Shown: in pieces, positions 1 to 64,000 of the stretch | Numbering within the stretch: position 1 is the first letter of the stretch | Layout: each line of letters opens with the position of its first letter | The notes under the pieces: model-generated | What the model saw: the letters and a program-made list of their open reading frames with translations, nothing else | The model's database searches: none | Told to the model about the DNA's origin: nothing | Made by a program: the position numbers and the translations under genes | DNA from: Candidatus Actinomarina sp. | GTDB lineage: Bacteria; Actinomycetota; Acidimicrobiia; Actinomarinales; Actinomarinaceae | Length of the DNA stretch: 64,000 bases | Direction: 5' to 3' | Assembly (NCBI GenBank): GCA_045563135.1 | Contig: JBJKUL010000001.1 | Coordinates: 598,650-662,649, forward strand

Positions 1-860
1 TTTCATCTGCTTCCAAGATTGAAGAACTCGGGTACGAATCTATATGGGTATATGATCACTTCCATACAGTGCCTACTCCTACTCAAGATCCAACTTATGA
101 ATGTTGGTCTTTAATGGCTGCCTTATCACAAACTACTTCTAAGGTCCGTTTGGGGCAAATGTGCACATGTAATTCATACAGAAATCCTGCTTATTTAACT
201 AAAGTTGCCTCAAACATAGATGTTATGTCAGGGGGAAGACTTGAATACGCTATTGGTGCTGGTTGGTATGATCAAGAATATAACGCCTACGGTTATGAAT
301 ACCCATCTGCTGGCACACGACTAAAAATGTTAGAAGAATCTCTAATTATTTATAAAAAAATGACTACAGAAGACGAAGCAACCTTTAAAGGTGAATACTA
401 TGAAATTAATAATGCAATTAATCAACCAAAACCACTCCAAAAACCACATCCCCCTTTATGGGTATGCGGCGGGGGTGAAAAAGTAACTTTAAAACTTCTT
501 GCAAAATATGGTGATTACGGCAATTGGGATGTCGACATTGAGGGGTTTAAACATAAATCAACCATTCTAAAACAGCATTGTGAGGATCAGAATCGAACCT
601 ATGATGAAATTGGAAGAACATTACATACAAATGTAATTATTGGAGAAAACCAAGCTGACTTAGATAGTAAATTAAATAAAATCTCTGAAATGACGTCCAT
701 TCCTACTGAAATGTATCTAAATAAACCGCTTGTTGGTCTTAAAAATGAAGTTTTTGAAAAACTAGATGAATTTGAATCCCATGGTTGTTCTTATTTGATA
801 GCTTATATAGCAGATATAACATGGGGAAATACAGTGGAGATACTTAAAGAGAAGCTCTAA
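1..860 (+). CDS. Luciferase-like (LLM class) flavin/F420-dependent oxidoreductase, 5' end outside the window
   Basis: The frame is open from position 3 (SSASKIEELGYESIWVYDHFHT...), upstream of the ORF-track GTG at 69. This is a typical LLM N-terminal region, and the ORF ends with TAA at 858-860. Confidence 0.75.
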   Translation, partial: SSASKIEELGYESIWVYDHFHTVPTPTQDPTYECWSLMAALSQTTSKVRLGQMCTCNSYRNPAYLTKVASNIDVMSGGRLEYAIGAGWYDQEYNAYGYEYPSAGTRLKMLEESLIIYKKMTTEDEATFKGEYYEINNAINQPKPLQKPHPPLWVCGGGEKVTLKLLAKYGDYGNWDVDIEGFKHKSTILKQHCEDQNRTYDEIGRTLHTNVIIGENQADLDSKLNKISEMTSIPTEMYLNKPLVGLKNEVFEKLDEFESHGCSYLIAYIADITWGNTVEILKEKL

Positions 861-865
861 AATAC

Positions 866-891
866 GGAAGCCCCCAATGAAGAGGGCTTCC
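866..891. terminator. 8-bp GC-rich hairpin between convergent genes
   Basis: GGAAGCCC (866-873) pairs with GGGCTTCC (884-891). A short U-run follows only on the minus-strand reading (gtatttt). Confidence 0.4.
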
Positions 892-966
892 CAACAGGGC
901 TGCGTATCACACTTAATTGAAACGCACTATAAGATTACCACGGCCTTTATCAAAAAGTAAAGTTAT

Positions 967-2703
967 TTAACCAAAACTAGGAGTTTTTGTATCTGGAACA
1001 AGAGATATCCATACTTTTCCTTTAGGAATAAATAATTCGTTACCATTTACATCTACAATATGAAAAGGATCAAGATTGGATCCTCTTTTCCAAAATGCAT
1101 CGAGTAATTTACCTTCATGTAGAATGATTGCTCTACCATTACCAACAGTTTTTACAGATGGTAATTGCAATGGATGGATATAAGGCTCACAAAATAATGC
1201 AATTACAGTAGTTGTAGAAATTTGTCCTTGGTTACCATTTACATCTATCCAATTGTGAATATTACCATCAGAACTACCTTTGTATGCGTCATAGTAAGTT
1301 CTAACATAATTCGAACCATTCCAAGTCCACGTAGTTCTAGTCTGTGAAGAAAACGCTAACGTAAGGTAGGAGTTATTAGACCAGCTAGTTAGAGAAGGTT
1401 CACCCCAAGCAAATAATGGTTGTGGGTTAACATCCTTCAAATACCCTCTTCTAACTGCAAGTTTTTTAAGTTTTTCTGTGTCTGCGTAAAGATTATGAGG
1501 AGCTTTTCTGTCTGAGATTCGAAAATACTCTGGTCTGGTATCTGTTATTACAGGAACACCAATATCTACTATTTCAGGAATTAAGCCTCCTGTTGCACCG
1601 CTGGCTACAAGAACCCCTCCAAGGGGTCTTAACACTGTAGGATCTGTAGGTCTAGCAGACCTTATTGGTCCATGATAAGTAGTATCACTTTGATAGAAAA
1701 TATTGATAAATCTTGTCATTCCGCCTTCTACAAGAACTTCAACTACAGCATCTGCATTCTGAGGTCCTGATTGAGGTCTAGCTCTAACATTATTGTCATT
1801 CTTTATCCCAATAACGATCGAATTGTTAGAACCAGGTGGCATAGGTAAACCATTAACTGGTGAATTTATTCCAGGTGTATAGTTTTGTGTATTAACTGGG
1901 CCTATAGATGTGTATGTTTTTTCCTTAGTTAAAGACCACCTAGCATCTAAATACGAATCTAATTCATTTTGTGAATTAACTTGAGCTATATTTCCAAATC
2001 GATAAACAAACACTGGATAAAAACACGGATCTGGAACCCAAACATCACTACTATTTACATAACCATCAGCACACTTAGCATTGGGATTATAGTTCCTTAA
2101 ATCGATCGCTGAATTTGATGGATTTGGTGTCGAAACTTCAATTGTATCTGCCTTTGAGTCAGCATCAATATACTCATTTGAGTATGCGTTTTCACCTTTA
2201 GATAGAGCTGCTAGTGTTTGTGGTCCAATAACACCATCGGGAGAAAGACCAGCTTTTGATTGAAATTCTTTAACAGCACGTTTCGTACCTGGACCATTTA
2301 TACCATCTATGCTGCTTGTATAAAGGCCAAGTTGTTTCAATATAATCTGAGCATCATTTATTTCCTGAGAAAATGAATCTACATTTTCTATCTTTTTTAA
2401 CTCAACTATGATTTTTTCTTTTTTTACTAATGTAGATTTGTTAAGTAATTTGTAGCAAGTTTCTGGTCCTAAGATTCCGTCCACTCCAGCATTATTACTA
2501 CGTTGAAAGTCTTTAAGGGCATTAAGGGAAAGTGGTCCTATCTCTCCATCAATTTCTCCTTTGTAATAATTGTATGACTTAAGCACGATCTGTAACATAA
2601 ATTCGTTTCTTACAGGATGATTTTCATATTCATCAACACATGAATAGTCGGCAGCAGGTTGGGAACTAAATAATAAAAGAGATAATATTATGGATTGAAA
2701 CAA
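967..2703 (-). CDS. DUF3048-family protein with two N-terminal peptidoglycan-binding (PG_binding_1-like) repeats
   Basis: Two repeats are present: GEIDGEIGPLSLNALKDFQRS..GVDGILGPET and IDGINGPGTKRAVKEFQSKAGLSPDGVIGPQT. The C-terminal core (RARPQSG..VEGGMTRF..GPIRSARPTDP..SGATGGLIP) is shared with the next gene. Confidence 0.7.
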   Translation of the reverse strand: MFQSIILSLLLFSSQPAADYSCVDEYENHPVRNEFMLQIVLKSYNYYKGEIDGEIGPLSLNALKDFQRSNNAGVDGILGPETCYKLLNKSTLVKKEKIIVELKKIENVDSFSQEINDAQIILKQLGLYTSSIDGINGPGTKRAVKEFQSKAGLSPDGVIGPQTLAALSKGENAYSNEYIDADSKADTIEVSTPNPSNSAIDLRNYNPNAKCADGYVNSSDVWVPDPCFYPVFVYRFGNIAQVNSQNELDSYLDARWSLTKEKTYTSIGPVNTQNYTPGINSPVNGLPMPPGSNNSIVIGIKNDNNVRARPQSGPQNADAVVEVLVEGGMTRFINIFYQSDTTYHGPIRSARPTDPTVLRPLGGVLVASGATGGLIPEIVDIGVPVITDTRPEYFRISDRKAPHNLYADTEKLKKLAVRRGYLKDVNPQPLFAWGEPSLTSWSNNSYLTLAFSSQTRTTWTWNGSNYVRTYYDAYKGSSDGNIHNWIDVNGNQGQISTTTVIALFCEPYIHPLQLPSVKTVGNGRAIILHEGKLLDAFWKRGSNLDPFHIVDVNGNELFIPKGKVWISLVPDTKTPSFG

Positions 2704-3819
2704 TTAACTATTGTTCCAAGTAATTTCTCCTGAAGTAGGAACTATATGTACCCACTGTGAACTTGGAGGTACATTTATTGGTGCTTGATTAGAATCTGTA
2801 AATGTAAACGGTTCTTTTATATCGTTTCTTCTCCATGTTCCTTGTATTAAGTTACCATTATTAAAAATTGTAACTGGGCCTACACCTACAGTTAGAATGC
2901 TTGGAAGGGTTGTGTTTTCATCGTTATAAAGAGGACCTTGAATAACAACTATTGTCTCTGTCTTTAAAATATCTGTATAGTTTCCGTCTTGTGATATAAA
3001 ATTATGAGCAACAGCTTCCTTGTTTTGTGAATATCCATCAATAATAAATCTTTCATAATTACCGTCTCCCAATTTCCAAATAACTGTCGAAAATTCACTA
3101 TATTTTATAGTTACCCTAGCTGCTCCATCTTCCCAATTAGTTTGATCATTGCCAAATTCATACAGAGGTTCAGGTCCTGGTTGTAGGAAATAATATCCTT
3201 TATCTGTAATAACATCCCTAACAAGTTCTGTATCAGCATAAAGGTTATGTGGTGCATTTCTGTTTGAAATTCTAAACATAGCTGGTGCTGAAGTTTCTTC
3301 TAAAACTGGCACACCAGATTCTCTAATGGTTGGAATTAATCCACCAGTTGCTCCAGATACTATTAGAGTACCGCCAAATGGTCTGATAACAGTAGGATCT
3401 GTTGGTCTAGCAGAACGTATAGGTCCTAAATAACTTGATGATTTATCGTGGAAAAAGGCGAGAAATCTTGTCATTCCACCCTCTACTAAGATCTCAAATA
3501 TCGCATCAGCTTCTTGGAGTCCTGATTGGGGCCTTGCATTAATATTATTATCAACTTTAAAAGCTAGGACTCTTCGTGGTCTTTTTAACCATAATTCTGG
3601 AGCTATTTCTAATCCAGTAAGGGCTGACATTCTTTCTACGTCAAAGACATATTCCTCCACTACTTCTTCAGGTTTATCTGCTGACTTTTGAGTTGTGGTT
3701 GTTATTTGATTATCAGTTACTGTTGTTGAGGTATTATCTGTCTCTATATCGACTACTTCACTTGTTGAAGAACATGCAATAAGAATTATAGAAAGTAAAA
3801 GTAAGTAAAACTTTTTCAT
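2704..3819 (-). CDS. DUF3048-family lipoprotein, tandem paralog of the previous gene
   Basis: It has a signal peptide with lipobox LIAC|SS and the same conserved core (NARPQSGLQEADAIFEILVEGGMTRF...GPIRSARPTDPTVIRPFGG...SGATGGLIP). Its start abuts the stop of the downstream paralog. Confidence 0.7.
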   Translation of the reverse strand: MKKFYLLLLSIILIACSSTSEVVDIETDNTSTTVTDNQITTTTQKSADKPEEVVEEYVFDVERMSALTGLEIAPELWLKRPRRVLAFKVDNNINARPQSGLQEADAIFEILVEGGMTRFLAFFHDKSSSYLGPIRSARPTDPTVIRPFGGTLIVSGATGGLIPTIRESGVPVLEETSAPAMFRISNRNAPHNLYADTELVRDVITDKGYYFLQPGPEPLYEFGNDQTNWEDGAARVTIKYSEFSTVIWKLGDGNYERFIIDGYSQNKEAVAHNFISQDGNYTDILKTETIVVIQGPLYNDENTTLPSILTVGVGPVTIFNNGNLIQGTWRRNDIKEPFTFTDSNQAPINVPPSSQWVHIVPTSGEITWNNS

Positions 3820-3823
3820 ATTG

Positions 3824-5467
3824 TTATATTAGTGCTGAAAAAATTAACTTTATAAGGTTTCTTTTAGAATTATCAATTTGATAATACGTAAGATTTTTAA
3901 ATACTCGGGCCCCCTTCTTATTTGAGGTAAACCATACAGGATCAATAAAAGGTAATTTAAATTTAGAATAAAGAACTCCCTTTTGCGGGGATTCAAAGAA
4001 AAATGCATTATGTACATAACCTTGTCCACTTTGTATATCTGAGTCCTTGTTTCCAGGAAAACCACCCCAGGGCATTGTGGGAATAATAAAACCCAATGCT
4101 GGCCATTCATTAATTGCCACTGTTCCATAATCTAAATTATCGATATAATTTTTGAGAATATGTTCATTTTTTTTAGATGAATAGTTTTTAATTAGAACAG
4201 CAATGCCAAGGTTTCCCCATAGGTCGTGGGTGACATAACTTATTGCTTTATTAGAGAAATCTGTTTCGTCTTCGTATTCAATTTCTTTAAAAAATAGTGT
4301 TGAAGACCAGACTTCATTATTTTCGAAGTGATCATTAACTTCTAGATCTTTTGTTAAATGTGGTGTTGCACAAGATAAGTCATTTACTTGTGTGAACTTA
4401 TTATCGGATTTTAATGTTGTAAGTGTTTCAATACTATTTGGATAATAGGCTAAACGGTCCTTCTCTTTAGAAAGTTGTTTTTTAATTTCATGTATTAACG
4501 ATGGTGTATGTCTCCAGTCTTTAGGTAAAACAATTACTTGAGCTGCTATACAATTAAATCCATTATTGTTTAGTTTTGCTGTTGCTATTTTCCGAGCTTG
4601 ATATTTTATTTCAGATTTACTCCAATTTCCTGGATGTATTATAAAAGGAGTTACATTGCCTAATTCAGTTGTGAAGGGTTTTTTATTTAATTTTTGTAAT
4701 GTTTTTTTACCTTTATCACTCTCTGACAGCAACCTACCGTAAACTATATTCTCGTAAGTTTTATCAGATCCTGTTAGATGCATATTTGTTACCCCAGCAT
4801 GATTAGTCATATATTGTGAAATATCTATATTCCCTTTTGTAACAATCATGAATCCTTTATTTATAAAGTTTTCGAAAACTTTTTCAAACACTGGTAGAAG
4901 ATAATCATTAACTGGATTTAGCTTAAGCAAAATAGTATGTCTGTTGACAACCATGTCATAGATCGTATCTAGAAGTGGTATTGATGAAACGTTACCTGCA
5001 CCAAGTATTAGAGTTATCCCCTTTTTAAATCCTAATCTGTTACCAAATCCTCTTGTTTCAACTATTGTTTTAGGCGTCATGTTTTTATTAAAATGAACAT
5101 CAGCCTTGATAAAAGGAAATAATAATTTTTCTATATTTTTATTTGGAAAAACTTGGATTCTATTGTTTTTAATCCGAGCTTCATTAACTAAAGATGCATT
5201 ATCTGAAGTTAAATAATCTATATAATACTGAAGCCCTATTGTTGAAGCAAAAGGGCCTCCTAACCACTCTTCTCCTTCAGCAACAGTATTCTTTACCCCT
5301 TTATTGTCTGAGCCAATTGTTGCCCAGAAATATGCTACACCTTTAATGTTTTGAATTGACTCCTCAAACATAGAAGCTAATTCTTTATTTGATAGTTCTG
5401 AAAAAGCTTGAGAATTTAACCGTAAAGTTGCTATATTTCTATCTACTTCTAAGGTTGAAACTGCCAT
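3824..5467 (-). CDS. Aldehyde dehydrogenase family protein
   Basis: It is 547 aa with the ALDH catalytic motifs ELGNVTPFII (Glu motif) and NNGFNCIAAQ (Cys motif). Confidence 0.75.
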   Translation of the reverse strand: MAVSTLEVDRNIATLRLNSQAFSELSNKELASMFEESIQNIKGVAYFWATIGSDNKGVKNTVAEGEEWLGGPFASTIGLQYYIDYLTSDNASLVNEARIKNNRIQVFPNKNIEKLLFPFIKADVHFNKNMTPKTIVETRGFGNRLGFKKGITLILGAGNVSSIPLLDTIYDMVVNRHTILLKLNPVNDYLLPVFEKVFENFINKGFMIVTKGNIDISQYMTNHAGVTNMHLTGSDKTYENIVYGRLLSESDKGKKTLQKLNKKPFTTELGNVTPFIIHPGNWSKSEIKYQARKIATAKLNNNGFNCIAAQVIVLPKDWRHTPSLIHEIKKQLSKEKDRLAYYPNSIETLTTLKSDNKFTQVNDLSCATPHLTKDLEVNDHFENNEVWSSTLFFKEIEYEDETDFSNKAISYVTHDLWGNLGIAVLIKNYSSKKNEHILKNYIDNLDYGTVAINEWPALGFIIPTMPWGGFPGNKDSDIQSGQGYVHNAFFFESPQKGVLYSKFKLPFIDPVWFTSNKKGARVFKNLTYYQIDNSKRNLIKLIFSALI

Positions 5468-5476
5468 ACCAACAGT

Positions 5477-6982
5477 CTATTCAGTTAATTCAAGAAGTTC
5501 AAAATCTCCCCAGTGGACAGTAAGGTGTTTTGCAGGAATTAACTCATTGGGTCTACCTACAGGTAAGTTTTTAGGATAATCCGCAAGATTCACGCCTGGT
5601 GCTGATAATTCTTCAACTATAAGTTTAATACTTTCAGCTAGATCATCTAAAGTTTCAACGGTTTGAGTTTCAGTTGGTTCAAACATTAATGCTTCTTCAA
5701 CGATTAATGGAAAGTAAATTGTTGGAGAGTGAAACCCCTTGTCTAATAGAGCTTTTCCCACATCGTAAGCCTTTATTTTGTGAGATTTTTTGAGATCTTT
5801 TACAGTAGCAACGAATTCATGCATGCATGGTTCATCATATGCTAATGGAAGATATTTAGAAACTTTAGAGCTAAGATATCTGGCATTCAGAACAGCATAA
5901 GCACCAAGTGTATCAAGTCCTTCCTTACCTAATAGTTTCATGTATACGAGAGCACGTAAAGCAACTAAAAAATTGCCATGGTAACCGTGCATTCTGCCAA
6001 TACTAAATTTTGGTTTATACCAGTCATATTTTTCATTATCTTTTATGACAATCGGACCAGGTAGATACTCTCTTAGAAAATCTTTTACAGCAACAGGTCC
6101 AGAACCAGGTCCACCACCTCCATGAGGTGTTGCGAAGGTTTTATGTAAATTAGAATGCACTATATCAAAGCCCATATCCCCCGGTCTGCAAACACCAACT
6201 ATTGCATTTAAATTAGCTCCATCATAATATAACAAACCTCCGGCATCATGAATTATGTTTGATATTGTAAGAATTTCCTCTTCAAATAGCCCACCTGTGT
6301 TTGGATTGGTAAGCATTAATCCAGCAGTATTTTGGTTAACAAGTGATCGCAAATCTTCAATATTAACCATTCCACGTTCATCTGTTGCGACTTCAACTAC
6401 ATTAAAACCTGCCATTTTTGCAGATGCTGGATTGGTGCCATGAGCAGAATCAGGAACAATAATGTCAACTTTGTGTTCTAAATTTTGTTGTTCTAGATAT
6501 TTTTTTATAATTAATAAACCAGTGAGTTCCCCAGAAGCACCAGCAGGAGGTTGGAAACTTGCGTGATCCATTCCAGTAATTTCAATAAGATAGCTTTCTA
6601 AAATATTAAGAATTTTTAATGACCCTTGTGTAAATTCTGAGGGGGTCGCTGGATGAGTATTTGAATAATTTGGAATTGAAGCTACATAATCTGCAAATCT
6701 TGGATTATATTTCATCGTACAAGAGCCTAAAGGATAAAAACCAAGGTCAACTGCGAAGTTTCTATGTGCTAAGCGTGAATAATGCATCACTAGGTCATGT
6801 TCAGAGACTTCAGGAAGTGGAGCCTTTTCATTCTTAATAGCAGGATGATTTAAATCTACTTCAGGAACATCTAATTTAGGATATTTAGAGGCTCTTCTGC
6901 CTGGTCTAGAAAGTTCTCTTATAGTAGGTTCAGCACTACCTCCAACTAAAGGTAGTGAACTTGCATTACCACCGCTAACCAT
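5477..6982 (-). CDS. gcvPB: Glycine dehydrogenase (decarboxylating) subunit 2
   Basis: It shows strong P-protein subunit 2 similarity (HSNLHKTFATPHGGGGPG, the PLP-lysine region). It sits in an operon with gcvPA/T/H and overlaps gcvPA by 8 nt. Confidence 0.9.
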   Translation of the reverse strand: MVSGGNASSLPLVGGSAEPTIRELSRPGRRASKYPKLDVPEVDLNHPAIKNEKAPLPEVSEHDLVMHYSRLAHRNFAVDLGFYPLGSCTMKYNPRFADYVASIPNYSNTHPATPSEFTQGSLKILNILESYLIEITGMDHASFQPPAGASGELTGLLIIKKYLEQQNLEHKVDIIVPDSAHGTNPASAKMAGFNVVEVATDERGMVNIEDLRSLVNQNTAGLMLTNPNTGGLFEEEILTISNIIHDAGGLLYYDGANLNAIVGVCRPGDMGFDIVHSNLHKTFATPHGGGGPGSGPVAVKDFLREYLPGPIVIKDNEKYDWYKPKFSIGRMHGYHGNFLVALRALVYMKLLGKEGLDTLGAYAVLNARYLSSKVSKYLPLAYDEPCMHEFVATVKDLKKSHKIKAYDVGKALLDKGFHSPTIYFPLIVEEALMFEPTETQTVETLDDLAESIKLIVEELSAPGVNLADYPKNLPVGRPNELIPAKHLTVHWGDFELLELTE

Positions 6983-8282
6983 TGTTGACCTCCGTAAAAA
7001 GTTTTAAATAGTCATCTATTTCTTTTTTAGTTCTTTTTTCTGTAACAGCAACCAATAATTCATTATCTGAGTATTTAATTCCAGCTAAAATACCATTACT
7101 ACCCATATATGTTAAGACGTTTGAAACAGGAACTTTAGTTTCAACTAGGAACTCTCTTAAAGATGATTCATCATTTTTAAGTTTAAATCCTGATTTTTTT
7201 AATTCATTTTTCATATATGTTGCTTTTTGTATAGCTTGGTATCCAACTTGATAAATACCCTCAGGTCCCATCCAGGATAGATGTATCGCAGATCCGATTG
7301 CGTTTAAGGTTTGATTGGTGCAAATATTTGAAGATGCTTTTTCACGACGAATATCTTGCTCTCTAGCTCTTAGTGTCATAACGTAAGTTTTCTTATGATT
7401 ATTATCAATAGTCTCACCTATAATTCTTCCAGGTACTAATCTCGCTAAATCTTTTTTAGTAGCAAACCAGCCCACTGTTGGTCCTCCAAAAGATAACGGA
7501 GTACCTATAGATTGTCCTTCGGCTACAACTATATCGAAACCCATGGAACCAGGTGTTTTAAGAACTCCTAACATAGAAGGATCCACATAGCATATTGTTA
7601 TTATTCCCTTGTCTTGTGCTTTTTTGACTAGTTCAGTTAAGTCTTGAGCAGAACCTTCATAGTGAGGAAATGAAACAACAAATGCGGCATCTTGATCAGT
7701 AAATTCATACTCTTCTGGAAAAAGATAATTTTCTAATTGCACATATTTTAAATTAAATTTTTTAGAGTCAATTAATGTATTGATTACTTCTTTGCTGTTT
7801 GGGTTAAAACCACTGGAAACAACAACATTGTCACGTTTAGTTTTGTTTATAGCTACAGATATAGCTTCAGCTATTGAGGTAGCTCCGTCGTAAAGGGATG
7901 CATTTGCTAATTCCATTTCTGTTAAATCGCAAACAAGAGATTGAAATTCAAATAAGACCTGAAGTATTCCTTGAGAAATTTCTGCTTGGTAAGGAGTATA
8001 TGATGTCATAAACTCAGGTCTCATAGTGAGGGATTTTACTGTGGGAGGAAGATAAACATCGTAGTGTCCACCGCCAGCAAAACATGTAAGAGATGATGTG
8101 TTAAGTGATGCAATATCTTCAAAGTAGTCTGTAGCTTCTAGCTCTGATAAAGAGTCTTCAACATCTAATCCATTCTTGATAAGAAGTTCATCAGGGATGT
8201 GGGCAAATAAGTCATCAAGTGAAGAAATTTTTAATTCTTCAAAAATAATGTTTAAATCTATATTTGAGTGAGGAACGAACAT
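6975..8282 (-). CDS. gcvPA: Glycine dehydrogenase (decarboxylating) subunit 1
   Basis: It shows P-protein subunit 1 similarity (FMTSYTPYQAEISQG, REQDIRREKASSNICTNQ). Its start overlaps the gcvT stop by 1 nt. Confidence 0.9.
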   Translation of the reverse strand: MFVPHSNIDLNIIFEELKISSLDDLFAHIPDELLIKNGLDVEDSLSELEATDYFEDIASLNTSSLTCFAGGGHYDVYLPPTVKSLTMRPEFMTSYTPYQAEISQGILQVLFEFQSLVCDLTEMELANASLYDGATSIAEAISVAINKTKRDNVVVSSGFNPNSKEVINTLIDSKKFNLKYVQLENYLFPEEYEFTDQDAAFVVSFPHYEGSAQDLTELVKKAQDKGIITICYVDPSMLGVLKTPGSMGFDIVVAEGQSIGTPLSFGGPTVGWFATKKDLARLVPGRIIGETIDNNHKKTYVMTLRAREQDIRREKASSNICTNQTLNAIGSAIHLSWMGPEGIYQVGYQAIQKATYMKNELKKSGFKLKNDESSLREFLVETKVPVSNVLTYMGSNGILAGIKYSDNELLVAVTEKRTKKEIDDYLKLFTEVNNG

Positions 8283-9304
8283 TAACTTAAAAACCTTTTC
8301 TTCATAATTTTACCTTCAACCAATTTACCACGGATATCAAATTCTAATAAATCAGTTGAAGGTTGGTTTTTGAACAAAGCAAAACCAATTGACTTTTTAA
8401 GAATTGGAGAATAGTTACCAGATGTTACAACTCCAGGAACACTCCCTGCTTTAACATTTGTGCCCGTTCTGGCTATCGACCTAGAGTCAATAGTAAATTT
8501 TTTTAAAATCTGGTGATTACCAGAACTTATTTGTTCCTTGATAACATCAGAACCTAAAAAGTCATTTTTATTAGAGACTGTCCATTTTAAACCAGCTTCT
8601 ATTGGTGTAATATCTTGTGACAGCTCAAAGCCATACAAAGGTAGGGATGCTTCTAGACGAAGTGTATCTCTCGCTCCAAGACCACAAGGTTTTGCTTCAC
8701 TTGAGGTAAGAAAATTCATCAAATTCTCTAAGTTATCAAGAGAAACCATTATCTCTAAACCTTCTTCACCTGTATAGCCAGTCCTAGCGTATGTATAGTG
8801 ATCGGTCTTTATACAAGAAAATACATTTGGTATTTCTATTAAATTACTCATAAGATTTAGTGAGTTTGGTCCTTGAACTGCTATCAATGCTGTTGATTCT
8901 GTAATTACATTTATTGAAATTGAGTGTTCTTTTAAGTGGTTAATAACTTTTGTTGAATTAGCTGCATTGCAAATTAGAACAATGTGATCACTAAATTTCC
9001 AAAATATAACGTCATCTATTGCACAACCATTACTGTCTGTAAATATTGAATACAGTGCTTTACCTTCATTTAAATTTTCGATATCTGAACATATTAATTT
9101 GCTGAGTTTATCAATCTCTGTACTTTGAATTTCGATTCTTCCCATGTGAGATACATCAAAGAAACCGTTATCAGTGCGCACGTAATTATGTTCTTTTATT
9201 GTTCCATCATAAGAAAATGGCATTGACCAACCAGCAAAGTCTATAAATTTTGCTTTATTTTTAACGTGGTATGTATGTAGTGGAGATAATAAAGAATCTG
9301 GCAT
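8282..9304 (-). CDS. gcvT: Glycine cleavage system aminomethyltransferase T
   Basis: T-protein motifs are present: FAGWSMPFSY, FDVSHMG, ARDTLRLEA. Confidence 0.9.
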   Translation of the reverse strand: MPDSLLSPLHTYHVKNKAKFIDFAGWSMPFSYDGTIKEHNYVRTDNGFFDVSHMGRIEIQSTEIDKLSKLICSDIENLNEGKALYSIFTDSNGCAIDDVIFWKFSDHIVLICNAANSTKVINHLKEHSISINVITESTALIAVQGPNSLNLMSNLIEIPNVFSCIKTDHYTYARTGYTGEEGLEIMVSLDNLENLMNFLTSSEAKPCGLGARDTLRLEASLPLYGFELSQDITPIEAGLKWTVSNKNDFLGSDVIKEQISSGNHQILKKFTIDSRSIARTGTNVKAGSVPGVVTSGNYSPILKKSIGFALFKNQPSTDLLEFDIRGKLVEGKIMKKRFLS

Positions 9305-9667
9305 TTAAGAAATAAATGTTTCATACTCTTGATAAAGCATGCCAGTATCTTCAAGATTCTTTACTTCAGCTTTAACCATCCATCCATCTCCACACGGATC
9401 AGTGTTGATAACTTCTGGCTCAGATTCTAATCTTGCATTAACTTCGGTAATAACACAATCCATAGGAGCATATGCTTCAGCTACAGTTTTGGTTGCTTCA
9501 ACTTCTACCATTGAATCCCCTTTTGAAAATTCATCTCCTACCTCGGGTAAGGTTACAAAAACTATGTCACCTAATTCACCCTGAGCATAATCAGAAATTC
9601 CTATTGTTATTGTGTTTTCAGAAAGCGAATACCACTCATGTGTTTCTAAATATTTTTTTTCAGTCAT
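9305..9667 (-). CDS. gcvH: Glycine cleavage system H protein
   Basis: It is 120 aa with the lipoyl-lysine motif VEATKTVAE and directly abuts gcvT. Confidence 0.9.
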   Translation of the reverse strand: MTEKKYLETHEWYSLSENTITIGISDYAQGELGDIVFVTLPEVGDEFSKGDSMVEVEATKTVAEAYAPMDCVITEVNARLESEPEVINTDPCGDGWMVKAEVKNLEDTGMLYQEYETFIS

Positions 9668-9674
9668 AAATCTC

Positions 9675-10385
9675 CTATCTTGGCTTTACTGTTGAAAATC
9701 CTCCATCAACGTGGATGGTTTGGCCTGTTATCCATTTTGAATCATCAGAAAGTAGCCATCTTACTACTGGAATTATATCACTTGAATCCCCTATTTTTGG
9801 AATGGGATGCATAGATTTTGAGACCTCCACTGCTGATTCGGAAGCGAGTATTTTTTGGGACATATTTGAGTCCATAATACTTGGAGCAATTGCATTAACT
9901 CTTAGGTTATCTTTAGCATAACTTGCTGCTGCTGATCTTACGAAGCCTTCAATTCCTGCTTTTGCAGCAGATATTAACTCATGGTTCGATAAACCCTTAG
10001 TTGCGGCAACAGATGAGAAAAATATTGCAGAACCGTTTTTCATTTTTCTGGCGAATGCTGATAAAAGGTAATACGATGAAAATAAATTAGTATTAATAAC
10101 ATCGTTAAAATCTTCAATTGTAGATCCATGCAAAGGTTTTAAATGAATAGATCCTATACAATTTATTAGTCCTGTTATCTCATCAATTTCTATAGTTTGT
10201 GAGTATGCTTTTGTGGGCATCGGATTGGTTAAATCTAGAGTGCTGTATGTAGCGTCTATTTCATCTGCTAAGGTACTGAGTTTTTCTACACTTCTACCAA
10301 TTAAGTGTATCTTAGAACTTTTTGATAATTCCCTAGCTATTGCTGAACCCGTAGTTCCAGTAGCGCCTGCAATAATATATGTCAT
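9675..10385 (-). CDS. Short-chain dehydrogenase/reductase family protein (atypical)
   Basis: It has a Rossmann motif AGATGTTGSAIA and a LRVNAIAPS segment. The expected YxxxK reads ISAAK, with Ile at the catalytic Tyr position by my manual alignment. Confidence 0.65.
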   Translation of the reverse strand: MTYIIAGATGTTGSAIARELSKSSKIHLIGRSVEKLSTLADEIDATYSTLDLTNPMPTKAYSQTIEIDEITGLINCIGSIHLKPLHGSTIEDFNDVINTNLFSSYYLLSAFARKMKNGSAIFFSSVAATKGLSNHELISAAKAGIEGFVRSAAASYAKDNLRVNAIAPSIMDSNMSQKILASESAVEVSKSMHPIPKIGDSSDIIPVVRWLLSDDSKWITGQTIHVDGGFSTVKPR

Positions 10386-10409
10386 GTTGATATATTAATA
10401 AGTAGTTGT

Positions 10410-11678
10410 TTAATCAGTAAATGAATTTGTTCTTGAAACTTTGCCAAACCAATAAGCAGATTGGTGTGGTTTTCTTGCAAAAGTATCTCTATCTATTTCT
10501 ACAAGGCCGAAATTCATATTGTAACCAAGATCCCATTCAAAATTATCTAGAAGTGACCAGTATAAGTAACCTATTACCTTGTCTGATCCTTGATTGTATT
10601 CGTGTACATCTTTCAATACATCTTTAACAAACTCGATTCGTTCATCATCATTATCTGTAGCAATACCGTTTTCTGTAATGAATATATCTTTATCAGGGAA
10701 TTTTTCATGTATTCTATGGAGATTATATTTAATAGCTTCAGGCCTATACTCGTATCCCATTTTTGTTTTGCGTACAGACTTAGCAACATAATCATTTCTT
10801 CCTGAGAACGCATCTAAGAATAGAGGGAATATTCTATTTCTTAAAAAAGGGATTTTGATAAGAAAGGCTGCAACAGAGCGATATATTAGATTGGGACTCG
10901 TTCTTTTAATCGAATACGTTTGTAAACCTATAAAATCATCTTGATCTGATGCAAAAAAGAATTTATCTTCGAGATGATATTTAAGATATTGATTAAATAC
11001 ACTTTTATCTTTATCATCCCATTCGTGAAGAGCGTGAGTCATACCAACTTTGGCATTACTATTTTTATTTTTAATTACTTCTAAAGATTGTTTGTGTGCA
11101 TTTATTATATTTTCAGAAGCAGAAATAAATATTTTTTCATTTCTAATCCCAGGAGGAAATTTAGCTTTAGAGAAATATCCAAACATACTAAAAATACCGG
11201 GTTCATTAATTGTATTGTAATATACAACTTCAGAAGGAAGATAATCCATCATTTTCGATACATAATCGACAAATGCATCAGTAGTTTTAGAGGAGGCCCA
11301 GTATCCATATTTAGCAAGCCAATCTGGTGAAGTGAAGTGATGGAAAGTGATTATTGGAGTAATATTTTTTGACAAAAGTTGTTTTGATTTTTCAACATAA
11401 TATTCAATCTCTTCTTCGTTAAAAATATTTTCTTCTGGCTGTATCCTGCTCCATTCCATAGAAAATCGGAAAGCTTTAATACCTAATTTTTCAAGTAAAT
11501 TAATATCGTCTTCTAAATACTCATAATGTTTACATGCTTCATTACATGGTTCTGCGCATACTGTGTTCACCTTATTTTCCCAGTGAGTCCAGTCATTATT
11601 GTAGATGCCACCTTCCACTTGATATGAAGCAACCGCAGTTCCAAATATGAAATCATCCGAAAATTTATAATCAATCAT
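10410..11678 (-). CDS. Glycoside hydrolase family 1 beta-glucosidase
   Basis: It has the GH1 acid/base motif TINEP and nucleophile motif ITENG, plus an N-terminal GTAVASYQVEG. Confidence 0.85.
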   Translation of the reverse strand: MIDYKFSDDFIFGTAVASYQVEGGIYNNDWTHWENKVNTVCAEPCNEACKHYEYLEDDINLLEKLGIKAFRFSMEWSRIQPEENIFNEEEIEYYVEKSKQLLSKNITPIITFHHFTSPDWLAKYGYWASSKTTDAFVDYVSKMMDYLPSEVVYYNTINEPGIFSMFGYFSKAKFPPGIRNEKIFISASENIINAHKQSLEVIKNKNSNAKVGMTHALHEWDDKDKSVFNQYLKYHLEDKFFFASDQDDFIGLQTYSIKRTSPNLIYRSVAAFLIKIPFLRNRIFPLFLDAFSGRNDYVAKSVRKTKMGYEYRPEAIKYNLHRIHEKFPDKDIFITENGIATDNDDERIEFVKDVLKDVHEYNQGSDKVIGYLYWSLLDNFEWDLGYNMNFGLVEIDRDTFARKPHQSAYWFGKVSRTNSFTD

Positions 11679-12039
11679 AACGATAAATAATATATGTAAT
11701 AGCTATATATGCAACCTGAATTATGAATCTATAAAAGTGTTGTAGATTAGTGAATGTACGATTTCCGTATGGTAAACCCTCAATCCAAACATACAAATTT
11801 GCGCCATAAATTATTACTAAAAAAATAATCATAAATAATGCAGCTTCGTTTTTGTATTTAGTCAGAAACAATAGAGGAACCACAATTTCCAATACGCCGG
11901 TGAATTGGTGCACAAATCGTGGCATCGGTATGAAAGTTGGGACTAAAGCATCATAGAATGAGGGGTTTAAAAAATGATTTATACCTGCAAATACAAAAAA
12001 TACAATATATGCATATGTAATTAACTTAATTACATCCAA
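11671..12039 (-). CDS. Small integral membrane protein (DoxX-like, tentative)
   Basis: It is 122 aa with 3-4 hydrophobic helices. It is coupled at both ends by overlaps (ATGA with the beta-glucosidase start). It terminates with TGA at 11671-11673. Confidence 0.4.
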   Translation of the reverse strand: MDVIKLITYAYIVFFVFAGINHFLNPSFYDALVPTFIPMPRFVHQFTGVLEIVVPLLFLTKYKNEAALFMIIFLVIIYGANLYVWIEGLPYGNRTFTNLQHFYRFIIQVAYIAITYIIYRYD

Positions 12040-13496
12040 TTTTTTGCTTTCTCTATGGCTTTATTCCAACGTGATAGATAATTTTCACGCAATTTTCCAT
12101 TCATATTTGGAGCCCATGTTTGGCTTCTATTAACTTTGTTAACAATACTCTCTAAAGGTATCTGATTAATAAAATAAAAAGAAGCTAACGCAGCACCAAA
12201 AGCAGTTACTTCTTTTATTTTTAACGATTGTATATTTAAATCGCTTATATCAGATTGAAACTGCATAAGAAGATTATTGGCAGTCATACCCCCGTCAACA
12301 GATATTGATGAAAGTTTTAAATTTAAATCCAATTCAAACGCTTTTGTTAACTCATAGTTTTGAAATCCAACAGACTCTAAAACAGCCCTTGCAATATGTG
12401 ATTTATTTGAGTGTCCTGTCATACCAACAAGTGTTCCACGAGCAGTTGGATCCCAATGTGGAGAAAATAGTCCTGAAAATGCTGGAACGAAATATACTCC
12501 CCCATTATCTTTTACTAAAAGTGCTAATTTTTCGATATCAGAACTTTTGTCTATTAACCCTATATTATCTCTTAACCATTGAACAGATGAGCCAGCAACA
12601 GCAACGGAACCTTCAAGTGCATAAACTGGAGGTTTGCCCTCAATTTGATAACCAACAGTAGAAATTAGACCATTATTTGAAGAAATGATTTCATTGCCTG
12701 TATTGACTAAAAGGAAACAACCCGTTCCATATGTATTTTTACTGTCTCCTACCTTGAATGCTTTATGCCCAAATAAAGAGGCTTGCTGATCACCAAGAAC
12801 AGCTGTAATAGGTACATTTTTAATAATAGATGTATCTTCTGCAAAACAATACATTGATGGCTTTATTTCAGGGAGTGAAGATTTTGGTATATTAAAATAC
12901 TCTATAATTTTTGGATTCCAAGAAAGAGTTTCTAAATCAAAAATAAGTGTACGACTTGCATTGGTAACATCCGTTAGATGTTTACCTGTTAATTTATAAA
13001 GTATCCATGAATCAATTGTACCGAAACATAAGTCCTCATTTTCAGCAGCGAATTTAACATCGTCTACATTTCTTAATAGCCATAAAATTTTCGATAATGA
13101 AAAATAAGTAGCAACTGGAAGACCTGTATTTTTAAAATCAGATTGCAATTCATTAATTTCAACTATTTCATCACAAATATCTTGTGTTCTAGTGTCTTGC
13201 CAAACTATTGCATTGTAAAATGGCTTACCTGTTGATTTTGACCAAGCAACAGTTGTTTCTCTTTGATTAGTAATTCCTATTGAAGAAAGTTTATTCAGAT
13301 CAAACTTTTTAGCTACTTCTGATATACAAGTACTGACGCTCTCCCATATTTCGTCGGGATTGTGTTCAACGTAATTTGGTTCAGGGTAAATTTGTTCAAT
13401 TTCAATTTGGTGAATGGCAATCTGATTTTCTTCGCTATCAAATATAGCAAATCTTGTACTTGTTGTACCTTGATCAATTGCACCAAAATATTCCAT
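12030..13496 (-). CDS. glpK: Glycerol kinase
   Basis: It has the FGGY kinase N-terminus AIDQGTTSTRFAIF, NQRETTVAW, and C-terminal GGMTANNLLMQFQSD. Confidence 0.9.
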   Translation of the reverse strand: MEYFGAIDQGTTSTRFAIFDSEENQIAIHQIEIEQIYPEPNYVEHNPDEIWESVSTCISEVAKKFDLNKLSSIGITNQRETTVAWSKSTGKPFYNAIVWQDTRTQDICDEIVEINELQSDFKNTGLPVATYFSLSKILWLLRNVDDVKFAAENEDLCFGTIDSWILYKLTGKHLTDVTNASRTLIFDLETLSWNPKIIEYFNIPKSSLPEIKPSMYCFAEDTSIIKNVPITAVLGDQQASLFGHKAFKVGDSKNTYGTGCFLLVNTGNEIISSNNGLISTVGYQIEGKPPVYALEGSVAVAGSSVQWLRDNIGLIDKSSDIEKLALLVKDNGGVYFVPAFSGLFSPHWDPTARGTLVGMTGHSNKSHIARAVLESVGFQNYELTKAFELDLNLKLSSISVDGGMTANNLLMQFQSDISDLNIQSLKIKEVTAFGAALASFYFINQIPLESIVNKVNRSQTWAPNMNGKLRENYLSRWNKAIEKAKNWM

Positions 13497-13569
13497 GTAA
13501 TAATTATAACAAGTCAGTTTTTTCTTAATTTTAATAACTTCATTAATAAATACTCTTTAAAGTACTTGT

Positions 13570-14319
13570 ATGGAATTTTCTTTAGAATTTGATACTTACG
13601 TAATCCTATTTATTGCAGCTTTTCTAGCTTCGTTAATTGATTCTATAGCTGGAGGTGGAGGTTTGCTCACAACTCCTGCAATGTTATTAGTAGGTATTAG
13701 CCCGTTAAATACACTTGCTACAAATAAATTTCAGTCATGTTTTGGTACTTTTACTTCTACGTATAATTATTACAAAAACGGACTTCTAACTGAACCTAGA
13801 AGGTTTCTATATTTCTTTTTATCTTTTGGAGGTTCTATGGTTGGTACTTTTCTTGTTAGTCGAATATCTAATGAAGTGCTTGAAAGCATAATCCCAATAC
13901 TCCTTATCTCTGCTGCAGTTTTTTTTATTCTTAATAGAGGCCCATCAACATCTAATAAGAGTAGCTCTCTGATTTTTATTTTTAATGTGATAGTTGTTTT
14001 GATTGGATTTTATGATGGTTTTTTTGGTCCAGGTACAGGTTCTTTCTTTGTTTTGGCATTCGTAATCATAAAGGGCATTTCAATAATGGAGGCTACTGCT
14101 ATTACAAAATTGTTAAATTTTGCTTCTAATTTTGCAGCATTCATAATTTTTGCTTTAAAGGGATATGTAATATGGGAATTAGGGTTAATAATGGCGGTCG
14201 CACAAATTGGCGGCGCTAATTTAGGTTCTAGATTTGCGATTACTAATGGTGAAAAAGTTGTTAGACCTGTTCTGGTAATTGTTTCAATCTTATTGTCAAT
14301 AAGAATACTGTTTGGCTAA
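13570..14319 (+). CDS. TauE/SafE (TSUP) family sulfite/anion exporter
   Basis: It is a 249-aa polytopic membrane protein with IAGGGGLLTTPAM near the N-terminus and a repeated GxGxG half typical of TSUP. Confidence 0.75.
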   Translation: MEFSLEFDTYVILFIAAFLASLIDSIAGGGGLLTTPAMLLVGISPLNTLATNKFQSCFGTFTSTYNYYKNGLLTEPRRFLYFFLSFGGSMVGTFLVSRISNEVLESIIPILLISAAVFFILNRGPSTSNKSSSLIFIFNVIVVLIGFYDGFFGPGTGSFFVLAFVIIKGISIMEATAITKLLNFASNFAAFIIFALKGYVIWELGLIMAVAQIGGANLGSRFAITNGEKVVRPVLVIVSILLSIRILFG

Positions 14320-14324
14320 ATTGA

Positions 14325-14585
14325 CTAAATCCCATTCCTTTGTCCGAATGGACCAATGATTGTCCCCATAATGAACCCATAAATAAAACCATAAGTGAGT
14401 CCAATTTTTAAATACTTTATACATTCGTTTTTAAAAGCAAGATTTTTATCATCAGCCTGATAAAAGCGGAATCTGTAATCTCTTGATACGAGATGTCTAA
14501 CAAAAGGATAGCAATAAAAAATAAATCCTATCCCTATACCGGATAAACCTCCCTGGATAATTCTTGAAAGCACAACTTCTACCAT
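14325..14585 (-). CDS. Hypothetical small membrane protein
   Basis: It is an 86-aa ORF with two hydrophobic segments and no recognisable family. Confidence 0.4.
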   Translation of the reverse strand: MVEVVLSRIIQGGLSGIGIGFIFYCYPFVRHLVSRDYRFRFYQADDKNLAFKNECIKYLKIGLTYGFIYGFIMGTIIGPFGQRNGI

Positions 14586-14639
14586 TATCTTAATTTAAAG
14601 GTTCGAATTATTAATAGGTAATTGAAACTGAAAATATGT

Positions 14640-14671
14640 AAAAAAGAGTCCGATTTCTCGAACTCTTTTTT
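14640..14671 (-). terminator. Intrinsic terminator downstream of the glycosylase gene
   Basis: AAAAAGAGTcCGA-TTTC-TCGaACTCTTTTTT forms a stem flanked by A-run and T-run, so it can act on either strand. It lies between two minus-strand genes. Confidence 0.6.
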
Positions 14672-14739
14672 GAGGTAACAGGCTTATTACCTAATCGAAT
14701 AATAACTTAGAATGCGATTTTAGTAACTAATAATATTAC

Positions 14740-15339
14740 TTATTTATTAAGAGATGCCCATAAGTGTATTGAAGCAATTGAACGATAGGGTGCCCATTTT
14801 TCAGAGTACTTATCATAAACAGCCTCTGATGAATTGGGTTTTACCATCCCAGCGATCTCCATGCTTTTCCTCAATGCTGCATCTTTAGATGAGAAAATAT
14901 CTGTATAACCTAACCTAAATAATTTGAACATCTGAAGAGACCATGGGCCAACTCCATATATTGAAAGTAGCATTTCATCTAGCTCAGCTTCTGAGAAAGA
15001 ATTGAGCTTATATGCGAGATTTAATTCTTGAAAAGTTGTAGAAATTTCCTTAATTGATTTAGATTTGTTAGTTGATAAACCTAATGATTTTATTTCTTTA
15101 ATGCTTAAGTTTATAAATTGAGAAGGGGTAAAGGTATTAGCTTTGAAATGAATTAAGATTTTTTTTGAAATAGCCGCTGCTGCTGTTGTTGAGATAAATT
15201 GGGAAATTACAATATTTATCATTGAATTAAAATAAGAAGTTTTACTGGGTTTGAAAGTGATTGAGTTATTTTTTTGAATAACACTTTTTAAAAACTTATC
15301 TTTTTTCATTAAATAAATTTCCTCGTCGGAATATTTCAT
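14740..15339 (-). CDS. DNA-3-methyladenine glycosylase II-like (HhH-GPD superfamily)
   Basis: It has the HhH-GPD signature region LLSIYGVGPWSLQMF and a C-terminal WAPYRSIASIHLW. Confidence 0.7.
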   Translation of the reverse strand: MKYSDEEIYLMKKDKFLKSVIQKNNSITFKPSKTSYFNSMINIVISQFISTTAAAAISKKILIHFKANTFTPSQFINLSIKEIKSLGLSTNKSKSIKEISTTFQELNLAYKLNSFSEAELDEMLLSIYGVGPWSLQMFKLFRLGYTDIFSSKDAALRKSMEIAGMVKPNSSEAVYDKYSEKWAPYRSIASIHLWASLNK

Positions 15340-15398
15340 ACATTAGATAGTAGTAAGGATAAATGTTCGAAAATTGTTTTTAATGTTAGAATTACAAG

Positions 15399-16100
15399 AT
15401 GGTAACTCCACACATTAATGCAGAAAATGGTGCTTTTGCTGAAGCCATCTTATTACCGGGTGATCCTCTTAGAGCTAAATTTATTGCAGATACTTTTTTT
15501 AGTAACGTTAAAGAAGTTACAAATGTACGCAATATTTTAGGATTTACTGGTACATATAAAGATAAGCGTGTATCAGTAATGGGAACAGGAATGGGTATTC
15601 CATCTATTTCGATATATGCAAAAGAATTAATCACTGAATACAATGTTAAATCTCTAATTAGAGTTGGAAGCTCGGGATCAATTGCTGATCATTTAGCCCT
15701 TGGAGATATAGTTGTAGGTGTTGGTGCTTCAACAGATTCAGGTGTTAATAGGTCTAGGTTTTTTGATGCAGATTTCTCTGCAACTGCATCTTGGAACTTA
15801 TTACATAACTTTGTACATACTGCGGAGAAGTTAAATAAGAATGTTCATGTTGGAAATATTTTTTCTGGTGATTTATTTTATGACCCTAGAAAAGAAACTT
15901 TTGAAGTAATGAAACAAATGGGAATACTTGCTGTTGAAATGGAAGCTGCTGGGTTATATGGAGTTGCAGCTGAATATGATGCTAATGCTCTAGCAGTTGC
16001 AACTGTATCAGATGTTATTTCTAAAAATCTTCAAATGTCTTCTGAAGAAAGAGAAATAGGGCTGAAAACTATGGTTGAAATTACTCTAGATTCGCTTTAG
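15399..16100 (+). CDS. deoD: Purine nucleoside phosphorylase DeoD type
   Basis: The N-terminus TPHINAENGAFAEAILLPGDPLRAKFIA and SVMGTGMGIPSISIY closely match E. coli DeoD as I recall it. Confidence 0.9.
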   Translation: MVTPHINAENGAFAEAILLPGDPLRAKFIADTFFSNVKEVTNVRNILGFTGTYKDKRVSVMGTGMGIPSISIYAKELITEYNVKSLIRVGSSGSIADHLALGDIVVGVGASTDSGVNRSRFFDADFSATASWNLLHNFVHTAEKLNKNVHVGNIFSGDLFYDPRKETFEVMKQMGILAVEMEAAGLYGVAAEYDANALAVATVSDVISKNLQMSSEEREIGLKTMVEITLDSL

Positions 16101-16106
16101 CTAAAA

Positions 16107-17147
16107 TTAAAACTTTTCTAACAATTCGTGTTTTTTAATATCCTTTACAAAACCAGCTTCAATAGTTTTGTAGGTAATTTCACGTATCTGATTTTCAGAA
16201 AAATTAAAAGCATCAACTAGGTTTTGTACCTCATTAGACATTGATGTATTGCTCATAAGTCTGTTATCTGTGTTTATGGTTACATTAAAACCAGCATCAT
16301 AAAGCTTCTTAAAAGGATGTTCAGAAATAGACTCACAAGAACCACATTGCATGTTTGATGTTGGACACAGTTCTAGTGCGATTTTATTTTCATAAACATA
16401 GCGTGCAGCTTCATTTTTAAAATGTAAATTCCCATTGTCAAAACTGAAGTCATCTATTATCTGAGAACCATGGCCTATTCTATGAGCTTTAAGATCTAAG
16501 ATTACCTCGTGTATTCCCTCTGGAACCTCCCAGTCTGCATGTAAGGTAACATTTACACTATTTTTATGAGCTATTTCTAATGCATCTCTGTGATTTAATG
16601 CAGAAAACCCAATTTCTGGTCCTGCTAGATCAAAAGCAAATATATCACTATTCTCAACACATAAACTTATAACCTCCTTTGAATTGTCCAAATGTCGCAT
16701 CGCACACAGAATTGCTCCTGCTGTAATATCGAATTGACTTTCACCATCTTTAATACCATGTAATACTGCGTTGACAACTTCAGTTGGGTTTAAACCTAAT
16801 TGACAGTGCACAAGTGGGGCAAAACGTAATTCAGAGTAGATAACTCCATCATTAGATAAATCTTCAAGAGCTTCTATTGTTACCCTATATATAGAGTCTG
16901 TATCTTGCATAACTGCAATAGTGTGTTCCCATGCTTCTAGGTTGAGAGCCAGAGACTTATTAGGTTTAGGTTGTATCCACTCAAGCAAATCTTGAGTATT
17001 AGTAGATGGGAGTTTGTTATAGTTTTGTTGATTAGCAAGTTCAATAAGAGTTGACACCCTTAGACCTCCATCAAGATGATCATGTAGTACAGCTTTTGGA
17101 ACTGTTTTTGCCCAATTACTCATGAAAACATTATATTGAAAATCCAC
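16107..17147 (-). CDS. add: Adenosine deaminase
   Basis: It has the metal-binding LHDHLDGGLR motif, HADWE, and TINTDN. The true start may be the internal MSNWAKT Met. Confidence 0.85.
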   Translation of the reverse strand: MDFQYNVFMSNWAKTVPKAVLHDHLDGGLRVSTLIELANQQNYNKLPSTNTQDLLEWIQPKPNKSLALNLEAWEHTIAVMQDTDSIYRVTIEALEDLSNDGVIYSELRFAPLVHCQLGLNPTEVVNAVLHGIKDGESQFDITAGAILCAMRHLDNSKEVISLCVENSDIFAFDLAGPEIGFSALNHRDALEIAHKNSVNVTLHADWEVPEGIHEVILDLKAHRIGHGSQIIDDFSFDNGNLHFKNEAARYVYENKIALELCPTSNMQCGSCESISEHPFKKLYDAGFNVTINTDNRLMSNTSMSNEVQNLVDAFNFSENQIREITYKTIEAGFVKDIKKHELLEKF

Positions 17148-17194
17148 ATCAGATATAGGAAGATTTTAAATAATATAATTGATATAATTTTTTC

Positions 17195-17413
17195 ATGAAA
17201 GATAAATTACCTTCAAAATTTACTGGATTTTTCATTGCATTAATAGGATCAGGCATGATTTTGAGTTTAATATCAAGTGGTATTGATAAATTGTTTTTGA
17301 AGAATTCAAATGTTTCGTTGTTAGGTGATGAAAATTTCGAATTAGTAATTTTAGTATTATCAATATTGATTGCTTTGTTATGGCTATTTAAAATAAGAAA
17401 TTTGAAAGACTAA
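17195..17413 (+). CDS. Hypothetical small membrane protein
   Basis: It is 72 aa with two hydrophobic helices, and its stop overlaps the convergent AKR stop. Confidence 0.35.
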   Translation: MKDKLPSKFTGFFIALIGSGMILSLISSGIDKLFLKNSNVSLLGDENFELVILVLSILIALLWLFKIRNLKD

Positions 17414-18306
17414 TCTACGAGTAACGGGTCTCCCCATTCCCAGGTTATTCCCCCACCTTTATTTTCTAATTTAATCATATCCATATCGGAATCTTCAATC
17501 GAAAATGAAAAATCAAAATTTTCTTTTAATCTTGGAATTTTTATAGTTTTGGGTAGTACAGAATAATCTTGTTGCAAAGCCCACTGTAATAATAATTGTG
17601 ATTCTGTAACAGAATATTTTGCAGCGAGTTGTTTGAATATTGAATTTTCAGATTTTACTTCATCTTCAAGTTCTTTAGTTTTAAGGCTATTTTCCCCTTC
17701 TTTATTTCTCCAAGTTGAAAGGGGTACCAAACTACTGTATGCAATAATATGTATATCCTTAGAATTTAAAAATTTCACTAATTCAGGTTGTTGTGCCCAA
17801 GGATGCAATTCAATTTGATTTGTGTCTGGTATTTGTAAGTCTAAGTCTATAAGTTCCTGAATATGCTTAATATTCCAGTTTGCAACGCCTGCATAGTGTA
17901 TTTTGTTATCTCTTTTGAGATCCAAAAGTGCTTTCCACTGTTCTTTCCTTGTGTTGTTTGCATGGGCTGAATGAATGAGATAAAGATCTACATACTCTAA
18001 TTCAAGTCGTTCTAAACTTTTATCGAATGATTCTATAACATCTTCATAAGTTTTTTGATTTTGTCCCCACATTTCATTACCAGGAAAAACTTTCGTTGTA
18101 ATGAATAGGTCAGCCCTTGCTACTAACTCCTCTGAAATAGCTTTCTTGATTCCTTCTGCCACACCTTTTTCGTTTCTGTAAACTTCAGCAGTATCAATAT
18201 GCCGATAACCAACTTTGATAGCTTCATATGTCATTTGTGCTGCTTCATCAGTTGACATCATATAGGTGCCTAGCCCTATTTGAGGTATTTTGTTATGTAT
18301 TGTCAT
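17410..18306 (-). CDS. Aldo/keto reductase
   Basis: AKR motifs are present: GLGTY, GYRHIDTAEVY, LYLIHS, NQIELHPW. Confidence 0.85.
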   Translation of the reverse strand: MTIHNKIPQIGLGTYMMSTDEAAQMTYEAIKVGYRHIDTAEVYRNEKGVAEGIKKAISEELVARADLFITTKVFPGNEMWGQNQKTYEDVIESFDKSLERLELEYVDLYLIHSAHANNTRKEQWKALLDLKRDNKIHYAGVANWNIKHIQELIDLDLQIPDTNQIELHPWAQQPELVKFLNSKDIHIIAYSSLVPLSTWRNKEGENSLKTKELEDEVKSENSIFKQLAAKYSVTESQLLLQWALQQDYSVLPKTIKIPRLKENFDFSFSIEDSDMDMIKLENKGGGITWEWGDPLLVD

Positions 18307-18324
18307 AATTCTCCCTACTGTAGT

Positions 18325-18357
18325 GAAAGAGGAGTTCAGACAGAGAACCCCTCCTTC
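18325..18357 (-). other. 13-bp hairpin in the 5' UTR of the AKR gene
   Basis: The minus-strand RNA GAAGGAGGGGUUC-UCUGUCU-GAACUCCUCUUUC forms 13 pairs including 2 G-U pairs. Those pairs would be A-C mismatches on the plus strand, so the structure is minus-strand specific. It lies about 20 nt upstream of the GGGAG SD. Confidence 0.35.
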
Positions 18358-18417
18358 TAATGCCTCATATCACAAGATGTATCAGCAACACAAGACAAAC
18401 TAAGTTTACTTGGTTTT

Positions 18418-18432
18418 CTGTATAAAATACAG
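18418..18432. promoter_or_regulatory. Palindrome CTGTATAAAATACAG (copy 1), an extended -10-like element or operator
   Basis: It is a perfect inverted repeat containing TGTATAAAAT, which resembles the extended -10 TGnTATAAT. The same core recurs 77 nt downstream. Confidence 0.3.
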
Positions 18433-18496
18433 TTGGCAAGTTTCTATCACTAGTACTTGCTAGGAAAAGGGGGTTTGCCGACTCCCTTTTCTATTT
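18433..18496 (+). ncRNA. Candidate small RNA (promoter-like palindrome, then stem, then terminator)
   Basis: Stem GCAAGT/ACTTGC is followed by a 10-bp hairpin GAAAAGGGGG-TTTGCCGA-CTCCCTTTTC (18464-18491) and then TATTT. No family was recognised. Confidence 0.25.
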
Positions 18497-18510
18497 GTAT
18501 AAAATACAAA
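18494..18510. promoter_or_regulatory. Palindrome TTTGTATAAAATACAAA (copy 2)
   Basis: It has the same TGTATAAAATACA core as copy 1 and lies about 25 nt upstream of the small basic ORF. Confidence 0.3.
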
Positions 18511-18532
18511 TTTATATAACTAATATGAGTTC

Positions 18533-18646
18533 ATGAAAGATTTTTCAATACCTGAACAGCGACGTCAAAAAAGGAAAAAAAAGCATGTCGCTAAAAGAAA
18601 AGGTCGATTTGATTTCAGAACTGGCCGAACGGGAAAAAGAAAATAA
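18533..18646 (+). CDS. Hypothetical 37-aa hyperbasic peptide
   Basis: The ORF runs from ATG to TAA and is not in the ORF track. It reads MKDFSIPEQRRQKRKKKHVAKRKGRFDFRTGRTGKRK, with about half the residues K/R. It ends 11 nt before the trhO start. Confidence 0.3.
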   Translation: MKDFSIPEQRRQKRKKKHVAKRKGRFDFRTGRTGKRK

Positions 18647-18657
18647 ATTATTTAAAA

Positions 18658-19500
18658 ATGGATACTCTGAAAATATCAAATATAACGGGTTATAAGTTTA
18701 TCCCTATAACCGATAGAAAATCGCTACAAGAAAAAATACTAAAGCATTCAAATAAATTAAGCCTAAAAGGGACTGTTTTAATTAGTGAAAAAGGATTAAA
18801 TTTTTCAATTGCTGGGGAAAATGAAGCTATTCAAGATTTCATTAAATTTTTACGCTCTGATAAAAGATTTAGTGAAATAGATATTAAAACAACCTATAAC
18901 GAATATCAGCCTTTTAGAAAAATGCTAGTGAGAATCAAGAAAGAAATAATTTCAATGGGAATAGATGAAATTGATCCCTCTACTTTTACTGGTGAAAAGA
19001 TTACACCTAAAGAACTCCAGGATAAACTTAATAACAATGAGGACATTGTCTTGCTTGATACAAGAAATGAGTATGAGGTTAGATTAGGTACTTTTGAAGA
19101 TGCAGTAGATCTTAATCTTGATTCGTTTAGAGATTTTCCTACCAAAATTATGAGTTTAGATCAAAAAATGAAGAATAAAGAGATTGTTATGTTTTGCACA
19201 GGTGGTGTACGTTGTGAAAAAGCTTCAGCATTAATGTTAAAAAATGGCTTTAAAAATGTAAAACAAATTGATGGTGGTGTTATTAAATACTTCGAAGATA
19301 CCGGTGGTTCATATTGGAATGGTGATTGTTTTGTGTTTGATGATAGAGTTGCTTTAGATAAAAATCTCAACGAAACTGATTATATTCTCTGTTTCAGATG
19401 CAGAGAACCTCTAAATAAAAAAGAAATTGACTCAGATAAATATAAAATAGACGAATACTGTCCTTACTGTTTTGATGAAGTGTTTTCTAAACGTAGATAA
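18658..19500 (+). CDS. trhO: Rhodanese-domain tRNA U34 hydroxylase (UPF0176/TrhO family)
   Basis: It has the UPF0176 architecture with the rhodanese active-site loop FCTGGVRCEKA and a C-terminal Cys cluster CFRC...CPYC. Confidence 0.8.
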   Translation: MDTLKISNITGYKFIPITDRKSLQEKILKHSNKLSLKGTVLISEKGLNFSIAGENEAIQDFIKFLRSDKRFSEIDIKTTYNEYQPFRKMLVRIKKEIISMGIDEIDPSTFTGEKITPKELQDKLNNNEDIVLLDTRNEYEVRLGTFEDAVDLNLDSFRDFPTKIMSLDQKMKNKEIVMFCTGGVRCEKASALMLKNGFKNVKQIDGGVIKYFEDTGGSYWNGDCFVFDDRVALDKNLNETDYILCFRCREPLNKKEIDSDKYKIDEYCPYCFDEVFSKRR

Positions 19501-19502
19501 AC

Positions 19503-19664
19503 ATGCCTTTTAATTTTTACTTCCAAGAAGGTGACCTTTGGGCTTTCTATATATTCGGATTTATGGTTATCGTTGCAATATTTTTTAATATCTATATGAA
19601 GTATTGGTGGTGGAAAAATGCTGAAGAAATGAAAAACTTTAAATCATCACTAGAAGAAGAATAA
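19503..19664 (+). CDS. Hypothetical 53-aa single-pass membrane peptide
   Basis: The ATG lies 3 nt after the trhO stop. The peptide reads MPFNFYFQEGDLWAFYIFGFMVIVAIFFNIYMKYWWWKNAEEMKNFKSSLEEE and is not in the ORF track. Confidence 0.3.
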   Translation: MPFNFYFQEGDLWAFYIFGFMVIVAIFFNIYMKYWWWKNAEEMKNFKSSLEEE

Positions 19665-19725
19665 TTTTTTATAAGAGTTTCAAGTTGCTAAACCTACTCA
19701 ACATACTCAAGTTGAAAATATATTT

Positions 19726-19775
19726 TGCCCAGAGGAAGAATCGAACTGCCGACCCCTTGTTTTTCAGACATGGGG
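19726..19775 (-). pseudogene. Decayed 3' half of a tRNA-Phe(GAA)
   Basis: The reverse complement reads CCCCATGT-CTGAAAA-ACAAGGGG-TC-GGCAG-TTCGATT-CTTCC-TCTGGGC-A. This gives an anticodon loop with GAA, a T-loop TTCGATT and an acceptor 3' strand. There is one mismatch in the anticodon stem and one in the T stem, and no D-arm or 5' acceptor strand follows. Confidence 0.5.
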
Positions 19776-19792
19776 TCACGTATAATGTTTAG

Positions 19793-20623
19793 ATGAAAAG
19801 AATTTATACATTTGGTCATGAACAAGTCGAACGGAATATAACAGTTGGAGACATTCTTGAAAATAAAAAAAATAATATAAAGATGACCCAAGTAACAGCT
19901 GGTAATGCAGAGGAAGCAGAAATAATTGCAGATCAAAATATTGATATGATCATAACTGGCAGTGACTGGTATCAAGATGTAAGAAGCGGAGCTCCTAATA
20001 CATTCATCACAGCAGCATTATTTGCAGGACGATTTATAACAAATGAAGAAATACTTAGGGGGGCTTTTGAAGTCATGATGAAAGGTGCCGATTCTGTTCT
20101 AACTCCAAGAAGTTTTGATGTAGTTGAAATGCTTGCAAAAGAAGGTATGCAAGTTCAAGGCCATGTAGGAATGATTCCTTCAATGGCCACTAAGTATGGT
20201 GGTATTAGAACAGTAGGCAAAACGGCTGATGAAGCTTTAAATATTTTAAAAGATATGAAAAGATTAGAGGATGCTGGAGCTTTCGGGGCTGAAGTTGAAT
20301 GCGTTGCGGAAGATGCATTGATAGAACTTAAGAAACATACCTCCCTTGTACTAAACTCCCTTGGTTCAGGAACAGGTGGAGATGTTATGTTCCTTTTTTT
20401 TGAAGACATCTGTGGAGAAACAATCGGCATAAAAATGCCTCGTCATGCAAAATCTTGGGGAAATGGTAACTCTATAAAAGAAAAATTAAATAAAGAGAGA
20501 GCAAAAGCTATAAAAGGATTTAAAACTGATGTTGAAAATTTGACGTATCCGGATAGTGATCATGTTGTTGAGATGCTCCCAGGTGAGAAGGACATTCTTT
20601 TAGAGAAACTAGATTCTCTGTAA
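19793..20623 (+). CDS. PanB (ketopantoate hydroxymethyltransferase)-family protein, divergent
   Basis: It aligns by eye to PanB (RSGAPN, VQGHVGMIP, GGIRTVGKT, AGAFGAEVECV). It lacks the GDSLGM...H segment, and the DxPF metal-ligand region reads AALFAG. Confidence 0.6.
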   Translation: MKRIYTFGHEQVERNITVGDILENKKNNIKMTQVTAGNAEEAEIIADQNIDMIITGSDWYQDVRSGAPNTFITAALFAGRFITNEEILRGAFEVMMKGADSVLTPRSFDVVEMLAKEGMQVQGHVGMIPSMATKYGGIRTVGKTADEALNILKDMKRLEDAGAFGAEVECVAEDALIELKKHTSLVLNSLGSGTGGDVMFLFFEDICGETIGIKMPRHAKSWGNGNSIKEKLNKERAKAIKGFKTDVENLTYPDSDHVVEMLPGEKDILLEKLDSL

Positions 20624-20769
20624 TGAAAAACTGGCAAAAACTAGCAGTTGGACTAGGTGTAATAGGTATAGCCTATAATTTTGCCATAAGATATGAAACT
20701 CTACCCTACTATCAGTTAGTTGCTATTGCTGTTGGTGTTTTTTATATTATTAAAAAGTTTAGGAAATAA
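20623..20769 (+). CDS. Hypothetical 48-aa two-helix membrane peptide
   Basis: Its ATG overlaps the panB-like stop (TAATG). The peptide reads MKNWQKLAVGLGVIGIAYNFAIRYETLPYYQLVAIAVGVFYIIKKFRK. It overlaps the 3' end of the convergent DUF1295 ORF by 54 nt, so it is uncertain. Confidence 0.25.
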   Translation: MKNWQKLAVGLGVIGIAYNFAIRYETLPYYQLVAIAVGVFYIIKKFRK

Positions 20770-21618
20770 TACAGGGGTATTCTTTTTGTAATCCTGGTAA
20801 GCAACGTCTTGTCCCCATTTCTTATCTGCACTTTTCTCTAAAAGTGGAATACCACTACCTTTTGAAAGCAACATGTAAACAAATAACGGGGATACTAAGG
20901 CGACGTAACCAATACCGTTCAAACTAGTAAAAGCAATTACTGAAACACCTGACCATAGGGTTATTTCACCAAAATAATTTGGATGCCTACTTCTACTCCA
21001 TAATCCAGTAGATATAAATTTACCTTTATTGTTTATATCTTTACGAAATTTTCTTTTTTGACTATCAGAAATGACCTCAATAGAAAATCCAATGATCCAA
21101 ATAAATATACCAAGCAGAGATAATAATTTAAGCGTGTTCCCTTCTTGTGAAATCATGGCAACATAAACTCCTATACAAGTAAAGGACACCCACATTGCCT
21201 GCCCAGTCCAATATTGTAAAAAGTGAAAAAATGATTGTTTGGGTTTGGTAAAACGACTATCACTACCATCTTCAAGTATCCTCCTGAAAAGGAAAAGGCC
21301 TAACCTTAATGACCAAATTAAAACAAGAATTAGTAAAATGCTATCTGTTTGTGTTCTGACTGGAAGAGAATAATATACTAATAAAGTTGAAGATGAATAA
21401 GTTAAGCTTCCTATGAAGTCGTAATATCTCTCTGTTTGATATATAAATCCAAAAATGAAACCAATAATCTGTACTATCCAAACATAAAATAGGGTGAATT
21501 GAAGAATGTTTAGATTAAAAATTTGAAGTTCTGTGTTTGGGGTAATTAACGAAAGAAGTCCGATTATTGTCGTAAAAAAAACAATAAGTCTCAAATGTCC
21601 CATATTTTTTGATGTCAT
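20716..21618 (-). CDS. DUF1295 / steroid 5-alpha-reductase-like membrane protein
   Basis: It is a polytopic membrane protein with the family signature SRSRHPNYFGEITLW. Confidence 0.75.
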   Translation of the reverse strand: MTSKNMGHLRLIVFFTTIIGLLSLITPNTELQIFNLNILQFTLFYVWIVQIIGFIFGFIYQTERYYDFIGSLTYSSSTLLVYYSLPVRTQTDSILLILVLIWSLRLGLFLFRRILEDGSDSRFTKPKQSFFHFLQYWTGQAMWVSFTCIGVYVAMISQEGNTLKLLSLLGIFIWIIGFSIEVISDSQKRKFRKDINNKGKFISTGLWSRSRHPNYFGEITLWSGVSVIAFTSLNGIGYVALVSPLFVYMLLSKGSGIPLLEKSADKKWGQDVAYQDYKKNTPVLFPKLFNNIKNTNSNSN

Positions 21619-21655
21619 TATTTAAGTGTATGTAATTCAATAATTTAGTTACAAA

Positions 21656-21697
21656 AGAAAAAAGGGAATTCCCATCCTGGAGAAACCCCTCTTTTCT
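21656..21697 (-). terminator. Long hairpin with U-rich 3' side, putative terminator downstream of tRNA-Val
   Basis: The minus-strand RNA AGAAAAGAGGG-(20 nt loop containing GGGAAUUCCC)-CCCUUUUUUCU is followed by UUUG. It forms 11 pairs including one G-U that is an A-C mismatch on the plus strand. Confidence 0.4.
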
Positions 21698-21941
21698 AAA
21701 TGACCACTGTAAATTCCTTTATACATACTTAAGTGAGTTGAATACTACCCAATTAAGCGGTCATCTTAACTATATAGTAAATGTTTTTATAAGCCAATAA
21801 TGTTTTAATAACTAAGAAGAAACCTGTATATGGATAAGCACACTAAGGATGACCAAATAAAAATTTCTAATCTTTTAGTTATCCAGAAACGTCCATGTCG
21901 AAAATATATAAAAACTAATCTTTGTAACTGATTCATTCTTG

Positions 21942-22015
21942 TGGGAGATACAAGATTTGAACTTGTGACATCTACCTTGTCGAGGTAGCGCTCTGCCAGA
22001 CTGAGCTAATCTCCC
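21942..22015 (-). tRNA. tRNA-Val(GAC) with an unusual anticodon loop (C33)
   Basis: The manual cloverleaf is GGGAGAT-TA-GCTC-AGTCTGGCA-GAGC-G-CTACC-TCGACAA-GGTAG-ATGTC-ACAAG-TTCAAAT-CTTGT-ATCTCCC-A. It is 74 nt with no encoded CCA. Confidence 0.8.
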
Positions 22016-22054
22016 TTTTGTCAAATATAGCAATAAATTAGTATTAAGTAAATC

Positions 22055-22258
22055 CTAACGTTCTACGGTGTAAATCCTTTTACCAAATCTTAAAAGAAGT
22101 CTCTCAGCTAGTTCTATCAACAAATTTAATACCCAAAGTCCAATGTATAGTGATAAGAATATATTTATAAAACTACTAATAAAAAATACTATTACAACAT
22201 ATATGAAAATCCAAGAGATTGTAAATTTGAAAGAATATATAGGTGATTGAGAATTCAT
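22055..22258 (-). CDS. Hypothetical 67-aa membrane protein
   Basis: It has two hydrophobic helices. Its ATG overlaps the SRAP stop (TAATG), and it ends 39 nt before tRNA-Val. Confidence 0.4.
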   Translation of the reverse strand: MNSQSPIYSFKFTISWIFIYVVIVFFISSFINIFLSLYIGLWVLNLLIELAERLLLRFGKRIYTVER

Positions 22259-22899
22259 TAAAACGGTACTTCCGTGTATTTGTTTATTAGTGAGGAATTT
22301 TTATTTTTGGGGTTATTTACTGCCTTGCTCACCCTGTGAAAATCTACAATCTTTTTTTTACTCTCAGTTATTTCACGATATAGATTATCAATATCGCCAT
22401 CTGATAGCCAGTGATCTTTATTCTCATTATTTAGTAATAAAGGTGTTCTATTGTGTACGTTAGCCAAATCTCCATAAGCTTCTTGAGTAATTATTGAAAA
22501 TTCAACATCACCACTCGTACGGTTCCAGTAAAGACCAGCTGCATACACTACAGGTTCATCTGTGTAAAAATAATACGGATTTTTTTCATCATTTTCAGAT
22601 TTCCATTCATACCACCCAGAAATAGGTACTAAACAACGGTTTTTTTTGTATGCAGACTGAAATGTTCTTTTCTCTCTTATTGATTCCCAGCGAGTATTAA
22701 ATAGAGGTTTGGAGTTCTTCTGTTTTTTTAACCAGTCAGGGAAGAATCCCCAAGTAGCAATCTTTATATTACTATCAACAACTATAGGTACACGGGATTG
22801 AGGTGTGATGTTAAAACTTGTCTCATAATCAAAAGAGTTTTCTGTTCTGTATCCTTCAGAAATTAAATTGTCATAATTCAAGTAGTATCTTCCACACAT
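22258..22899 (-). CDS. SOS response-associated peptidase (SRAP/YedK family, abasic-site DNA-protein crosslink)
   Basis: It has the invariant N-terminus MCGRY. SRAP motifs NTRWESI and CLVPISGWYEW are present. Confidence 0.9.
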   Translation of the reverse strand: MCGRYYLNYDNLISEGYRTENSFDYETSFNITPQSRVPIVVDSNIKIATWGFFPDWLKKQKNSKPLFNTRWESIREKRTFQSAYKKNRCLVPISGWYEWKSENDEKNPYYFYTDEPVVYAAGLYWNRTSGDVEFSIITQEAYGDLANVHNRTPLLLNNENKDHWLSDGDIDNLYREITESKKKIVDFHRVSKAVNNPKNKNSSLINKYTEVPF

Positions 22900-23577
22900 T
22901 TATATCATTAACTCACTTTTATCTAGGATATCTCCATGTTTATATGTATCATGCTTATCTTTAAATATTATATGCACATTATTACTTCCTATAATTTCAA
23001 TCTTATTTTCATTTAAAGTAAAATAAGTATCTTTTTCCAAGCATAAAAGTTTAAAGTTACCTCTATTCAAAACCTTAACTGTATTAGTTATCCAAGAATA
23101 AAATGCTTCACCATAATGTGGTATCACAATCACATTATTAACTAAATTAAATCCATAGCCTTTAATCATTTTCTCACCCATTATCATGGCACCAGCGCTG
23201 CACCCAGCTAAAATTCCGCCGTTATTATGAATCTTCAATATTTCATTCATAAAAGGAGTGTTTTTTATTGTTTCATATAAATAGGTTGGGTTTCCACCGG
23301 AGAAATAGATGAAATTCGCTTTTCTAACGGATTCTAATAAGTGGTCATCAAAAAAATCATTATGTTTAAGAGCTCGTATGTTTTCATGTTCTACTTCAAG
23401 TTTTGAGAAATGTTCAGTTGCAAGATTAGACCAATAATCAATTCGTGACTCACTCTCCTTACCAGCTGCAGTTGGGAAAGAAAGAACATTTGGTTTTTCA
23501 CTTAACTTATTTAATAAAATTTTATCGGCATTTAATATACCCGGTAAATATTCTCCTGATCCTGTGATTGCTATCAA
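22900..23577 (-). CDS. Peptidase S51 / type 1 glutamine amidotransferase-like (PepE/cyanophycinase-like)
   Basis: Motifs are IYFSGGNPTYL and GCSAGAMIMGE (nucleophile Ser). I trimmed the start to the in-frame TTG at 23577 because the ORF-track N-terminus runs through tRNA-Cys. Confidence 0.7.
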   Translation of the reverse strand: MIAITGSGEYLPGILNADKILLNKLSEKPNVLSFPTAAGKESESRIDYWSNLATEHFSKLEVEHENIRALKHNDFFDDHLLESVRKANFIYFSGGNPTYLYETIKNTPFMNEILKIHNNGGILAGCSAGAMIMGEKMIKGYGFNLVNNVIVIPHYGEAFYSWITNTVKVLNRGNFKLLCLEKDTYFTLNENKIEIIGSNNVHIIFKDKHDTYKHGDILDKSELMI

Positions 23578-23592
23578 TTCTTCTCCGAAAGT

Positions 23593-23666
23593 TGGAGGCG
23601 ACGACCAGAATCGAACTGGTGTACACGGTTTTGCAGACCGCTGCGTAGCCACTCCGCCACGTCGCC
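23593..23666 (-). tRNA. tRNA-Cys(GCA), CCA encoded
   Basis: The reverse complement is GGCGACG...GCGGT-CTGCAAA-ACCGT-GTAC-ACCAG-TTCGATT-CTGGT-CGTCGCC-T-CCA. Confidence 0.9.
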
Positions 23667-23671
23667 ATTTG

Positions 23672-23746
23672 AGCGGTAGAAGGGATTCGAACCCTCGACT
23701 TTCACCTTGGCAAGGTGACGCTCTAGCCAGACTGAGCTACTACCGC
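23672..23746 (-). tRNA. tRNA-Gly(GCC)
   Basis: The reverse complement is GCGGTAG-TA-GCTC-AGTCTGGCTA-GAGC-G-TCACC-TTGCCAA-GGTGA-AAGTC-GAGGG-TTCGAAT-CCCTT-CTACCGC-T. It is 75 nt and lies 5 nt upstream of tRNA-Cys. Confidence 0.9.
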
Positions 23747-23788
23747 ATAAAATCTATATTAGCTAAAAGTGAACTTTAAAAAAACAAA

Positions 23789-24220
23789 TTATCCTGTAGA
23801 ACCAAATCCATCCGACGAACGTTCAGTAACATTTAGTTCATCTACAACATCGAACTCAACATTATCAGAATTTACTAATACAAGTTGAGCAACCCGTTCT
23901 TGTTTAGATATATTGTAATTGATGTCACTATGGTTGATAAGTGGAATTAAGATTTCTCCTGTGTAACCAGGATCGATTAAACCAGGTGAATTGATTAAAG
24001 TAATTTGGTGTTTAGTAGCTAAACCAGATCGGGGTAATACAAAACCAGCAACTCCAGCAGGTAAAGAGATTGATAATCCAGTACGAACTAAAGTAACTTG
24101 CTTACTAAGTAACGTTAGATTTTCGACTGATGCTAAATCATAACCAATATCTAGTTCATGTTGTTTTTTTGGAACTAAAGCTTCATTAGTTAGTAATTTT
24201 ATTTGAATGTTTTTACTCAT
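23789..24220 (-). CDS. dut: dUTP diphosphatase
   Basis: dUTPase motifs are DIGYDL, PRSGLA and GLIDPGYTGE. The start is set at the internal MSKNIQIK Met at 24220, because the longer ORF-track N-terminus is hydrophobic read-in. Confidence 0.85.
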   Translation of the reverse strand: MSKNIQIKLLTNEALVPKKQHELDIGYDLASVENLTLLSKQVTLVRTGLSISLPAGVAGFVLPRSGLATKHQITLINSPGLIDPGYTGEILIPLINHSDINYNISKQERVAQLVLVNSDNVEFDVVDELNVTERSSDGFGSTG

Positions 24221-24242
24221 ACACAATGGTAACCTTTCATTG

Positions 24243-25340
24243 ATGAATATTAGAGATTTTATATTTATAAATAAAGCTAAAAGTACAGATAGAATCAAAA
24301 TTCTAGAATTACTTGGATTTGAAACAGAAACTGTAATAAGTCATGCACCAGAAGCGTATGTTGACTCAAATGAAGAAGTTGATGTTGATAATTTTGAACT
24401 ATATCTGGATGAAAATAATGATCAAAAACAGATTATGAATACAGAATCAATAAGATCTCCAATAGAAACTTATATAAAAGACACAGAAGACATTTACGCT
24501 ACAACAGAGTCAACAACTAATGGAAGTCTTGAACACCCAACAGAAACTTTTAAACCGGTAAATGTTACAAGTAAAATTAAAAAAATATGGACTGATGTTG
24601 AATCTAGAAGACAATGGGTAACTCCTGTGCTCATAGGAATTGTTGTGATTACGGTAACGACTGCTGCATTCAATACCTTCGCATCTAGGAATGAGGCACA
24701 AGATGAAGTTATTGCTATCAGTTCGAATTTAGCGAGTGAAACCAATACTCTTATAGATGGATTAGAGAATGTGTTAGGAATTTCAACTGATACATTTTAC
24801 TCAAAATATGATATTTCAAATGCCAGTGCATATCTGCAAGCTGTAGAATCCTCAACTTTAGAATACCAAAGTTTAATCACTCAAAAGGAAGATATAGATC
24901 TGCAAAGTATTAACTACAATCTTTCTACAATATTTAATCTGATAAATGAACTTGATAATTTATTGGCATACCGCATATTAGTTTCTGAAATTTTGATATA
25001 TGATAATCTACTAGATATAGATGAAACTACAGAAGTTGATGTTTTGACAACTACTCTTTCTGAAATAACTGCTACAAGTAAAAGAAACTATTCTGAATTA
25101 CCTGATATTGAAGAAATGAACAATCATAAAAACCTTATCAATACCGCAATTATAACCGCAGAAGATTTACATGGTAGATTACTTGCTGCTTTACGTAATG
25201 CCGAATATGAAGTAGTAAATTCTATAGCGAGTGCTCTTTTGTTAAACAAAGAAACTGAATTAGTAGCATTTGAAAATTCTTTAGAAATATTTAAAGAAAA
25301 TAAAACAGCTGTTTTTCAAAGCATACAAACCTTAGATTAA
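24243..25340 (+). CDS. Hypothetical membrane-anchored protein (acidic N-terminus, one TM, helical ectodomain)
   Basis: It is a roughly 365-aa ORF with a single TM (WVTPVLIGIVVITVTTAAFNTF) and no recognisable domain. The start was chosen at the second Met to avoid overlapping the dut start. Confidence 0.5.
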   Translation: MNIRDFIFINKAKSTDRIKILELLGFETETVISHAPEAYVDSNEEVDVDNFELYLDENNDQKQIMNTESIRSPIETYIKDTEDIYATTESTTNGSLEHPTETFKPVNVTSKIKKIWTDVESRRQWVTPVLIGIVVITVTTAAFNTFASRNEAQDEVIAISSNLASETNTLIDGLENVLGISTDTFYSKYDISNASAYLQAVESSTLEYQSLITQKEDIDLQSINYNLSTIFNLINELDNLLAYRILVSEILIYDNLLDIDETTEVDVLTTTLSEITATSKRNYSELPDIEEMNNHKNLINTAIITAEDLHGRLLAALRNAEYEVVNSIASALLLNKETELVAFENSLEIFKENKTAVFQSIQTLD

Positions 25341-25804
25341 TTAAATTCAGCGGCTTCTTTTTCAAAGTCTGATGCATCAGAAAATTCTTTATAAACTGAA
25401 GCAAATCTCACATAAGCTACTTCATTTATCTCTTTTAGGTGTGATAACACAGTTTCACCAATAAATTCTGATTGTACTTTGTTTCCCTGTTCTTTAATAT
25501 CCATATAAATTGCATCAACTAATGCTTTTAACTTCTTTTCACTTAGTTCCTGTCCTCCGAATGCATTCTGTACACCTTGAAATAACTTTTCATGATTAAA
25601 TTCTTCTCGATTACCATTCCTTTTTATGACTATTATCCCAATAGATGCTTTTTCATATGTAGTAAACCTGGTTTTACATGAAGTACAACTTCTGCGACGA
25701 CGAATTGAAGTACCTTCACTATTTTTACGTGAGTCTACAACTGATGTTTCTTCTGCTTGACAGAAAGGGCATACCATATATGGTATATTATAAAGTTTTG
25801 ACAT
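25337..25804 (-). CDS. nrdR: Transcriptional repressor NrdR
   Basis: It has the zinc ribbon CPFC...CTSC and an ATP-cone. The canonical NrdR start MxCPFC suggests the internal Met at 25777 may be the true start. Confidence 0.9.
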   Translation of the reverse strand: MSKLYNIPYMVCPFCQAEETSVVDSRKNSEGTSIRRRRSCTSCKTRFTTYEKASIGIIVIKRNGNREEFNHEKLFQGVQNAFGGQELSEKKLKALVDAIYMDIKEQGNKVQSEFIGETVLSHLKEINEVAYVRFASVYKEFSDASDFEKEAAEFN

Positions 25805-25820
25805 TATTTAAGCAACCAAT

Positions 25821-26084
25821 CTAGGGTATTTTTATAACCTGATCAACATAAATGACAGATTCTTCTAAATTATTGATTTTTTTAACTTCAAAAACAAACT
25901 TTGATATATTATTGTGATTTAATTTAGAACCAATAACCCATAGATTATCTCCTTTTTTAACTTTATAAGTTAAATTAGAAGCATTTAGGTCTGGCTTGTT
26001 CTCATTAATTATTAATGGTGTTGTCATTAAAGAAAAAAGAACAACAAACGATACTAAATAAAACCAATATTTTATATTTTCCAT
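25821..26084 (-). CDS. LysM domain membrane protein, divergent from lexA
   Basis: It has an N-terminal TM plus the LysM core YKVKKGDNLWVIGSKL. The start is set at MENIKYW (26084). This position matches the LexA-regulated LysM gene next to lexA in mycobacteria, as I recall. Confidence 0.7.
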   Translation of the reverse strand: MENIKYWFYLVSFVVLFSLMTTPLIINENKPDLNASNLTYKVKKGDNLWVIGSKLNHNNISKFVFEVKKINNLEESVIYVDQVIKIP

Positions 26085-26120
26085 ATTTAAACAATAGAAA
26101 TTAGATAAGACAATTTTTTT

Positions 26121-26136
26121 TAGAACATATGTGCTA
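26121..26136. promoter_or_regulatory. LexA (SOS) box in the lexA / LysM divergent promoter
   Basis: TAGAACATATGTGCTA is of GAAC-N4-GTKC (Cheo-box) type. It overlaps the -10-like TAATAT at 26135-26140 and ends 9 nt before the lexA ATG. Confidence 0.7.
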
Positions 26137-26145
26137 ATATAGAGT

Positions 26146-26733
26146 ATGAGCAATAAAGAAAATGAAATACTTGAGTTTATAAACTACACACTCAAAAATG
26201 ATGGTTATTCCCCATCTGTAAGAGAAATTGGTGAAGCTGTAAATCTTAAATCCACAAGCACTGTTCAGTATCATCTAAAAAAACTTGAGAAAAAAGGTGT
26301 TATAAATAAATCAGAAGGTAAATCTAGATCACTACATCTAAATGATATAGCTAGTGAATTTAGATCTGTACCTATTCTTGGTGAAATAGCCGCTGGGTTA
26401 CCTCTAACAGCAGAGGAAAATCAGGTAGGAGAGCTGCCTTACCCAGAAAGCAATTTCAATGATTCTTTAATTGCACTGAAAGTTAACGGTGATTCTATGA
26501 TTGATGCTGGAATTCATGATGGAGATCTTGTGGTTGTTGATAAATCTAAAAAACCGAACAACGGTGACATTGGAGCATTTTTAATTCTCGAAACTGAAGC
26601 CACGGTTAAATACTTAGACACTATAAGGAACAAACAGTATTTAATACCTGCCAATAAAAGTTTTGAAAATATAGAAGTTACTGAAAATATTTCAGCAGTT
26701 GGTAAAGTTGTATCTTTATTTAGAGATATGTAA
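26146..26733 (+). CDS. lexA: LexA repressor
   Basis: It has a winged-helix N-terminus, the cleavage site AAG, the catalytic GDSM Ser and the TVKYL Lys. Confidence 0.9.
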   Translation: MSNKENEILEFINYTLKNDGYSPSVREIGEAVNLKSTSTVQYHLKKLEKKGVINKSEGKSRSLHLNDIASEFRSVPILGEIAAGLPLTAEENQVGELPYPESNFNDSLIALKVNGDSMIDAGIHDGDLVVVDKSKKPNNGDIGAFLILETEATVKYLDTIRNKQYLIPANKSFENIEVTENISAVGKVVSLFRDM

Positions 26734-27454
26734 CACTACCACTAAGAAATATTTCCGAATTTATATATTCCATATCTAACTCGCCACCAGGAAAGAGTAT
26801 CGTCATTGGTGAATTAACCTTTTTTTCCATGTAAAGATAATTAAATAAGCATAACGCTCCTGATCCACAAGCATCAGTTTCACCTACTCCCCTTTCATAC
26901 ACTCTAGTTTTAATAAAATTCTCGTTAATAATCTCATAAACTTCGACATTCGCACCATTTGGAAAATAACTTGACTCATTAACTTGTTCTGCAAATTGAG
27001 CCAGTTCAAAAATCTCTACATCTTCAACGTTGACTAAGAAATGGGGATTACCAACTTCTGATTTTACTCCCAAATATTTATCTATATTTATTTGATCACT
27101 CAAATAGGATGGAATTGGAGCATTCACTTTTACTAATGAATCTTCAACAGTTGCTTCTAAATCACCTACGGGAGCTTTCACAGTAATCTTATTTGTTGAA
27201 ACCATTTCATTATCTATTGCGTACTTAGCAGTACATCTTACACCATTCACGCAGAGCTCAGCTGTAGAACCGTCACTATTGTAATAATGCATTCTTACAG
27301 TTTTACCATCGATAGATTCTACAAAGATTACACCGTCGACATCGTAATCAGAATCAGCAACTAGGGAAATAATCTGTATCTCAGAAGTAGGACCTGTGTA
27401 TGTGGAAACAATAAAATCATTTCCGGTACCAGACATATATGCAAAATTATTCAT
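26720..27454 (-). CDS. dapF: Diaminopimelate epimerase
   Basis: It has the SGTGNDFIV N-terminus, catalytic-Cys regions LCVNGVRC and DACGSGA, and GNPHF. Confidence 0.85.
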   Translation of the reverse strand: MNNFAYMSGTGNDFIVSTYTGPTSEIQIISLVADSDYDVDGVIFVESIDGKTVRMHYYNSDGSTAELCVNGVRCTAKYAIDNEMVSTNKITVKAPVGDLEATVEDSLVKVNAPIPSYLSDQINIDKYLGVKSEVGNPHFLVNVEDVEIFELAQFAEQVNESSYFPNGANVEVYEIINENFIKTRVYERGVGETDACGSGALCLFNYLYMEKKVNSPMTILFPGGELDMEYINSEIFLSGSVTYL

Positions 27455-28271
27455 CCATTAACTCTATCATTTTATTTTTAATAATATTTGAATCATTTGT
27501 AGTGTAGGGCATCAATGAAGTCTCTTTTTTGAACCAAGTAATTTGTTTTTTAACTAACTTAATTGTTTTTTGATTAATATTCGTCTCTATGTCTGAATCA
27601 ATGTTCATTCCAATTGCTTGAAGAATAGTTTTAGAGGGATTAGTTAGTGCAGATAATTCATCTGCTAGACCATTTTCAATCATTGAAGCAGTTCTTTTTG
27701 ATATATTCATTTTATAATCGGGATTATTCCAAAAAATACCAACTTTATCTTTAGGTATATTTAGCTCAGGAAAAAGATATTTTGAATCCTCTAAAAGACT
27801 TGACTCAATATTTCGTATCAATCTTCTCTTATTTAACTCAACTGATGGGAGTTCAATCCTGTATATTTCATGGAATTTCATCAACTGTCCGAAATTTAAT
27901 TGTTCTAATTCGGCCCTAATTGTTGGATCTGTAGGTCTAAATTCAAAATTTTTAATCATTGCTGAAAAATAGAGACCAGTGCCCCCTACAGCTAATATAT
28001 CTCTTTCATATGTCATTTTTGGAAAATCTATATCTAATAGGTAGTTCAAATAGTCAACTACAGAAAAGTTTTGGTCTGCATCAGCAATATTGATTCCAAG
28101 ATATTCAACTTGAGCTTGCATAACATCAGAGGGTTTAGCACTTAATATATCAAGTCCTTTGTATACAGCCATAGAATCTAATGACAAAATCGGCATGTTG
28201 CGTTCAATAGCAATCTGATGTGCAATATCAGTTTTACCAGATGATGTAATCCCAGTTAAAAAATATAGCAA
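27447..28271 (-). CDS. miaA: tRNA dimethylallyltransferase
   Basis: It has the P-loop GITSSGKTDIA, the SLDSMAVYKGLDI motif, and GGTGLYF. Confidence 0.85.
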   Translation of the reverse strand: MLYFLTGITSSGKTDIAHQIAIERNMPILSLDSMAVYKGLDILSAKPSDVMQAQVEYLGINIADADQNFSVVDYLNYLLDIDFPKMTYERDILAVGGTGLYFSAMIKNFEFRPTDPTIRAELEQLNFGQLMKFHEIYRIELPSVELNKRRLIRNIESSLLEDSKYLFPELNIPKDKVGIFWNNPDYKMNISKRTASMIENGLADELSALTNPSKTILQAIGMNIDSDIETNINQKTIKLVKKQITWFKKETSLMPYTTNDSNIIKNKMIELMDE

Positions 28272-29648
28272 TTAAATAAGTTCCGCTGTAAGAGCGAAGG
28301 GTGTAGCGTCGGTAATAATTACTTTAACAAAATCACCAACTGAAACATTCTTTGAAGAAATATGTGTAGTTTGACCACCATCTATTTTTCCACTCATATA
28401 ATCTGTCGTTTTTTTTGAATATTTTTCAACAAGAAGAAATTGTTCTGTACCAATAAATCTCTTGTAACGTGAATGACTAATCTCTGTTTGAAGTTCTTTT
28501 AATTGCATAAATCGTTCATCAATTATTGATTTTTCAATAAAATCCGTTTGCATTAAATCAGCTCGTGTTCCGGGACGTGTTGAGAATTTAAACATATAAA
28601 CTGCGTCAAATCTAGCTAATTCTATTACTTTTAAAGTCTCAGCAAAATCTTCATCTGTTTCTCCAGGAAATCCAACGATAATGTCTGTTGTTAATGAAAC
28701 ATTGTTTATGGTTTCCTTGGCGAGAGAAAGTTTTTTAATAAATTTTTCTTGTGTGTAACCTCTTTGCATTTTACGTAATATTTTATTACTACCACTTTGG
28801 AGGGGCATGTGGATTTGATTTGTAACTTTTGATAAATCATTAACTGCTGATAATGTCTCAGATTTAAAATCTTTAGGATGAGGTGAGGTAAATCTTATAC
28901 GCTTTAATCCTTCTACATTATTTAGTTCAGTAAGTAATTCTGTAAAATAAGGTTTGGAAGAACCATTAATTTTAAGGTCCCTACCATAGGAATTAACATT
29001 TTGACCAAGTAGAGTTATTTCTTTTACACCACTATTAACCATAGCTAAAGCTTCGTTGACGATATCAGATGGTCGTCTACTTATTTCTGGACCACGTACA
29101 GAAGGAACGATACAAAAAGTGCAACTATTATTACACCCTATTTGAATTGTCAACCATGCAGAGACTTCAGACTCTCGAATTGAAGGGGCATCAGTAGGTA
29201 AGGACTCTATTTCATCAATAACCTCTGTAATGGGACCCCAATCTTCACTTTGATTTAATAAATTAACGATATTAGTTAAATTGTGCGTACCTATAACAAC
29301 ATCTACCCAAGGTGCACGCTCTCTTACAAGTTCTTTGTCTTTTTGAGCAGCACAACCACCTACTAATAACTTTCTGTTAGATTTCTCACTCTTCCATTTT
29401 TTGAGTTGACCTAATGTACCATACAATTTGTCATCAGCATTTTCTCTAATTGTGCAGGTATTAATAAATAAAACATCTGCATTATCAATATCTGGTGCTT
29501 TTAACATGCCATCATATTCAAACAATCCAGCTATTCTTTCAGAATCATGCTCATTCATCTGACAACCAAAAGTTTTTACAAAATAACTTAGACCATGTCT
29601 AGATGGTTTAGCTTTCATGGTTTTAGATAATTCAACAGTTGTTTTCAC
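28272..29648 (-). CDS. miaB: tRNA-2-methylthio-N6-dimethylallyladenosine synthase
   Basis: It has the UPF0004 N-domain FGCQMNEHDSE, the radical SAM CNNSCTFC motif, and a TRAM C-terminus. Confidence 0.9.
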   Translation of the reverse strand: MKTTVELSKTMKAKPSRHGLSYFVKTFGCQMNEHDSERIAGLFEYDGMLKAPDIDNADVLFINTCTIRENADDKLYGTLGQLKKWKSEKSNRKLLVGGCAAQKDKELVRERAPWVDVVIGTHNLTNIVNLLNQSEDWGPITEVIDEIESLPTDAPSIRESEVSAWLTIQIGCNNSCTFCIVPSVRGPEISRRPSDIVNEALAMVNSGVKEITLLGQNVNSYGRDLKINGSSKPYFTELLTELNNVEGLKRIRFTSPHPKDFKSETLSAVNDLSKVTNQIHMPLQSGSNKILRKMQRGYTQEKFIKKLSLAKETINNVSLTTDIIVGFPGETDEDFAETLKVIELARFDAVYMFKFSTRPGTRADLMQTDFIEKSIIDERFMQLKELQTEISHSRYKRFIGTEQFLLVEKYSKKTTDYMSGKIDGGQTTHISSKNVSVGDFVKVIITDATPFALTAELI

Positions 29649-29685
29649 AACTAAATTATATGAATGTTTTTAAAAAATATATATA

Positions 29686-30741
29686 TTATTTTTCTTTATT
29701 GGCAGCTTTATTTTCATCAGCATCTTCTACAATATCGTCTTCTAGATCTGATTCAATCATTCCAACCGCTTTATAAACATCGTTTTCTAGTTGAAGTGCT
29801 AGATCTGGGTTTTCTCTTAAGTAGTTTTTAGAGTTTTCTTTACCTTGACCTAACTGAACATCATCGTATGTAAACCATGCTCCACCTTTTCGTACAATTC
29901 CATGTTCTACGCCTACGTCAAGCAAACTACCTTCACGTGAAATCCCTTTTCCAAACATGATATCGAATTGAGCTTCTTTAAAAGGTGGTGCAACTTTATT
30001 TTTTACAATTTTTGCTCTTACCCTATTACCTATCATTTCAGCACCAACTTTTAGTGTTTCTATTCTTCTAATGTCTATGCGAACTGAAGCATAAAATTTT
30101 AAGGCCCTTCCACCACTGGTGGTCTCTGGTGATCCCCACATCACACCAATTTTTTCACGTATTTGGTTTATAAAAATGACAGTTGTTTGTGTTTTGTTAA
30201 TGGATGCGGTTAATTTACGAAGTGCTTGTGACATTAAACGTGCTTGCAATCCAACATGTGACTGTCCCATTTCTCCATCAATTTCAGCCTTTGGCACAAG
30301 CGCTGCAACAGAGTCAATAACAACTATGTCTACACCCCCTGACTCAATAAGCATATCGGCAATCTCTAAAGCTTGTTCACCTGTATCGGGTTGCGATACG
30401 AGTAATTCATCCACATCAACACCAAGTGCAGATGCGTAAACTGGATCTAGTGCGTGTTCTGCATCAATAAAAGCGGCTACTCCACCTGCTTTTTGAGCTT
30501 CTGCTGCAACATGTAAAGATAACGTAGTCTTACCTGAACTTTCAGGACCATAAATCTCCACAACTCTTCCTTTAGGAATACCACCTATACCTAAAGCTAA
30601 ATCTATTGATAACGCACCAGTTGAAATTGCGGGTATCTGTTTTATATTTTCAGTGCCTAATTTCATTAACGAGCCTTCGCCAAATTGTTTTTCAATTTGT
30701 TCGAACACTGTGTCTAGTTTCTTTGCCCTGTCTTTATCCAT
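29686..30741 (-). CDS. recA: Recombinase RecA
   Basis: It has Walker [10 protein letters not shown], the FIDAEHALD motif and [23 protein letters not shown]. No recX follows it. Confidence 0.95.
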
Positions 30742-30802
30742 TTTTATCTCCTAGTTAGATTAATTAATTTATATTAAAACATCTTAGTAAGACAAATTTT
30801 AC

Positions 30803-30818
30803 TAGAACATTTGTTCTA
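30803..30818. promoter_or_regulatory. LexA (SOS) box upstream of recA
   Basis: TAGAACATTTGTTCTA is a perfect GAAC-N4-GTTC palindrome. It lies 62-77 nt upstream of the recA ATG and overlaps the cinA stop codon. Confidence 0.75.
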
Positions 30819-32021
30819 ATTCAAGTTTTTAACGAATTTTATTAGTTCCCATAAAGCCTTATTAACTGCTCTTTGTATAATTTCTTCCCTGTTTCCGTTA
30901 AGTTTATGTTTTGTAGAAATGTTTTGAGAATTATTTGCAATAGATATAAAGATTTCTCCAATTCCATACTTACTTGATGAGATTGGACCAGCTTCACCAA
31001 GAATACTTAAGCAAATATCACTAGAGTAATAATCTAAACCTTTATCTGATAAGATTTCAGTTAATTCGGGCCAATTTTTTAAATTATATTCTCCATCAAG
31101 AAGAAGATTTTTTGAATCATTGGTGTAAACGACAGAACTCCCTTTCAATACAGAACTTGCACCAGGATTTTTAGTTATTTTGGAGGAAAGCTCCCCTCCA
31201 GTAATGCTCTCAATAATGGAAAGAGTGATTTCTTTTTCAGAAAATAAGTCCAGCAAAATTTTTGATATATCTATATTTTCATATGCAATGATGTCCTCTG
31301 CATATTTATTTCGGATATTTTCAATGAAGTTGCTCTCATCATCATTAGATATTGAGTTTTTATCATATCGTAGTTTTATAATTCCTTTACTTGCCAAATA
31401 AGCAATGTCTATTCCCTCTGGTTTGAATTCATTAATACCTTGAGCAAGTGAAGATTCTGCCTGGTTGTAAAAAAGTATAAACTGATAGTTTTTAGGATCT
31501 TTATTAGTTTCTTGAATTAATCTTGGGATCAACTCATCGGTTACTAGTGGTATAAATTCTCTTGGTGGACCAGGAAAGATATATATTTTCTTTTCATCAA
31601 TTTCAATTAATGAACCTGGAGCAGTACCTTGAGTGTTGTTTAACTTGAGAGAATCTTTCGGTAAAAATGCTTGTTTAACATTTGTTTCTGGCATCAACAG
31701 TCCTCTAGCCTGCCACCTTTTTTTCATAAAAGCAACATGATCTTCATCAAGGATTAATTCGATATTTAGATGTTTCGATATAACCTCACGAGTAATATCA
31801 TCTTCAGTAGGGCCTAACCCCCCACATGTAATGACAACATCACAATTATCATACAAAAAACTAAATCCTTTAATTATTTCTTCTTCTATATCGGAAACGG
31901 TAATTTCATGCGTAAGTGAATTTCCAGAATTATATAACTGAGAACCAAGTTTTGCCAGGTTTGTGTTTACAGTATCTCCTAAAAGAATTTCAGTACCGAC
32001 AGATAAAAGACCAATTTTCAT
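30816..32021 (-). CDS. cinA: Competence/damage-inducible protein CinA (MoCF-binding plus PncC-like domain)
   Basis: The N-terminus is MKIGLLSVGTEILLGDTVNTN, and the protein contains GGLGPTEDDITRE and a C-terminal CinA domain. Confidence 0.85.
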   Translation of the reverse strand: MKIGLLSVGTEILLGDTVNTNLAKLGSQLYNSGNSLTHEITVSDIEEEIIKGFSFLYDNCDVVITCGGLGPTEDDITREVISKHLNIELILDEDHVAFMKKRWQARGLLMPETNVKQAFLPKDSLKLNNTQGTAPGSLIEIDEKKIYIFPGPPREFIPLVTDELIPRLIQETNKDPKNYQFILFYNQAESSLAQGINEFKPEGIDIAYLASKGIIKLRYDKNSISNDDESNFIENIRNKYAEDIIAYENIDISKILLDLFSEKEITLSIIESITGGELSSKITKNPGASSVLKGSSVVYTNDSKNLLLDGEYNLKNWPELTEILSDKGLDYYSSDICLSILGEAGPISSSKYGIGEIFISIANNSQNISTKHKLNGNREEIIQRAVNKALWELIKFVKNLN

Positions 32022-32068
32022 AGGTTAAGGATAACAATGTTTAATCCGTATATAAGTAAAATAGAACT

Positions 32069-32533
32069 ATGAAGAAGTTAATTTTTTTATTATTAATCAG
32101 TTTTTGTTCTGCTCCTTCATCTGTTGTAAACGAAAATAACGATATGCAGATTACTGATACAGAAAACACTACAGAAAAAGTCTTAACTTATAAAAACGCA
32201 CTTGGAGAATTTGTTGAAGAGGATTTAACAAATAAAAATACACTCGTAGTTTTTTGGGCTGACTACTGAGGAATATGCCGAGAGGAGTTGCCTCTCTTAG
32301 AAAACAATCTAGCTGAACTATCAAAGACTTATGACATCATCGCGCTTGCTCATAGTGATGTAGAGCCAACAATGGAGTGGGTTAAAAATAATTTAATAGG
32401 TAATTTAACAATTGGATTTTCAACAAGTGAGTTACGAGATGAGTTACAGGTAGTTGGTCAACCAATAACAATTATATTTGATACTAATGGAAATATCATA
32501 AGCAGAGAATTTGGCTACATCCCTACGAATTAA
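32069..32533 (+). CDS. TlpA/ResA-like thiol:disulfide oxidoreductase, candidate selenoprotein (in-frame UGA at 32267-32269 read as Sec)
   Basis: The two ORF-track pieces (32069..32269 and 32288..32533) are in the same frame, separated only by TGA plus six sense codons. The read-through product contains VVFWADY-U-GIC-REELPLLE, the classic FWAxWCxxCxxExPxL redox motif with TGA at the first Cys. It also has a signal peptide. Confidence 0.55.
32280..32296 (+). promoter_or_regulatory. SECIS-like stem-loop downstream of the in-frame UGA
   Basis: GAGAGG-AGUUG-CCUCUC has a 6-bp stem and a 5-nt loop with G among its first two bases. The stem starts 10 nt after the UGA and the loop starts 16 nt after it. 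Confidence 0.4.
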
Positions 32534-32600
32534 AATTCTAAAAACTTAATACTCGTAAATTAAGTTTCGTTAGTATGAGAGTAAGTTAAGCGGAGGTAAT

Positions 32601-33719
32601 GTGAAAAAAACATTTCTTATTCTACTTTGTCTTTCTATGTTGTTAGTCGCATGTGGCGGCTCAGCAGAAGAAACAGTAGAAGAACCTGCAGTCGTGGAAG
32701 AATCTGAATCTCTTGAATCACCAGCAACAACTGTTGCTCCAGTTCTTGATAAAATTACTTTTGGATTTATCCCTAGTGCAGAGCAAACAGATCTACAAGA
32801 CAATATCAAGCCATTGATGAAAGTACTTTCTGATGGATTAGGTATTGAGGTTGAAGGATTTGTAACCAGTGATTTCTCTGGTTTATTAGTAGCAATGGGT
32901 TCAGGTCAGGCTGACATTGGTGCATTTAACACATTAGGTTATGTAAATGCTCTTAATGTATTTCCTAAAAGAATTGAAGCAGTAGCTAAAGTTGTACGTT
33001 ATGGATCTGGTTCTTACCATGGAACATTTTGGACAACTGACACTAGTGTTTGTACCTCTCCACCTGTAATCGGAGCATTTGAGAATATCAATGGAGTTCC
33101 AACACTAGTTACAGGATCAGAAACAACACCACCAGATGTAGCAGCGCTACAGGTAGGTTGGAGTTTTGGAGATAATGGTTTGGAACCTGAAGTAAGAGAC
33201 AATGGAACCGTTAGCCCAGGTTATGCTTGTGAAGCTGACTTGAAGTCAATGGTTGGTAACACAGTTGTATTCGTTGAAGAAGGATCAACTTCTGGTTATC
33301 TATATCCTTCACTTCAATTGAAAAATATGGGTATTGACTACACAAAAGACATTACCCAAGTATTTGCGGGTTCACATGATGGAGTTATAACAGCTCTATA
33401 CAATGGAGATCACAAATTCGGTGTTACATATGATGACGCACGAAGAACCTTAAGAAAAACTCAATTAGATGTGGGTGAAAAAGTTGTTGCAATAGGAATT
33501 ACAGATGAAATTCCTAACGACGTGGTTGCTGTAAGATCAGACTTGCCTGAAGATATGAAAGCTAAAATATATACAATATTGAAAGAGTACATATCAACAG
33601 ATGAAGGTTATGCAGTAATGGATGAGATATATGGTTGGACAGATATTGTTAAAGCAGATAACTCAGAATTTGATGTTGTTAAACAAGCAGCTGAGGAATT
33701 CGGTCTTTACGACGAATAG
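32601..33719 (+). CDS. phnD: Phosphonate/phosphite ABC transporter substrate-binding lipoprotein
   Basis: It has a GTG start after a GGAGG SD, the lipobox LLVAC|GG, and the PhnD-like motifs FGFIPSAE and EGSTSGYLYP. It lies upstream of phnC and phnE. Confidence 0.8.
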   Translation: MKKTFLILLCLSMLLVACGGSAEETVEEPAVVEESESLESPATTVAPVLDKITFGFIPSAEQTDLQDNIKPLMKVLSDGLGIEVEGFVTSDFSGLLVAMGSGQADIGAFNTLGYVNALNVFPKRIEAVAKVVRYGSGSYHGTFWTTDTSVCTSPPVIGAFENINGVPTLVTGSETTPPDVAALQVGWSFGDNGLEPEVRDNGTVSPGYACEADLKSMVGNTVVFVEEGSTSGYLYPSLQLKNMGIDYTKDITQVFAGSHDGVITALYNGDHKFGVTYDDARRTLRKTQLDVGEKVVAIGITDEIPNDVVAVRSDLPEDMKAKIYTILKEYISTDEGYAVMDEIYGWTDIVKADNSEFDVVKQAAEEFGLYDE

Positions 33720-33730
33720 TATATAGAAAT

Positions 33731-33765
33731 AAGGGGTGGTTAAAAGACTGCCCCTTATTTTTTTT
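33731..33765 (+). terminator. Intrinsic terminator/attenuator between phnD and phnC
   Basis: AAGGGGTGG-TTAAAAGA-CTGCCCCTT is followed by ATTTTTTTT. Confidence 0.6.
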
Positions 33766-33773
33766 GGGAAAAA

Positions 33774-34544
33774 ATGATAAAATTTGAAAATGTGGGTGTT
33801 GTCTATCCAGGCGGAGTTAAAGCACTAGATAATATAAATTTAGAAATCAATGAAGGAGATTTTGTAATTATTGTTGGTCTATCTGGAGCAGGAAAATCAA
33901 CACTCTTAAGATCTATTAATAATTTAGTAAAACCAACAGATGGAAATGTTACTGTTGACGGAAATAATGTAACTAATGCTTCAAAAAAAGAATTAAAACA
34001 GATCCGTTCTGATATTGGAATGATATTTCAGACATTTAACTTAGTCAATCGTTCTAATGTATTAAAAAATGTATTAACTGGAAGATTAAGTCAAGTTTCT
34101 ACAATAAGATCAATAACCGGCTTGTGGCCAAAAGATGATAAACAGATAGCTTTTGATGCATTGCAACGTGTTGAAATTTTAGAAAAGGCATATGTAAGAG
34201 GTTCAAACCTTTCTGGTGGTCAGCAACAGCGAGTAGGTATTGCTCGTGCTTTGGCTCAAAAACCTAAAGTTATGTTAGCAGATGAACCTGTTGCGTCTTT
34301 GGATCCAGTCACTTCAAGAGTAGTAATGAGTTATCTTAAAAAAATAAATCAAGAACTTGGAATAACTACAATAGTAAATCTTCACTTTTTAGACTTAGCA
34401 AAAGAATTTGGCACAAGACTGATTGGACTAAGAGAAGGTAATCTCGTTTATGACGGCAATGTAGATGATGTATCAGATGCGGATTTTGAAAATATTTATG
34501 GAAGGTCAATAAAATCTTCAGATTTAATAGGAGACGATGATTAA
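33774..34544 (+). CDS. phnC: Phosphonate ABC transporter ATP-binding protein
   Basis: It has Walker A GLSGAGKST, the signature LSGGQQQRV, and Walker B MLADEP. Confidence 0.9.
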   Translation: MIKFENVGVVYPGGVKALDNINLEINEGDFVIIVGLSGAGKSTLLRSINNLVKPTDGNVTVDGNNVTNASKKELKQIRSDIGMIFQTFNLVNRSNVLKNVLTGRLSQVSTIRSITGLWPKDDKQIAFDALQRVEILEKAYVRGSNLSGGQQQRVGIARALAQKPKVMLADEPVASLDPVTSRVVMSYLKKINQELGITTIVNLHFLDLAKEFGTRLIGLREGNLVYDGNVDDVSDADFENIYGRSIKSSDLIGDDD

Positions 34545-35319
34545 TCTACCTAAAAAACCACCACCATCATTAATGGTGTTTCTTGGTATCCCGTCAGCAT
34601 TTTTATTTTCCTATTATTGTTTTCTTAAAGTTGGTTTTAATCTTTCCGATTTTAAAGAAAACCTAGAAAATAGATACTTAGTTACAGACCCACTCTTTAA
34701 TCCGAAATGGAGTTGGGCTATTGAAAACGCGTCAGAAGCACTTGTTGAAACAATACAAATAGCTATTCTAGCAAGCATAGTCGGATGCTTTGTTGCTCTA
34801 CCTTTATCTTTCTATGCGTCACAAACAACGAATCAAAATAAAGTCTCCTATTTTCTCTACAAATCGTTTTTAAACTTAGTGCGTACAATTCCAGATTTGT
34901 TCTGGGCAATGATGTTCACTGTTGCTGTTGGACTGGGACCATTTGCTGGTGTATTAGCATTGGTAATGTTCTCACTTGCAATTATGGGTAAGCTTCTTTC
35001 TGAAACAATAGATAGCATTGACCCAGGCCCTCTAGAAGCAGCAAAATCTTCGGGTGCATCTCATAATCAATCTGTCTTTACTTCAGCTTTGCCCCAGGTT
35101 TTACCAAACTTTACTGCATATTTTTTATATATATTCGAACTATGTATACGCGCAAGTGTAATTCTTGGTTTAGTTGGTGCCGGTGGTGTTGGAAGAATTA
35201 TTGAAACACAAAGAATATTTTTAAGATTTGATCGAATATCACCGATAATTGTTTTGATACTACTTGTTGTAATACTAATTGAACAATTTAGTGTATGGCT
35301 AAGAAGAAGGATTTTATGA
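34537..35319 (+). CDS. phnE: Phosphonate ABC transporter permease
   Basis: It has a PhnE-type BPD permease fold with a SIDPGPLEAAKSSGAS EAA-loop. Confidence 0.85.
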   Translation: MINLPKKPPPSLMVFLGIPSAFLFSYYCFLKVGFNLSDFKENLENRYLVTDPLFNPKWSWAIENASEALVETIQIAILASIVGCFVALPLSFYASQTTNQNKVSYFLYKSFLNLVRTIPDLFWAMMFTVAVGLGPFAGVLALVMFSLAIMGKLLSETIDSIDPGPLEAAKSSGASHNQSVFTSALPQVLPNFTAYFLYIFELCIRASVILGLVGAGGVGRIIETQRIFLRFDRISPIIVLILLVVILIEQFSVWLRRRIL

Positions 35320-36119
35320 GCCTTCCTAAACAGCCAATACAGCAAAGAATTTTAAAATATACAATAACAGCATTAATTGTTGTTGGATCAATTTGGTCAG
35401 CTTCTGGTCTTGAAATTACTTTAGAGAAAATACTTAAAGCGCCTGAACAAATTGCGATTTTAGTTGGTGCTATGTTTCCCTTAGATTTAAGTGCTGAAGC
35501 AATCGAAAGAATCCTTCCTAAAGTTGCAGAATCGTTATTTATAGCTTGGGCTGGAACAGTTATAGGTGCGCTGTTCAGTTTCCCGATAGCTTTTTTAGCC
35601 GCTAACAATGTTGCGGTTAACTATATTTCTGAAACTACAAAACAAATACTTAATGGAATAAGAGCATTTCCTGAATTAATACTAGCTTTTGTCTTTCTAC
35701 CAATTACAGGTCTAGGAGCATTAACGGGAACTCTAGCGATAGGTATTCATTCTATAGGCACACTAGGTAAACTATCCTCTGAAGTTATAGAAGGAATTGA
35801 CGAAGGACCGCTGGAAGCAATTAAATCATCAGGTGGATCAAAAATAAATGAATTATTATTTGGTGTCGTACCACAAGTTATGCCAACAATTACTTCATAC
35901 TGGTTATATAGATTCGAAATTAACCTGCGTGCATCAGCTGTTTTAGGTGTTGTTGGTGCAGGTGGTGTTGGAGCTGAGTTAATAAACCAACTAAGATTTA
36001 GAGATTTTCCTAGAGCAGGTACGGTACTAGTCGCAACAGTAGTTCTTGTGTTAACTGTAGATACAATATCAGCTGCAATTAGAAGAAGGATTATTAAGGG
36101 TCGTTCAGTAAAGGTCTAG
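35295..36119 (+). CDS. phnE: Phosphonate ABC transporter permease (second copy)
   Basis: It is a paralog of the previous gene with a GIDEGPLEAIKSSGGS EAA-loop. Confidence 0.85.
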   Translation: MAKKKDFMSLPKQPIQQRILKYTITALIVVGSIWSASGLEITLEKILKAPEQIAILVGAMFPLDLSAEAIERILPKVAESLFIAWAGTVIGALFSFPIAFLAANNVAVNYISETTKQILNGIRAFPELILAFVFLPITGLGALTGTLAIGIHSIGTLGKLSSEVIEGIDEGPLEAIKSSGGSKINELLFGVVPQVMPTITSYWLYRFEINLRASAVLGVVGAGGVGAELINQLRFRDFPRAGTVLVATVVLVLTVDTISAAIRRRIIKGRSVKV

Positions 36120-36120
36120 T

Positions 36121-38508
36121 TTACTCAAACCAACTATCGTCATCTTCGGTTGAAACTTCTTCATCTACAACTTTATTAGTTGGTTCAATATTTTCTTCTA
36201 TAGGTTGGTCAACATTTTCTTCTTCAAGAGAAGGTAAATTGGATGACTCATATTCCTCAACAGTGATAAGAACGCTTCTAGCTTTAGAACCTTCTGATGG
36301 GCCAACTATTGCTTGGGCCTCTAATATATCCATTAATCTACCTGCCCTTGCAAATCCCACTCTTAATTTACGCTGTAACATTGAAGTAGACCCCATTTGT
36401 GAACGAATAACTAGATCTTTAGCTGCTTGAATTAAATCTTCATCCTCACCAAAGTCTTCTCCACCAATAGTGGAAGTTGTTTTCTGCTCTTCAGTGACTG
36501 CTGGATTGTATTCAGCATCTTTTTGATCTTTAGCCCAGGAAACTACATCTTGAATTTCCTTTTCAGTAACCCAAGCACCTTGGATACGTTCTAGTCTTGG
36601 GTTAGATGCTGTAACGACCAGCATATCACCAAGACCTATAAGTTTTTCTGCTCCCGATTGATCTAAAATAACTCTTGAATCAGTTGTGGACGCTACAGAA
36701 AATGCAAGCCTAGAAGGAATGTTTGCTTTCATGACACCAGTAATAACATCAACAGAAGGTCTTTGTGTAGCAACAACAAGATGAATACCTATTGCTCGAG
36801 CCATTTGTGCAAGTCTAACAATTGCTGATTCTACTTCACGACCAGCAACCATCATTAAATCGTTTAACTCATCAATAAAAACAACTATGTATGGGAAGCG
36901 ATCAAATTTTTCTTCATCAAGTAATCCGGCATCATGTTTTTCGTGATAACCATTGATATCTCTTACCTGACTATCAGCTAGTAAGTCATATCTTCTATCC
37001 ATCTCGGAAACAGCCCAGCTTAAAGCATCAACTGCTTTTTTAGGATTAGTTATAACTTTTGTAAGTAAATGAGGAACATTGTTGTATTGACCAAGTTCAA
37101 CTCTCTTTGGATCAACCATCACCATCTTGACTTCGTCAGGATTAGCTCTTACCAAAAGAGATGTAACAATTGAATTAATACATGAAGATTTACCAGCACC
37201 AGTTTGACCGGCTATAAGGACATGTGGAAGTTCAGATAAGTTTACTAATCTAGCTTTACCTGAGATATCTAAACCTAACCCTACCGATAAAGGATGTGGA
37301 TTGTTTTTAGCTTCGGAAGATTGTAAGACGTCACCAAGAGAGACTAGTTTTCTTTGCCTGTTAGGAATTTCTATACCAATTGCACTTCTACCTGGAATTG
37401 GAGCTAACAATCGGACATCTGGAGTGGCTAATGCGTAAGCAATATCATGAGATAGTGAAGTAACTTTAGAAACCTTTACGCCTGGTGCCAATTCAATTTC
37501 ATAGCGAGTAACTGTAGGACCTGGAACAATATTAGTTAATTCGGCTTCTACTCCATGTTCTTTCAAAAGATTTGTTAAATCTGTAGCAGTTTGTTGTAAA
37601 AGTTTTTTAGAGGAAGAAACAGAAGAACCTTTCTCTAGTAAAGAAACAGGTGGAAGTTTATAACTACCAGATTTCTTTGGTAAGTTTTTAGGTTTAGAAG
37701 TTTTAGGTTCTTTAGCTGCAGGAAGTGTCTCTTTAATAAGTTTTTCCTTTTTCTTAGGTTTGAGTTTGAGAACATTATCTTTAATAGTTGAAGCTTCACT
37801 TTCTTGTTCTTCACTATTGATCAACATTTGATCAAAATTAACTTTTGAAGCTTCCCTTCTAGCTTTGAAAAAAGCAAGAATGAACTTAAACGTATATGCA
37901 ATAATTGCTTGGACTCCTCCTATTAAGTCTTTTAATTCAATGTCAGTCATGTATAGGACTGAAATAATCAATCCAAGAAGTAGTACAGCATGCGTCATCT
38001 CAGCATCAATTAAATTATTAAGTGGGTACACAATAAAAGCTGAAACAAATCCACCAGCACGTTGCAGTATCTCTCCTCCGACACTTATTGGTAGAGGTTG
38101 AGGATGAATGTAAAAATGGAATAGTGCGGAAGAAAATATTTGTACCCAGAAGGTACCAACTAAGACTTTTTGAGATTTAATAGTATCTTTATCTCGTACA
38201 AGAATAGCTGCTCCATACATCATTAGAACAGGAAGAGCTAATGCACCATATCCAAAACACCATGTTAAGAGTCCATAAAAAAGTTCCCCAATAGGACCAG
38301 CTTTTTGGACGCTTGAAAGAGCAGAAAATAGAGCGATGATAAACATAAATGATGCAACAGATTGATAAGAATTAAAGAACTTTTTTAGAACACTAGAAAG
38401 TGAAGAGTTAAGTGTTTTAAAGCCCTTGTTAACTTTTATTAAATTGTTTTGTTTTGACACCCGCTTACGCCCATTTACCCTTTTGCGAGTGGATGTCTTA
38501 ACAGCCAC
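36121..38508 (-). CDS. ftsK: DNA translocase FtsK
   Basis: It has N-terminal TM helices, a linker, a motor with Walker A GQTGAGKS and VVFIDELNDLMM, and a gamma domain (STSMLQRKLRVGFARAGRLMD). Confidence 0.9.
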   Translation of the reverse strand: MAVKTSTRKRVNGRKRVSKQNNLIKVNKGFKTLNSSLSSVLKKFFNSYQSVASFMFIIALFSALSSVQKAGPIGELFYGLLTWCFGYGALALPVLMMYGAAILVRDKDTIKSQKVLVGTFWVQIFSSALFHFYIHPQPLPISVGGEILQRAGGFVSAFIVYPLNNLIDAEMTHAVLLLGLIISVLYMTDIELKDLIGGVQAIIAYTFKFILAFFKARREASKVNFDQMLINSEEQESEASTIKDNVLKLKPKKKEKLIKETLPAAKEPKTSKPKNLPKKSGSYKLPPVSLLEKGSSVSSSKKLLQQTATDLTNLLKEHGVEAELTNIVPGPTVTRYEIELAPGVKVSKVTSLSHDIAYALATPDVRLLAPIPGRSAIGIEIPNRQRKLVSLGDVLQSSEAKNNPHPLSVGLGLDISGKARLVNLSELPHVLIAGQTGAGKSSCINSIVTSLLVRANPDEVKMVMVDPKRVELGQYNNVPHLLTKVITNPKKAVDALSWAVSEMDRRYDLLADSQVRDINGYHEKHDAGLLDEEKFDRFPYIVVFIDELNDLMMVAGREVESAIVRLAQMARAIGIHLVVATQRPSVDVITGVMKANIPSRLAFSVASTTDSRVILDQSGAEKLIGLGDMLVVTASNPRLERIQGAWVTEKEIQDVVSWAKDQKDAEYNPAVTEEQKTTSTIGGEDFGEDEDLIQAAKDLVIRSQMGSTSMLQRKLRVGFARAGRLMDILEAQAIVGPSEGSKARSVLITVEEYESSNLPSLEEENVDQPIEENIEPTNKVVDEEVSTEDDDSWFE

Positions 38509-38543
38509 AAAGTATTATACCATAAATTAATAGGGAAAAAGCT

Positions 38544-39422
38544 TTAAATATTTAATTTTGAGTAGGTTTCATTGAGCTTTTTGGCTAAATCTTCAGAAAC
38601 TTCTGTCATAGGTAGTAATGGTTTTCCAACATCTTCCCAAGTAGTTGTGAGTAAGTGTTTTACTGGACCAGGACTAGGTTCCTCGAAAATCATACTAATA
38701 AGAGGTAGCAAAACGTTGTGTACGTCCTCAGCTTTAGAATCATCTCCAGCTTGGATTAGATTAATCATATTTTTGATTTGAGTACCAATTAAATGCGAGG
38801 CAACAGAAACAACTCCTACAGCTCCATGCTTAATAAAATCTTTTGTTAATGCGTCATCGCCTGAGTAGATGTACACATCATCTTTATATCTATTTAATTC
38901 TTCTTTGGAAAAATCAAAATCCCCTACTGCGTCCTTTACCGAATGAATGCCTATGTCTGAAATAAGCTTTCCAATAGTATCTAGTTCAATAAGAGTGCCT
39001 GTTCTGCCGGGAATGTTGTATGCCATTAAGGGGAGGTTTGTATTATTTTTAATAGCTTCAAAATGTTTCAAAATGCCAAGTTGAGATGGCTTATTGTAAT
39101 ATGGGGTAACTATCATGATTCCGTCTAATCCAATGTCTTCGGCTAATTGCGTAAAGTGAATTGACTCGCTTGTTGAATAAGTTCCTGTACCAGCAATTAA
39201 TTTTGCATTCTCTCCTACTGCATCTTTAGCTGTTGTGTATATATTTATACGATCGGCTTCTGTTAAGTTTGGAGATTCGGCTGTTGTACCAGTGAGGACT
39301 AGTCCGTCAGAACCATCTGAAACTAGTTTTTTACATAACCTCCAGAATGTATCTGTTTCCATGATGCCATTTTCATCAAAGGGCGTTATAGCTGCTGTAA
39401 GCAGTTTGCCAAAGTGTTCCAT
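38544..39422 (-). CDS. dapA: 4-hydroxy-tetrahydrodipicolinate synthase
   Basis: DapA motifs are LVLTGTTAESP, YYNKPSQ and AYNIPGRTG. Confidence 0.9.
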   Translation of the reverse strand: MEHFGKLLTAAITPFDENGIMETDTFWRLCKKLVSDGSDGLVLTGTTAESPNLTEADRINIYTTAKDAVGENAKLIAGTGTYSTSESIHFTQLAEDIGLDGIMIVTPYYNKPSQLGILKHFEAIKNNTNLPLMAYNIPGRTGTLIELDTIGKLISDIGIHSVKDAVGDFDFSKEELNRYKDDVYIYSGDDALTKDFIKHGAVGVVSVASHLIGTQIKNMINLIQAGDDSKAEDVHNVLLPLISMIFEEPSPGPVKHLLTTTWEDVGKPLLPMTEVSEDLAKKLNETYSKLNI

Positions 39423-39424
39423 AA

Positions 39425-40195
39425 TTATATTTTAAACCTTTCAATCATAATATTTTCGAGACCATGAATGAACCCCTTAAGGTCATTATGTGCATCTAAT
39501 ATATAATTAATACCCTCTATATAAGCTGAACGGTCATTAACAATGTGATCTATACTCATTGACTCATTTTGGTTGTGTAAAAATACTGTTTGTTCAGCGA
39601 TGTACTTCTCATCTCTAATAGAGGTAATATTTATGTCATTGATAAGGTTTGTTTCATGAGTATTAGATTGTTTGCTGTTGTCAGTATCAGAAGTTTGTGA
39701 TTTAAGTTCATTTGCTAAATTTATAGCTGTGCCTGATGGTGCATCTTTTTTATTATTATGGTGCCTTTCTTCTATTGTCACATTTTCAAAACTATCATTT
39801 GCCAGCTTCGAAAAGATTTTTTGTAATGATGCTCCAATTGAGAAATTAGGTATAACGCATATAAATTGATCTTTAGAAATTGTATTCTTTAATTCTTCAA
39901 TTGTATCCTGTTCGATACCTGATGAACCAACAATGAGATTCATACTGCTGTTCATAAGCTGTGATAAATTGGTATTAATCTGGTCTGAAGGAGAAAATTC
40001 AATTAGTAAATCTCCTGATATCTCCTCTAGTGAATCAAAATTATGATATTTTTCACTATTTTGGGCAGGATCATAGATACCTGATATATTAAAGCCATCT
40101 TTGGTTTCGATAAAGCTGGATACAAGCTGTCCCATCTTTCCCATTCCGCCAGAGATTGCTACATTAACTATTTGATTTTCGCTCATATTTATCAT
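39425..40195 (-). CDS. dapB: 4-hydroxy-tetrahydrodipicolinate reductase
   Basis: It has the N-terminal GGMGKMG and the signature EERHHNNKKDAPSGTA. Confidence 0.85.
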   Translation of the reverse strand: MINMSENQIVNVAISGGMGKMGQLVSSFIETKDGFNISGIYDPAQNSEKYHNFDSLEEISGDLLIEFSPSDQINTNLSQLMNSSMNLIVGSSGIEQDTIEELKNTISKDQFICVIPNFSIGASLQKIFSKLANDSFENVTIEERHHNNKKDAPSGTAINLANELKSQTSDTDNSKQSNTHETNLINDINITSIRDEKYIAEQTVFLHNQNESMSIDHIVNDRSAYIEGINYILDAHNDLKGFIHGLENIMIERFKI

Positions 40196-40222
40196 TCTAA
40201 TTTCTTATAACCACAGTAATTA

Positions 40223-42193
40223 ATGATAATGTTATTAATAATGAAACCACAGGATAAAAATATAGAATCTGAGATTGTTTTAGAGTTTGAAAAAATAAGA
40301 CCAGCTATTACTCGACTTTTACAGACTGAAACTAACAACAAAGAACTGAATATCAATCTAGGAAAATCAAAAAACTCAAATAAAAATGAGATAGTTATAA
40401 ACCCATCAATCTTAGTAAATTCGGTAACAACATCTAAGTTGGATTTTAAAGATCTCATAATCGGAACTGTCGTTCATGAAGCAATTCATTCAATGCAAGA
40501 TTACAACTTTGAAATAGACAAAGATTTAAAATCACGTGCTGAAGAGGTAACAGGTTTAAATAATATTGAGGAGGTGTTAGAAGTACTTGCTGGTCCATTT
40601 GGAAAATATGTCTTTGAAATCTTAATTCATTCCTATGAGGAATATTATTTTGTAAAAGAATTTAATGGATTAAGTTCAATATTCGAAGACATTTATGAAG
40701 AATCGTTTAATCAAATAAAAAGTTTGAAAGCATTTAATCAGTTTCTCTCTCTCTTATTTCATTCGATTACAAACTATATTGAATACGATAAGACACTTTT
40801 TAATAAAAAAATCCACAACGCAATTACCGACTCAGAGAAGCTTATAAATTCATTCACATACGAAAAAGATAACTTAGAAGAAGTAATTGAATTATCAATT
40901 CAAATCATAGATATTTGCAGAGTAAATAACTTACTACCCGACTTAAAAGAATATAGCCTTGGAGAACAACGTGAAATTCTTGAAAGTATGGATGACAATA
41001 TAGTTGATGAATTAAATAAAGTTCTAATACCATCCTCTACCAATGTGACTACAGGTAATACTCTTGAAAAATTCCTTGGTGAACAAGGAAAGCAGTCAGA
41101 TGATGAGAAGCTCAACTTTATGGATGATCATGTATCAAAAATTGGAAGTTCGGAAACTATATACCTTCCAAATGGAAAAGTTTCTAAACTCATAAATACA
41201 AACTTACCTCTTACTTTCAAGAATTTATTTAGTTCCGGTATTAAAACATATAACAATCTTCTTGAAGAATGGAATTTACCTATTCAAGAAACAACAAATA
41301 AAATCAAGCCTTACTTCATACATAATCAAAAGAGACAACGTATCAGTGGGTACGACCAGGGTGATCTCTCCCCTCACGTACCTTTATTACTTGCATCTGG
41401 TAGATATGAAAGAATGTTTGAGCAAAAACAGAGACTATCTAATAAGTCATACGCTGTTTCCTTATTGATTGATGGGAGCGGTTCTATGCTTGAAAAGAAA
41501 AAAGGTGAAGTATATCCATGGTCCTTGTCAGCAGCATTAATTGGAGCAAATTACTTATCGCAAATTTGCCATGAACTTAACGTTGATTTTGAAGTGGCTA
41601 TATTCAATAGAGCTTTCTTAGCAAACGAAAGTGAAAACGAGGAGATATATTTAAAGAGAAAAATGGCTGTTTCTTCAATGCTTAATACAAATTATGGATC
41701 AAATGCCGAATTTTATTTCAATACTACTAATCATTATTTTATTAAAAAATTTGAAGATTCTTGGAAAAACCAATATGAAAAGTTTATAGGTTTAATAGAC
41801 TTTTCAAGAAATCTTCGAACAGCTTTAGATAGATTGCCTTCTGCCTCTGAACATCCTCCAGCAAGCATGTTTGAAAGAGGTACAAATGTTGATGAGAGAA
41901 ATATTATGTTCTCCACAAAGAGACTTCTTGAACATGGTTCAAATACAAAATTATTAGCAGTTTTGTCAGATGGTATGACTAGAGGCACACTATCTGATCT
42001 AAAAAGTTCTATTGACTATTCAAGCAGGTTTGGCATAGATGTAATAGGAATAGGAATTGGTGACAGGGGAACCTGGAAAGAATATCAAAATAAAACTCAA
42101 ATCCATAAGCCAGAAGAGCTTATTCATTCAATAGTAAACATCACGAAGGATATACTGATAAGAAACGTGAAAGAATCTTCAGGAGCAGCATAA
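40223..42193 (+). CDS. CobT-like VWA-domain protein with an N-terminal HExxH (metallopeptidase-like) motif
   Basis: It is 656 aa with VVHEAIHSMQ near residue 85. The C-terminal VWA domain has the MIDAS motif DGSGSM and a later LSDG. It is translationally adjacent to the AAA gene with a 2-nt gap. Three candidate Met starts lie at 40223-40243. Confidence 0.65.
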   Translation: MIMLLIMKPQDKNIESEIVLEFEKIRPAITRLLQTETNNKELNINLGKSKNSNKNEIVINPSILVNSVTTSKLDFKDLIIGTVVHEAIHSMQDYNFEIDKDLKSRAEEVTGLNNIEEVLEVLAGPFGKYVFEILIHSYEEYYFVKEFNGLSSIFEDIYEESFNQIKSLKAFNQFLSLLFHSITNYIEYDKTLFNKKIHNAITDSEKLINSFTYEKDNLEEVIELSIQIIDICRVNNLLPDLKEYSLGEQREILESMDDNIVDELNKVLIPSSTNVTTGNTLEKFLGEQGKQSDDEKLNFMDDHVSKIGSSETIYLPNGKVSKLINTNLPLTFKNLFSSGIKTYNNLLEEWNLPIQETTNKIKPYFIHNQKRQRISGYDQGDLSPHVPLLLASGRYERMFEQKQRLSNKSYAVSLLIDGSGSMLEKKKGEVYPWSLSAALIGANYLSQICHELNVDFEVAIFNRAFLANESENEEIYLKRKMAVSSMLNTNYGSNAEFYFNTTNHYFIKKFEDSWKNQYEKFIGLIDFSRNLRTALDRLPSASEHPPASMFERGTNVDERNIMFSTKRLLEHGSNTKLLAVLSDGMTRGTLSDLKSSIDYSSRFGIDVIGIGIGDRGTWKEYQNKTQIHKPEELIHSIVNITKDILIRNVKESSGAA

Positions 42194-42195
42194 CT

Positions 42196-43182
42196 ATGGG
42201 TAAACAAATTTTTAAAGATCCGAATGGAAAAGACAGTGTTTCTATTGAAGAATGTGTTCTTGATAAAAAAATTGAAGACTACTCCTCTAGGTCTGAACGA
42301 ATTCCTAATGTAGATAAAAACTATGTTGACTTGGGGACCCAGTACAAACTGGCTCAAATTATTCAAAGTAAACAAAAAACTTTTAATAATGAAATACCTA
42401 TACACATTGCACTTAAAGGTCACATGGGTACAGGGAAGGATCATGATATTGAACAATTAGCAGCTAAATTAAAATATCCCTATTATCGTATTCCTTTATC
42501 AGGTGAAGTAAGAGATGTTACTCTCCTTGGCTCTGTACAGCTTTATGGTGATGGACTTGGCGGAACTGATAGTAAGTGGCAAGATGGAGAGCTTACCAGA
42601 GCATTACGAGGTCCATCTTTTGTAAACTTATCAGAATTGAATGCAGCAGGGCCCGAAGTATTATTTGCTTTACATTCACTCCTAGATAGGCATAAGAAAC
42701 TTGAACTTCCAAATGGCGAAGTAATCGAATTACGTAATGATACGTATATCTTTGGGACAATGAATCCAACTAGCTTAAGAGATTATGCTGGTACGCAAAC
42801 ATTAAATAAAGCTTTTGCTGATAGATGGGTTATTTGGGATAAACCATTTCCAAATAAGATACAACTAGAATCAATCTTTAAGAAAAAATATCCTAACTTA
42901 CAAGATGAATTCATTTCGTTAATAATCAAATTAGCAATTGAAATAAACAATTCCTTTGTTTCAGATGACATAAGTGTCAATATAGAAACACCTATGAGTT
43001 TAAGAACTATTGTTGAGAGAATACCCGTAGGACTCGACCTCTACAAAGATTCATCAGATCCCCTATTAGAGACATGGAAAAATATGGTAATTCCACATGT
43101 TAATAGTGAAGATATTGATCACTACAATACATTATGGAATACCGTGGTTAGAAATGGACCGAACCTAAGGCCTAAACTTTAA
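42196..43182 (+). CDS. CobS-like AAA (AAA_5/MoxR-class) ATPase with non-canonical Walker motifs
   Basis: It aligns by eye with CobS: GHMGTGKDHDIEQLAAKLKYPYYRIPL against GYHGTGKSTHIEQVAARLNWPCVRVNL, and ADRWVIW against MDRWSIV. Walker A ends GKD rather than GKS/T, and the Walker B position reads LSEL rather than DE. Confidence 0.7.
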   Translation: MGKQIFKDPNGKDSVSIEECVLDKKIEDYSSRSERIPNVDKNYVDLGTQYKLAQIIQSKQKTFNNEIPIHIALKGHMGTGKDHDIEQLAAKLKYPYYRIPLSGEVRDVTLLGSVQLYGDGLGGTDSKWQDGELTRALRGPSFVNLSELNAAGPEVLFALHSLLDRHKKLELPNGEVIELRNDTYIFGTMNPTSLRDYAGTQTLNKAFADRWVIWDKPFPNKIQLESIFKKKYPNLQDEFISLIIKLAIEINNSFVSDDISVNIETPMSLRTIVERIPVGLDLYKDSSDPLLETWKNMVIPHVNSEDIDHYNTLWNTVVRNGPNLRPKL

Positions 43183-43567
43183 TAAATTCGACTAAAGGTA
43201 TATCTCTTTCTGTTCTTTCTTTATACTGATCAAAAGTTTTATATACTTTAACTAACTCATCCCAATAGGTTTTTCTATCTTCAAGTGGGATAATTTCGTG
43301 CTTTACTCTCATTCTTATATTTTCTACAGTAATGTAATTCAAGTTATCTTGTAGGTTACTGAACCATTGTGGAGTCTCGTCTCTTCCTCCATATGAAGCA
43401 GCTACAACATAACCTTTCTCTGTTTTTGCATATGTAAGTGGAGTTTTTCTTATTTTGTTAGTAACTACTCCCCTAGTTTCGAGAAGCAAAATATGAGAAC
43501 CGATTAAAAAGTTTCCTATTTTTGAATGATTAAACTTGATACTCTTTACATGTAAAAATGTTATCAA
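43172..43567 (-). CDS. Deazaflavin (F420H2)-dependent nitroreductase family protein (DDN-like)
   Basis: The motifs LLLETRGVVTNKIRKTPL, VVAASYGG and PQWFSNL are typical of the family. The open frame extends about 90 nt further upstream without a canonical start, so the start is uncertain. Confidence 0.7.
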   Translation of the reverse strand: MITFLHVKSIKFNHSKIGNFLIGSHILLLETRGVVTNKIRKTPLTYAKTEKGYVVAASYGGRDETPQWFSNLQDNLNYITVENIRMRVKHEIIPLEDRKTYWDELVKVYKTFDQYKERTERDIPLVEFIKV

Positions 43568-43638
43568 CTTTACTAACCATTTAGGCCAGTAGTAAAAACC
43601 TTTACCGAATATACGCCAGATATTAAATTCCGTATAAC

Positions 43639-43836
43639 TTAATTGTCGTCTTTGAATTTAGGGTCATATTTTTTAAAAAAGTCTTTTAGTTTATTTTCTA
43701 GGTCATCAGTTTCTAATTTGGTTATTTCCTCTTTTAACCTATCAATTTGGTTTTTAATTGAAGTATTTTCACTTAATAAATCAAACAACATTTTAAGACC
43801 GTATATGAATGTTGCGAATTTAAGTAATTTTTTCAT
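43639..43836 (-). CDS. Hypothetical 65-aa protein (N-terminal hydrophobic helix plus charged coiled-coil-like tail)
   Basis: This is an ORF only, with no recognisable family. Confidence 0.35.
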   Translation of the reverse strand: MKKLLKFATFIYGLKMLFDLLSENTSIKNQIDRLKEEITKLETDDLENKLKDFFKKYDPKFKDDN

Positions 43837-43927
43837 ATTCTGATTTTACGTCAGTATAAGTTATAAATAAAGAACTTTTATTTACCATCTCCTTTGGCTT
43901 TTTTGAATTCACAATTAGAATTAATAC

Positions 43928-44665
43928 GTGAAAGAAATTTTAAGCAGTCTTGTAGCTGAACAACAACTTTTAGATCAGTATCTTCAAAGCATACCCGTTA
44001 GAAATTGGAATACTAAAACCACATTTAAAAACTGGACAATTACAGAACATGTAAGTTATTTAGCTGGTTTAGAAGATTTAGCCTTTAATGCTCTAAAAAA
44101 GAAAGGTACGGATTTCAATAAATATCGGGGTCCGACTGGATTAGCTAAGTTTGAGAAAAATTGTATAACTAAGGGTAAAGATATGCGTCCACAAGATGTT
44201 ATCGAATGGTGGAGACTATCTAGAGCGAAGGTTGTTGAAACGTTAGCGGATGCAACCCCAGGTAGAAAAATTACATGGTGGAAGAATGAAATTGATTACC
44301 TCACTTTTGCTGCAACAAAGCTTTCAGAAACATGGTCTCATGGCCTAGATATCTATGAGTGTATGAAAAAAGAGTATGAAGATACAACAAGAATTGAACA
44401 CATTGCCTTATACGGCTTTCTCAATGCAGAAAGGACCGCAAAATTAAATAAATTAAAATATGAAGATATAAGAATAGAGTTAATTGGTCCTGAATATAGA
44501 GCTTGGCAATTTGGTGATGAAAATTCTGAGAATACGATTAAAGGTAATGCCGGCGATTGGTGCAGAGTTGTAACGGGAAGAACTGGTAAAGGATTTAAAC
44601 CAACTCTTACCGTTGAAGGTGACTTTGCAAAGAAATTAGTAAAAACAAATCACGTTAAAATTTAA
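43928..44665 (+). CDS. DinB/MDMPI-like (mycothiol-dependent maleylpyruvate isomerase N-terminal type, TIGR03084-like) protein
   Basis: It has a GTG start and an N-terminal pattern LVAEQQLLDQYL...WNTKTTFKNWTITEHVSYLAGLED that is typical of this actinobacterial family. The assignment is from memory. Confidence 0.6.
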   Translation: MKEILSSLVAEQQLLDQYLQSIPVRNWNTKTTFKNWTITEHVSYLAGLEDLAFNALKKKGTDFNKYRGPTGLAKFEKNCITKGKDMRPQDVIEWWRLSRAKVVETLADATPGRKITWWKNEIDYLTFAATKLSETWSHGLDIYECMKKEYEDTTRIEHIALYGFLNAERTAKLNKLKYEDIRIELIGPEYRAWQFGDENSENTIKGNAGDWCRVVTGRTGKGFKPTLTVEGDFAKKLVKTNHVKI

Positions 44666-44667
44666 TA

Positions 44668-45429
44668 ATGAAAATATTTGGAGTTATTCACCTAAAGGGT
44701 CTTCCTGGCTCAACATCTAATAGTCTTCCATTAGATGAAATTATAAAACTGGCTCAAAACGATATTAATACACTAACAGAGGGTGGAGTTCATGGAATTA
44801 TCATAGAGAACTTTGGCGATGCCCCTTTTGTAAAGGACAATCTATCCAAAAGATCTTTAGTTAGTTTTACCACTGTTGTTTCAAAACTTGATATTGATCA
44901 GAAATTAGAGATTGGAATAAATGTTTTAAGAAATGATGGGCTTAGCGCACTTGCTATTGCTGAAGCAACAAATGCAGATTTCGTAAGAATTAATGTGTTA
45001 AACAATATTATGTATACAGACCAAGGGATAATTGAGGGCAAAGCTTATGAAGTGTCACAACTTAGAAGTACTTTGAATAAAAACATTAAAATTTTTGCAG
45101 ACGTTTTTGTTAAACACGCAACACCACCATACGGTTCCAAAATTGAAAATCATGCAAAAGAGCTTTTAGAGAGAGCTGGTGCAGACGTCGTAATAGTAAG
45201 CGGAGATGGTACTGGTGAGGAAACTGACATGTCAGACCTAAAAAAAATTAGAAATATTGTTCCAGAAGGGAAATTAGCAATCGGTTCTGGGCTGACAGTT
45301 GAAAATATAGAAGAATTTTCTAAAATTTCTGATATAGGAATAGTCGGAACAGACTTGAAAGTTGATGGAGTTTTAGATAACCCTGTGGAACTTAAAAGAG
45401 TTAAAGATATAGTAAGTAAAATATCATAA
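44668..45429 (+). CDS. BtpA/SgcQ family TIM-barrel protein
   Basis: The N-terminus FGVIHLKGLPGS and the ENFGDAPF motif are characteristic of BtpA. Confidence 0.75.
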   Translation: MKIFGVIHLKGLPGSTSNSLPLDEIIKLAQNDINTLTEGGVHGIIIENFGDAPFVKDNLSKRSLVSFTTVVSKLDIDQKLEIGINVLRNDGLSALAIAEATNADFVRINVLNNIMYTDQGIIEGKAYEVSQLRSTLNKNIKIFADVFVKHATPPYGSKIENHAKELLERAGADVVIVSGDGTGEETDMSDLKKIRNIVPEGKLAIGSGLTVENIEEFSKISDIGIVGTDLKVDGVLDNPVELKRVKDIVSKIS

Positions 45430-45483
45430 GTTATTTTTGATTATTAAGTAAAACATCAAATAGAACACTATCATTTCTTATTA

Positions 45484-46431
45484 ATGATTACTGCTATATT
45501 AAACCCTGCTTTAATTGTCTTTATCTCAGGAATACTTCTTGGGAGAATTTTTAAAAGCATCGCTCCACCTCCATTCATTTCTAAATATCTTGGTTACTTT
45601 CTCCTCTTGGGCTTAGGGTTAAAAGGAGGATACAGCCTTCAACAAACTGGATTCATTAGTGATGTGGTTAACGTGCTTACACTTGGAGTCTTTTTTGCAT
45701 TGCTAGTGCCCATCGCAGCTTACCTATATTTAAAAAGAATATTGAATGATGATGATGCTGCAGCCTTATCAGGAACTTATGGCTCAGTAAGTGCCGTTAC
45801 GTTTGTTACGGCAAATACGTATCTGCTAGCTAGTTCTCAAGATTACGATAACTACATGTCTGCTGTTCTAGTAGTGATGGAGTTTCCAGCGATATTCATG
45901 GCATTATATTTAGTTACGCAAAACAGTTCACAACAATCAGAAAGTAAAGTACAAACACTTAAAACTGCTTTTTTAGAAATACCTAATATAGTTCTATTAT
46001 CATCTTTAATATTTGCGTATAATTTCAGATTTAAGAATTTAGATATATTTAATTTAATTACTAAAAATATTTTTGATGTTGTTTTAATTATATTTCTATT
46101 TGTAATGGGTTTGAGGGTATCAAAAAGAATGAGTGAGCTATCGGGTAAAGGAAGTAAGCTTATAGGATTTGCCTTAATAACACCTATAACTGGCTCACTA
46201 ATTGCATTAATTTTCTCCTCATACTTCGGATTAAGTGTTGGAAATGCAACTCTTCTTATGGTTTTAACTGCGAGTGCTAGTTATATTGCTGTGCCAGCAG
46301 TTGTAAAAGATGCAATCCCCAATGCTAATCCTGCAATATATCTTGGTTTAAGCCTTGGGGTAACTTTTCCATTCAATGTGATTTTTGGAATACCTTTATA
46401 CAATCAGTTGGCAATATACTTCTTAAATTAA
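45484..46431 (+). CDS. Sodium-dependent bicarbonate transporter-like (Sbt/DUF897) permease
   Basis: It is a polytopic membrane protein of about 315 aa, with LLLGLGLKGG near the N-terminus as in the family. The assignment is from memory. Confidence 0.55.
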   Translation: MITAILNPALIVFISGILLGRIFKSIAPPPFISKYLGYFLLLGLGLKGGYSLQQTGFISDVVNVLTLGVFFALLVPIAAYLYLKRILNDDDAAALSGTYGSVSAVTFVTANTYLLASSQDYDNYMSAVLVVMEFPAIFMALYLVTQNSSQQSESKVQTLKTAFLEIPNIVLLSSLIFAYNFRFKNLDIFNLITKNIFDVVLIIFLFVMGLRVSKRMSELSGKGSKLIGFALITPITGSLIALIFSSYFGLSVGNATLLMVLTASASYIAVPAVVKDAIPNANPAIYLGLSLGVTFPFNVIFGIPLYNQLAIYFLN

Positions 46432-46433
46432 TA

Positions 46434-47141
46434 TTAAAGTAAATAACCGCCGTCAATAGTTACTACTTCACCGGTTATCCATGAAGCTTCCTCGCTAGAT
46501 AAGAAATACATCAAATTAGAAATATCTTCTGGAGTGCCTAATTTTTTTAACGCATGTAGGTCGGCAGTAGCTTGTTCATCATTCTCCCACAGCATCTCAG
46601 ATAGTTTAGTTTTAACAACGGCAGGAGCAATTCCATTCACTCGTATGTTTGGGGCTAATTCTTTAGCTAATTGTTTAGTCATATAAATTAGTCCTGCTTT
46701 CGAAATATTATAAGCTCCCATATATGATGCTGGCTTTATACCTCCAACAGAAGCAACATTTAAAATTGATTCCTTTAAACCAGCCTTTACAGCTGCTCTA
46801 GCCCAAAGTAACGGTCCAAGAAGATTTACATCCCATGTTTTTTGGATTCTGGATATATCGACATCCATCAAGTATCCACCTGATGGATTTGTACCTGCGT
46901 TATTGATAAGAACATCTAGTGAACTTGTTTCCTTGATAATCGCATTACAGGTTTCGTTTGCTGCTTCTTCACTGTCAGCATTTGCAACAAAACCTTTTAG
47001 CTGCGAGTGTTCACCTAATACCTCTGCAAGATTTTCTTCTTTTCTTGAGGTGATGTATACATTCCAATTATTTTCTGAAAATCTTAATGCGGTTGCGAGT
47101 CCTATTCCTCTAGTGCCACCTGTAATTAAAATCGTTTTCAT
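46434..47141 (-). CDS. SDR family oxidoreductase (FabG-like)
   Basis: Motifs are TGGTRGIGLA, NNAG, and the catalytic YNISK. Confidence 0.8.
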   Translation of the reverse strand: MKTILITGGTRGIGLATALRFSENNWNVYITSRKEENLAEVLGEHSQLKGFVANADSEEAANETCNAIIKETSSLDVLINNAGTNPSGGYLMDVDISRIQKTWDVNLLGPLLWARAAVKAGLKESILNVASVGGIKPASYMGAYNISKAGLIYMTKQLAKELAPNIRVNGIAPAVVKTKLSEMLWENDEQATADLHALKKLGTPEDISNLMYFLSSEEASWITGEVVTIDGGYLL

Positions 47142-47193
47142 TATTGTTCAATTATAGTAGTTATTTTCAGATCCAGTTACAGTTGTATAACTT

Positions 47194-48423
47194 ATGAAAA
47201 ATCTCGATAAATACATTCAAATAATTACGACAAATAAAGATTTTCAAAAGTTATTTGCGGCAAGACTAATAACACTGGGTGGTGATTGGTTACTTACAGT
47301 TCCATTACTTGGGATTATTTATGAGCTAACCGAAAATCCCTTAATCACATCACTAGTTCTTGTTGTGCAGAGTGCTCCTTTATTTTTTTTGGGTAGCTTT
47401 GGTGGATACCTTGCAGATAAATATGACAGGAAGAAAATAATTGCTATCTCTGAATTTTTATCTGGTGTAGTAGTGTTACTAATTCTCTTTGCAGTAAATA
47501 CAGAAAACGTAGTATTTATATTATTTTCCTTTGGAATGCTTTCAGTTGTTAGTGCAGCTTATATGCCAACATCGGACGCAGCGTTACCAAACGTTGTTGA
47601 AAAAGATTATCTTGCAGAAGCAAATGTAATTTTCTTTTCTAGTTGGGGAATAATGGCTGGACTCGGAGCAGGTATTGGAGGATATTTAACTACTGTTGTC
47701 AGCAGGGATACTTTATTCACAATAGATTTCCTAACCTTTGTTATCTCGGCATTTATCGTGTTTTCAATTAAAAAAGACTTAAGTGAACAGGGAGAATCCA
47801 AGTCTGACGAGGTAACAATAAATTTTATTGATGGGATGAAATACGTTCTTTCAAGAAAAGAGATACTGTCGTTAGTAATTACAAAAGCTACATTTAGTAT
47901 TTCTGCGAGCGGCTTATTGTCTCTCTTTACTGTTCTTTCATATGAAATATATAAAACTGGTGACTATGGAACAGGACTTATGTTTGGAGCTAGAGGAATC
48001 GGTGCATTAATTGGACCAATTATAATTAGATACTTTTTTGGAAGTACTGATGGTAAGTTATTAAATACAATAGGTATAACAATCATGGCGTGGGGATTGT
48101 TTTATTTTTTTATTTCCTTCTCAGCATCTGTATATCTAACAGTATTTTTATTAATACTAGGTCACTCAGGTGGTGGATCTCAGTGGGCTTTTTCCACATA
48201 TGGTTTACAGGTTTTAACACCTGATAATCTACGTGGAAGAATTGCTGGTATTGATTACTCACTTTATTTTTTTATGAATACAATTTCAACACTTATGATC
48301 GGATACTTAGCAACAGTTTATGGTGTATTGTTTGTATTTAAACTCTTCCCTGTTTTAGGATTTATATTTGGTTTTGTATGGTTTTTATCTACAAGAAGTA
48401 TCTGGAACAAATTAGAAACATAA
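47194..48423 (+). CDS. MFS transporter
   Basis: It has about 12 TM segments and the motif GGYLADKYDRKK, a typical MFS loop 2-3. Confidence 0.8.
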   Translation: MKNLDKYIQIITTNKDFQKLFAARLITLGGDWLLTVPLLGIIYELTENPLITSLVLVVQSAPLFFLGSFGGYLADKYDRKKIIAISEFLSGVVVLLILFAVNTENVVFILFSFGMLSVVSAAYMPTSDAALPNVVEKDYLAEANVIFFSSWGIMAGLGAGIGGYLTTVVSRDTLFTIDFLTFVISAFIVFSIKKDLSEQGESKSDEVTINFIDGMKYVLSRKEILSLVITKATFSISASGLLSLFTVLSYEIYKTGDYGTGLMFGARGIGALIGPIIIRYFFGSTDGKLLNTIGITIMAWGLFYFFISFSASVYLTVFLLILGHSGGGSQWAFSTYGLQVLTPDNLRGRIAGIDYSLYFFMNTISTLMIGYLATVYGVLFVFKLFPVLGFIFGFVWFLSTRSIWNKLET

Positions 48424-48511
48424 AAATAAAATTATTTATCTTTTTAACAAATTTTTTACTCCTACACTATTGTTATAGCTTTTAAATTCCGGACAGAATT
48501 TTTAAGCTTGT

Positions 48512-48545
48512 AAAAGAGGGGTAGTCAAGTCACCCCTCTTTTTTT
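48512..48545. terminator. Bidirectional intrinsic terminator between the MFS gene and umuC
   Basis: AAAAGAGGGGT-AGTCAAGTC-ACCCCTCTTTTTTT has an A-run and a T-run on either side. Confidence 0.65.
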
Positions 48546-48568
48546 ATTTATCTAGATAAAGTCTTTCA

Positions 48569-49834
48569 TTACTTAACAATTGGTAAATCTTTAAGATTTG
48601 TTGTGTAGGCCCCAGACTTTCTATCTGCTCTCATTCTCCAATTCTTCTGTATCCCCTGTGCTCCAAGCATCAATGCACCTGATCCGTACTGCTTGTTCAC
48701 TGCATCTAGAGACTTCATGACGGTGTCTGATTTACTGTAGTTTTCACTATCTAGAAGACTACCCTGTTCATTTTTTGCATCTGAAATATTCAAAAGCATC
48801 ACTCCAATTTTCTGATACTCATACCCTGGAAGAAATAATTTGTTCGTAAGTCTTTTTGCTTCTTTTATTATTTTTGAGGTATTGCTTGTTGGGATAGAGA
48901 AATGAGTGCTCATACCATTGCTGTACTGTTTGTCCTTTTCTATATGCGGACTTGTTCTTAGAAATACATATAACCCTTGTGCTCTTGAGTTTTGTTGTCT
49001 TAACTTTTCGCACGCTCGTGCTGTATAGTTTGATACTGCTTCTTCTAGCTCTTGAACACGGGAGACCTTTTTCCCGAAGGACTTTGATGAAATAATATTT
49101 TTTTTATTTTTTACTTCCTCTATCCCTATGCAAGATAAGCCATTTAGTTCATAATGAATTCTCTCTCCTACAATGCTTATTGTCTTTCTAACATGTCTTG
49201 GATTTGCTTCAACTAAATCCTGTGCAGTCTCTATCCCAATTTTTCTTAATCTCCTACCCCATCTTGTTGAGATTCCCCATATTTCTTCTAGGGGGAGATC
49301 TCTTAATATATCTTTTTTTACTTCTAAATTCCTTATATCAAATACATTTTCCGTGGTGTATTTCTTGGCCTGTCTATTCGCAATTTTTGCTAATGTTTTT
49401 GAAGATCCTATCCCAATAGAAACTGGTATCCCCGTCCATTGTTTTATTAGATTTTTAATTTCTTTTGCTGTCTCTTCTAGGTCACAGTAAGCAAAACTGC
49501 TTATATCTAAGAAAGCCTCATCGATAGAGTAAATCTCTATCTCATCAACTAACGACCTTAAGGAGGTCATTACTCTTGCTGACATATCTCCATAAAAAGT
49601 GTAGTTAGACGAAAATACATGAACGTTGTTTCTATTAATTAGCTGCTTATATTTAAAAAATGGTGCTCCCATAGGGATACCTAGAGCTTTTGCTTCATTT
49701 GATCTAGCAATGATGCATCCATCATTATTAGAAAGCACCACAATAGGCTTTCCCTCTAGCTTGGGATTAAAGACCCTTTCACAGGAAGCGTAAAAATTAT
49801 TACAGTCAACTAAGGCAAAAATTTTATTGTTCAT
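48569..49834 (-). CDS. umuC: Y-family DNA polymerase, UmuC-like (Pol V catalytic subunit type)
   Basis: The N-terminus FALVDCNNFYASCERVFNPKLEGKPIVVLSNNDGCIIARSNEAKALGIPMG closely parallels E. coli UmuC as I recall it. The protein is 421 aa. Confidence 0.85.
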   Translation of the reverse strand: MNNKIFALVDCNNFYASCERVFNPKLEGKPIVVLSNNDGCIIARSNEAKALGIPMGAPFFKYKQLINRNNVHVFSSNYTFYGDMSARVMTSLRSLVDEIEIYSIDEAFLDISSFAYCDLEETAKEIKNLIKQWTGIPVSIGIGSSKTLAKIANRQAKKYTTENVFDIRNLEVKKDILRDLPLEEIWGISTRWGRRLRKIGIETAQDLVEANPRHVRKTISIVGERIHYELNGLSCIGIEEVKNKKNIISSKSFGKKVSRVQELEEAVSNYTARACEKLRQQNSRAQGLYVFLRTSPHIEKDKQYSNGMSTHFSIPTSNTSKIIKEAKRLTNKLFLPGYEYQKIGVMLLNISDAKNEQGSLLDSENYSKSDTVMKSLDAVNKQYGSGALMLGAQGIQKNWRMRADRKSGAYTTNLKDLPIVK

Positions 49835-49848
49835 TCACTTACTCCTTT

Positions 49849-49866
49849 GAATACTGTACACTATTC
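49849..49866. promoter_or_regulatory. 18-nt near-perfect palindrome in the umuC / umuD-like divergent promoter
   Basis: GAATAcTGTACAcTATTC has 16 of 18 positions symmetric. It is centred in the 54-nt gap between the two start codons and does not fit the GAAC-N4-GTTC boxes seen at recA and lexA. Confidence 0.45.
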
Positions 49867-49888
49867 TAAAGAAAAAGAAAGACATTTT

Positions 49889-50404
49889 ATGCCTAGAGGT
49901 GGTGCACGAAAAGGAGCTGGAAGGCCTAAGGGTCTCGGCAAGTATGGAGAAAAAACTACTGCCATGAGGATACCTTTAAGCAAAGTTCAGTATGTTTCAG
50001 AAATTGTAAACAAAGGTCTTCATGAGATTCCTTTGTATGCAAACAGTGTCTCGGCTGGATTCCCCTCTCCCGCAGATGATTACCTTGAAGAAAAGGTAGA
50101 TCTTAATCAGTATCTAGTAAAGCATCCAGCGTCTACTTTTCTTGTTCGAGCATCTGGGGAATCTATGATTAATGCAGGAATTTTTCCAAAAGACATACTT
50201 GTTGTTGATAGGAGTTTAAAAGCAGAAAATGGAAAAGTAGTCATTGCCGTTGTTGATGGTGAGCTTACTGTTAAGAGATATGTTAAAAAAGGAAAGAATA
50301 TCTTATTGAAGCCTGAGAATGATTCTTTTGATCCAATTGTTATTAATGATGACAGTGAAGCATATATCTGGGGTGTTGTTACAAACGTTATCCACAACCT
50401 GTAA
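49889..50404 (+). CDS. umuD: UmuD-like S24 autopeptidase with an N-terminal basic AT-hook-like extension
   Basis: It contains VSAGFPSPADDY (Ala-Gly cleavage site), GESM (Ser), TVKRY (Lys), and an N-terminal PRGGARKGAGRPKGLGK. The start is set at the ATG at 49889 rather than the ORF-track TTG at 49847, which would cover the palindrome. Confidence 0.8.
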   Translation: MPRGGARKGAGRPKGLGKYGEKTTAMRIPLSKVQYVSEIVNKGLHEIPLYANSVSAGFPSPADDYLEEKVDLNQYLVKHPASTFLVRASGESMINAGIFPKDILVVDRSLKAENGKVVIAVVDGELTVKRYVKKGKNILLKPENDSFDPIVINDDSEAYIWGVVTNVIHNL

Positions 50405-50413
50405 GATAGCAAT

Positions 50414-51310
50414 ATGGAAATACTTAGAAATAAAGATAGCGATTTTGCAGAGATAGTTGATTGGAAGTATGAACCAAAATTCGAACCAATTAATACTGAA
50501 TATGGGGAATTAAATATTCATTATATTGATGAAGGATCGGAAAATGCCAAAACAGTTTTACTACTTCATGGTGAACCTACCTGGGGATATTTATATCGAA
50601 AATTTGTAGATCCATTAGTAGCCAACGGTTTGCGAGTAATAGTTCCTGATTTACCTGGTTTCGGGAAGTCAGATAAGCTTTCTGAACGCGATGGTTACAC
50701 TTATGAAAAATATGTTGATTGGATGAACATTTGGTTGAATAACCTAAATTTAAATCAGGTAACTCTTTTTGGTCAAGACTGGGGTGGGCTGATTGGCTTA
50801 AGGTTAGTTGTAAAAAATCAAGAAAGATTTAGCAGTGTAGTTGTTTCTAATACTGGATTACCAACCGGTGAAAGACCCCTTGGTGAGGCCTTTGAATCTT
50901 GGCGAAATTATTCTCAGACTGTGGAGAATTTTCACATCGGAGGAATAGTTAAAGGTGGAAGTGAAAGTGAATTAGATCAATTAACTATAGATGCATATAA
51001 TGCACCATTTCCTAATGATTCGTTCAAGGAAGCGGCAAGACAATTTCCATTACTGGTACCAGATAGTATTAAAAATCCTAGTTACGCGTATAACGTAGAG
51101 GCATGGAAAGAATTAAAAAAATGGGAAAAACCTTTCTTGTGTGCTTTTAGTGATAAAGATCATATCTTCAAAGGTGTAGAAAATTCATTCATCAAACACA
51201 TACCTGGAGCAGATGGAATGAACCATGTTGTAATCAAAGATGCTGGACACTTTCTGCAAGAGGATAAACCTCAAGAGTGTGTTGAAGCCATATTAAGCGT
51301 TATTGATTAA
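50414..51310 (+). CDS. Haloalkane dehalogenase-like alpha/beta hydrolase (HLD-I type)
   Basis: It has LLLHGEPTWGYLYRKF, PDLPGFGKSDK, the nucleophile elbow GQDWGG, and a C-terminal GHFLQED, as in DhlA-type dehalogenases. Confidence 0.8.
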   Translation: MEILRNKDSDFAEIVDWKYEPKFEPINTEYGELNIHYIDEGSENAKTVLLLHGEPTWGYLYRKFVDPLVANGLRVIVPDLPGFGKSDKLSERDGYTYEKYVDWMNIWLNNLNLNQVTLFGQDWGGLIGLRLVVKNQERFSSVVVSNTGLPTGERPLGEAFESWRNYSQTVENFHIGGIVKGGSESELDQLTIDAYNAPFPNDSFKEAARQFPLLVPDSIKNPSYAYNVEAWKELKKWEKPFLCAFSDKDHIFKGVENSFIKHIPGADGMNHVVIKDAGHFLQEDKPQECVEAILSVID

Positions 51311-51996
51311 CCAGCAGTCCCCCAACTGTTAAAACCAAGAAATTTCTGAGTTCCAGGTAGATACATACTTTGACTAACTTTTAATTCCAATTCACTGTTA
51401 TTGATTAACTTAAGGATATCTCTGTTTACATGACACCCTCCTGATATTTTAGGATAAAAAAACTCAATGAAATTCTGAAAGTTAGCAACTCTAGTGTCAG
51501 ATGATAAGCCATGTTCTGCAAAGTAAAATTTACCAGAAGACTTTAGCACTCGAGAAATTTCATTAAGAGCAATTTCCGGATTGGGTATGGAACATAGAGA
51601 GTAAGTACTTACAACAGTATCAAAACTATTATCTTCAAATGGTAATTCTTCAGCACTGCCTATCTGTAAATCTATAGATATATCTACAGATTTTGCATTT
51701 TCATAAGCAAGAACATGTAATTCCTGAGAAGGATCTATACCGTAGATTTTTTCAACATTTTCACCATTATATAACTTAAGATTTACACCAGATCCAAAAC
51801 CAATTTCAAGCACCTTGCCATACGCATTTGGTATTATTTTCTTCTTTTGGATTTGTATAGGTTTAGAACTACATGTCATATTTATAAGATGAGGAAGAAT
51901 TCTTTTTTCATAAAACTTTTTACTTAATAGCCGAATTATGGGAAATATAAAAAAAAGTAAAAAATTAGAAATTAAAAAAAATAAATATTTTTTCAT
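51307..51996 (-). CDS. Class I SAM-dependent methyltransferase with an N-terminal membrane anchor
   Basis: It has SAM motif I VLEIGFGSGVNL, the post-I/II region, and an N-terminal hydrophobic helix. Confidence 0.75.
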   Translation of the reverse strand: MKKYLFFLISNFLLFFIFPIIRLLSKKFYEKRILPHLINMTCSSKPIQIQKKKIIPNAYGKVLEIGFGSGVNLKLYNGENVEKIYGIDPSQELHVLAYENAKSVDISIDLQIGSAEELPFEDNSFDTVVSTYSLCSIPNPEIALNEISRVLKSSGKFYFAEHGLSSDTRVANFQNFIEFFYPKISGGCHVNRDILKLINNSELELKVSQSMYLPGTQKFLGFNSWGTAG

Positions 51997-52018
51997 AAAT
52001 AGAGATTATACATTATAT

Positions 52019-52525
52019 CTAGTGCCCACCTCTAGGCACACCTCCATATTTCATCCTTGTATCCCCCATATAGGCAATACGTTCATCGGTTTCCATTGTT
52101 TTGCAATCTACAACTTCACCAACATAGAGAGTGTGTGTCCCGTAATCGTGTACATTCTTTTTTCTAAGTTCAAACCATACAAGAGCATTATCAAATATTG
52201 GAACATTGTTTTCAGTGAGAGTTATGGGTTCCTTGTTTAAAAAGCCCTCTGTGTGTACTGCAGGTTTTGAAAATTTAACAAATACCTTTGTGTACTTTTC
52301 AGAAAATAAATTAATCGTAAAATAGTCACTATCTGACATTAATTTATGAGTTACGCTCTTATTGTCAATACCTACAGCTATAAGCAATGGGTTCATGTTT
52401 ATTTGAGTAATCCAACTTGCAGTCATTCCATTATATGAATTTTTACTACCTGAGCCAATAATTCCTAATGGGCTTGGAATCTTCCATGTAGCAACATTTA
52501 GCTCTTCATCTGAGACTTTGCTCAT
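52019..52525 (-). CDS. Flavin reductase-like (FMN-binding split barrel) protein
   Basis: It is 168 aa with MTASWITQINMNPLLIAVGI typical of the flavin reductase domain. Its start overlaps the radical SAM stop (ATGA). Confidence 0.75.
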   Translation of the reverse strand: MSKVSDEELNVATWKIPSPLGIIGSGSKNSYNGMTASWITQINMNPLLIAVGIDNKSVTHKLMSDSDYFTINLFSEKYTKVFVKFSKPAVHTEGFLNKEPITLTENNVPIFDNALVWFELRKKNVHDYGTHTLYVGEVVDCKTMETDERIAYMGDTRMKYGGVPRGGH

Positions 52526-53865
52526 ATTAAGGCCTTGTTTGATTTTATTCTCTCTAATTGAATCTTATTAGGCTCAGCACAACAGAACCATGTTTCTGAA
52601 AGTTTAGGAACTTTTCTTTTCTTATAGTTTCCAGATTTAAGAAGATTCTGCTTAGAATATTGTTCTATAATTTTAACTATTCCAAGATACTGTGCGTACT
52701 CATCCAATGATTCATTATGAAGAACATAAGTGAATAAATCATTTTGTAGTTTATCCATATCTGGAGACATATATCTCCATGAATATGAAAAAGATGATGG
52801 ATCATATTCCTCTAAGTAGTTATTAATATCGGGATCATTAAGTATTAAAGAGTTTTTAGGGACAAGTAATTTAATAGTAAGTTGAATTGGGTCTACCGTT
52901 TCTCTGAGTCTATATTCTTCAATCAACTTAATAATATTTGGTAAGTCTTGTTTTTCTGTCCACGGGGAAAAGGGCATCCAGGTTGGCCTTATGTCAATAC
53001 TGTGTGAAAGAGAAAACTCAACAGCACTATTTAAATCAAGTGATGAATGGTTTTTCTTTAAAATATTGAGGACCTTGTCATTTGTTGTCTCGAATGCTGA
53101 AATAACAAAAAGCATATTAAGGTTTTTTAGCTCTTTAAAATAATCAGGATATTTTAAAATATGTTCCACTTTAATAGTTGAATCATATGTTAGATCTGGA
53201 TGTTCAATATTTAGAGCCTCCAATATTTTCAAGGCATGTTTAGGTCCATTGAAAAAATCTGGATCATTAAATGAGATGTGCTTTGCACCGGCTTCAACCT
53301 GATTAGAGACATCTTTTAAGATTTTATCTGTACCAAATGTTTTGAATGTTCCATTAAATTCAATAGGTACCGGACAGTGGGTACATTCATGTTTACATCC
53401 ATAGGTAGTTTCAACTGAGCCTGCTATTAGATTATTTGAGCCATCAACAATATGAGAGTAGTCAGTTATAGAAGGAAGAACAGTTCTATCAGGAACGGAG
53501 TGCTTGAAAGAATACTCCTCATTGAGTTGGACATTTAATAAGGATTCCAAATCTGCATTATCTAAATTTTGAATTATTTCAAAGTTTTGAAACATTTCTT
53601 TAAATACTTTTGCATAGAGGCCAAAAACAAATAACTTATTTGGTAAATCTTTGTTGCGTAAGTATTCTTCTGCAAGAACAGAAGCTGTATGCATCGAAGC
53701 GTAAACACCCAAAGCATCATAATTTTTTAAATTTAGAGTTTTTTCTTCAACGGAATAATCAACAATGTCGATTTCGTTTGTACCATTATTTAGTTTTTGA
53801 TACAGCTCTGAAATTATTTTTGGCTGTTTTCCAAGATCATAAAAAGATAGGAGAAGAATCTTCAA
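52522..53865 (-). CDS. Radical SAM protein with B12-binding-like N-domain and C-terminal CCAEP tail
   Basis: It has the CxxxCxxC cluster GCKHECTHCP and a C-terminus ...SETWFCCAEPNKIQLER. I recall an NCBI family named for a CUAEP/CCAEP tail (Sec or Cys). This is the Cys form. Confidence 0.8.
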   Translation of the reverse strand: MKILLLSFYDLGKQPKIISELYQKLNNGTNEIDIVDYSVEEKTLNLKNYDALGVYASMHTASVLAEEYLRNKDLPNKLFVFGLYAKVFKEMFQNFEIIQNLDNADLESLLNVQLNEEYSFKHSVPDRTVLPSITDYSHIVDGSNNLIAGSVETTYGCKHECTHCPVPIEFNGTFKTFGTDKILKDVSNQVEAGAKHISFNDPDFFNGPKHALKILEALNIEHPDLTYDSTIKVEHILKYPDYFKELKNLNMLFVISAFETTNDKVLNILKKNHSSLDLNSAVEFSLSHSIDIRPTWMPFSPWTEKQDLPNIIKLIEEYRLRETVDPIQLTIKLLVPKNSLILNDPDINNYLEEYDPSSFSYSWRYMSPDMDKLQNDLFTYVLHNESLDEYAQYLGIVKIIEQYSKQNLLKSGNYKKRKVPKLSETWFCCAEPNKIQLERIKSNKALI

Positions 53866-54902
53866 TTTATTTCTTTGATAAATTCTAATGTTGGAATATC
53901 AATTGGAAGTGAGAGTGATAACTCTGTTACCTTAGAATCTTTCCAATAATTTAATTTTTCTTCAATGTCTTTTTTAGTACCAACAAGGGTTAAATCTCTA
54001 AGTAAATCATCAGGAAATAGGTCCTCAGCTTCTTGTTTCTTCCCACTTAAATATAAATTCTGGATTTCAGTAGCAATTTCCTCATATCCATACTCACACA
54101 TAAGATTGAAATAGAAATTTTTATCTTTAGCACCCATACCTCCAACATATAAAGTATATGTTGTTCTTGCTGGCTTCAAGTATTCATCAACTTCATGTTC
54201 TTCGCATAGTCTTGCAAAAACTGTGGCAACGATATTAAATTCTTTATCTTTGTTGGGTACTCCTGATTTTTCAAATCCTTTTTTAAGATAGTCTTTAAAA
54301 ACCATATCTCCTTTTGTTGGCGAATACATGAATGGCAACCAACCATCAGCAACTTCAGCAGATAACTCGATATTTTTTGGCCCAATAGCTGCAAGATAAA
54401 TAGGAATATTATTTCTTAGTGGTGGCTCAATTAGTTTAAGTGGCTTGCCAAGATTTAAGGAATCGGGACCATTGTAAGGAAGGTTATAAAATTCTCCATC
54501 AAAAACTACCTTGTTTTCTCTTTGAAATATTTCTCTAATTATCTTTATATACTCTCTTGTTCTAGATAGTGGTTTTGAATATGGTTGCCCATGCCATCCC
54601 TCTACAACTTGCGGACCAGATACTCCCAGTCCAAGTCTAAATCTCCCATTAGAAAGCTTATCCAGGGTTATAGCGGTCATTGCAGTCATAGCAGGGGTTC
54701 TTCCTGGTATCTGCATAATTCCTGAACCGATATTTATATTTTTAGTGATTGCAGAGAAATAAGATAGTGGTGTAACAGCATCATAACCATAAGCCTCAGC
54801 AGTCCATATACATGAAAACCCTAAATCATCTAATTTACTGATAAGTTCGTGATCATCCGAAATATGGGGACCAAAATATCCAACGTTTATGCTTAAATCC
54901 AT
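53862..54902 (-). CDS. LLM class flavin/F420-dependent oxidoreductase
   Basis: It has a luciferase-like TIM barrel (FSCIWTAEAYGYDA, RFRLGLGVSGPQVVEGWHG). Its stop overlaps the radical SAM start. Confidence 0.8.
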   Translation of the reverse strand: MDLSINVGYFGPHISDDHELISKLDDLGFSCIWTAEAYGYDAVTPLSYFSAITKNINIGSGIMQIPGRTPAMTAMTAITLDKLSNGRFRLGLGVSGPQVVEGWHGQPYSKPLSRTREYIKIIREIFQRENKVVFDGEFYNLPYNGPDSLNLGKPLKLIEPPLRNNIPIYLAAIGPKNIELSAEVADGWLPFMYSPTKGDMVFKDYLKKGFEKSGVPNKDKEFNIVATVFARLCEEHEVDEYLKPARTTYTLYVGGMGAKDKNFYFNLMCEYGYEEIATEIQNLYLSGKKQEAEDLFPDDLLRDLTLVGTKKDIEEKLNYWKDSKVTELSLSLPIDIPTLEFIKEIN

Positions 54903-54914
54903 GTAATAAGAATA

Positions 54915-55427
54915 CTATATTGCTGATTTGTAATAATTTTTATCAGTGAAAACATAGTCCATAGCAACATCATGTTCTTCAACTGGTAACTGTTCGACTA
55001 TTTGAAAATCATGGCAAATTCCAATTTTTATTACTCCAGAATTTCTTTGGAGTAAATTATCATAGTGGCCACCACCACGACCTAATCTGTCTCCAACTTC
55101 TGTAAATCCAACCCCAGGAACAATAAATACTTCTGTTTCATAATTCAATCTTGGGATTTCTGGTTCTAATACACCATACTTGTTTTTTATAAATGGTTCA
55201 TCGTATCGACATATTTGTAAAGATTCTCCATCCATAAACGTTGTATTTAGAAATTCTGCACCTGTTAAAGCTGGCAATATATCGATTTCAGAATCTATAG
55301 GGATATAAGTACAGACTATCTTTCCAATTATTAGTTCTTTTAATTTAGTAACAACATCGTCCGTAAGTTTAACGTTACTTAAGTCATGATCTAGAAGGTT
55401 ACGTCTTATTATATTTTTCTGCTTCAT
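54915..55427 (-). CDS. 5-formyltetrahydrofolate cyclo-ligase
   Basis: The motifs GVGFTEVGDRLGRGGGHYD and the upstream PIDSEID are typical of MTHFS. Confidence 0.8.
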   Translation of the reverse strand: MKQKNIIRRNLLDHDLSNVKLTDDVVTKLKELIIGKIVCTYIPIDSEIDILPALTGAEFLNTTFMDGESLQICRYDEPFIKNKYGVLEPEIPRLNYETEVFIVPGVGFTEVGDRLGRGGGHYDNLLQRNSGVIKIGICHDFQIVEQLPVEEHDVAMDYVFTDKNYYKSAI

Positions 55428-55466
55428 GGTTTCTTTTCTATTGATATTTAATATAGTATTAGTTAC

Positions 55467-56198
55467 ATGCTCAAAAATAAAATTTTAAGTTGGATGAACA
55501 TGTTTTTAATGGCTGTTTACACCATTCCTGTTGCCTACAGCATCTGGTTTATTGGGATTTTTGCGAAATATACAAAAGTCAAATACTATATTGCAAAGTC
55601 ATGGTGTAGTCCATGGATGTGGGCAGCAAGAGCTAAACTAGACATAGTTAAAACCACCGACTACAAAACAAATCAACCTTATGTAGTGATCTCTAATCAT
55701 CTTTCGAACCTTGATCCAATGATGCAATTTAAATATTTAAAAATTAAATGGGTGTTTATGGCAAAAAAAGAAGTCTACAAACTACCCTTTTTTGGAACTG
55801 CTGCAAAAGCATTTAATTTTATCAAAGTAGATCGAAACAATCCTAATGATAGAGTTTCAATAAATGAGCAAGCAAAAATAATATTTGAGAAGGGATGGTC
55901 ATTAATGGTCTATCCACAGGGAACTCGTGTACCTAAAGATGATTTTAGAAAATTTAAAAGTGGTGCATTTCATATCGCCTTTGATAACAATATTCCAATT
56001 CTTCCTGTAGTTATTGCAGGTACTGGTGATATATGGCCAAGAGGAAGCAAGTTCATGCAAAGTGGGAAAGCTATGATTAAAACACTAGAGCCAATAGATA
56101 TTTCAAATTACAATAAAGAAAATATTGAACAACTTGTCACAGACACTCATAAGAAAATGAAAAAAGTATACGATGAAATGGTAAAAGCAATACAATAA
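55467..56198 (+). CDS. plsC: 1-acyl-sn-glycerol-3-phosphate acyltransferase
   Basis: It has the acyltransferase motifs SNHLSNLDP (HX4D), FIKVDR and YPQGTR. Confidence 0.8.
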   Translation: MLKNKILSWMNMFLMAVYTIPVAYSIWFIGIFAKYTKVKYYIAKSWCSPWMWAARAKLDIVKTTDYKTNQPYVVISNHLSNLDPMMQFKYLKIKWVFMAKKEVYKLPFFGTAAKAFNFIKVDRNNPNDRVSINEQAKIIFEKGWSLMVYPQGTRVPKDDFRKFKSGAFHIAFDNNIPILPVVIAGTGDIWPRGSKFMQSGKAMIKTLEPIDISNYNKENIEQLVTDTHKKMKKVYDEMVKAIQ

Positions 56199-56202
56199 CA
56201 GC

Positions 56203-56718
56203 ATGGACATATTTTTAGCTGTTGCATATATCTTTTTATTACGCCTCTTAGATCAAACTCTTGGCACTTTAAGAATGCTATATGTTAATAAAGGAAAGCC
56301 AACATTCGGTGCAGCCCTTGGATTTATTGAATCAGCCATTTGGGTAGTTGCTATATCGCAAGTTATCAAAGATTTGGATGATCCCTTTTTAGTAGTTGGC
56401 TATGCTTTAGGGTTTGCATCTGGAACAATTGTTGGATCCTATATTGAATCATCAATAGCAATTGGAGATGTTGTCATCAGGATATTCTCGCCAAAGGACG
56501 ATGATAGTCAACTTGTTGCCCAAAAGCTTCGCTCAGAAGGGTTTGGAGTCACAATAATAAGTGGAGAAGGCAGGGATGGTGAAGTCAGTATTGCTTGGTG
56601 TGTAGCACCTAGAAAAAAAGCAAAACAAGTTTTAAATATTGTTTCAGAAATTAATCCAGATGCTTATGTAACAACTGAGTCAACCAGTCCTATTAATTTA
56701 ACTGCAAATAGAAAGTAG
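56203..56718 (+). CDS. DUF2179/DUF5698-type small membrane protein
   Basis: It has N-terminal TM helices and a C-terminal DUF2179-like soluble domain (GFGVTIISGEGRDG). The assignment is from memory. Confidence 0.55.
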   Translation: MDIFLAVAYIFLLRLLDQTLGTLRMLYVNKGKPTFGAALGFIESAIWVVAISQVIKDLDDPFLVVGYALGFASGTIVGSYIESSIAIGDVVIRIFSPKDDDSQLVAQKLRSEGFGVTIISGEGRDGEVSIAWCVAPRKKAKQVLNIVSEINPDAYVTTESTSPINLTANRK

Positions 56719-59040
56719 TTAGATTCCTTTTTCGAAGTCGTCTTCGAATGAAACCCTTTTCCTCTTTGGAGAATCATTATTTGGCTTGTCTCCCCTAGGC
56801 TTATCACTTCTATTTCTATTGTTTGGGCGATCATTTCTTCTTTTATTGTCAGAACGGTTAGAGTTCTTTTTCGAACCACCCTTATCAACAGATTCTTCAG
56901 GTATCTCAAGGTCTTCTAATAGAGATAAGCTGATTTTTCCATTTTCGATAGAATCTACGTGTACTTTAATCTTGTCACCTGCTGAAAGGATATTTTCAGG
57001 ATTTGATACTCGTTTTTCTGAATGGAATTTAGAAATATGTAATAGACCATCTCTACCTGGCAGAATATTGATAAAAGCTCCATAAGTAGCAATACTTACA
57101 ACTTCTCCATCGTAATCTGTATCTACTTCTACCTCAGGTGGATCAATGATTAGCATTACCATTTCTTTGGCAGCTTCTAATCCTTCTTCTTCAGTAGATC
57201 CAAGAGTTAAGATTCCATCATCATCAATTTCAACACTGACTCCAGTTTCTTCTTCTATCTTTCTGATATTTTTACCTTTTGGTCCAATCACTTCACCAAT
57301 TTTATCTTTAGGTAATTCAACAGTTTCTAATCTTGGAGCATTACCTGATAATTTTTCTGCAGGTTCGGAAATGGTATCTTCCATAACATCCAAAATGTGA
57401 TGTCTTGCATCCATTGCTTGATTTAATGCTTTTCTGAGCACATCTGAAGGCAAACCTTCGATTTTCATATCAAGCTGTAAAGCAGTAATCACTCCACGAG
57501 TACCTGCAACTTTAAAGTCCATATCTCCCAAAGCATCTTCTGCACCTAATATGTCTGTAAGCGTCACATAGTTGCTATCTTTTGATATAAGACCCATAGC
57601 AATTCCTGCAACATGCTCTCTTATAGGAACTCCAGCAGCCATTAAAGAAAGGCTGGAAGCACATACAGAAGCCTGTGAGGTTGAACCATTAGAGGAAATA
57701 GCCTCACTTACTACGCGTATTGTGTAAGGAAAATCAACTTTCCCAGGTATTACTGGAACCATTGCTTTTTCTGCTAAAGCTCCATGTCCAATTTCTCTTC
57801 TTTTTGGACCTCTCATCATATAGGCTTCACCAGTAGAATAAGGTGGAAAGTTGTAATGATGCATATATCTTTTTGAAGTAACGGTATCAATCGTATCAAG
57901 CATTTGTTCAAGTCTTGACATTCCTAATGTTGTTACATTCAATACTTGTGTTTCACCACGTAAAAATAGTGATGATCCATGAACCATTGGTAAAAGATTT
58001 ATCTCTGCTGAAATATTTCTAATATCTGTTGGTGTTCTTCCATCCAATCTAGGACCACCAGCTACTACTCTATCTCTTACAACAGATTTAACGAGTGACT
58101 TAAATGCTAATTTAATAGCTTTTGTATTGTCCTCTTCATCATTTGTAAACTCTTCAACAGCTTGGTCTTGGAGTTCTGATTGTTTTTCACTTCTTTCTGA
58201 TCTATCAGTGATAGCCATTACTTCTTCAACTTTTGTTTTATAAGAACCATCAATGCTTGCCTTTAGCTCAGCTGAATAATCTTCAACTAGAGGCCATTCA
58301 ACAACAGGAACTTGATTCATTCCAACAAGTTCTTTTTGTGCGTTGATTAATGTTGCTATATATTCTTTAGATAGATCAATACCGTCAGCGACAATATTTT
58401 CAGATGGAGCAACACTTCCAGCATCTATTTTTTCAAAAGCATCATCTGTAGCGCCTGCTTCAACCATGACAATATCTATTTCGTTACTGTCATTCAATTT
58501 ACCAGCAACAACCATATCAAATATTGAATTTTCCTGTTCTGAGTTTGTAGCTTGGACAACCCAGTTATCCTCAATAAGAGACATTCTTACTGCTCCAACA
58601 GGAGACTCCAAAGGAACTCCAGCTAGTTGTAAGCCAAGAGAAGCAGCATTTAGTGACAAGATGTCATACTCATTCTCATTATCAACACTAAGAACGGTAG
58701 CAATGATTTGTGTTTCACATCTGAAACCCTCTGCAAAAGAAGGTCTTAATGGTCTATCAATTAACCTACAAGCTAAAATAGCTTTTTCGGTTTGTCTTCC
58801 TTCTCTTCTGAAGAAACCACCAGGGATTTTTCCTGCAGCGTACATTCTTTCTTCGACGTCAACAGTTAATGGAAAGAAATCAATTCCATCTCGTACACTT
58901 TTGTTAGCAACAGTTGTTACTAAAACATTTGTGTCTCCTGAACTAGCTACTACAGCACCAGGTGCTTGTAATGCAAGTTTTCCTGTTTCGAATTTTATTG
59001 TTTTACCACCAATTTCGCAGGTGACATTAGTTACGGACAT
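56719..59040 (-). CDS. pnp: Polyribonucleotide nucleotidyltransferase (PNPase) with a 62-aa basic low-complexity C-terminal tail
   Basis: It has two RNase PH domains, KH and S1 domains (GEVVSIATYGAFINI). The tail is ...GGSKKNSNRSDNKRRNDRPNNRNRSDKPRGDKPNNDSPKRKRVSFEDDFEKGI. Confidence 0.95.
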   Translation of the reverse strand: MSVTNVTCEIGGKTIKFETGKLALQAPGAVVASSGDTNVLVTTVANKSVRDGIDFFPLTVDVEERMYAAGKIPGGFFRREGRQTEKAILACRLIDRPLRPSFAEGFRCETQIIATVLSVDNENEYDILSLNAASLGLQLAGVPLESPVGAVRMSLIEDNWVVQATNSEQENSIFDMVVAGKLNDSNEIDIVMVEAGATDDAFEKIDAGSVAPSENIVADGIDLSKEYIATLINAQKELVGMNQVPVVEWPLVEDYSAELKASIDGSYKTKVEEVMAITDRSERSEKQSELQDQAVEEFTNDEEDNTKAIKLAFKSLVKSVVRDRVVAGGPRLDGRTPTDIRNISAEINLLPMVHGSSLFLRGETQVLNVTTLGMSRLEQMLDTIDTVTSKRYMHHYNFPPYSTGEAYMMRGPKRREIGHGALAEKAMVPVIPGKVDFPYTIRVVSEAISSNGSTSQASVCASSLSLMAAGVPIREHVAGIAMGLISKDSNYVTLTDILGAEDALGDMDFKVAGTRGVITALQLDMKIEGLPSDVLRKALNQAMDARHHILDVMEDTISEPAEKLSGNAPRLETVELPKDKIGEVIGPKGKNIRKIEEETGVSVEIDDDGILTLGSTEEEGLEAAKEMVMLIIDPPEVEVDTDYDGEVVSIATYGAFINILPGRDGLLHISKFHSEKRVSNPENILSAGDKIKVHVDSIENGKISLSLLEDLEIPEESVDKGGSKKNSNRSDNKRRNDRPNNRNRSDKPRGDKPNNDSPKRKRVSFEDDFEKGI

Positions 59041-59055
59041 ATATCCTCTTTTCTA

Positions 59056-59112
59056 GACGAGGTTATTAATTGTCAGCCTTCTTTAAAAGCTCCCAATTAA
59101 CAACTCTTCGTC
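59056..59112 (-). promoter_or_regulatory. Long hairpin in the rpsO-pnp intergenic leader (RNase III-type autoregulatory element, Actino-pnp-like)
   Basis: In the minus-strand RNA, GACGA-AG-AGUUGUUAAUUG ... CAAUUAAUAACC-UCGUC forms about 16-17 bp with one G-U pair. It lies between the rpsO stop and the pnp SD. Confidence 0.55.
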
Positions 59113-59127
59113 TGTTGTTTTATTTTT

Positions 59128-59385
59128 TTATCTTCTAATACCTAATTTTTCAATCAAAGAACGGTATCTTGTAACATCTTGATTTTGAAGATATTGAAGG
59201 AGCCTTTTTCTTTTACCGACAAGCATAAGAAGACCTCTTCTTGTGTGATGGTCTTTCTTGTGTTCCTTCAGGTGATCAGTCAAGTGACTAATCCTCTCAC
59301 TTAATAAAGCAATCTGTACCTCAGTCGATCCTGTATCAGTAGCAGATTTACCGTATTCTTTAATTATATTTTCTTTAGTATTCAT
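59128..59385 (-). CDS. rpsO: 30S ribosomal protein S15
   Basis: It is 85 aa with [35 protein letters not shown]. Confidence 0.95.
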
Positions 59386-59424
59386 TCGAGATAATAATAG
59401 TACCCAGTAAATCTAATGTTGTAA

Positions 59425-60324
59425 TTAAAAGTTATTCTTTATTTTCTCAATATCCTGTGATATTTGGAGTTTTAAAGCTTCAACTGACTCAAATTTTGCT
59501 TCATCTCTAATAAAATCAAGCAATTCAAAAGATATTTTCTGATCATATATGTCTTTATTGAAATTTAAAATATGGATTTCGATTTTAATGGAATTATCTG
59601 ACTCTACTGTTGGATTAAGCCCAATATTTAAGCAACCAAGATAAGATTCGTTATCACAGTTTACATTTACCGCATAAACTCCAAATCTTGGTAGTTGTAC
59701 ATTTTCGGCAAGTTTCACATTGGCAGTAGGTACACCTATAGTTGAACCGAGTTTCTTCCCTTGTATTACAATACCCTTGTAAGAAATTTTACGTCCTAAG
59801 TAGTCTTGGGCACTTTTAACATCCCCTCGAGAATAAAAAAGTCGAATTTTAGTTGTAGAAACTTTTTCAGAATTAATTAAAAAGTCATCAAGAAGTATGA
59901 CATTCTCTTCACCAAAGAAGTCCATTAATGTATTAACATCTCCAACTCTTTTATTTCCAAATCTAAAATCTTTACCTATTACAAGTTTTTTAGTTTTTAA
60001 ATTATCTTTTAACAAAATACAAAAATCTTCAGCACTCATGCTATTTACTGAGTCAAAATCTAAAAATACAATATTTTTTGGATTTAACTTTTCGAATATT
60101 TCAGTTCGTTGGTTTTGATCTAAAAGAGGATCTAAAGATTTATTAAAATATATCTTTGGAATTTGATTAAAAGTGACAATTTGGAATGTTCCTTTTGATT
60201 CAATAAATGCTTTTTCAAAAAGAGCCTGATGTCCAAGGTGTATACCGTCAAACCCTCCTATTGAGGTGACAATTGGTTCAGTTTCAATACTGTCATCTGG
60301 TTTAAAATTACTATAGACTTTCAT
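59425..60324 (-). CDS. ribF: Bifunctional riboflavin kinase / FMN adenylyltransferase
   Basis: It has IGGFDGIHLGHQALF and the kinase domain GIVIQGKKLGSTIGVPTAN. Confidence 0.9.
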   Translation of the reverse strand: MKVYSNFKPDDSIETEPIVTSIGGFDGIHLGHQALFEKAFIESKGTFQIVTFNQIPKIYFNKSLDPLLDQNQRTEIFEKLNPKNIVFLDFDSVNSMSAEDFCILLKDNLKTKKLVIGKDFRFGNKRVGDVNTLMDFFGEENVILLDDFLINSEKVSTTKIRLFYSRGDVKSAQDYLGRKISYKGIVIQGKKLGSTIGVPTANVKLAENVQLPRFGVYAVNVNCDNESYLGCLNIGLNPTVESDNSIKIEIHILNFNKDIYDQKISFELLDFIRDEAKFESVEALKLQISQDIEKIKNNF

Positions 60325-61202
60325 ATGAGTACCTTTTCTGGTTTGAAATAATTTTCATTAAAAGGTGTGTATAAAGCTGCTATTTGTTTGTTGTACTCCA
60401 TAATGGTGAGATTCTTTTCCTCAAATAAATTATTATCTAACAACTCTCCGTGTAAAACTTTTTCACTAGTTGTTGAATCTATTTTAACAATTGGCAAATC
60501 TAAAATACTACTCCAATGAATACACTCAGGTTCTTTATCCTTTTGTAATGCATTTATGTCTGAAATGTATTTTGGGTTATCAATACTTAAGTTTCCAATA
60601 TTTGTTCTTAAAATTTCAGAAACAACAGCTGTAGTGTTAAGTTTCTTTGCGAGATCTAAGATTAAAGATCTTATGTAAGTACCTTTACTTACGGTAATTG
60701 AAAAATCTGCTTTATTGCCTTCATGACTTAATAAGGAAAATTCAGAAATAGTAACCTCTCTTTCAGGGATCTCAACTTCTTTGCCCTGTCTTGCATATTT
60801 GTATAATCGTTTACCATCAACTTTTACAGCAGAATATAAAGGTGGTTTTTGCATAGAAGTTCCTAGAAATGATGTTAAATATTTTTCCAGTAAAGAAACT
60901 TTATCATTTAGATCAATAGCTTCATTTTGTATCACTTGAGTATCTGTATCTAGAGAATCTGAAGAATAACCAAATAAAGCAGTCACTTTGTAAGTTTTAT
61001 CTGTTTCATTTGTATAGTTAAATAGTTTTGTATATTTATCAGTTGCAACCAGCATCAACCCTTCTGCATTAGGATCTAAAGTTCCCGCATGTCCAACTTT
61101 ATTGAATCTATATAGATACTTGAATTTAGAACATAAATCTTGTGAGGTCCAAGTTTTTGGTTTGTTAATTAGATAAAAATTAGATCTGTTTTCTGATTTC
61201 AT
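60321..61202 (-). CDS. truB: tRNA pseudouridine(55) synthase
   Basis: It has the catalytic-Asp motif KVGHAGTLDP, PPLYSAVKVDGKRLY, and GTYIRSL. Confidence 0.9.
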   Translation of the reverse strand: MKSENRSNFYLINKPKTWTSQDLCSKFKYLYRFNKVGHAGTLDPNAEGLMLVATDKYTKLFNYTNETDKTYKVTALFGYSSDSLDTDTQVIQNEAIDLNDKVSLLEKYLTSFLGTSMQKPPLYSAVKVDGKRLYKYARQGKEVEIPEREVTISEFSLLSHEGNKADFSITVSKGTYIRSLILDLAKKLNTTAVVSEILRTNIGNLSIDNPKYISDINALQKDKEPECIHWSSILDLPIVKIDSTTSEKVLHGELLDNNLFEEKNLTIMEYNKQIAALYTPFNENYFKPEKVLI

Positions 61203-62124
61203 TTTTTATATTGAAAATAATTTCGTCAATTGCTAATTCAGATGAAAAACCACTTGCTGCTTTGTGACCGCCGCCATCAAAAAATGAAGCTAACTTTTGC
61301 ACATCAAAATCAGTTCTAGATCTTAAGCTGCCTTTGAACGAACCATCTGTTTGTTCTTTTAACAAGAGAGCAATTCTTGATTCTTTAGCTAGCCTTACAA
61401 CATCTATAAGAAAGTCTGTTTCTGCAGGAGTTGTAGTATATTTTTTGTAATCATCTTGATAAACAACTGAGTAGATAAATCTAAGCTCATTGTCTAACTC
61501 CAAACGATCAATGACCTTACTCTGTAATTTAAGTGCATTTAACTCAATTGATCCGTAGATATTTTCACTAATAGTGCTTAATTCAGATCCTTTAGTCATT
61601 AAATCAGCAGCTATAGAAAATACTTCCGAATCAGTATTTGAGTACTGAAATCTGCCTGTATCGGTAATTAATCCTGTCATTAAACAATCAGCAATTTCTT
61701 TGGTTATATGAATATTCTCCTCCATAAAAACTCTATAAAGCACTTGGGTCGTACTTGCTGCCTTAGGGTCTATTATCTGAAGATCTCCAAAAGTAGGATC
61801 TATATGGTGGTCAACAACCACAATTTTGTCAGAATTAAGAACTATAGATTCTAAACTACCAAGTCTTGAAGAGTTGCCACAATCGAACACAAAAACAGTT
61901 TTATAAGAATCTTCCGTAGGTATACCAATTAAATCGTACGGAAGATGATTAAGATTTGATGGTAGTTCACCTGTTACATCGAAAGCGACAGTTGATTCTA
62001 TATCCAAAGAATCTAGGAGTATCTTAAGAGCTAATGCTGAACCTATAGCGTCACCATCTGGATTAACGTGACCGGTAATCAAGATTGGGGTATCTTTAAA
62101 GTTTTCTTTAAAATTATTTTTCAT
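61180..62124 (-). CDS. nrnA: DHH/DHHA1 family oligoribonuclease / pAp phosphatase NrnA
   Basis: Motifs are HVNPDGDAIGS, DHH and GGGHKAASG. Its position between rbfA and truB matches other actinobacteria. Confidence 0.8.
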   Translation of the reverse strand: MKNNFKENFKDTPILITGHVNPDGDAIGSALALKILLDSLDIESTVAFDVTGELPSNLNHLPYDLIGIPTEDSYKTVFVFDCGNSSRLGSLESIVLNSDKIVVVDHHIDPTFGDLQIIDPKAASTTQVLYRVFMEENIHITKEIADCLMTGLITDTGRFQYSNTDSEVFSIAADLMTKGSELSTISENIYGSIELNALKLQSKVIDRLELDNELRFIYSVVYQDDYKKYTTTPAETDFLIDVVRLAKESRIALLLKEQTDGSFKGSLRSRTDFDVQKLASFFDGGGHKAASGFSSELAIDEIIFNIKNEIRKQI

Positions 62125-62464
62125 TAGCTTTGTATATTAATTCATTAAGTTTGTCAGCGTTTTCAAAACTTGTATCAATTTCAAATTGGATTTTGGGGAT
62201 AAATTTAGTTGTTAGTTGTCTTCCTAACTCTTTTTGTATCTTGACTCTATTTTTATCAAGAGCATTAGAAAGAGTCCCTTTCGCATTTTCCAATGAGGAG
62301 ACATATATTGTACAACGCTTCAAATCAGGTGAAGTAGCGACATGGGTGACAGTTGCTTTGTTTAAATTTGGATTAGAACTTCTAAGTAATTCTTGTGAAA
62401 TAATTTGATGAATTTGTGGATTTATTCTGTTAATTCGCCCACCCCTCGTTTGCTTTTTCATCAT
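62114..62464 (-). CDS. rbfA: Ribosome-binding factor A
   Basis: It is 116 aa with the RbfA pattern (VTHVATSPDLKRCTIYVS) and lies immediately downstream of infB. Confidence 0.9.
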   Translation of the reverse strand: MMKKQTRGGRINRINPQIHQIISQELLRSSNPNLNKATVTHVATSPDLKRCTIYVSSLENAKGTLSNALDKNRVKIQKELGRQLTTKFIPKIQFEIDTSFENADKLNELIYKANEK

Positions 62465-62466
62465 TA

Positions 62467-64000
62467 TTATTTTATTTCAACTTCACCTAGAATTTCGATA
62501 ACGTCGCCTTCTTTAATATCTTTGTAATCAGTCAACCCAATACCGCATTCGAGACCTTCTAAAACCTTCTCGACATTATCTTTGAATCTTCTTAAAGATG
62601 TGACAGTTCCTTCATATATAACAACTCCATCTCTTAATAGTCTTGCTTTACTATCAATCTCGACTCTTCCCTCTGTAACAATAGAACCAGCAACTACTCC
62701 TACTTTTGGCGCTCTGAAAGTTGTTCTTACATCAACCATACCAATAACTGCTTCTTCAGTTTTAATGGTCATCTCACCTTGAAGAGCCTCGGTAATGTCA
62801 TCTAGTAATTCATAAATAATTTGATAAGTCCTGACATCAATACCTTTACTTTGTGCCATATTTCTAGCCTGACTATCAGGTCTAACGTTAAATCCAACTA
62901 TTAATGAGTTTGTAGCACCTGCTAAGTCCACATCAGAAAGAACAATTCCACCAACTGCTGAATGTACAATTTCAATTTGTACTTCATCTGAAGATAATTT
63001 AAGAAGACCATCTTTTATAGCTTCAACAGAACCATTAGTATCTGCTTTTAAGATGACATTAATTGTATTTAACTCACCTTCTTGTAATAGTTGCATCATT
63101 TCAGAAACACGTGATTGGACTGTATATGAAGAGCTATCAAAGTCTTTTAATAATGTTTTGTTTTGTTCCGCTTTAGCTTTAGCTTCTTTTTGACTCTTAA
63201 CAGCAACAAACTGATCCCCTGAATTAGGAGATTCGTCCCAGCCGATAATATCAACAGGCGATCCAGGAATTACATTTTTAAGAACTTTATTCGTGTGGTC
63301 AAACATTGATTTAACTCTACAAAATGCTCCACCTGCATACAAGAAATCACCTTGCTTTAAAGTACCTCTGGTAACAACAACAGTTGCTACATTTCCTCGA
63401 CCTACTTCCATTCTTGATTCAATAATATAACCAGATGCATTGGTATTAGGATTTGCTTTAAGCTCTTCTATTTCTGCAACGAGAGATAATGTCTCTAACA
63501 AATCATCTACCCCATCACCCTTTAATGCAGAAACTTCTACTACAGGTGTATCTCCACCAAGATCTTCAGCGATTATTTCATATTTAGTTAAATCAGCTTT
63601 TACTAAAGCTGGATTTGCATCTGGGAGGTCACATTTATTAACTGCAACAACTATCGGAACCCCAGCTGCCTTTGAGTGGTTAATTGCTTCAATTGTCTGT
63701 GGCATTATTCCATCATCCGCTGCAACGACTAAAACTACAATGTCAGTAACGTTTGCCCCTCTAGCTCTCATTTGGGTAAATGCTTCGTGACCAGGAGTAT
63801 CTATAAACGTTATACCTAAATCTCCTGATTCAACTTTATACGCACCAACATGTTGAGTTATACCACCAGCTTCGCCATCAGCGACTTTCTCATTACGGAT
63901 ATAATCTAGCAAACTTGTTTTACCATGATCAACATGGCCCATAACAGTAATGATTGGTGATCTCACAGTTAAGTTCTGTTCTTCATCTTGAAATTCTTGT
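62467..64000 (-). CDS. infB: Translation initiation factor IF-2, 5' end outside the window
   Basis: It has the G-domain VMGHVDHGKTSLLD, DTPGHEAF and NKCD. The frame stays open upstream of the ORF-track start to the window edge. Confidence 0.95.
   Translation of the reverse strand, partial: QEFQDEEQNLTVRSPIITVMGHVDHGKTSLLDYIRNEKVADGEAGGITQHVGAYKVESGDLGITFIDTPGHEAFTQMRARGANVTDIVVLVVAADDGIMPQTIEAINHSKAAGVPIVVAVNKCDLPDANPALVKADLTKYEIIAEDLGGDTPVVEVSALKGDGVDDLLETLSLVAEIEELKANPNTNASGYIIESRMEVGRGNVATVVVTRGTLKQGDFLYAGGAFCRVKSMFDHTNKVLKNVIPGSPVDIIGWDESPNSGDQFVAVKSQKEAKAKAEQNKTLLKDFDSSSYTVQSRVSEMMQLLQEGELNTINVILKADTNGSVEAIKDGLLKLSSDEVQIEIVHSAVGGIVLSDVDLAGATNSLIVGFNVRPDSQARNMAQSKGIDVRTYQIIYELLDDITEALQGEMTIKTEEAVIGMVDVRTTFRAPKVGVVAGSIVTEGRVEIDSKARLLRDGVVIYEGTVTSLRRFKDNVEKVLEGLECGIGLTDYKDIKEGDVIEILGEVEIK

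Follow-up and report, generated by a model that had tools for sequence, protein, structure and literature searches.

A gene split by an in-frame TGA in a genome of the order Actinomarinales is a genuine selenoprotein gene and an ordinary case of an already known selenoprotein type. It lies within a 64-kb stretch of DNA that we analyzed as a whole (here referred to as the window). The TGA almost certainly encodes the active-site selenocysteine (Sec) of a membrane-anchored thioredoxin-like enzyme, and we place at roughly 0.88 the probability that the locus is one gene for a Sec-containing thiol-disulfide oxidoreductase acting outside the cytoplasm. First-pass annotation of the window had proposed site-specific recoding of UGA to Sec in a secreted TlpA/ResA-like oxidoreductase; this proposal is supported by the TGA of the orthologues, a conserved hairpin, the protein fold and family, the use of the standard genetic code, and the Sec machinery of the lineage.

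Based on its translation, the complete selenoprotein gene spans positions 32069 to 32533 of the forward strand and consists of 154 codons followed by a TAA stop. Two open reading frames (ORFs), at 32069 to 32269 and 32288 to 32533, share one frame and are divided by the TGA at 32267 to 32269 and six sense codons (GGA ATA TGC CGA GAG GAG), and reading through yields a product of 154 residues that contains VVFWADY-U-GIC-REELPLLE. The UGA (forward strand) would thus encode U67 in place of the N-terminal nucleophilic Cys of a CxxC motif, and the resolving Cys70 of the resulting UxxC site is encoded at 32276 to 32278 of the same strand. All coordinates first claimed for this split frame, with one TGA at the first Cys of FWAxW-CxxC, proved correct. 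Two NCBI assemblies carrying the window's sequence annotate the gene as two fragments of 66 and 81 aa, and these separate calls would fit two products, a 66-residue lipopeptide ending at the TGA and a protein of 81 residues whose translation begins anew at TTG 32288. We consider such an arrangement highly improbable: the break would fall in the active site of the thioredoxin fold, codons 68 to 73 between the TGA and the TTG vary synonymously and are invariant in amino acid, the restart TTG is TTA in four orthologues, and an AF2 model folds the whole chain into one domain.

Alignment of orthologues, which had been suggested as a check in the first-pass annotation, showed that 31 of 32 distinct orthologue DNAs (29 of 30 close and 2 divergent) have TGA here and that 1 has a Cys codon, with the hairpin conserved and with no truncation or degradation. 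The 31 include all 21 species-representative Actinomarinales genomes as well as metagenome contigs, and the sole exception, from one strain (L008), has TGC. In three homologues (P0044, P0123, and P0126), TGC or TGT stands opposite the TGA, and in profile alignments to PDB entries, the TGA codon lines up with the first Cys of W-C-x-x-C in solved structures. The pairing of an in-frame UGA with Cys in homologues that is used to recognize bacterial selenoproteins is therefore present, and orthologues in other organisms keep the UGA together with conserved coding sequence to either side of it. We found 363 homologues of the protein, and the 120 listed share 56 to 97% identity. Downstream of the TGA, dN/dS is 0.05 to 0.14 at a dS of about 1 to 2, which amounts to strong purifying selection, and codons 68 to 71 show synonymous variation only. 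A single reading frame is conserved before and after the UGA, and translation must therefore continue through it.

These comparisons also bear on the very recent pseudogene that had initially been left open as an alternative. A recent pseudogene, or a sequencing error, would mean that a nonsense change from TGT, TGC, or TGG to TGA had killed a gene with Cys or Trp at this site; TGA is one base away from each of these codons, contig L008 has TGC, and public protein predictions have W at the site. However, of 32 independent DNAs taken from SAGs, MAGs, and metagenomes and spanning a dS of about 1 to 2, 31 have the TGA, dN/dS stays low past it, and for P0001 and P0099, the two clusters that were checked (seven contigs), the W is an artefact of code-4 gene callers and the DNA has TGA. 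Intact orthologues together with purifying selection beyond the TGA exclude the recent pseudogene, and the joint probability of decay or error is negligible.

Nor does the genetic code account for the interruption. The source genome has a GC content of 33% and uses the standard code, and the 63 window ORFs end in TAA (45), TAG (13), or TGA (5), confirming the initial view that TGA is a real, rare stop here (for example, at 11671 to 11673). No second interrupted gene had been noticed in the window, and our scan for TGA-interrupted frames, along with inspection of all gaps of >150 nt, likewise left this case alone; when the window was searched for further selenoprotein genes, this gene was the sole candidate free of overlap with another ORF. 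Genome-wide reassignment of UGA to Trp (code 4) or Gly (code 25) would suit the low GC content and the metagenome protein catalogue, whose callers chose code 4 and so placed an active-site Trp in 119 of the 120 listed homologues (363 in all). Yet five window genes stop at TGA with normal lengths and the usual overlaps with the next gene, none of the other window genes has an internal TGA, Trp or Gly at the CxxC nucleophile would inactivate an enzyme whose homologues carry Cys there, and the lineage is Actinomycetota. An alternative code, dismissed from the outset, is contradicted by this use of TGA as a stop and has a very small probability.

Sec insertion in bacteria relies on a hairpin directly after the UGA, the bacterial SECIS (bSECIS), and published constraints on this element are a loop of 3 to 9 nt, a stem of 4 to 16 bp, a G among the first two bases of the loop, a UGA-to-loop distance of 16 to 37 nt, and a minimum free energy (MFE) of −7.5 kcal/mol or lower (PMC13188914). 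At 32280 to 32296 of the forward strand, within codons R71-E-E-L-P-L76, lies the hairpin GAGAGG-AGUUG-CCUCUC, which falls within these constraints with its 6-bp stem, 5-nt loop (AGUUG), and 16-nt spacing, the last at the lower limit. We confirmed that it starts 10 nt past the UGA, that the loop follows after 16 nt, and that G is second in the loop, as first annotated; loop positions 2 and 3 are G and then U. The MFE structure includes the hairpin, at −9.3 to −9.9 kcal/mol, and the folding energy alone is not significant against shuffles (z = −1.27; 23 of 200 shuffles fold as well) and carries no weight in our argument.

The aligned DNAs show that this 6-bp/5-nt hairpin is conserved as RNA. Its stem codons, GAG GAG..CCT CTC, are invariant in 30 DNAs, and they are rare in this genome (GAG, 22%; CTC, 5.6%). 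Among the 57 invariant residues with degenerate codons, 8 have a frozen codon, and 5 of these 8 are codons 72, 73, 75, 76, and 78 (P = 2.5e-4). Two divergent orthologues (L033 and L034), retrieved by searching representative sequences, keep the stem by a G-C to C-G swap plus wobble changes; overall, pairing is kept in 90 of 90 pair cells, a value reached by 3 of 500 shuffles. Variation in the stem comprises three wobble-variable pairs and one compensatory pair, the latter in the two related divergent sequences only; in the core family, stem positions are either invariant or change from A-U to G-U, and compensatory covariation was not found. Where Cys-form homologues share the R-E-L-P-V motif, they spell it with other codons and lack the hairpin. 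Conservation of the stem is partly confounded by that of the REELPLL peptide motif. Rfam searches, at gathering thresholds for the window and permissively for 32150 to 32450, returned tRNAs and noise only; to our knowledge, Rfam has no usable bacterial SECIS model.

The N terminus, encoded at 32069 to 32107 of the forward strand, has by eye the makings of a probable lipoprotein signal peptide, with MKK, a hydrophobic core, and a lipobox-like ISF-C13. At least 90% of orthologues retain Cys13, and some have a canonical lipobox (IAAC or TTAC), and the product is predicted to be exported and lipidated at this residue. Pfam scores exceed the cut-offs for AhpC-TSA (31.1 versus 26), Redoxin (29.4 versus 26.6), and Thioredoxin (27.4 versus 23.5), with PF00578 as the best match, and no NCBIfam model reaches its cut-off for this protein. 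An AF2 model built from a 92-sequence alignment (pLDDT 86.7; elements E35-39, E45-49, E54-60, H65-76, and more) replaced a first model from a 13-sequence alignment that was discarded at a pLDDT of 48. In Foldseek, the top matches, all with probability 1.00, are DsbE (3gl3), ResA (2f9s and 1st9), DsbF (3ios), Etrx (4hqz), and TlpA (1jfu), and CcmG is also matched; the model has the N-terminal beta-hairpin and central insert of a TlpA/ResA/DsbE-like fold of the cd02966 type. U67-G-I-C70 sits at the start of helix H65-76, its first position being Sec, not Cys. Cys70 (C67 in P0044) is the only invariant column across the family and remote homologues (92 sequences). Pro132 (P129 of P0044), encoded at 32462 to 32464 of the forward strand in a G-Q-P motif, occupies the conserved cis-proline loop position of thioredoxin-fold proteins; it is invariant in the family and present in at least 90% of remote homologues and, by analogy, probably adopts the cis conformation. 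We conclude that the protein is probably a TlpA/ResA/DsbE-like lipoprotein with a UxxC site that serves as an extracytoplasmic thiol-disulfide reductase.

Among characterized proteins, the closest parallels are the extracytoplasmic membrane-anchored thioredoxins ResA (B. subtilis), TlpA (Bradyrhizobium), CcmG/DsbE, DsbF/DsbE of M. tuberculosis, and Etrx1/Etrx2 of S. pneumoniae. The predicted structure superposes on ResA, TlpA, DsbE, DsbF, and Etrx with TM scores of 0.65 to 0.75 and Foldseek E values of 1e-8 to 1e-10, and the protein has in common with the ResA/TlpA/DsbE group a beta-hairpin at the N terminus, the FWAxW-CxxC-xxE-xP motif, and a cis-Pro loop. Like that group, it would be exported and held by a membrane anchor if the predicted lipoprotein signal is functional. 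Dependence on a CcdA/DsbD-type reductase is probably also common to both. Where the group has a first Cys, however, the present protein has Sec, and the usual C-terminal helix of the ResA/TlpA group appears to be absent from our model, in which the chain ends ∼7 residues past the last strand. Furthermore, the gene lies outside any cytochrome c maturation operon, and scores fall far below the cut-offs of the curated equivalogs for ResA (NF002854; 33.1 versus 170 bits), TlpA (NF047696; 28.9 versus 230), DsbE (TIGR00385; 34.9 versus 123), and StoA (NF041202; 30.2 versus 210). The family forms a tight clade, with only 6 representatives below 1e-30 and the next thioredoxin-like proteins at about 55 bits or less, and bears the signature FWADY-U-GIC-REELPLLE...ALAHS...GFST...GQP.

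UxxC thioredoxin-fold selenoproteins have been known from marine metagenomes since 2004-2005 (PMC1088965, PMC13188914). The published families (PMC13188914 table; Sargasso Sea, PMC1088965) have the same fold superfamily, a UxxC site whose N-terminal nucleophile is Sec, a bSECIS right behind the UGA, homologues with Cys, and a marine surface metagenome source, and the “Prx-like” selenoprotein family shares PF00578 as its best Pfam match; this comparison is by description only, and the present family is a tight clade with its own signature. Two further ResA/thioredoxin-like selenoproteins have a WAxxU motif, namely, the “ResA-like WAxxUGC motif-containing protein” (NF041054) and SaoT of the SAO operon (NF040730). 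The former is 354 residues long, and its model scores the present protein at 20.7 bits against a cut-off of 300; the SaoT model gave no match at E values up to 0.1.

Sec insertion requires dedicated machinery, and neither sel genes nor tRNA-Sec was found in the 64-kb window or in syntenic loci (ARAGORN on 22 related loci; window proteins by eye). Scanning metagenomes with a SelD motif pattern led, by way of L058 and L138, to a large marine SelD family that begins MRLTEYSHG[SA]G-(TGA)-ACK and whose 90% cluster includes AGQ18952.1, “selenophosphate synthase [Candidatus Actinomarina minuta].” This lineage selD thus has an in-frame TGA, with its own hairpin 9 nt past the UGA, about the same distance as in the thioredoxin-like gene. 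Low-GC Sec-form SelDs of the L117 and L131 group were rejected as non-Actinobacteria because their contigs carry SUF genes, accompanied in L117 by Por/T9SS-type C-terminal sorting tails and in L131 by 2-oxoacid:ferredoxin oxidoreductase genes.

According to a non-peer-reviewed preprint, every one of the 84 complete Actinomarina genomes has selA, selC, selD, and a selB that is divergent, and predicted selenoproteins number about 5 per genome (10.64898/2026.04.03.716425). Among these is a Sec-form SelD with an “MRLT” prefix, which we recovered independently. The preprint concerns the same order as our window but the genus Actinomarina only, whereas the window is assigned to another Actinomarinales genus, and its orthologue is 54 to 59% identical to those of Actinomarina. 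The thioredoxin-like family is not named in the main text or supplement of the preprint, which found no SECIS, using Rfam models only (10.64898/2026.04.03.716425). That the lineage has Sec machinery is supported by the Sec-form selD recovered here and by selA, selB, and selC from the preprint. A radical SAM protein at 52522 to 53865 had been assigned in first-pass annotation to a family with Sec/Cys tail variants, and its best match is indeed NF040546, “CUAEP/CCAEP-tail radical SAM (seleno)protein”; the window encodes the Cys form, CCAEP.

The UGA might instead be read through without selenium, by a near-cognate tRNA that inserts Cys or Trp or by a Cys-charged tRNA(Sec), with the hairpin merely slowing termination. 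Cys is evidently tolerated, given variant L008, and the evidence for sel genes comes from the lineage, not from this genome. We nevertheless regard selenium-free read-through as unlikely, given that the lineage selD itself holds a TGA, that the sister genus reportedly has selA, selB, and selC, and that the hairpin matches SelB-type bSECIS geometry. Moreover, the TGA is held order-wide even though TGC is one mutation away, which is an argument for a residue other than Cys.

With Sec as the encoded residue, the established bacterial mechanism would have SelB-GTP-Sec-tRNA(Sec) bind the hairpin as the ribosome nears the UGA, and Sec would be inserted in competition with release factor 2. At the outward-facing side of the membrane, the U67-x-x-C70 pair may reduce disulfides or sulfenates of substrates, candidates being apocytochrome c, Sco/CoxB-type copper proteins, or a methionine sulfoxide reductase, and a CcdA/DsbD-type membrane reductase could recycle the oxidoreductase. 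Sec would be a faster nucleophile that is less prone to irreversible over-oxidation, which could suit a sunlit, oxic habitat.

In the surface ocean, the Actinomarinales rank with the smallest and most abundant of free-living bacteria. The UxxC lipoprotein gene is single-copy, syntenic, and TGA-bearing in every Actinomarinales species examined, and for this reason we raise, tentatively and with the odds against it, the idea that it is one of several core clients that compel these streamlined genomes of ∼1.1 Mb to keep the whole Sec machinery. In that case, a monoderm bacterium would have a widespread selenoenzyme outside its cytoplasm, and the bSECIS behind it, only 17 nt long and at the shortest allowed spacing inside the conserved REELPLL active-site motif, would be unusually minimal. 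Annotation as split ORFs or with Trp means that function and selenium demand are overlooked. For the Sec machinery recently reported in the lineage, the gene supplies a named selenoprotein target shared across the order, and an exported redox enzyme would be a further reason for marine selenium demand. Sec forms with the hairpin and Cys forms without it make a natural test set for bacterial SECIS rules, and the product offers a concrete peptide to seek in ocean metaproteomes; our understanding of how selenoproteins work is unchanged by this gene.

Across genomes, the gene sits between cinA and either a Phn-type ABC cassette or ftsK. In the window, a PhnD/C/E/E-type ABC transporter (32601 to 36119; NCBIfam TIGR01098 above its cut-off) follows on the same, forward strand, with no terminator-like site found between the two, and we treat it as context that is probably outside the system. 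SaoT also adjoins ABC transporter genes, but a Sao-like system was rejected here: besides the lack of a SaoT match, the neighboring SBP has no SaoB or SaoX match at E values up to 1e-5, and it matches “putative selenate ABC SBP” at 62 bits against a cut-off of 250. Coupling of the selenoprotein to the transporter, for example, in selenium or phosphite uptake, is unlikely because 3 of the 21 species (L015, L017, and L018) keep the selenoprotein gene without the cassette.

The frame at 32069-32533(+) runs without interruption from ATG 32069 to TAA 32531-32533 except for a sole internal TGA at 32267-32269, and the second of the two ORFs called by the ORF finder begins at TTG 32288, six sense codons past that TGA. 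Read through, the frame encodes a 154-residue product that contains the motif VVFWADY-[TGA]-GIC-REELPLLE, in which the TGA would specify Sec67 of U67-G-I-C70, and the stem-loop GAGAGG-AGUUG-CCUCUC lies at 32280-32296, 10 nt past the UGA. All of this is as the first-pass annotation described it, and its call of a selenoprotein was right, on the basis of TGA in orthologues, selection for read-through, and conservation of the hairpin. Its statement that no other gene is interrupted also held, in that a scan of the window for TGA-interrupted frames and of all gaps of >150 nt revealed no second split gene. The window has a GC content of 31-36%, and its 63 ORFs end in TAA (45), TAG (13), or TGA (5). 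The five TGA stops (11671, 35317, 52522, 53862, and 60321) all fall within overlaps of 4, 8, or 25 nt onto the start of the next gene, and no gene in the window without such an overlap ends in TGA.

A scan of species-representative genomes found orthologues in 21 species, all of them Candidatus Actinomarinales/Ca. Actinomarina (the OCS155 clade), and the Sec codon is TGA in every one of them (21/21). In two assemblies with an SBP (from the adjacent ABC cassette) identical to that of the window, GCA_045563235.1 (391-kb contig) and GCA_002168855.1, annotation divides the gene into two ORFs (66 and 81 aa). Of 363 homologues in the protein catalogue, 120 are listed, at 56 to 97% identity; the Sec site reads "W" in 119 of these and "C" in one. 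The "W" arises because metagenome gene callers applied code 4 to low-GC contigs; for P0001 and P0099, the two such clusters whose DNA was examined (on seven contigs), the codon is TGA. The Sec site of SelD bears the same artefact (GWACK). The sole orthologue with TGC at the Sec codon is on contig L008 (LUMQ01006488.1), and, apart from that site, the only difference between its protein and the TGA form P0099 is a T/S substitution (...STM[T/S]WVSE...). This contig retains the stem, with a loop (AGUUA) common to three TGA-bearing species, and results either from a recent replacement of Sec by Cys or from an assembly variant.

Past the TGA, dN/dS is 0.05 to 0.14 relative to six orthologues (dS of ~1 to 2), codons 68-71 (G-I-C-R), immediately after it, are invariant as amino acids yet vary synonymously, and at codon 74 four sequences have TTA in place of the TTG listed as a restart codon. 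From these patterns of substitution, we conclude that translation passes through TGA 32267-32269. Both a pseudogene and two separate ORFs are thereby ruled out.

For the hairpin, folding energy alone is unremarkable (-9.9 kcal/mol; z = -1.27). Across 30 DNAs, however, 8 of 57 invariant residues with degenerate codons lack synonymous variation, and five of these frozen codons are 72, 73, 75, 76, and 78 (P = 2.5e-4, hypergeometric test). The genome disfavours the codons that form the stem (GAG-GAG...CCT-CTC), in that GAG accounts for 22% of its codons for Glu and CTC for 5.6% of those for Leu; the joint expectation of such rare stem codons is 1.1e-3. Helix changes within the core family are limited to A-U to G-U. 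Two further, divergent Sec forms (P0121 and P0122) came from an exhaustive search of representatives; their DNAs have TGA and the helix GACGGG-AGUUG-CCUGU(U/C), in which pair 3 is swapped relative to the window from G-C to C-G, along with wobble changes. In the 15-sequence alignment, standard pairs occupy 90 of 90 pair cells, a result equalled by 3 of 500 shuffles. Two Cys-form homologues with TGC/TGT codons, P0123 (CPTC) and P0126 (CITC), have no hairpin, and P0123 encodes the same R-E-L-P-V motif using other codons. The hairpin agrees with all four constraints summarised for bacterial selenocysteine insertion hairpins (bSECIS) in PMC13188914 (5-nt loop, 6-bp stem, G then U at positions 2 and 3 of the loop, 16-nt spacing from the UGA to the loop, and MFE of ≤-7.5 kcal/mol). 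Taken as comparative evidence, these data show a candidate bSECIS, placed as such elements are and under RNA-level constraint. P0126 adjoins gyrA-DUF3566, and on three low-GC marine contigs (L036-L038), a homologue of 150 aa with Cys at the site (CITC) lies directly 3' of gyrA and the DUF3566 gene, possibly a paralogue near the replication origin.

The product scores above the cut-offs of Pfam AhpC-TSA, Redoxin, and Thioredoxin, and its top NCBIfam matches (DsbE, ResA, StoA, and TlpA) are all far under equivalog cut-offs. A PDB-sequence profile search matched it to TlpA-like thiol-disulfide oxidoreductases and placed the TGA opposite the first Cys of W-C-x-x-C. A model built by AF2 on 13 sequences scored poorly (pLDDT 48); one from a 92-sequence alignment, with the natural Cys form P0044 as its target, reached a pLDDT of 86.7, and its Foldseek matches, at TM of 0.65 to 0.75, were C. 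tepidum DsbE, B. subtilis ResA, M. tuberculosis DsbF, pneumococcal Etrx1/2, TlpA, and CcmG. The chain stops shortly past the last strand, so the modelled thioredoxin fold apparently lacks the usual C-terminal helix. From its N-terminus (MKK, a hydrophobic core, and a conserved Cys13; some orthologues have canonical lipoboxes), the product is a predicted lipoprotein.

The conservation patterns show read-through of the UGA at the nucleophilic position of a predicted UxxC thioredoxin-fold site. On the model of E. coli, SelB carrying Sec-tRNA(Sec) would bind the hairpin and deliver Sec. Judging from the family, the lipoprotein would be exported and may act on disulfides or sulfenates as a reductant at the outer membrane face; a CcdA/DsbD-type protein would recycle it, and Sec could speed exchange and protect against irreversible over-oxidation in water that is sunlit and oxic.

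Neither the window nor the syntenic loci contain Sec machinery, and the three tRNAs of the window (Val, Cys, and Gly) do not include tRNA-Sec. The preprint "Actinomarina, resolved," on the related genus Actinomarina, reports selC, selA, selD, and a divergent selB in 84/84 complete genomes (10.64898/2026.04.03.716425). Each genome has ~5 predicted selenoproteins by its account; one is a SelD of the Sec form that begins MRLT, and no thioredoxin-like family is named. As an independent check, a DNA pattern scan of metagenomes for the SelD motif yielded low-GC contigs L058 and L138. A search with their SelD brought up a large marine family, whose full-length members (28 of 28) begin MRLTEYSHG[SA]G-W-ACK, and the DNA at the "W" is TGA. 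One 90% cluster of this family holds GenBank AGQ18952.1, "selenophosphate synthase [Candidatus Actinomarina minuta]," and selD is also present in a GORG single-cell assembly (L172). Actinomarina selD (L159-L172) has the in-frame TGA in G-U-A-C-K and a 6-bp hairpin, CUCUCC-CAA-GGAGAG, that begins 9 nt past the UGA, with geometry as in the thioredoxin-like gene and a loop without the consensus G. The lineage thus has two unrelated genes with a conserved UGA at a catalytic Cys position and a hairpin at the same distance, which strongly implies, for the lineage rather than for this exact genome, that Sec insertion works. Another low-GC marine lineage (L117, L131, L044, L102, and L146) has a Sec-form SelD (IRL[ST]TLSHGSG-U-ACK) adjoining SUF genes; L117 also encodes proteins with Por/T9SS-type C-terminal sorting tails, so this lineage probably belongs to the FCB group or Marinimicrobia.

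Bacterial genomes and the Sargasso Sea and GOS data have long been known to encode thioredoxin-fold UxxC selenoproteins, including Prx-like, thiol:disulfide interchange, thiol-disulfide isomerase-like, Redoxin, and "UGC TlpA" families (PMC1088965; PMC13188914). The present family differs in forming a tight clade centred on Actinomarinales, and the product falls under the cut-offs of NF041054, SaoT, and all other NCBIfam models. Since, moreover, Sec use in the lineage was first reported in 2026 (10.64898/2026.04.03.716425), the family is new, or at least unnamed, among these selenoproteins. In practical terms, the annotation is corrected, and both metaproteomics and work on SECIS elements gain a clear target.

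Gene order in the window is actinobacterial (infB-rbfA-nrnA-truB-ribF, pnp, dapB-dapA, ftsK, cinA-recA, miaB-miaA-dapF, and lexA-nrdR). The gene lies outside any cytochrome c maturation operon, in an order-wide arrangement of miaB-recA-cinA, the gene, phnDCEE, and ftsK. Three of 21 species (L015, L017, and L018) lack the phn cassette and keep the selenoprotein gene; the neighbouring ABC cassette is therefore dispensable. Identity of this PhnD/C/E/E-type cassette (32601-36119(+)) to the window is bimodal among the 21 genomes, at 95 to 97% or 76 to 82%, unlike that of recA (86 to 94% throughout), which suggests that the cassette has been swapped between lineages. Its SBP weakly matches TIGR04553, "putative selenate ABC transporter SBP" (62 bits versus a cut-off of 250). 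One contig titled "Methanobacteriota archaeon isolate MED870" (PAEE01000009.1) bears the Actinomarinales block miaB-recA-cinA-selenoprotein-phnDCEE-ftsK and is evidently mis-binned; its RecA is 94% identical to that of the window.

The radical SAM protein at 52522-53865(-) ends in ...WFCCAEPNK, a Cys form, and best matches NF040546, "CUAEP/CCAEP-tail radical SAM (seleno)protein" (377 bits versus a cut-off of 500); its gene is in an overlapping operon with those for an F420-dependent LLM oxidoreductase (53862-54902) and a flavin reductase (52019-52525). Judging from translations, 48569-50404 holds a divergent pair encoding a Y-family DNA polymerase and a LexA/UmuD-like S24 peptidase, and the canonical lexA is separate, at 26146-26733.

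Follow-up and report, generated by a model that had tools for sequence, protein, structure and literature searches.

Among described systems, the closest to the radical SAM (rSAM) protein analysed here are the CUAEP/CCAEP-tail family, which comes up once, as uncharacterised, in the literature consulted (Haft 2022, bioRxiv 10.1101/2022.07.06.499078), and ArsL, the C–As bond-forming enzyme of arsinothricin biosynthesis (arsQML), whose corresponding Cys-rich tail is the binding site of the substrate atom (10.1101/2024.02.01.577332; 10.64898/2026.04.29.721666). The class B (cobalamin-domain) radical SAM enzymes are comparable in fold, and the two-component flavin-dependent monooxygenases (SsuD/SsuE-like, HpaBC reductases) are comparable in gene layout.

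We analysed a window of 64,000 nucleotides from the 1.08-Mb genome of a Candidatus Actinomarina, in which the rSAM gene is flanked by genes of a luciferase-like oxidoreductase (LLM), a flavin reductase, and a methyltransferase. A sequence-only reading had taken these four genes as one self-contained pathway of small-molecule or lipid modification, consisting of a radical step, two-component flavin oxygenation, and methylation. The best explanation overall, to which we assign a probability of roughly 0.6, is a composite region rather than one pathway, with the rSAM and an ATP-grasp ligase as a split module for an amino-acid-derived small molecule; the narrower claim of a composite operon and a partnership of the rSAM with the ligase is very probable.

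Layout of the locus

The four genes lie head to tail on the minus strand between positions 51307 and 54902, as the sequence-only reading had placed them. The features are as follows:

54915..55427, minus strand: MTHFS (5-formyltetrahydrofolate cyclo-ligase; TIGR02727 96.7 bits, cut-off 84.9; PF01812)
53862..54902, minus strand: LLM, F420-type luciferase-like oxidoreductase (Rv3520c subfamily), 346 aa (TIGR03559 412.4 bits, cut-off 335)
52522..53865, minus strand: rSAM, ArsL-related, with a CCAEP tail, 447 aa, TTG start; B12-like Rossmann N-domain and radical SAM core
53374..53397, minus strand: CKHECTHC codons of the rSAM, CX3CX2C [4Fe-4S]/SAM motif (C157, C161, and C164, invariant in 48 homologues)
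52570..52590, minus strand: WFCCAEP tail codons of the rSAM (C428-C429; E424, W426, C428, C429, E431, and P432 invariant)
52019..52525, minus strand: flavin-reductase-domain protein (split-barrel FMN protein), 168 aa (PF01613, 104 bits)
51997..52018, minus strand: 22-nt spacer with two overlapping TATAAT hexamers immediately ahead of the methyltransferase ATG
51307..51996, minus strand: membrane-anchored class I SAM methyltransferase, generic Methyltransf_11, 229 aa (PF08241, 80 bits)
C1:719538-721393 (genome coordinates): NfuA and ligase genes, 68 kb from the rSAM gene, outside the window

The junctions are those described before. The LLM stop codon overlaps the rSAM start codon in TTGA (AAT-TGA over TTG-AAG, 53862–53865), the rSAM stop codon overlaps the flavin reductase start codon in ATGA (ATA-TGA over ATG-AGC, 52522–52525), and the flavin reductase and methyltransferase genes are separated by the spacer atataatgtataatctctattt. 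The TATAAT hexamers in this spacer may constitute the methyltransferase's own promoter, or the gene may have a leaderless start. The order LLM–rSAM–flavin reductase recurs in all 10 of the other Actinomarina loci with flanks read, and the coordinates of the LLM–rSAM junction are concordant across 19 of 19 rSAM-positive genomes. Therefore, the arrangement is not due to chance.

A fifth co-directional gene, overlooked by the sequence-only reading, lies 12 nt upstream of the LLM gene. This gene, encoding MTHFS, is the first of the run, occupies the same position in all Actinomarina loci compared, and belongs to the core of the genus.

Family, motifs, and fold of the radical SAM protein

Membership of the rSAM in the CUAEP/CCAEP-tail family without assigned function, as the sequence-only reading had it, is supported by its best match, NF040546, which aligns over positions 1–466 of 468 and includes the tail. 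The score of 376.8 bits is under the equivalog cut-off of 500. Homologues in other phyla exceed this cut-off (555–683 bits), and the window protein thus represents the divergent end of one NF040546 continuum. Because it scores under the cut-off and is placed on a long, AT-rich, compositionally biased branch, its function could have drifted. The second-best model is that of ArsL (NF040542; 204.7 bits, cut-off 450), which reaches up to 328 bits over nearly the full length of family members; by profile score, ArsL is the nearest characterised relative.

Both motifs noticed previously, the cluster motif GCKHECTHCP (C157/C161/C164) and the tail SETWFCCAEPNK (C428/C429), are present, and between them they hold all 5 cysteines of the protein (the cluster triad and the tail pair). 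The 46 residues invariant in the family are all retained, including E424-x-W426-x-C428-C429-x-E431-P432. The suggestion that orthologues might carry TGA in the tail proved fruitful: an in-frame TGA (Sec) stands at the second tail Cys in 25 of the 85 loci, with the AEP motif continuing past it. For the proposed B12-binding-like N-domain, Pfam gave no B12 match, but the predicted fold (AF2 pLDDT 92) supports it, the best Foldseek matches being AprD4, OxsB, MgmA, and TsrM.

Genus operon and ligase partner

The LLM was previously read as part of a two-component FMN monooxygenase. This assignment does not hold: the LLM passes the F420-type model TIGR03559 (412 versus 335 bits), profile search gave at most 25 bits with FMN-type LLM models, and its closest solved relatives in the PDB are F420-dependent Mer enzymes. 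F420 enzymes obtain hydride from F420H2 and do not need a flavin reductase. Both cofH and cofD were found in the genome, and this organism makes F420.

What did stand is the pairing itself: LLM and flavin reductase form a conserved, tightly coupled pair within the genus. In 7 of the 7 rSAM-less loci inspected (L105–L111), the two genes directly adjoin each other, the junction being a gap or an overlap no longer than 8 nt; therefore, the flavin reductase gene is also a core gene. The PDB relatives of the flavin reductase are flavoredoxin and FeR-type FMN proteins, and a SelL-related redoxin gene lies downstream of it in several Actinomarina relatives. The methyltransferase, whose hydrophobic N-terminus (Kyte-Doolittle 2.3 over residues 5–23) agrees with the membrane anchor assigned to it earlier, was far under the cut-offs of all specific NCBIfam models. 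Its gene is kept in the same 7 rSAM-less loci, is set apart from the flavin reductase gene by 1–3 other genes (redoxin, ASST, or SBF) in L015–L019, L025, L106, L109, L111, and L113, and is not there in the rSAM-positive locus L112.

The rSAM gene is present in 19 of the 61 genus genomes versus 55 of 61 for the LLM gene. The LLM gene is a genus core gene, independent of the rSAM gene, and the latter is an accessory gene of approximately one third of the species, inserted exactly between the LLM and flavin reductase genes and overlapping both. The genus-wide operon thus comprises MTHFS, an F420-type LLM, and a flavin reductase, with a membrane methyltransferase as the usual, and a SelL-like redoxin as an occasional, further member. 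Outside the genus, a survey of 84 rSAM loci found none of LLM, flavin reductase, and methyltransferase as conserved neighbours. The four genes are therefore no self-contained unit, since the inspected rSAM-less loci keep the other three and rSAM loci outside the genus do not have these as conserved neighbours. This is an outcome that the sequence-only reading had itself named as refuting, and the one-pathway reading is largely refuted by the genus survey. The embedding of the rSAM gene most likely serves co-expression; its translational coupling on both sides, to LLM and to flavin reductase, is strictly conserved across 19 genomes and may signify more than that.

The real partner of the rSAM is an ATP-grasp amino-acid ligase, which is conserved and encoded outside the window. 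An ATP-grasp L-amino-acid ligase gene is co-directional with the rSAM gene and no more than 300 nt from it in 38 of the 85 loci, which span Acidimicrobiia, Thermoleophilia, Chloroflexota, and Acidobacteriota, and a divergent NfuA-like gene stands alongside it in 36 of those 38. Downstream of the rSAM gene, 19 of the 85 loci, most of them from Acidimicrobiia, have ABC-2 exporter genes. The Actinomarina genome itself has a single ligase homologue, beside a gene of an NfuA-like Fe-S carrier, in the order NfuA, ligase, TPK. Two other rSAM-positive genomes have the same order, and five rSAM-less genomes, in which the assembly of the NfuA locus was verified, show an empty site (NfuA and TPK without ligase). 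The best named relatives of the ligase are the dipeptide-antibiotic ligases BacD and DdaF, and PylC.

Within the genus, the ligase is present in 18 of the 19 rSAM-positive genomes; the exception, G024, also is without NfuA and is therefore attributed to an assembly gap. The ligase-positive, rSAM-negative genomes all (6 of 6) have either no LLM locus or one truncated in the assembly. Ligase and rSAM genes are thus gained and lost together across the genus, and each inserts or drops out cleanly, as a single gene, at a conserved site of its own. At the class level, the ligase occurs in 5 of 5 genomes with the rSAM versus 2 of 11 without it (Fisher p = 0.005). Fisher values overstate independence here, because the genus has two rSAM-positive subclades and its co-variation may go back to as few as two or three gains or losses. 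The ligase gene is not adjacent to the rSAM gene in two of the five rSAM-positive genomes of the class-level comparison, and the two genomes with ligase and without rSAM count against the partnership.

Candidate functions and comparison with known systems

By analogy with ArsL, the function is likely the synthesis of an unusual amino acid followed by dipeptide coupling by the ligase. The rSAM and the ligase would form a split two-gene module for an amino-acid-derived small molecule, in which (i) NfuA would supply or repair the rSAM cluster; (ii) the [4Fe-4S] cluster, once reduced, would cleave the C-gamma–S bond of SAM; (iii) the tail, Cys428-Cys429 here and Cys-Sec elsewhere, would hold a soft atom such as S, Se, or As, to which the 3-amino-3-carboxypropyl group would be transferred; and (iv) the ligase would join the gamma-substituted 2-aminobutyrate so formed to another amino acid. 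The ArsL-type chemistry on the tail is put forward tentatively. Against it stand the two thiols of the tail, versus three in ArsL, and the classic redox-shuttling arm, as in thioredoxin reductase (GCUG), which likewise consists of a Cys-Sec pair at the C-terminus.

Alternatively, the rSAM may be a conventional 5'-deoxyadenosyl-radical enzyme whose substrate is the ligase product or another amino-acid-derived compound (e.g., by dehydration, epimerisation, or rearrangement), with the tail as a redox arm or hydrogen-atom donor. This is rather unlikely, although the structural match to AprD4, a B12-domain-bearing, cobalamin-free 5'-deoxyadenosyl-radical enzyme, the known redox-shuttle design of a vicinal Cys-Sec in a flexible C-terminal tail, the fact that Sec substitution usually marks redox catalysis, and the SelL-related redoxin of the relatives all speak for it. 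The nearly full-length alignment of family members with ArsL, the binding of the substrate atom by the ArsL tail, the association of CU motifs with organometallic systems (10.1101/2022.07.06.499078), and a SaoD/DsrE-family gene adjoining the rSAM gene in six loci argue against it.

Local recruitment, in which the flavin reductase reduces the rSAM [4Fe-4S] cluster or the tail disulfide and the LLM processes the product, with the ligase still acting downstream, is unlikely; electron donation by the flavin reductase to the rSAM is, as such, possible but unsupported. The rSAM gene moved from an ancestral place behind the ligase gene to its present position, its coupling to both flanks is kept although the two subclades have diverged by approximately 40% in sequence, and electron-transfer flavoredoxins are among the solved relatives of the flavin reductase. 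However, LLM and flavin reductase are coupled equally tightly without the rSAM, and overlaps are the default mode of gene insertion in a streamlined 1-Mb genome. LLM and flavin reductase genes also lie approximately 3.5 kb upstream of NfuA–ligase–rSAM in three related Chloroflexota loci, but these all belong to one lineage, and members of the LLM family abound in those phyla.

One pathway of all four genes is very improbable: the 4-nt overlaps on either side of the rSAM gene, the 22-nt gap, and the recurrent gene order favour it, but they are outweighed by the rSAM-less loci, the displaced or missing methyltransferase genes, the neighbourhoods outside the genus, and the F420-type LLM. An arsenic-specific enzyme isofunctional with ArsL, with the methyltransferase as its ArsM in an arsinothricin-like pathway, is most improbable, for although the ArsL model ranks second, the methyltransferase weakly matches ArsM-type models, and the gene pair resembles arsL-arsM (PMC8552651), the scores are 205 bits (ArsL cut-off 450) and 57 bits (ArsM cut-off 510), the third cysteine of RCCLKC is missing, every inspected rSAM-less locus keeps the methyltransferase, family clustering and Pfam/NCBIfam scans found no arsenic genes among the rSAM neighbour proteins, the SBF transporter of the relatives is BASS-type with no Acr3 match, and a search of 401 Actinomycetota genomes yielded no true ArsL.

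The composite region compares with the described systems as follows: (i) the predicted rSAM fold matches the N-terminal Rossmann-like domain and core of class B enzymes, with AprD4 (TM 0.66), which carries a B12 domain yet binds no cobalamin, ahead of OxsB, MgmA, and TsrM, whereas sequence identity is only 10–16%; (ii) the LLM–flavin reductase pair resembles two-component monooxygenases in the tight, genus-conserved coupling of a luciferase-like TIM-barrel gene to a PF01613 gene, but those systems use an FMN-type LLM and this one belongs to the F420-dependent clade; (iii) the rSAM shares with the NF040546 family the CX3CX2C motif, the invariant ExWFC[C/U]AEP tail, the architecture of N-domain and core, and full-length alignment, but its gene lies away from the ligase and NfuA genes that usually neighbour it, inside a core operon to which it is unrelated; and (iv) ArsL likewise has a canonical CX3CX2C motif and, close to the C-terminus, two vicinal Cys, whereas its tail has three Cys in RCCLKC instead of the two (or Cys-Sec) in WFCCAEP, and its partners are ArsM/ArsQ instead of the ATP-grasp amino-acid ligase with NfuA.

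Gene order and coherence of the locus

We conclude that the one unusual gene of this locus encodes a divergent CCAEP-tail radical SAM protein (rSAM), which probably acts with an ATP-grasp L-amino-acid ligase encoded elsewhere in the genome. The ORF list reproduced the coordinates of the four genes that the sequence-only reading had joined into one operon-encoded pathway, and it added a fifth co-directional gene that this reading had overlooked.

Co-directional genes of the locus (window coordinates)
51307–51996, minus strand: methyltransferase
52019–52525, minus strand: flavin reductase
52522–53865, minus strand: rSAM (TTG start)
53862–54902, minus strand: luciferase-like oxidoreductase (LLM)
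54915–55427, co-directional with LLM: 5-formyl-THF cyclo-ligase (MTHFS), 12 nt upstream of LLM

Reading of the minus-strand junctions confirmed that LLM and rSAM overlap by TTGA, that rSAM and the flavin reductase overlap by ATGA, and that a 22-nt gap lies ahead of the methyltransferase. This spacer (window 51997–52018, atataatgtataatctctattt) contains 2 overlapping TATAAT hexamers immediately 5' of the methyltransferase ATG and no Shine–Dalgarno sequence. Because the 2 hexamers lie so close before the ATG, the methyltransferase may have its own start, that is to say, an internal promoter and a leaderless or near-leaderless mRNA. The Rfam and promoter/terminator scan over window 49.5–57 kb revealed nothing exceeding background.

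Comparison with other genomes argued against a self-contained four-gene pathway: (i) LLM occurred in 55/61 genus genomes (11/11 of the high-quality ones), whereas rSAM occurred in only 19/61; (ii) in the seven rSAM-less loci inspected, LLM directly abutted the flavin reductase (gap or overlap ≤8 nt) and the methyltransferase was still there in each; (iii) in one rSAM-positive locus (L112), the methyltransferase was missing at its usual place; and (iv) among 84 rSAM-family loci outside the genus, neither LLM nor the flavin reductase nor the methyltransferase was a conserved neighbour. Since these partners are not conserved beside rSAM outside the genus, the four genes do not form a unit. The locus is a composite with rSAM as an accessory gene. 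Because the four genes are not one pathway, neither annotation nor further work should treat them as such.

Wherever rSAM is present in the genus, it lies between LLM and the flavin reductase. In each of the 19 rSAM-positive genomes, the coordinates were consistent with the 4-nt LLM–rSAM junction, and the flavin-reductase side was read in ten other Actinomarina loci whose flanks were fetched. This embedding may reflect simple co-expression in a genome (1.08 Mb) with almost no intergenic space. The flavin reductase is an ordinary PF01613 protein (104 bits) that has flavoredoxin and FeR-type FMN proteins as relatives. Its recruitment as the reductant of rSAM appears doubtful.

Nor does the methyltransferase keep a fixed place next to the flavin reductase: between the two, other Actinomarina species variously carry genes for a SelL-related redoxin (178 aa), for an arylsulfotransferase-like protein (about 505 aa), or for a BASS-type transporter (variable-slot loci L015:4846–6468, L016:8696–11786, L018:3324–6442, and L109:6828–9931). 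This slot resembles a small, variable hotspot in a stretch whose synteny is otherwise kept. In 3 related Chloroflexota loci (L050, L058, and L064), the NfuA–ligase–rSAM genes have just upstream of them a gene for an LLM (about 385 aa) and one for a PF01613-like flavin reductase, approximately 3.5 kb ahead of the rSAM match; this arrangement may be a coincidence or a faint echo of that in Actinomarina.

The LLM scored 412.4 bits against the F420-class model TIGR03559 (Rv3520c type; cut-off 335), and the FMN-type models SsuD, RutA, and SfnG reached at most 25 bits. Its best solved relatives in the PDB are F420-dependent methylene-H4MPT reductases (Mer), and the genome encodes the F420 synthesis proteins CofH (475.6 bits) and CofD (268.8 bits), both over their cut-offs. 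The proposed two-component FMN-dependent monooxygenase is therefore unlikely. The methyltransferase, which has a strongly hydrophobic N-terminus, is a generic Methyltransf_11 protein, with every specific model far under its cut-off.

We also considered whether the Mer-like LLM beside MTHFS could substitute for an absent MetF. The window's own genome (94% complete) contained no MetF/MTHFR (PF02219) or MetE (PF01717) match and no MetH-sized ORF; with neither MetE nor a MetH-sized ORF, a need for methyl-THF is not evident, and the idea, having gained no support, was dropped. The gene content suggests that this Actinomarina genome cannot make methionine from homocysteine. It nevertheless retains MTHFS and several SAM-dependent enzymes.

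The CCAEP-tail radical SAM protein

The rSAM belongs to a family that is already catalogued but uncharacterised and that is related to ArsL, the C–As bond-forming radical SAM enzyme. The best model for rSAM was NF040546 (CUAEP/CCAEP-tail radical SAM (seleno)protein), the family to which it had been provisionally assigned. The assignment stood with regard to the end-to-end alignment (residues 3–437 to model positions 1–466 of 468) and the motifs, but the score of 376.8 bits was under the curated cut-off of 500. NF040546 scores were graded across lineages, from 371–377 bits in Actinomarina through 418–491 in other Acidimicrobiia to 555–683 in other phyla, where homologues from Chloroflexota, Thermoleophilia, and Planctomycetota passed the cut-off; we therefore place the window rSAM, judging by these scores, at the divergent end of one continuum. 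The ArsL model NF040542 was second best (204.7 bits, under its cut-off of 450) and matched only the core (residues 121–378). The single literature mention of the CUAEP/CCAEP-tail family that we found describes it as uncharacterised (10.1101/2022.07.06.499078).

The protein carries the GCKHECTHCP cluster motif and ends in ...SETWFCCAEPNK..., as previously read. It has five cysteines in total: Cys157, Cys161, and Cys164 of the CX3CX2C motif, and Cys428 and Cys429 of the tail WFCCAEP (residues 426–432). Across 48 homologues, Cys428, Cys429, Glu431, and Pro432 are invariant, and position 430 is Ala or Ser. The tail is also polymorphic between Cys and Sec: the anticipated TGA was found at the codon of the second Cys in 25/85 homologous loci, with the AEP motif continuing in frame after it.

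Homologous loci with a TGA tail
L033, L036, L038, L049, L051, L053, L055, L059, L065, L068, L069
L073–L075, L079, L085–L087, L091, L095, L097, L099, L101, L102, L104

WFC-TGA-AEP in these 25 loci corresponds to selenocysteine at the second tail position, and ORF callers end such proteins approximately 15–20 residues too early.

An AlphaFold2 model built on the 48 homologues had a pLDDT of 92 and a pTM of 0.90. Its best fold matches were AprD4, OxsB, MgmA, and TsrM, which is in line with the B12-binding-like N-terminal domain that had been proposed, but Pfam detected no B12 domain (PF02310). A PDB sequence search with rSAM yielded a marginal MgmA match only.

The L-amino-acid ligase and NfuA partners

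The neighbours of 85 homologous loci were clustered, and the clusters were then annotated. The recurrent rSAM partner was an ATP-grasp L-amino-acid ligase (ATP-grasp_4 + LAL_C2; nearest named relatives BacD, DdaF, and PylC), located immediately upstream on the same strand. A tblastn recount placed it on the same strand within 300 nt of rSAM in 38/85 loci, from Acidimicrobiia, Thermoleophilia, Chloroflexota, and Acidobacteriota, and 36 of these 38 loci also had an NfuA-like Fe–S carrier gene divergent from the ligase.

Other recurrent neighbours were lineage-specific. A DrrA-type ABC ATPase gene lay downstream of rSAM on the same strand in 19/85 loci, mostly from Acidimicrobiia, and was accompanied by ABC-2 permease genes in most of them (exporter loci L026, L021, L034, L043, L067, and others); these downstream genes hint that the product of the module may be exported. 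A SaoD/DsrE-family gene lay just downstream of rSAM, and convergent with it, in six loci (L061, L071, L079, L082, L088, and L089), and its cluster representative (from L079) scored 194 bits on NF040913 (cut-off 152); Haft has linked this family to a selenium-dependent organometallic system (10.1101/2022.07.06.499078). An HLD-type alpha/beta hydrolase gene was divergently adjacent to rSAM in 13 Acidimicrobiia loci. Of the seven Actinomarina loci without rSAM that were inspected, five carry it as well; it is therefore independent of rSAM and was rejected as a specific partner.

In the window's genome, the module is split. The only ligase homologue, together with its divergent NfuA-like gene in the same arrangement as elsewhere, lies beyond the window, 68 kb from rSAM.

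Distant part of the module (C1, whole-genome positions)
719538–720170, divergent from the ligase: NfuA-like gene
720209–721393: ATP-grasp L-amino-acid ligase

The ligase was found in 24/61 genus genomes, including 18 of the 19 rSAM-positive ones. The lone exception (G024) lacked NfuA too, and the ligase locus is thus simply missing from that assembly. In the six ligase-positive, rSAM-negative genomes, the LLM locus was absent or cut by a contig end. In five rSAM-less genomes, NfuA directly adjoins a TPK-like gene, with the ligase cleanly absent, whereas the order NfuA, ligase, TPK-like gene occurs in two other rSAM-positive genomes and in the window's own. The ligase is a clean single-gene presence/absence polymorphism that co-varies with rSAM across the genus. 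The genus-level Fisher values (1e-9 to 1e-13) are nominal and overstate independence, as the rSAM-positive genomes form two subclades, so that perhaps few gain or loss events lie behind the pattern. At the class level, the ligase was present in 5/5 rSAM-positive genomes vs 2/11 rSAM-negative ones (p = 0.005), and two of the five carry it away from rSAM. Two Acidimicrobiia genomes (G035 and G039) encode a ligase orthologue (46–54% identity) with no rSAM detected; that is to say, the ligase can persist alone.

Genus co-variation and cross-phylum adjacency together make the rSAM–ligase partnership well supported. Actinomarina provides independent genetic evidence for it, since genes 68 kb apart are gained and lost together, and this co-variation ties the optional Actinomarina rSAM to the cross-phylum rSAM–ligase–Nfu module.

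Candidate chemistry and comparison with known systems

By homology with ArsL, rSAM would move SAM's 3-amino-3-carboxypropyl (ACP) moiety onto a soft atom that the tail's vicinal Cys–Cys (or Cys–Sec) pair holds; the ligase would then ligate the resulting amino acid, and NfuA would serve the rSAM cluster. We give ArsL-type chemistry a probability of about 0.3. As the main chemical rival, rSAM could be a conventional 5'-dA radical enzyme whose tail serves either to donate an H atom or as a redox arm; AprD4 being the best fold match and Cys–Sec tails being classic redox shuttles both favour this explanation, which we consider slightly less probable. Returning to ArsL-type chemistry, a broader proposal is that CCAEP/CUAEP proteins are a second, far more widespread, canonical-fold class of ACP-radical enzymes bonding carbon to tail-carried S, Se, or a metalloid, and that in Actinomarina rSAM and the distant ligase constitute a strain-variable split module that yields a dipeptide or an antimetabolite and whose dedicated electron donor is the co-translated flavin-reductase protein. 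This proposal is speculative, and we think it rather improbable as a whole.

What remains of the locus is a well-delimited two-gene module, an ArsL-like rSAM with a Cys–Cys/Cys–Sec tail and an L-amino-acid ligase, accompanied by an NfuA-type carrier and distributed widely across phyla, among them Actinomycetota and Chloroflexota. Ca. Actinomarina, a streamlined organism, is among the most abundant marine actinobacteria, and any accessory gene kept by such an ocean bacterium is likely to be ecologically important. If the ArsL-like chemistry holds, ACP-radical chemistry would reach beyond arsenic.

ArsL cleaves SAM to methylthioadenosine and an ACP radical, and its Cys-rich tail binds As(III) (10.1101/2024.02.01.577332; 10.64898/2026.04.29.721666). 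The ArsL tail RCCLKC has three cysteines, whereas the window rSAM tail has two. ArsL is genomically linked to arsM/arsQ or an ars operon; by contrast, the window rSAM has no such link, and neighbour-family clustering and scans found no ars gene beside the rSAM-family loci. As a candidate ArsM, the methyltransferase is a generic protein found also in every rSAM-less locus inspected. The SBF transporter of relatives was considered as an Acr3 arsenite pump and rejected, as NCBIfam identified it as BASS-type with no Acr3 match. Since no true ArsL over the cut-off was found in 401 Actinomycetota genomes for aligning the tails, homology of the CCAEP tail to the ArsL tail is something that we infer. 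The rSAM fold is like those of the class B cobalamin-dependent radical SAM enzymes OxsB and TsrM and of AprD4, but PF02310 is not matched; AprD4 itself is without cobalamin. The Actinomarina LLM and flavin reductase resemble two-component FMN monooxygenases in being a conserved pair with an adjoining PF01613 reductase, but those systems use the FMN-dependent LLM subfamily, whereas the Actinomarina LLM is of the F420 class.
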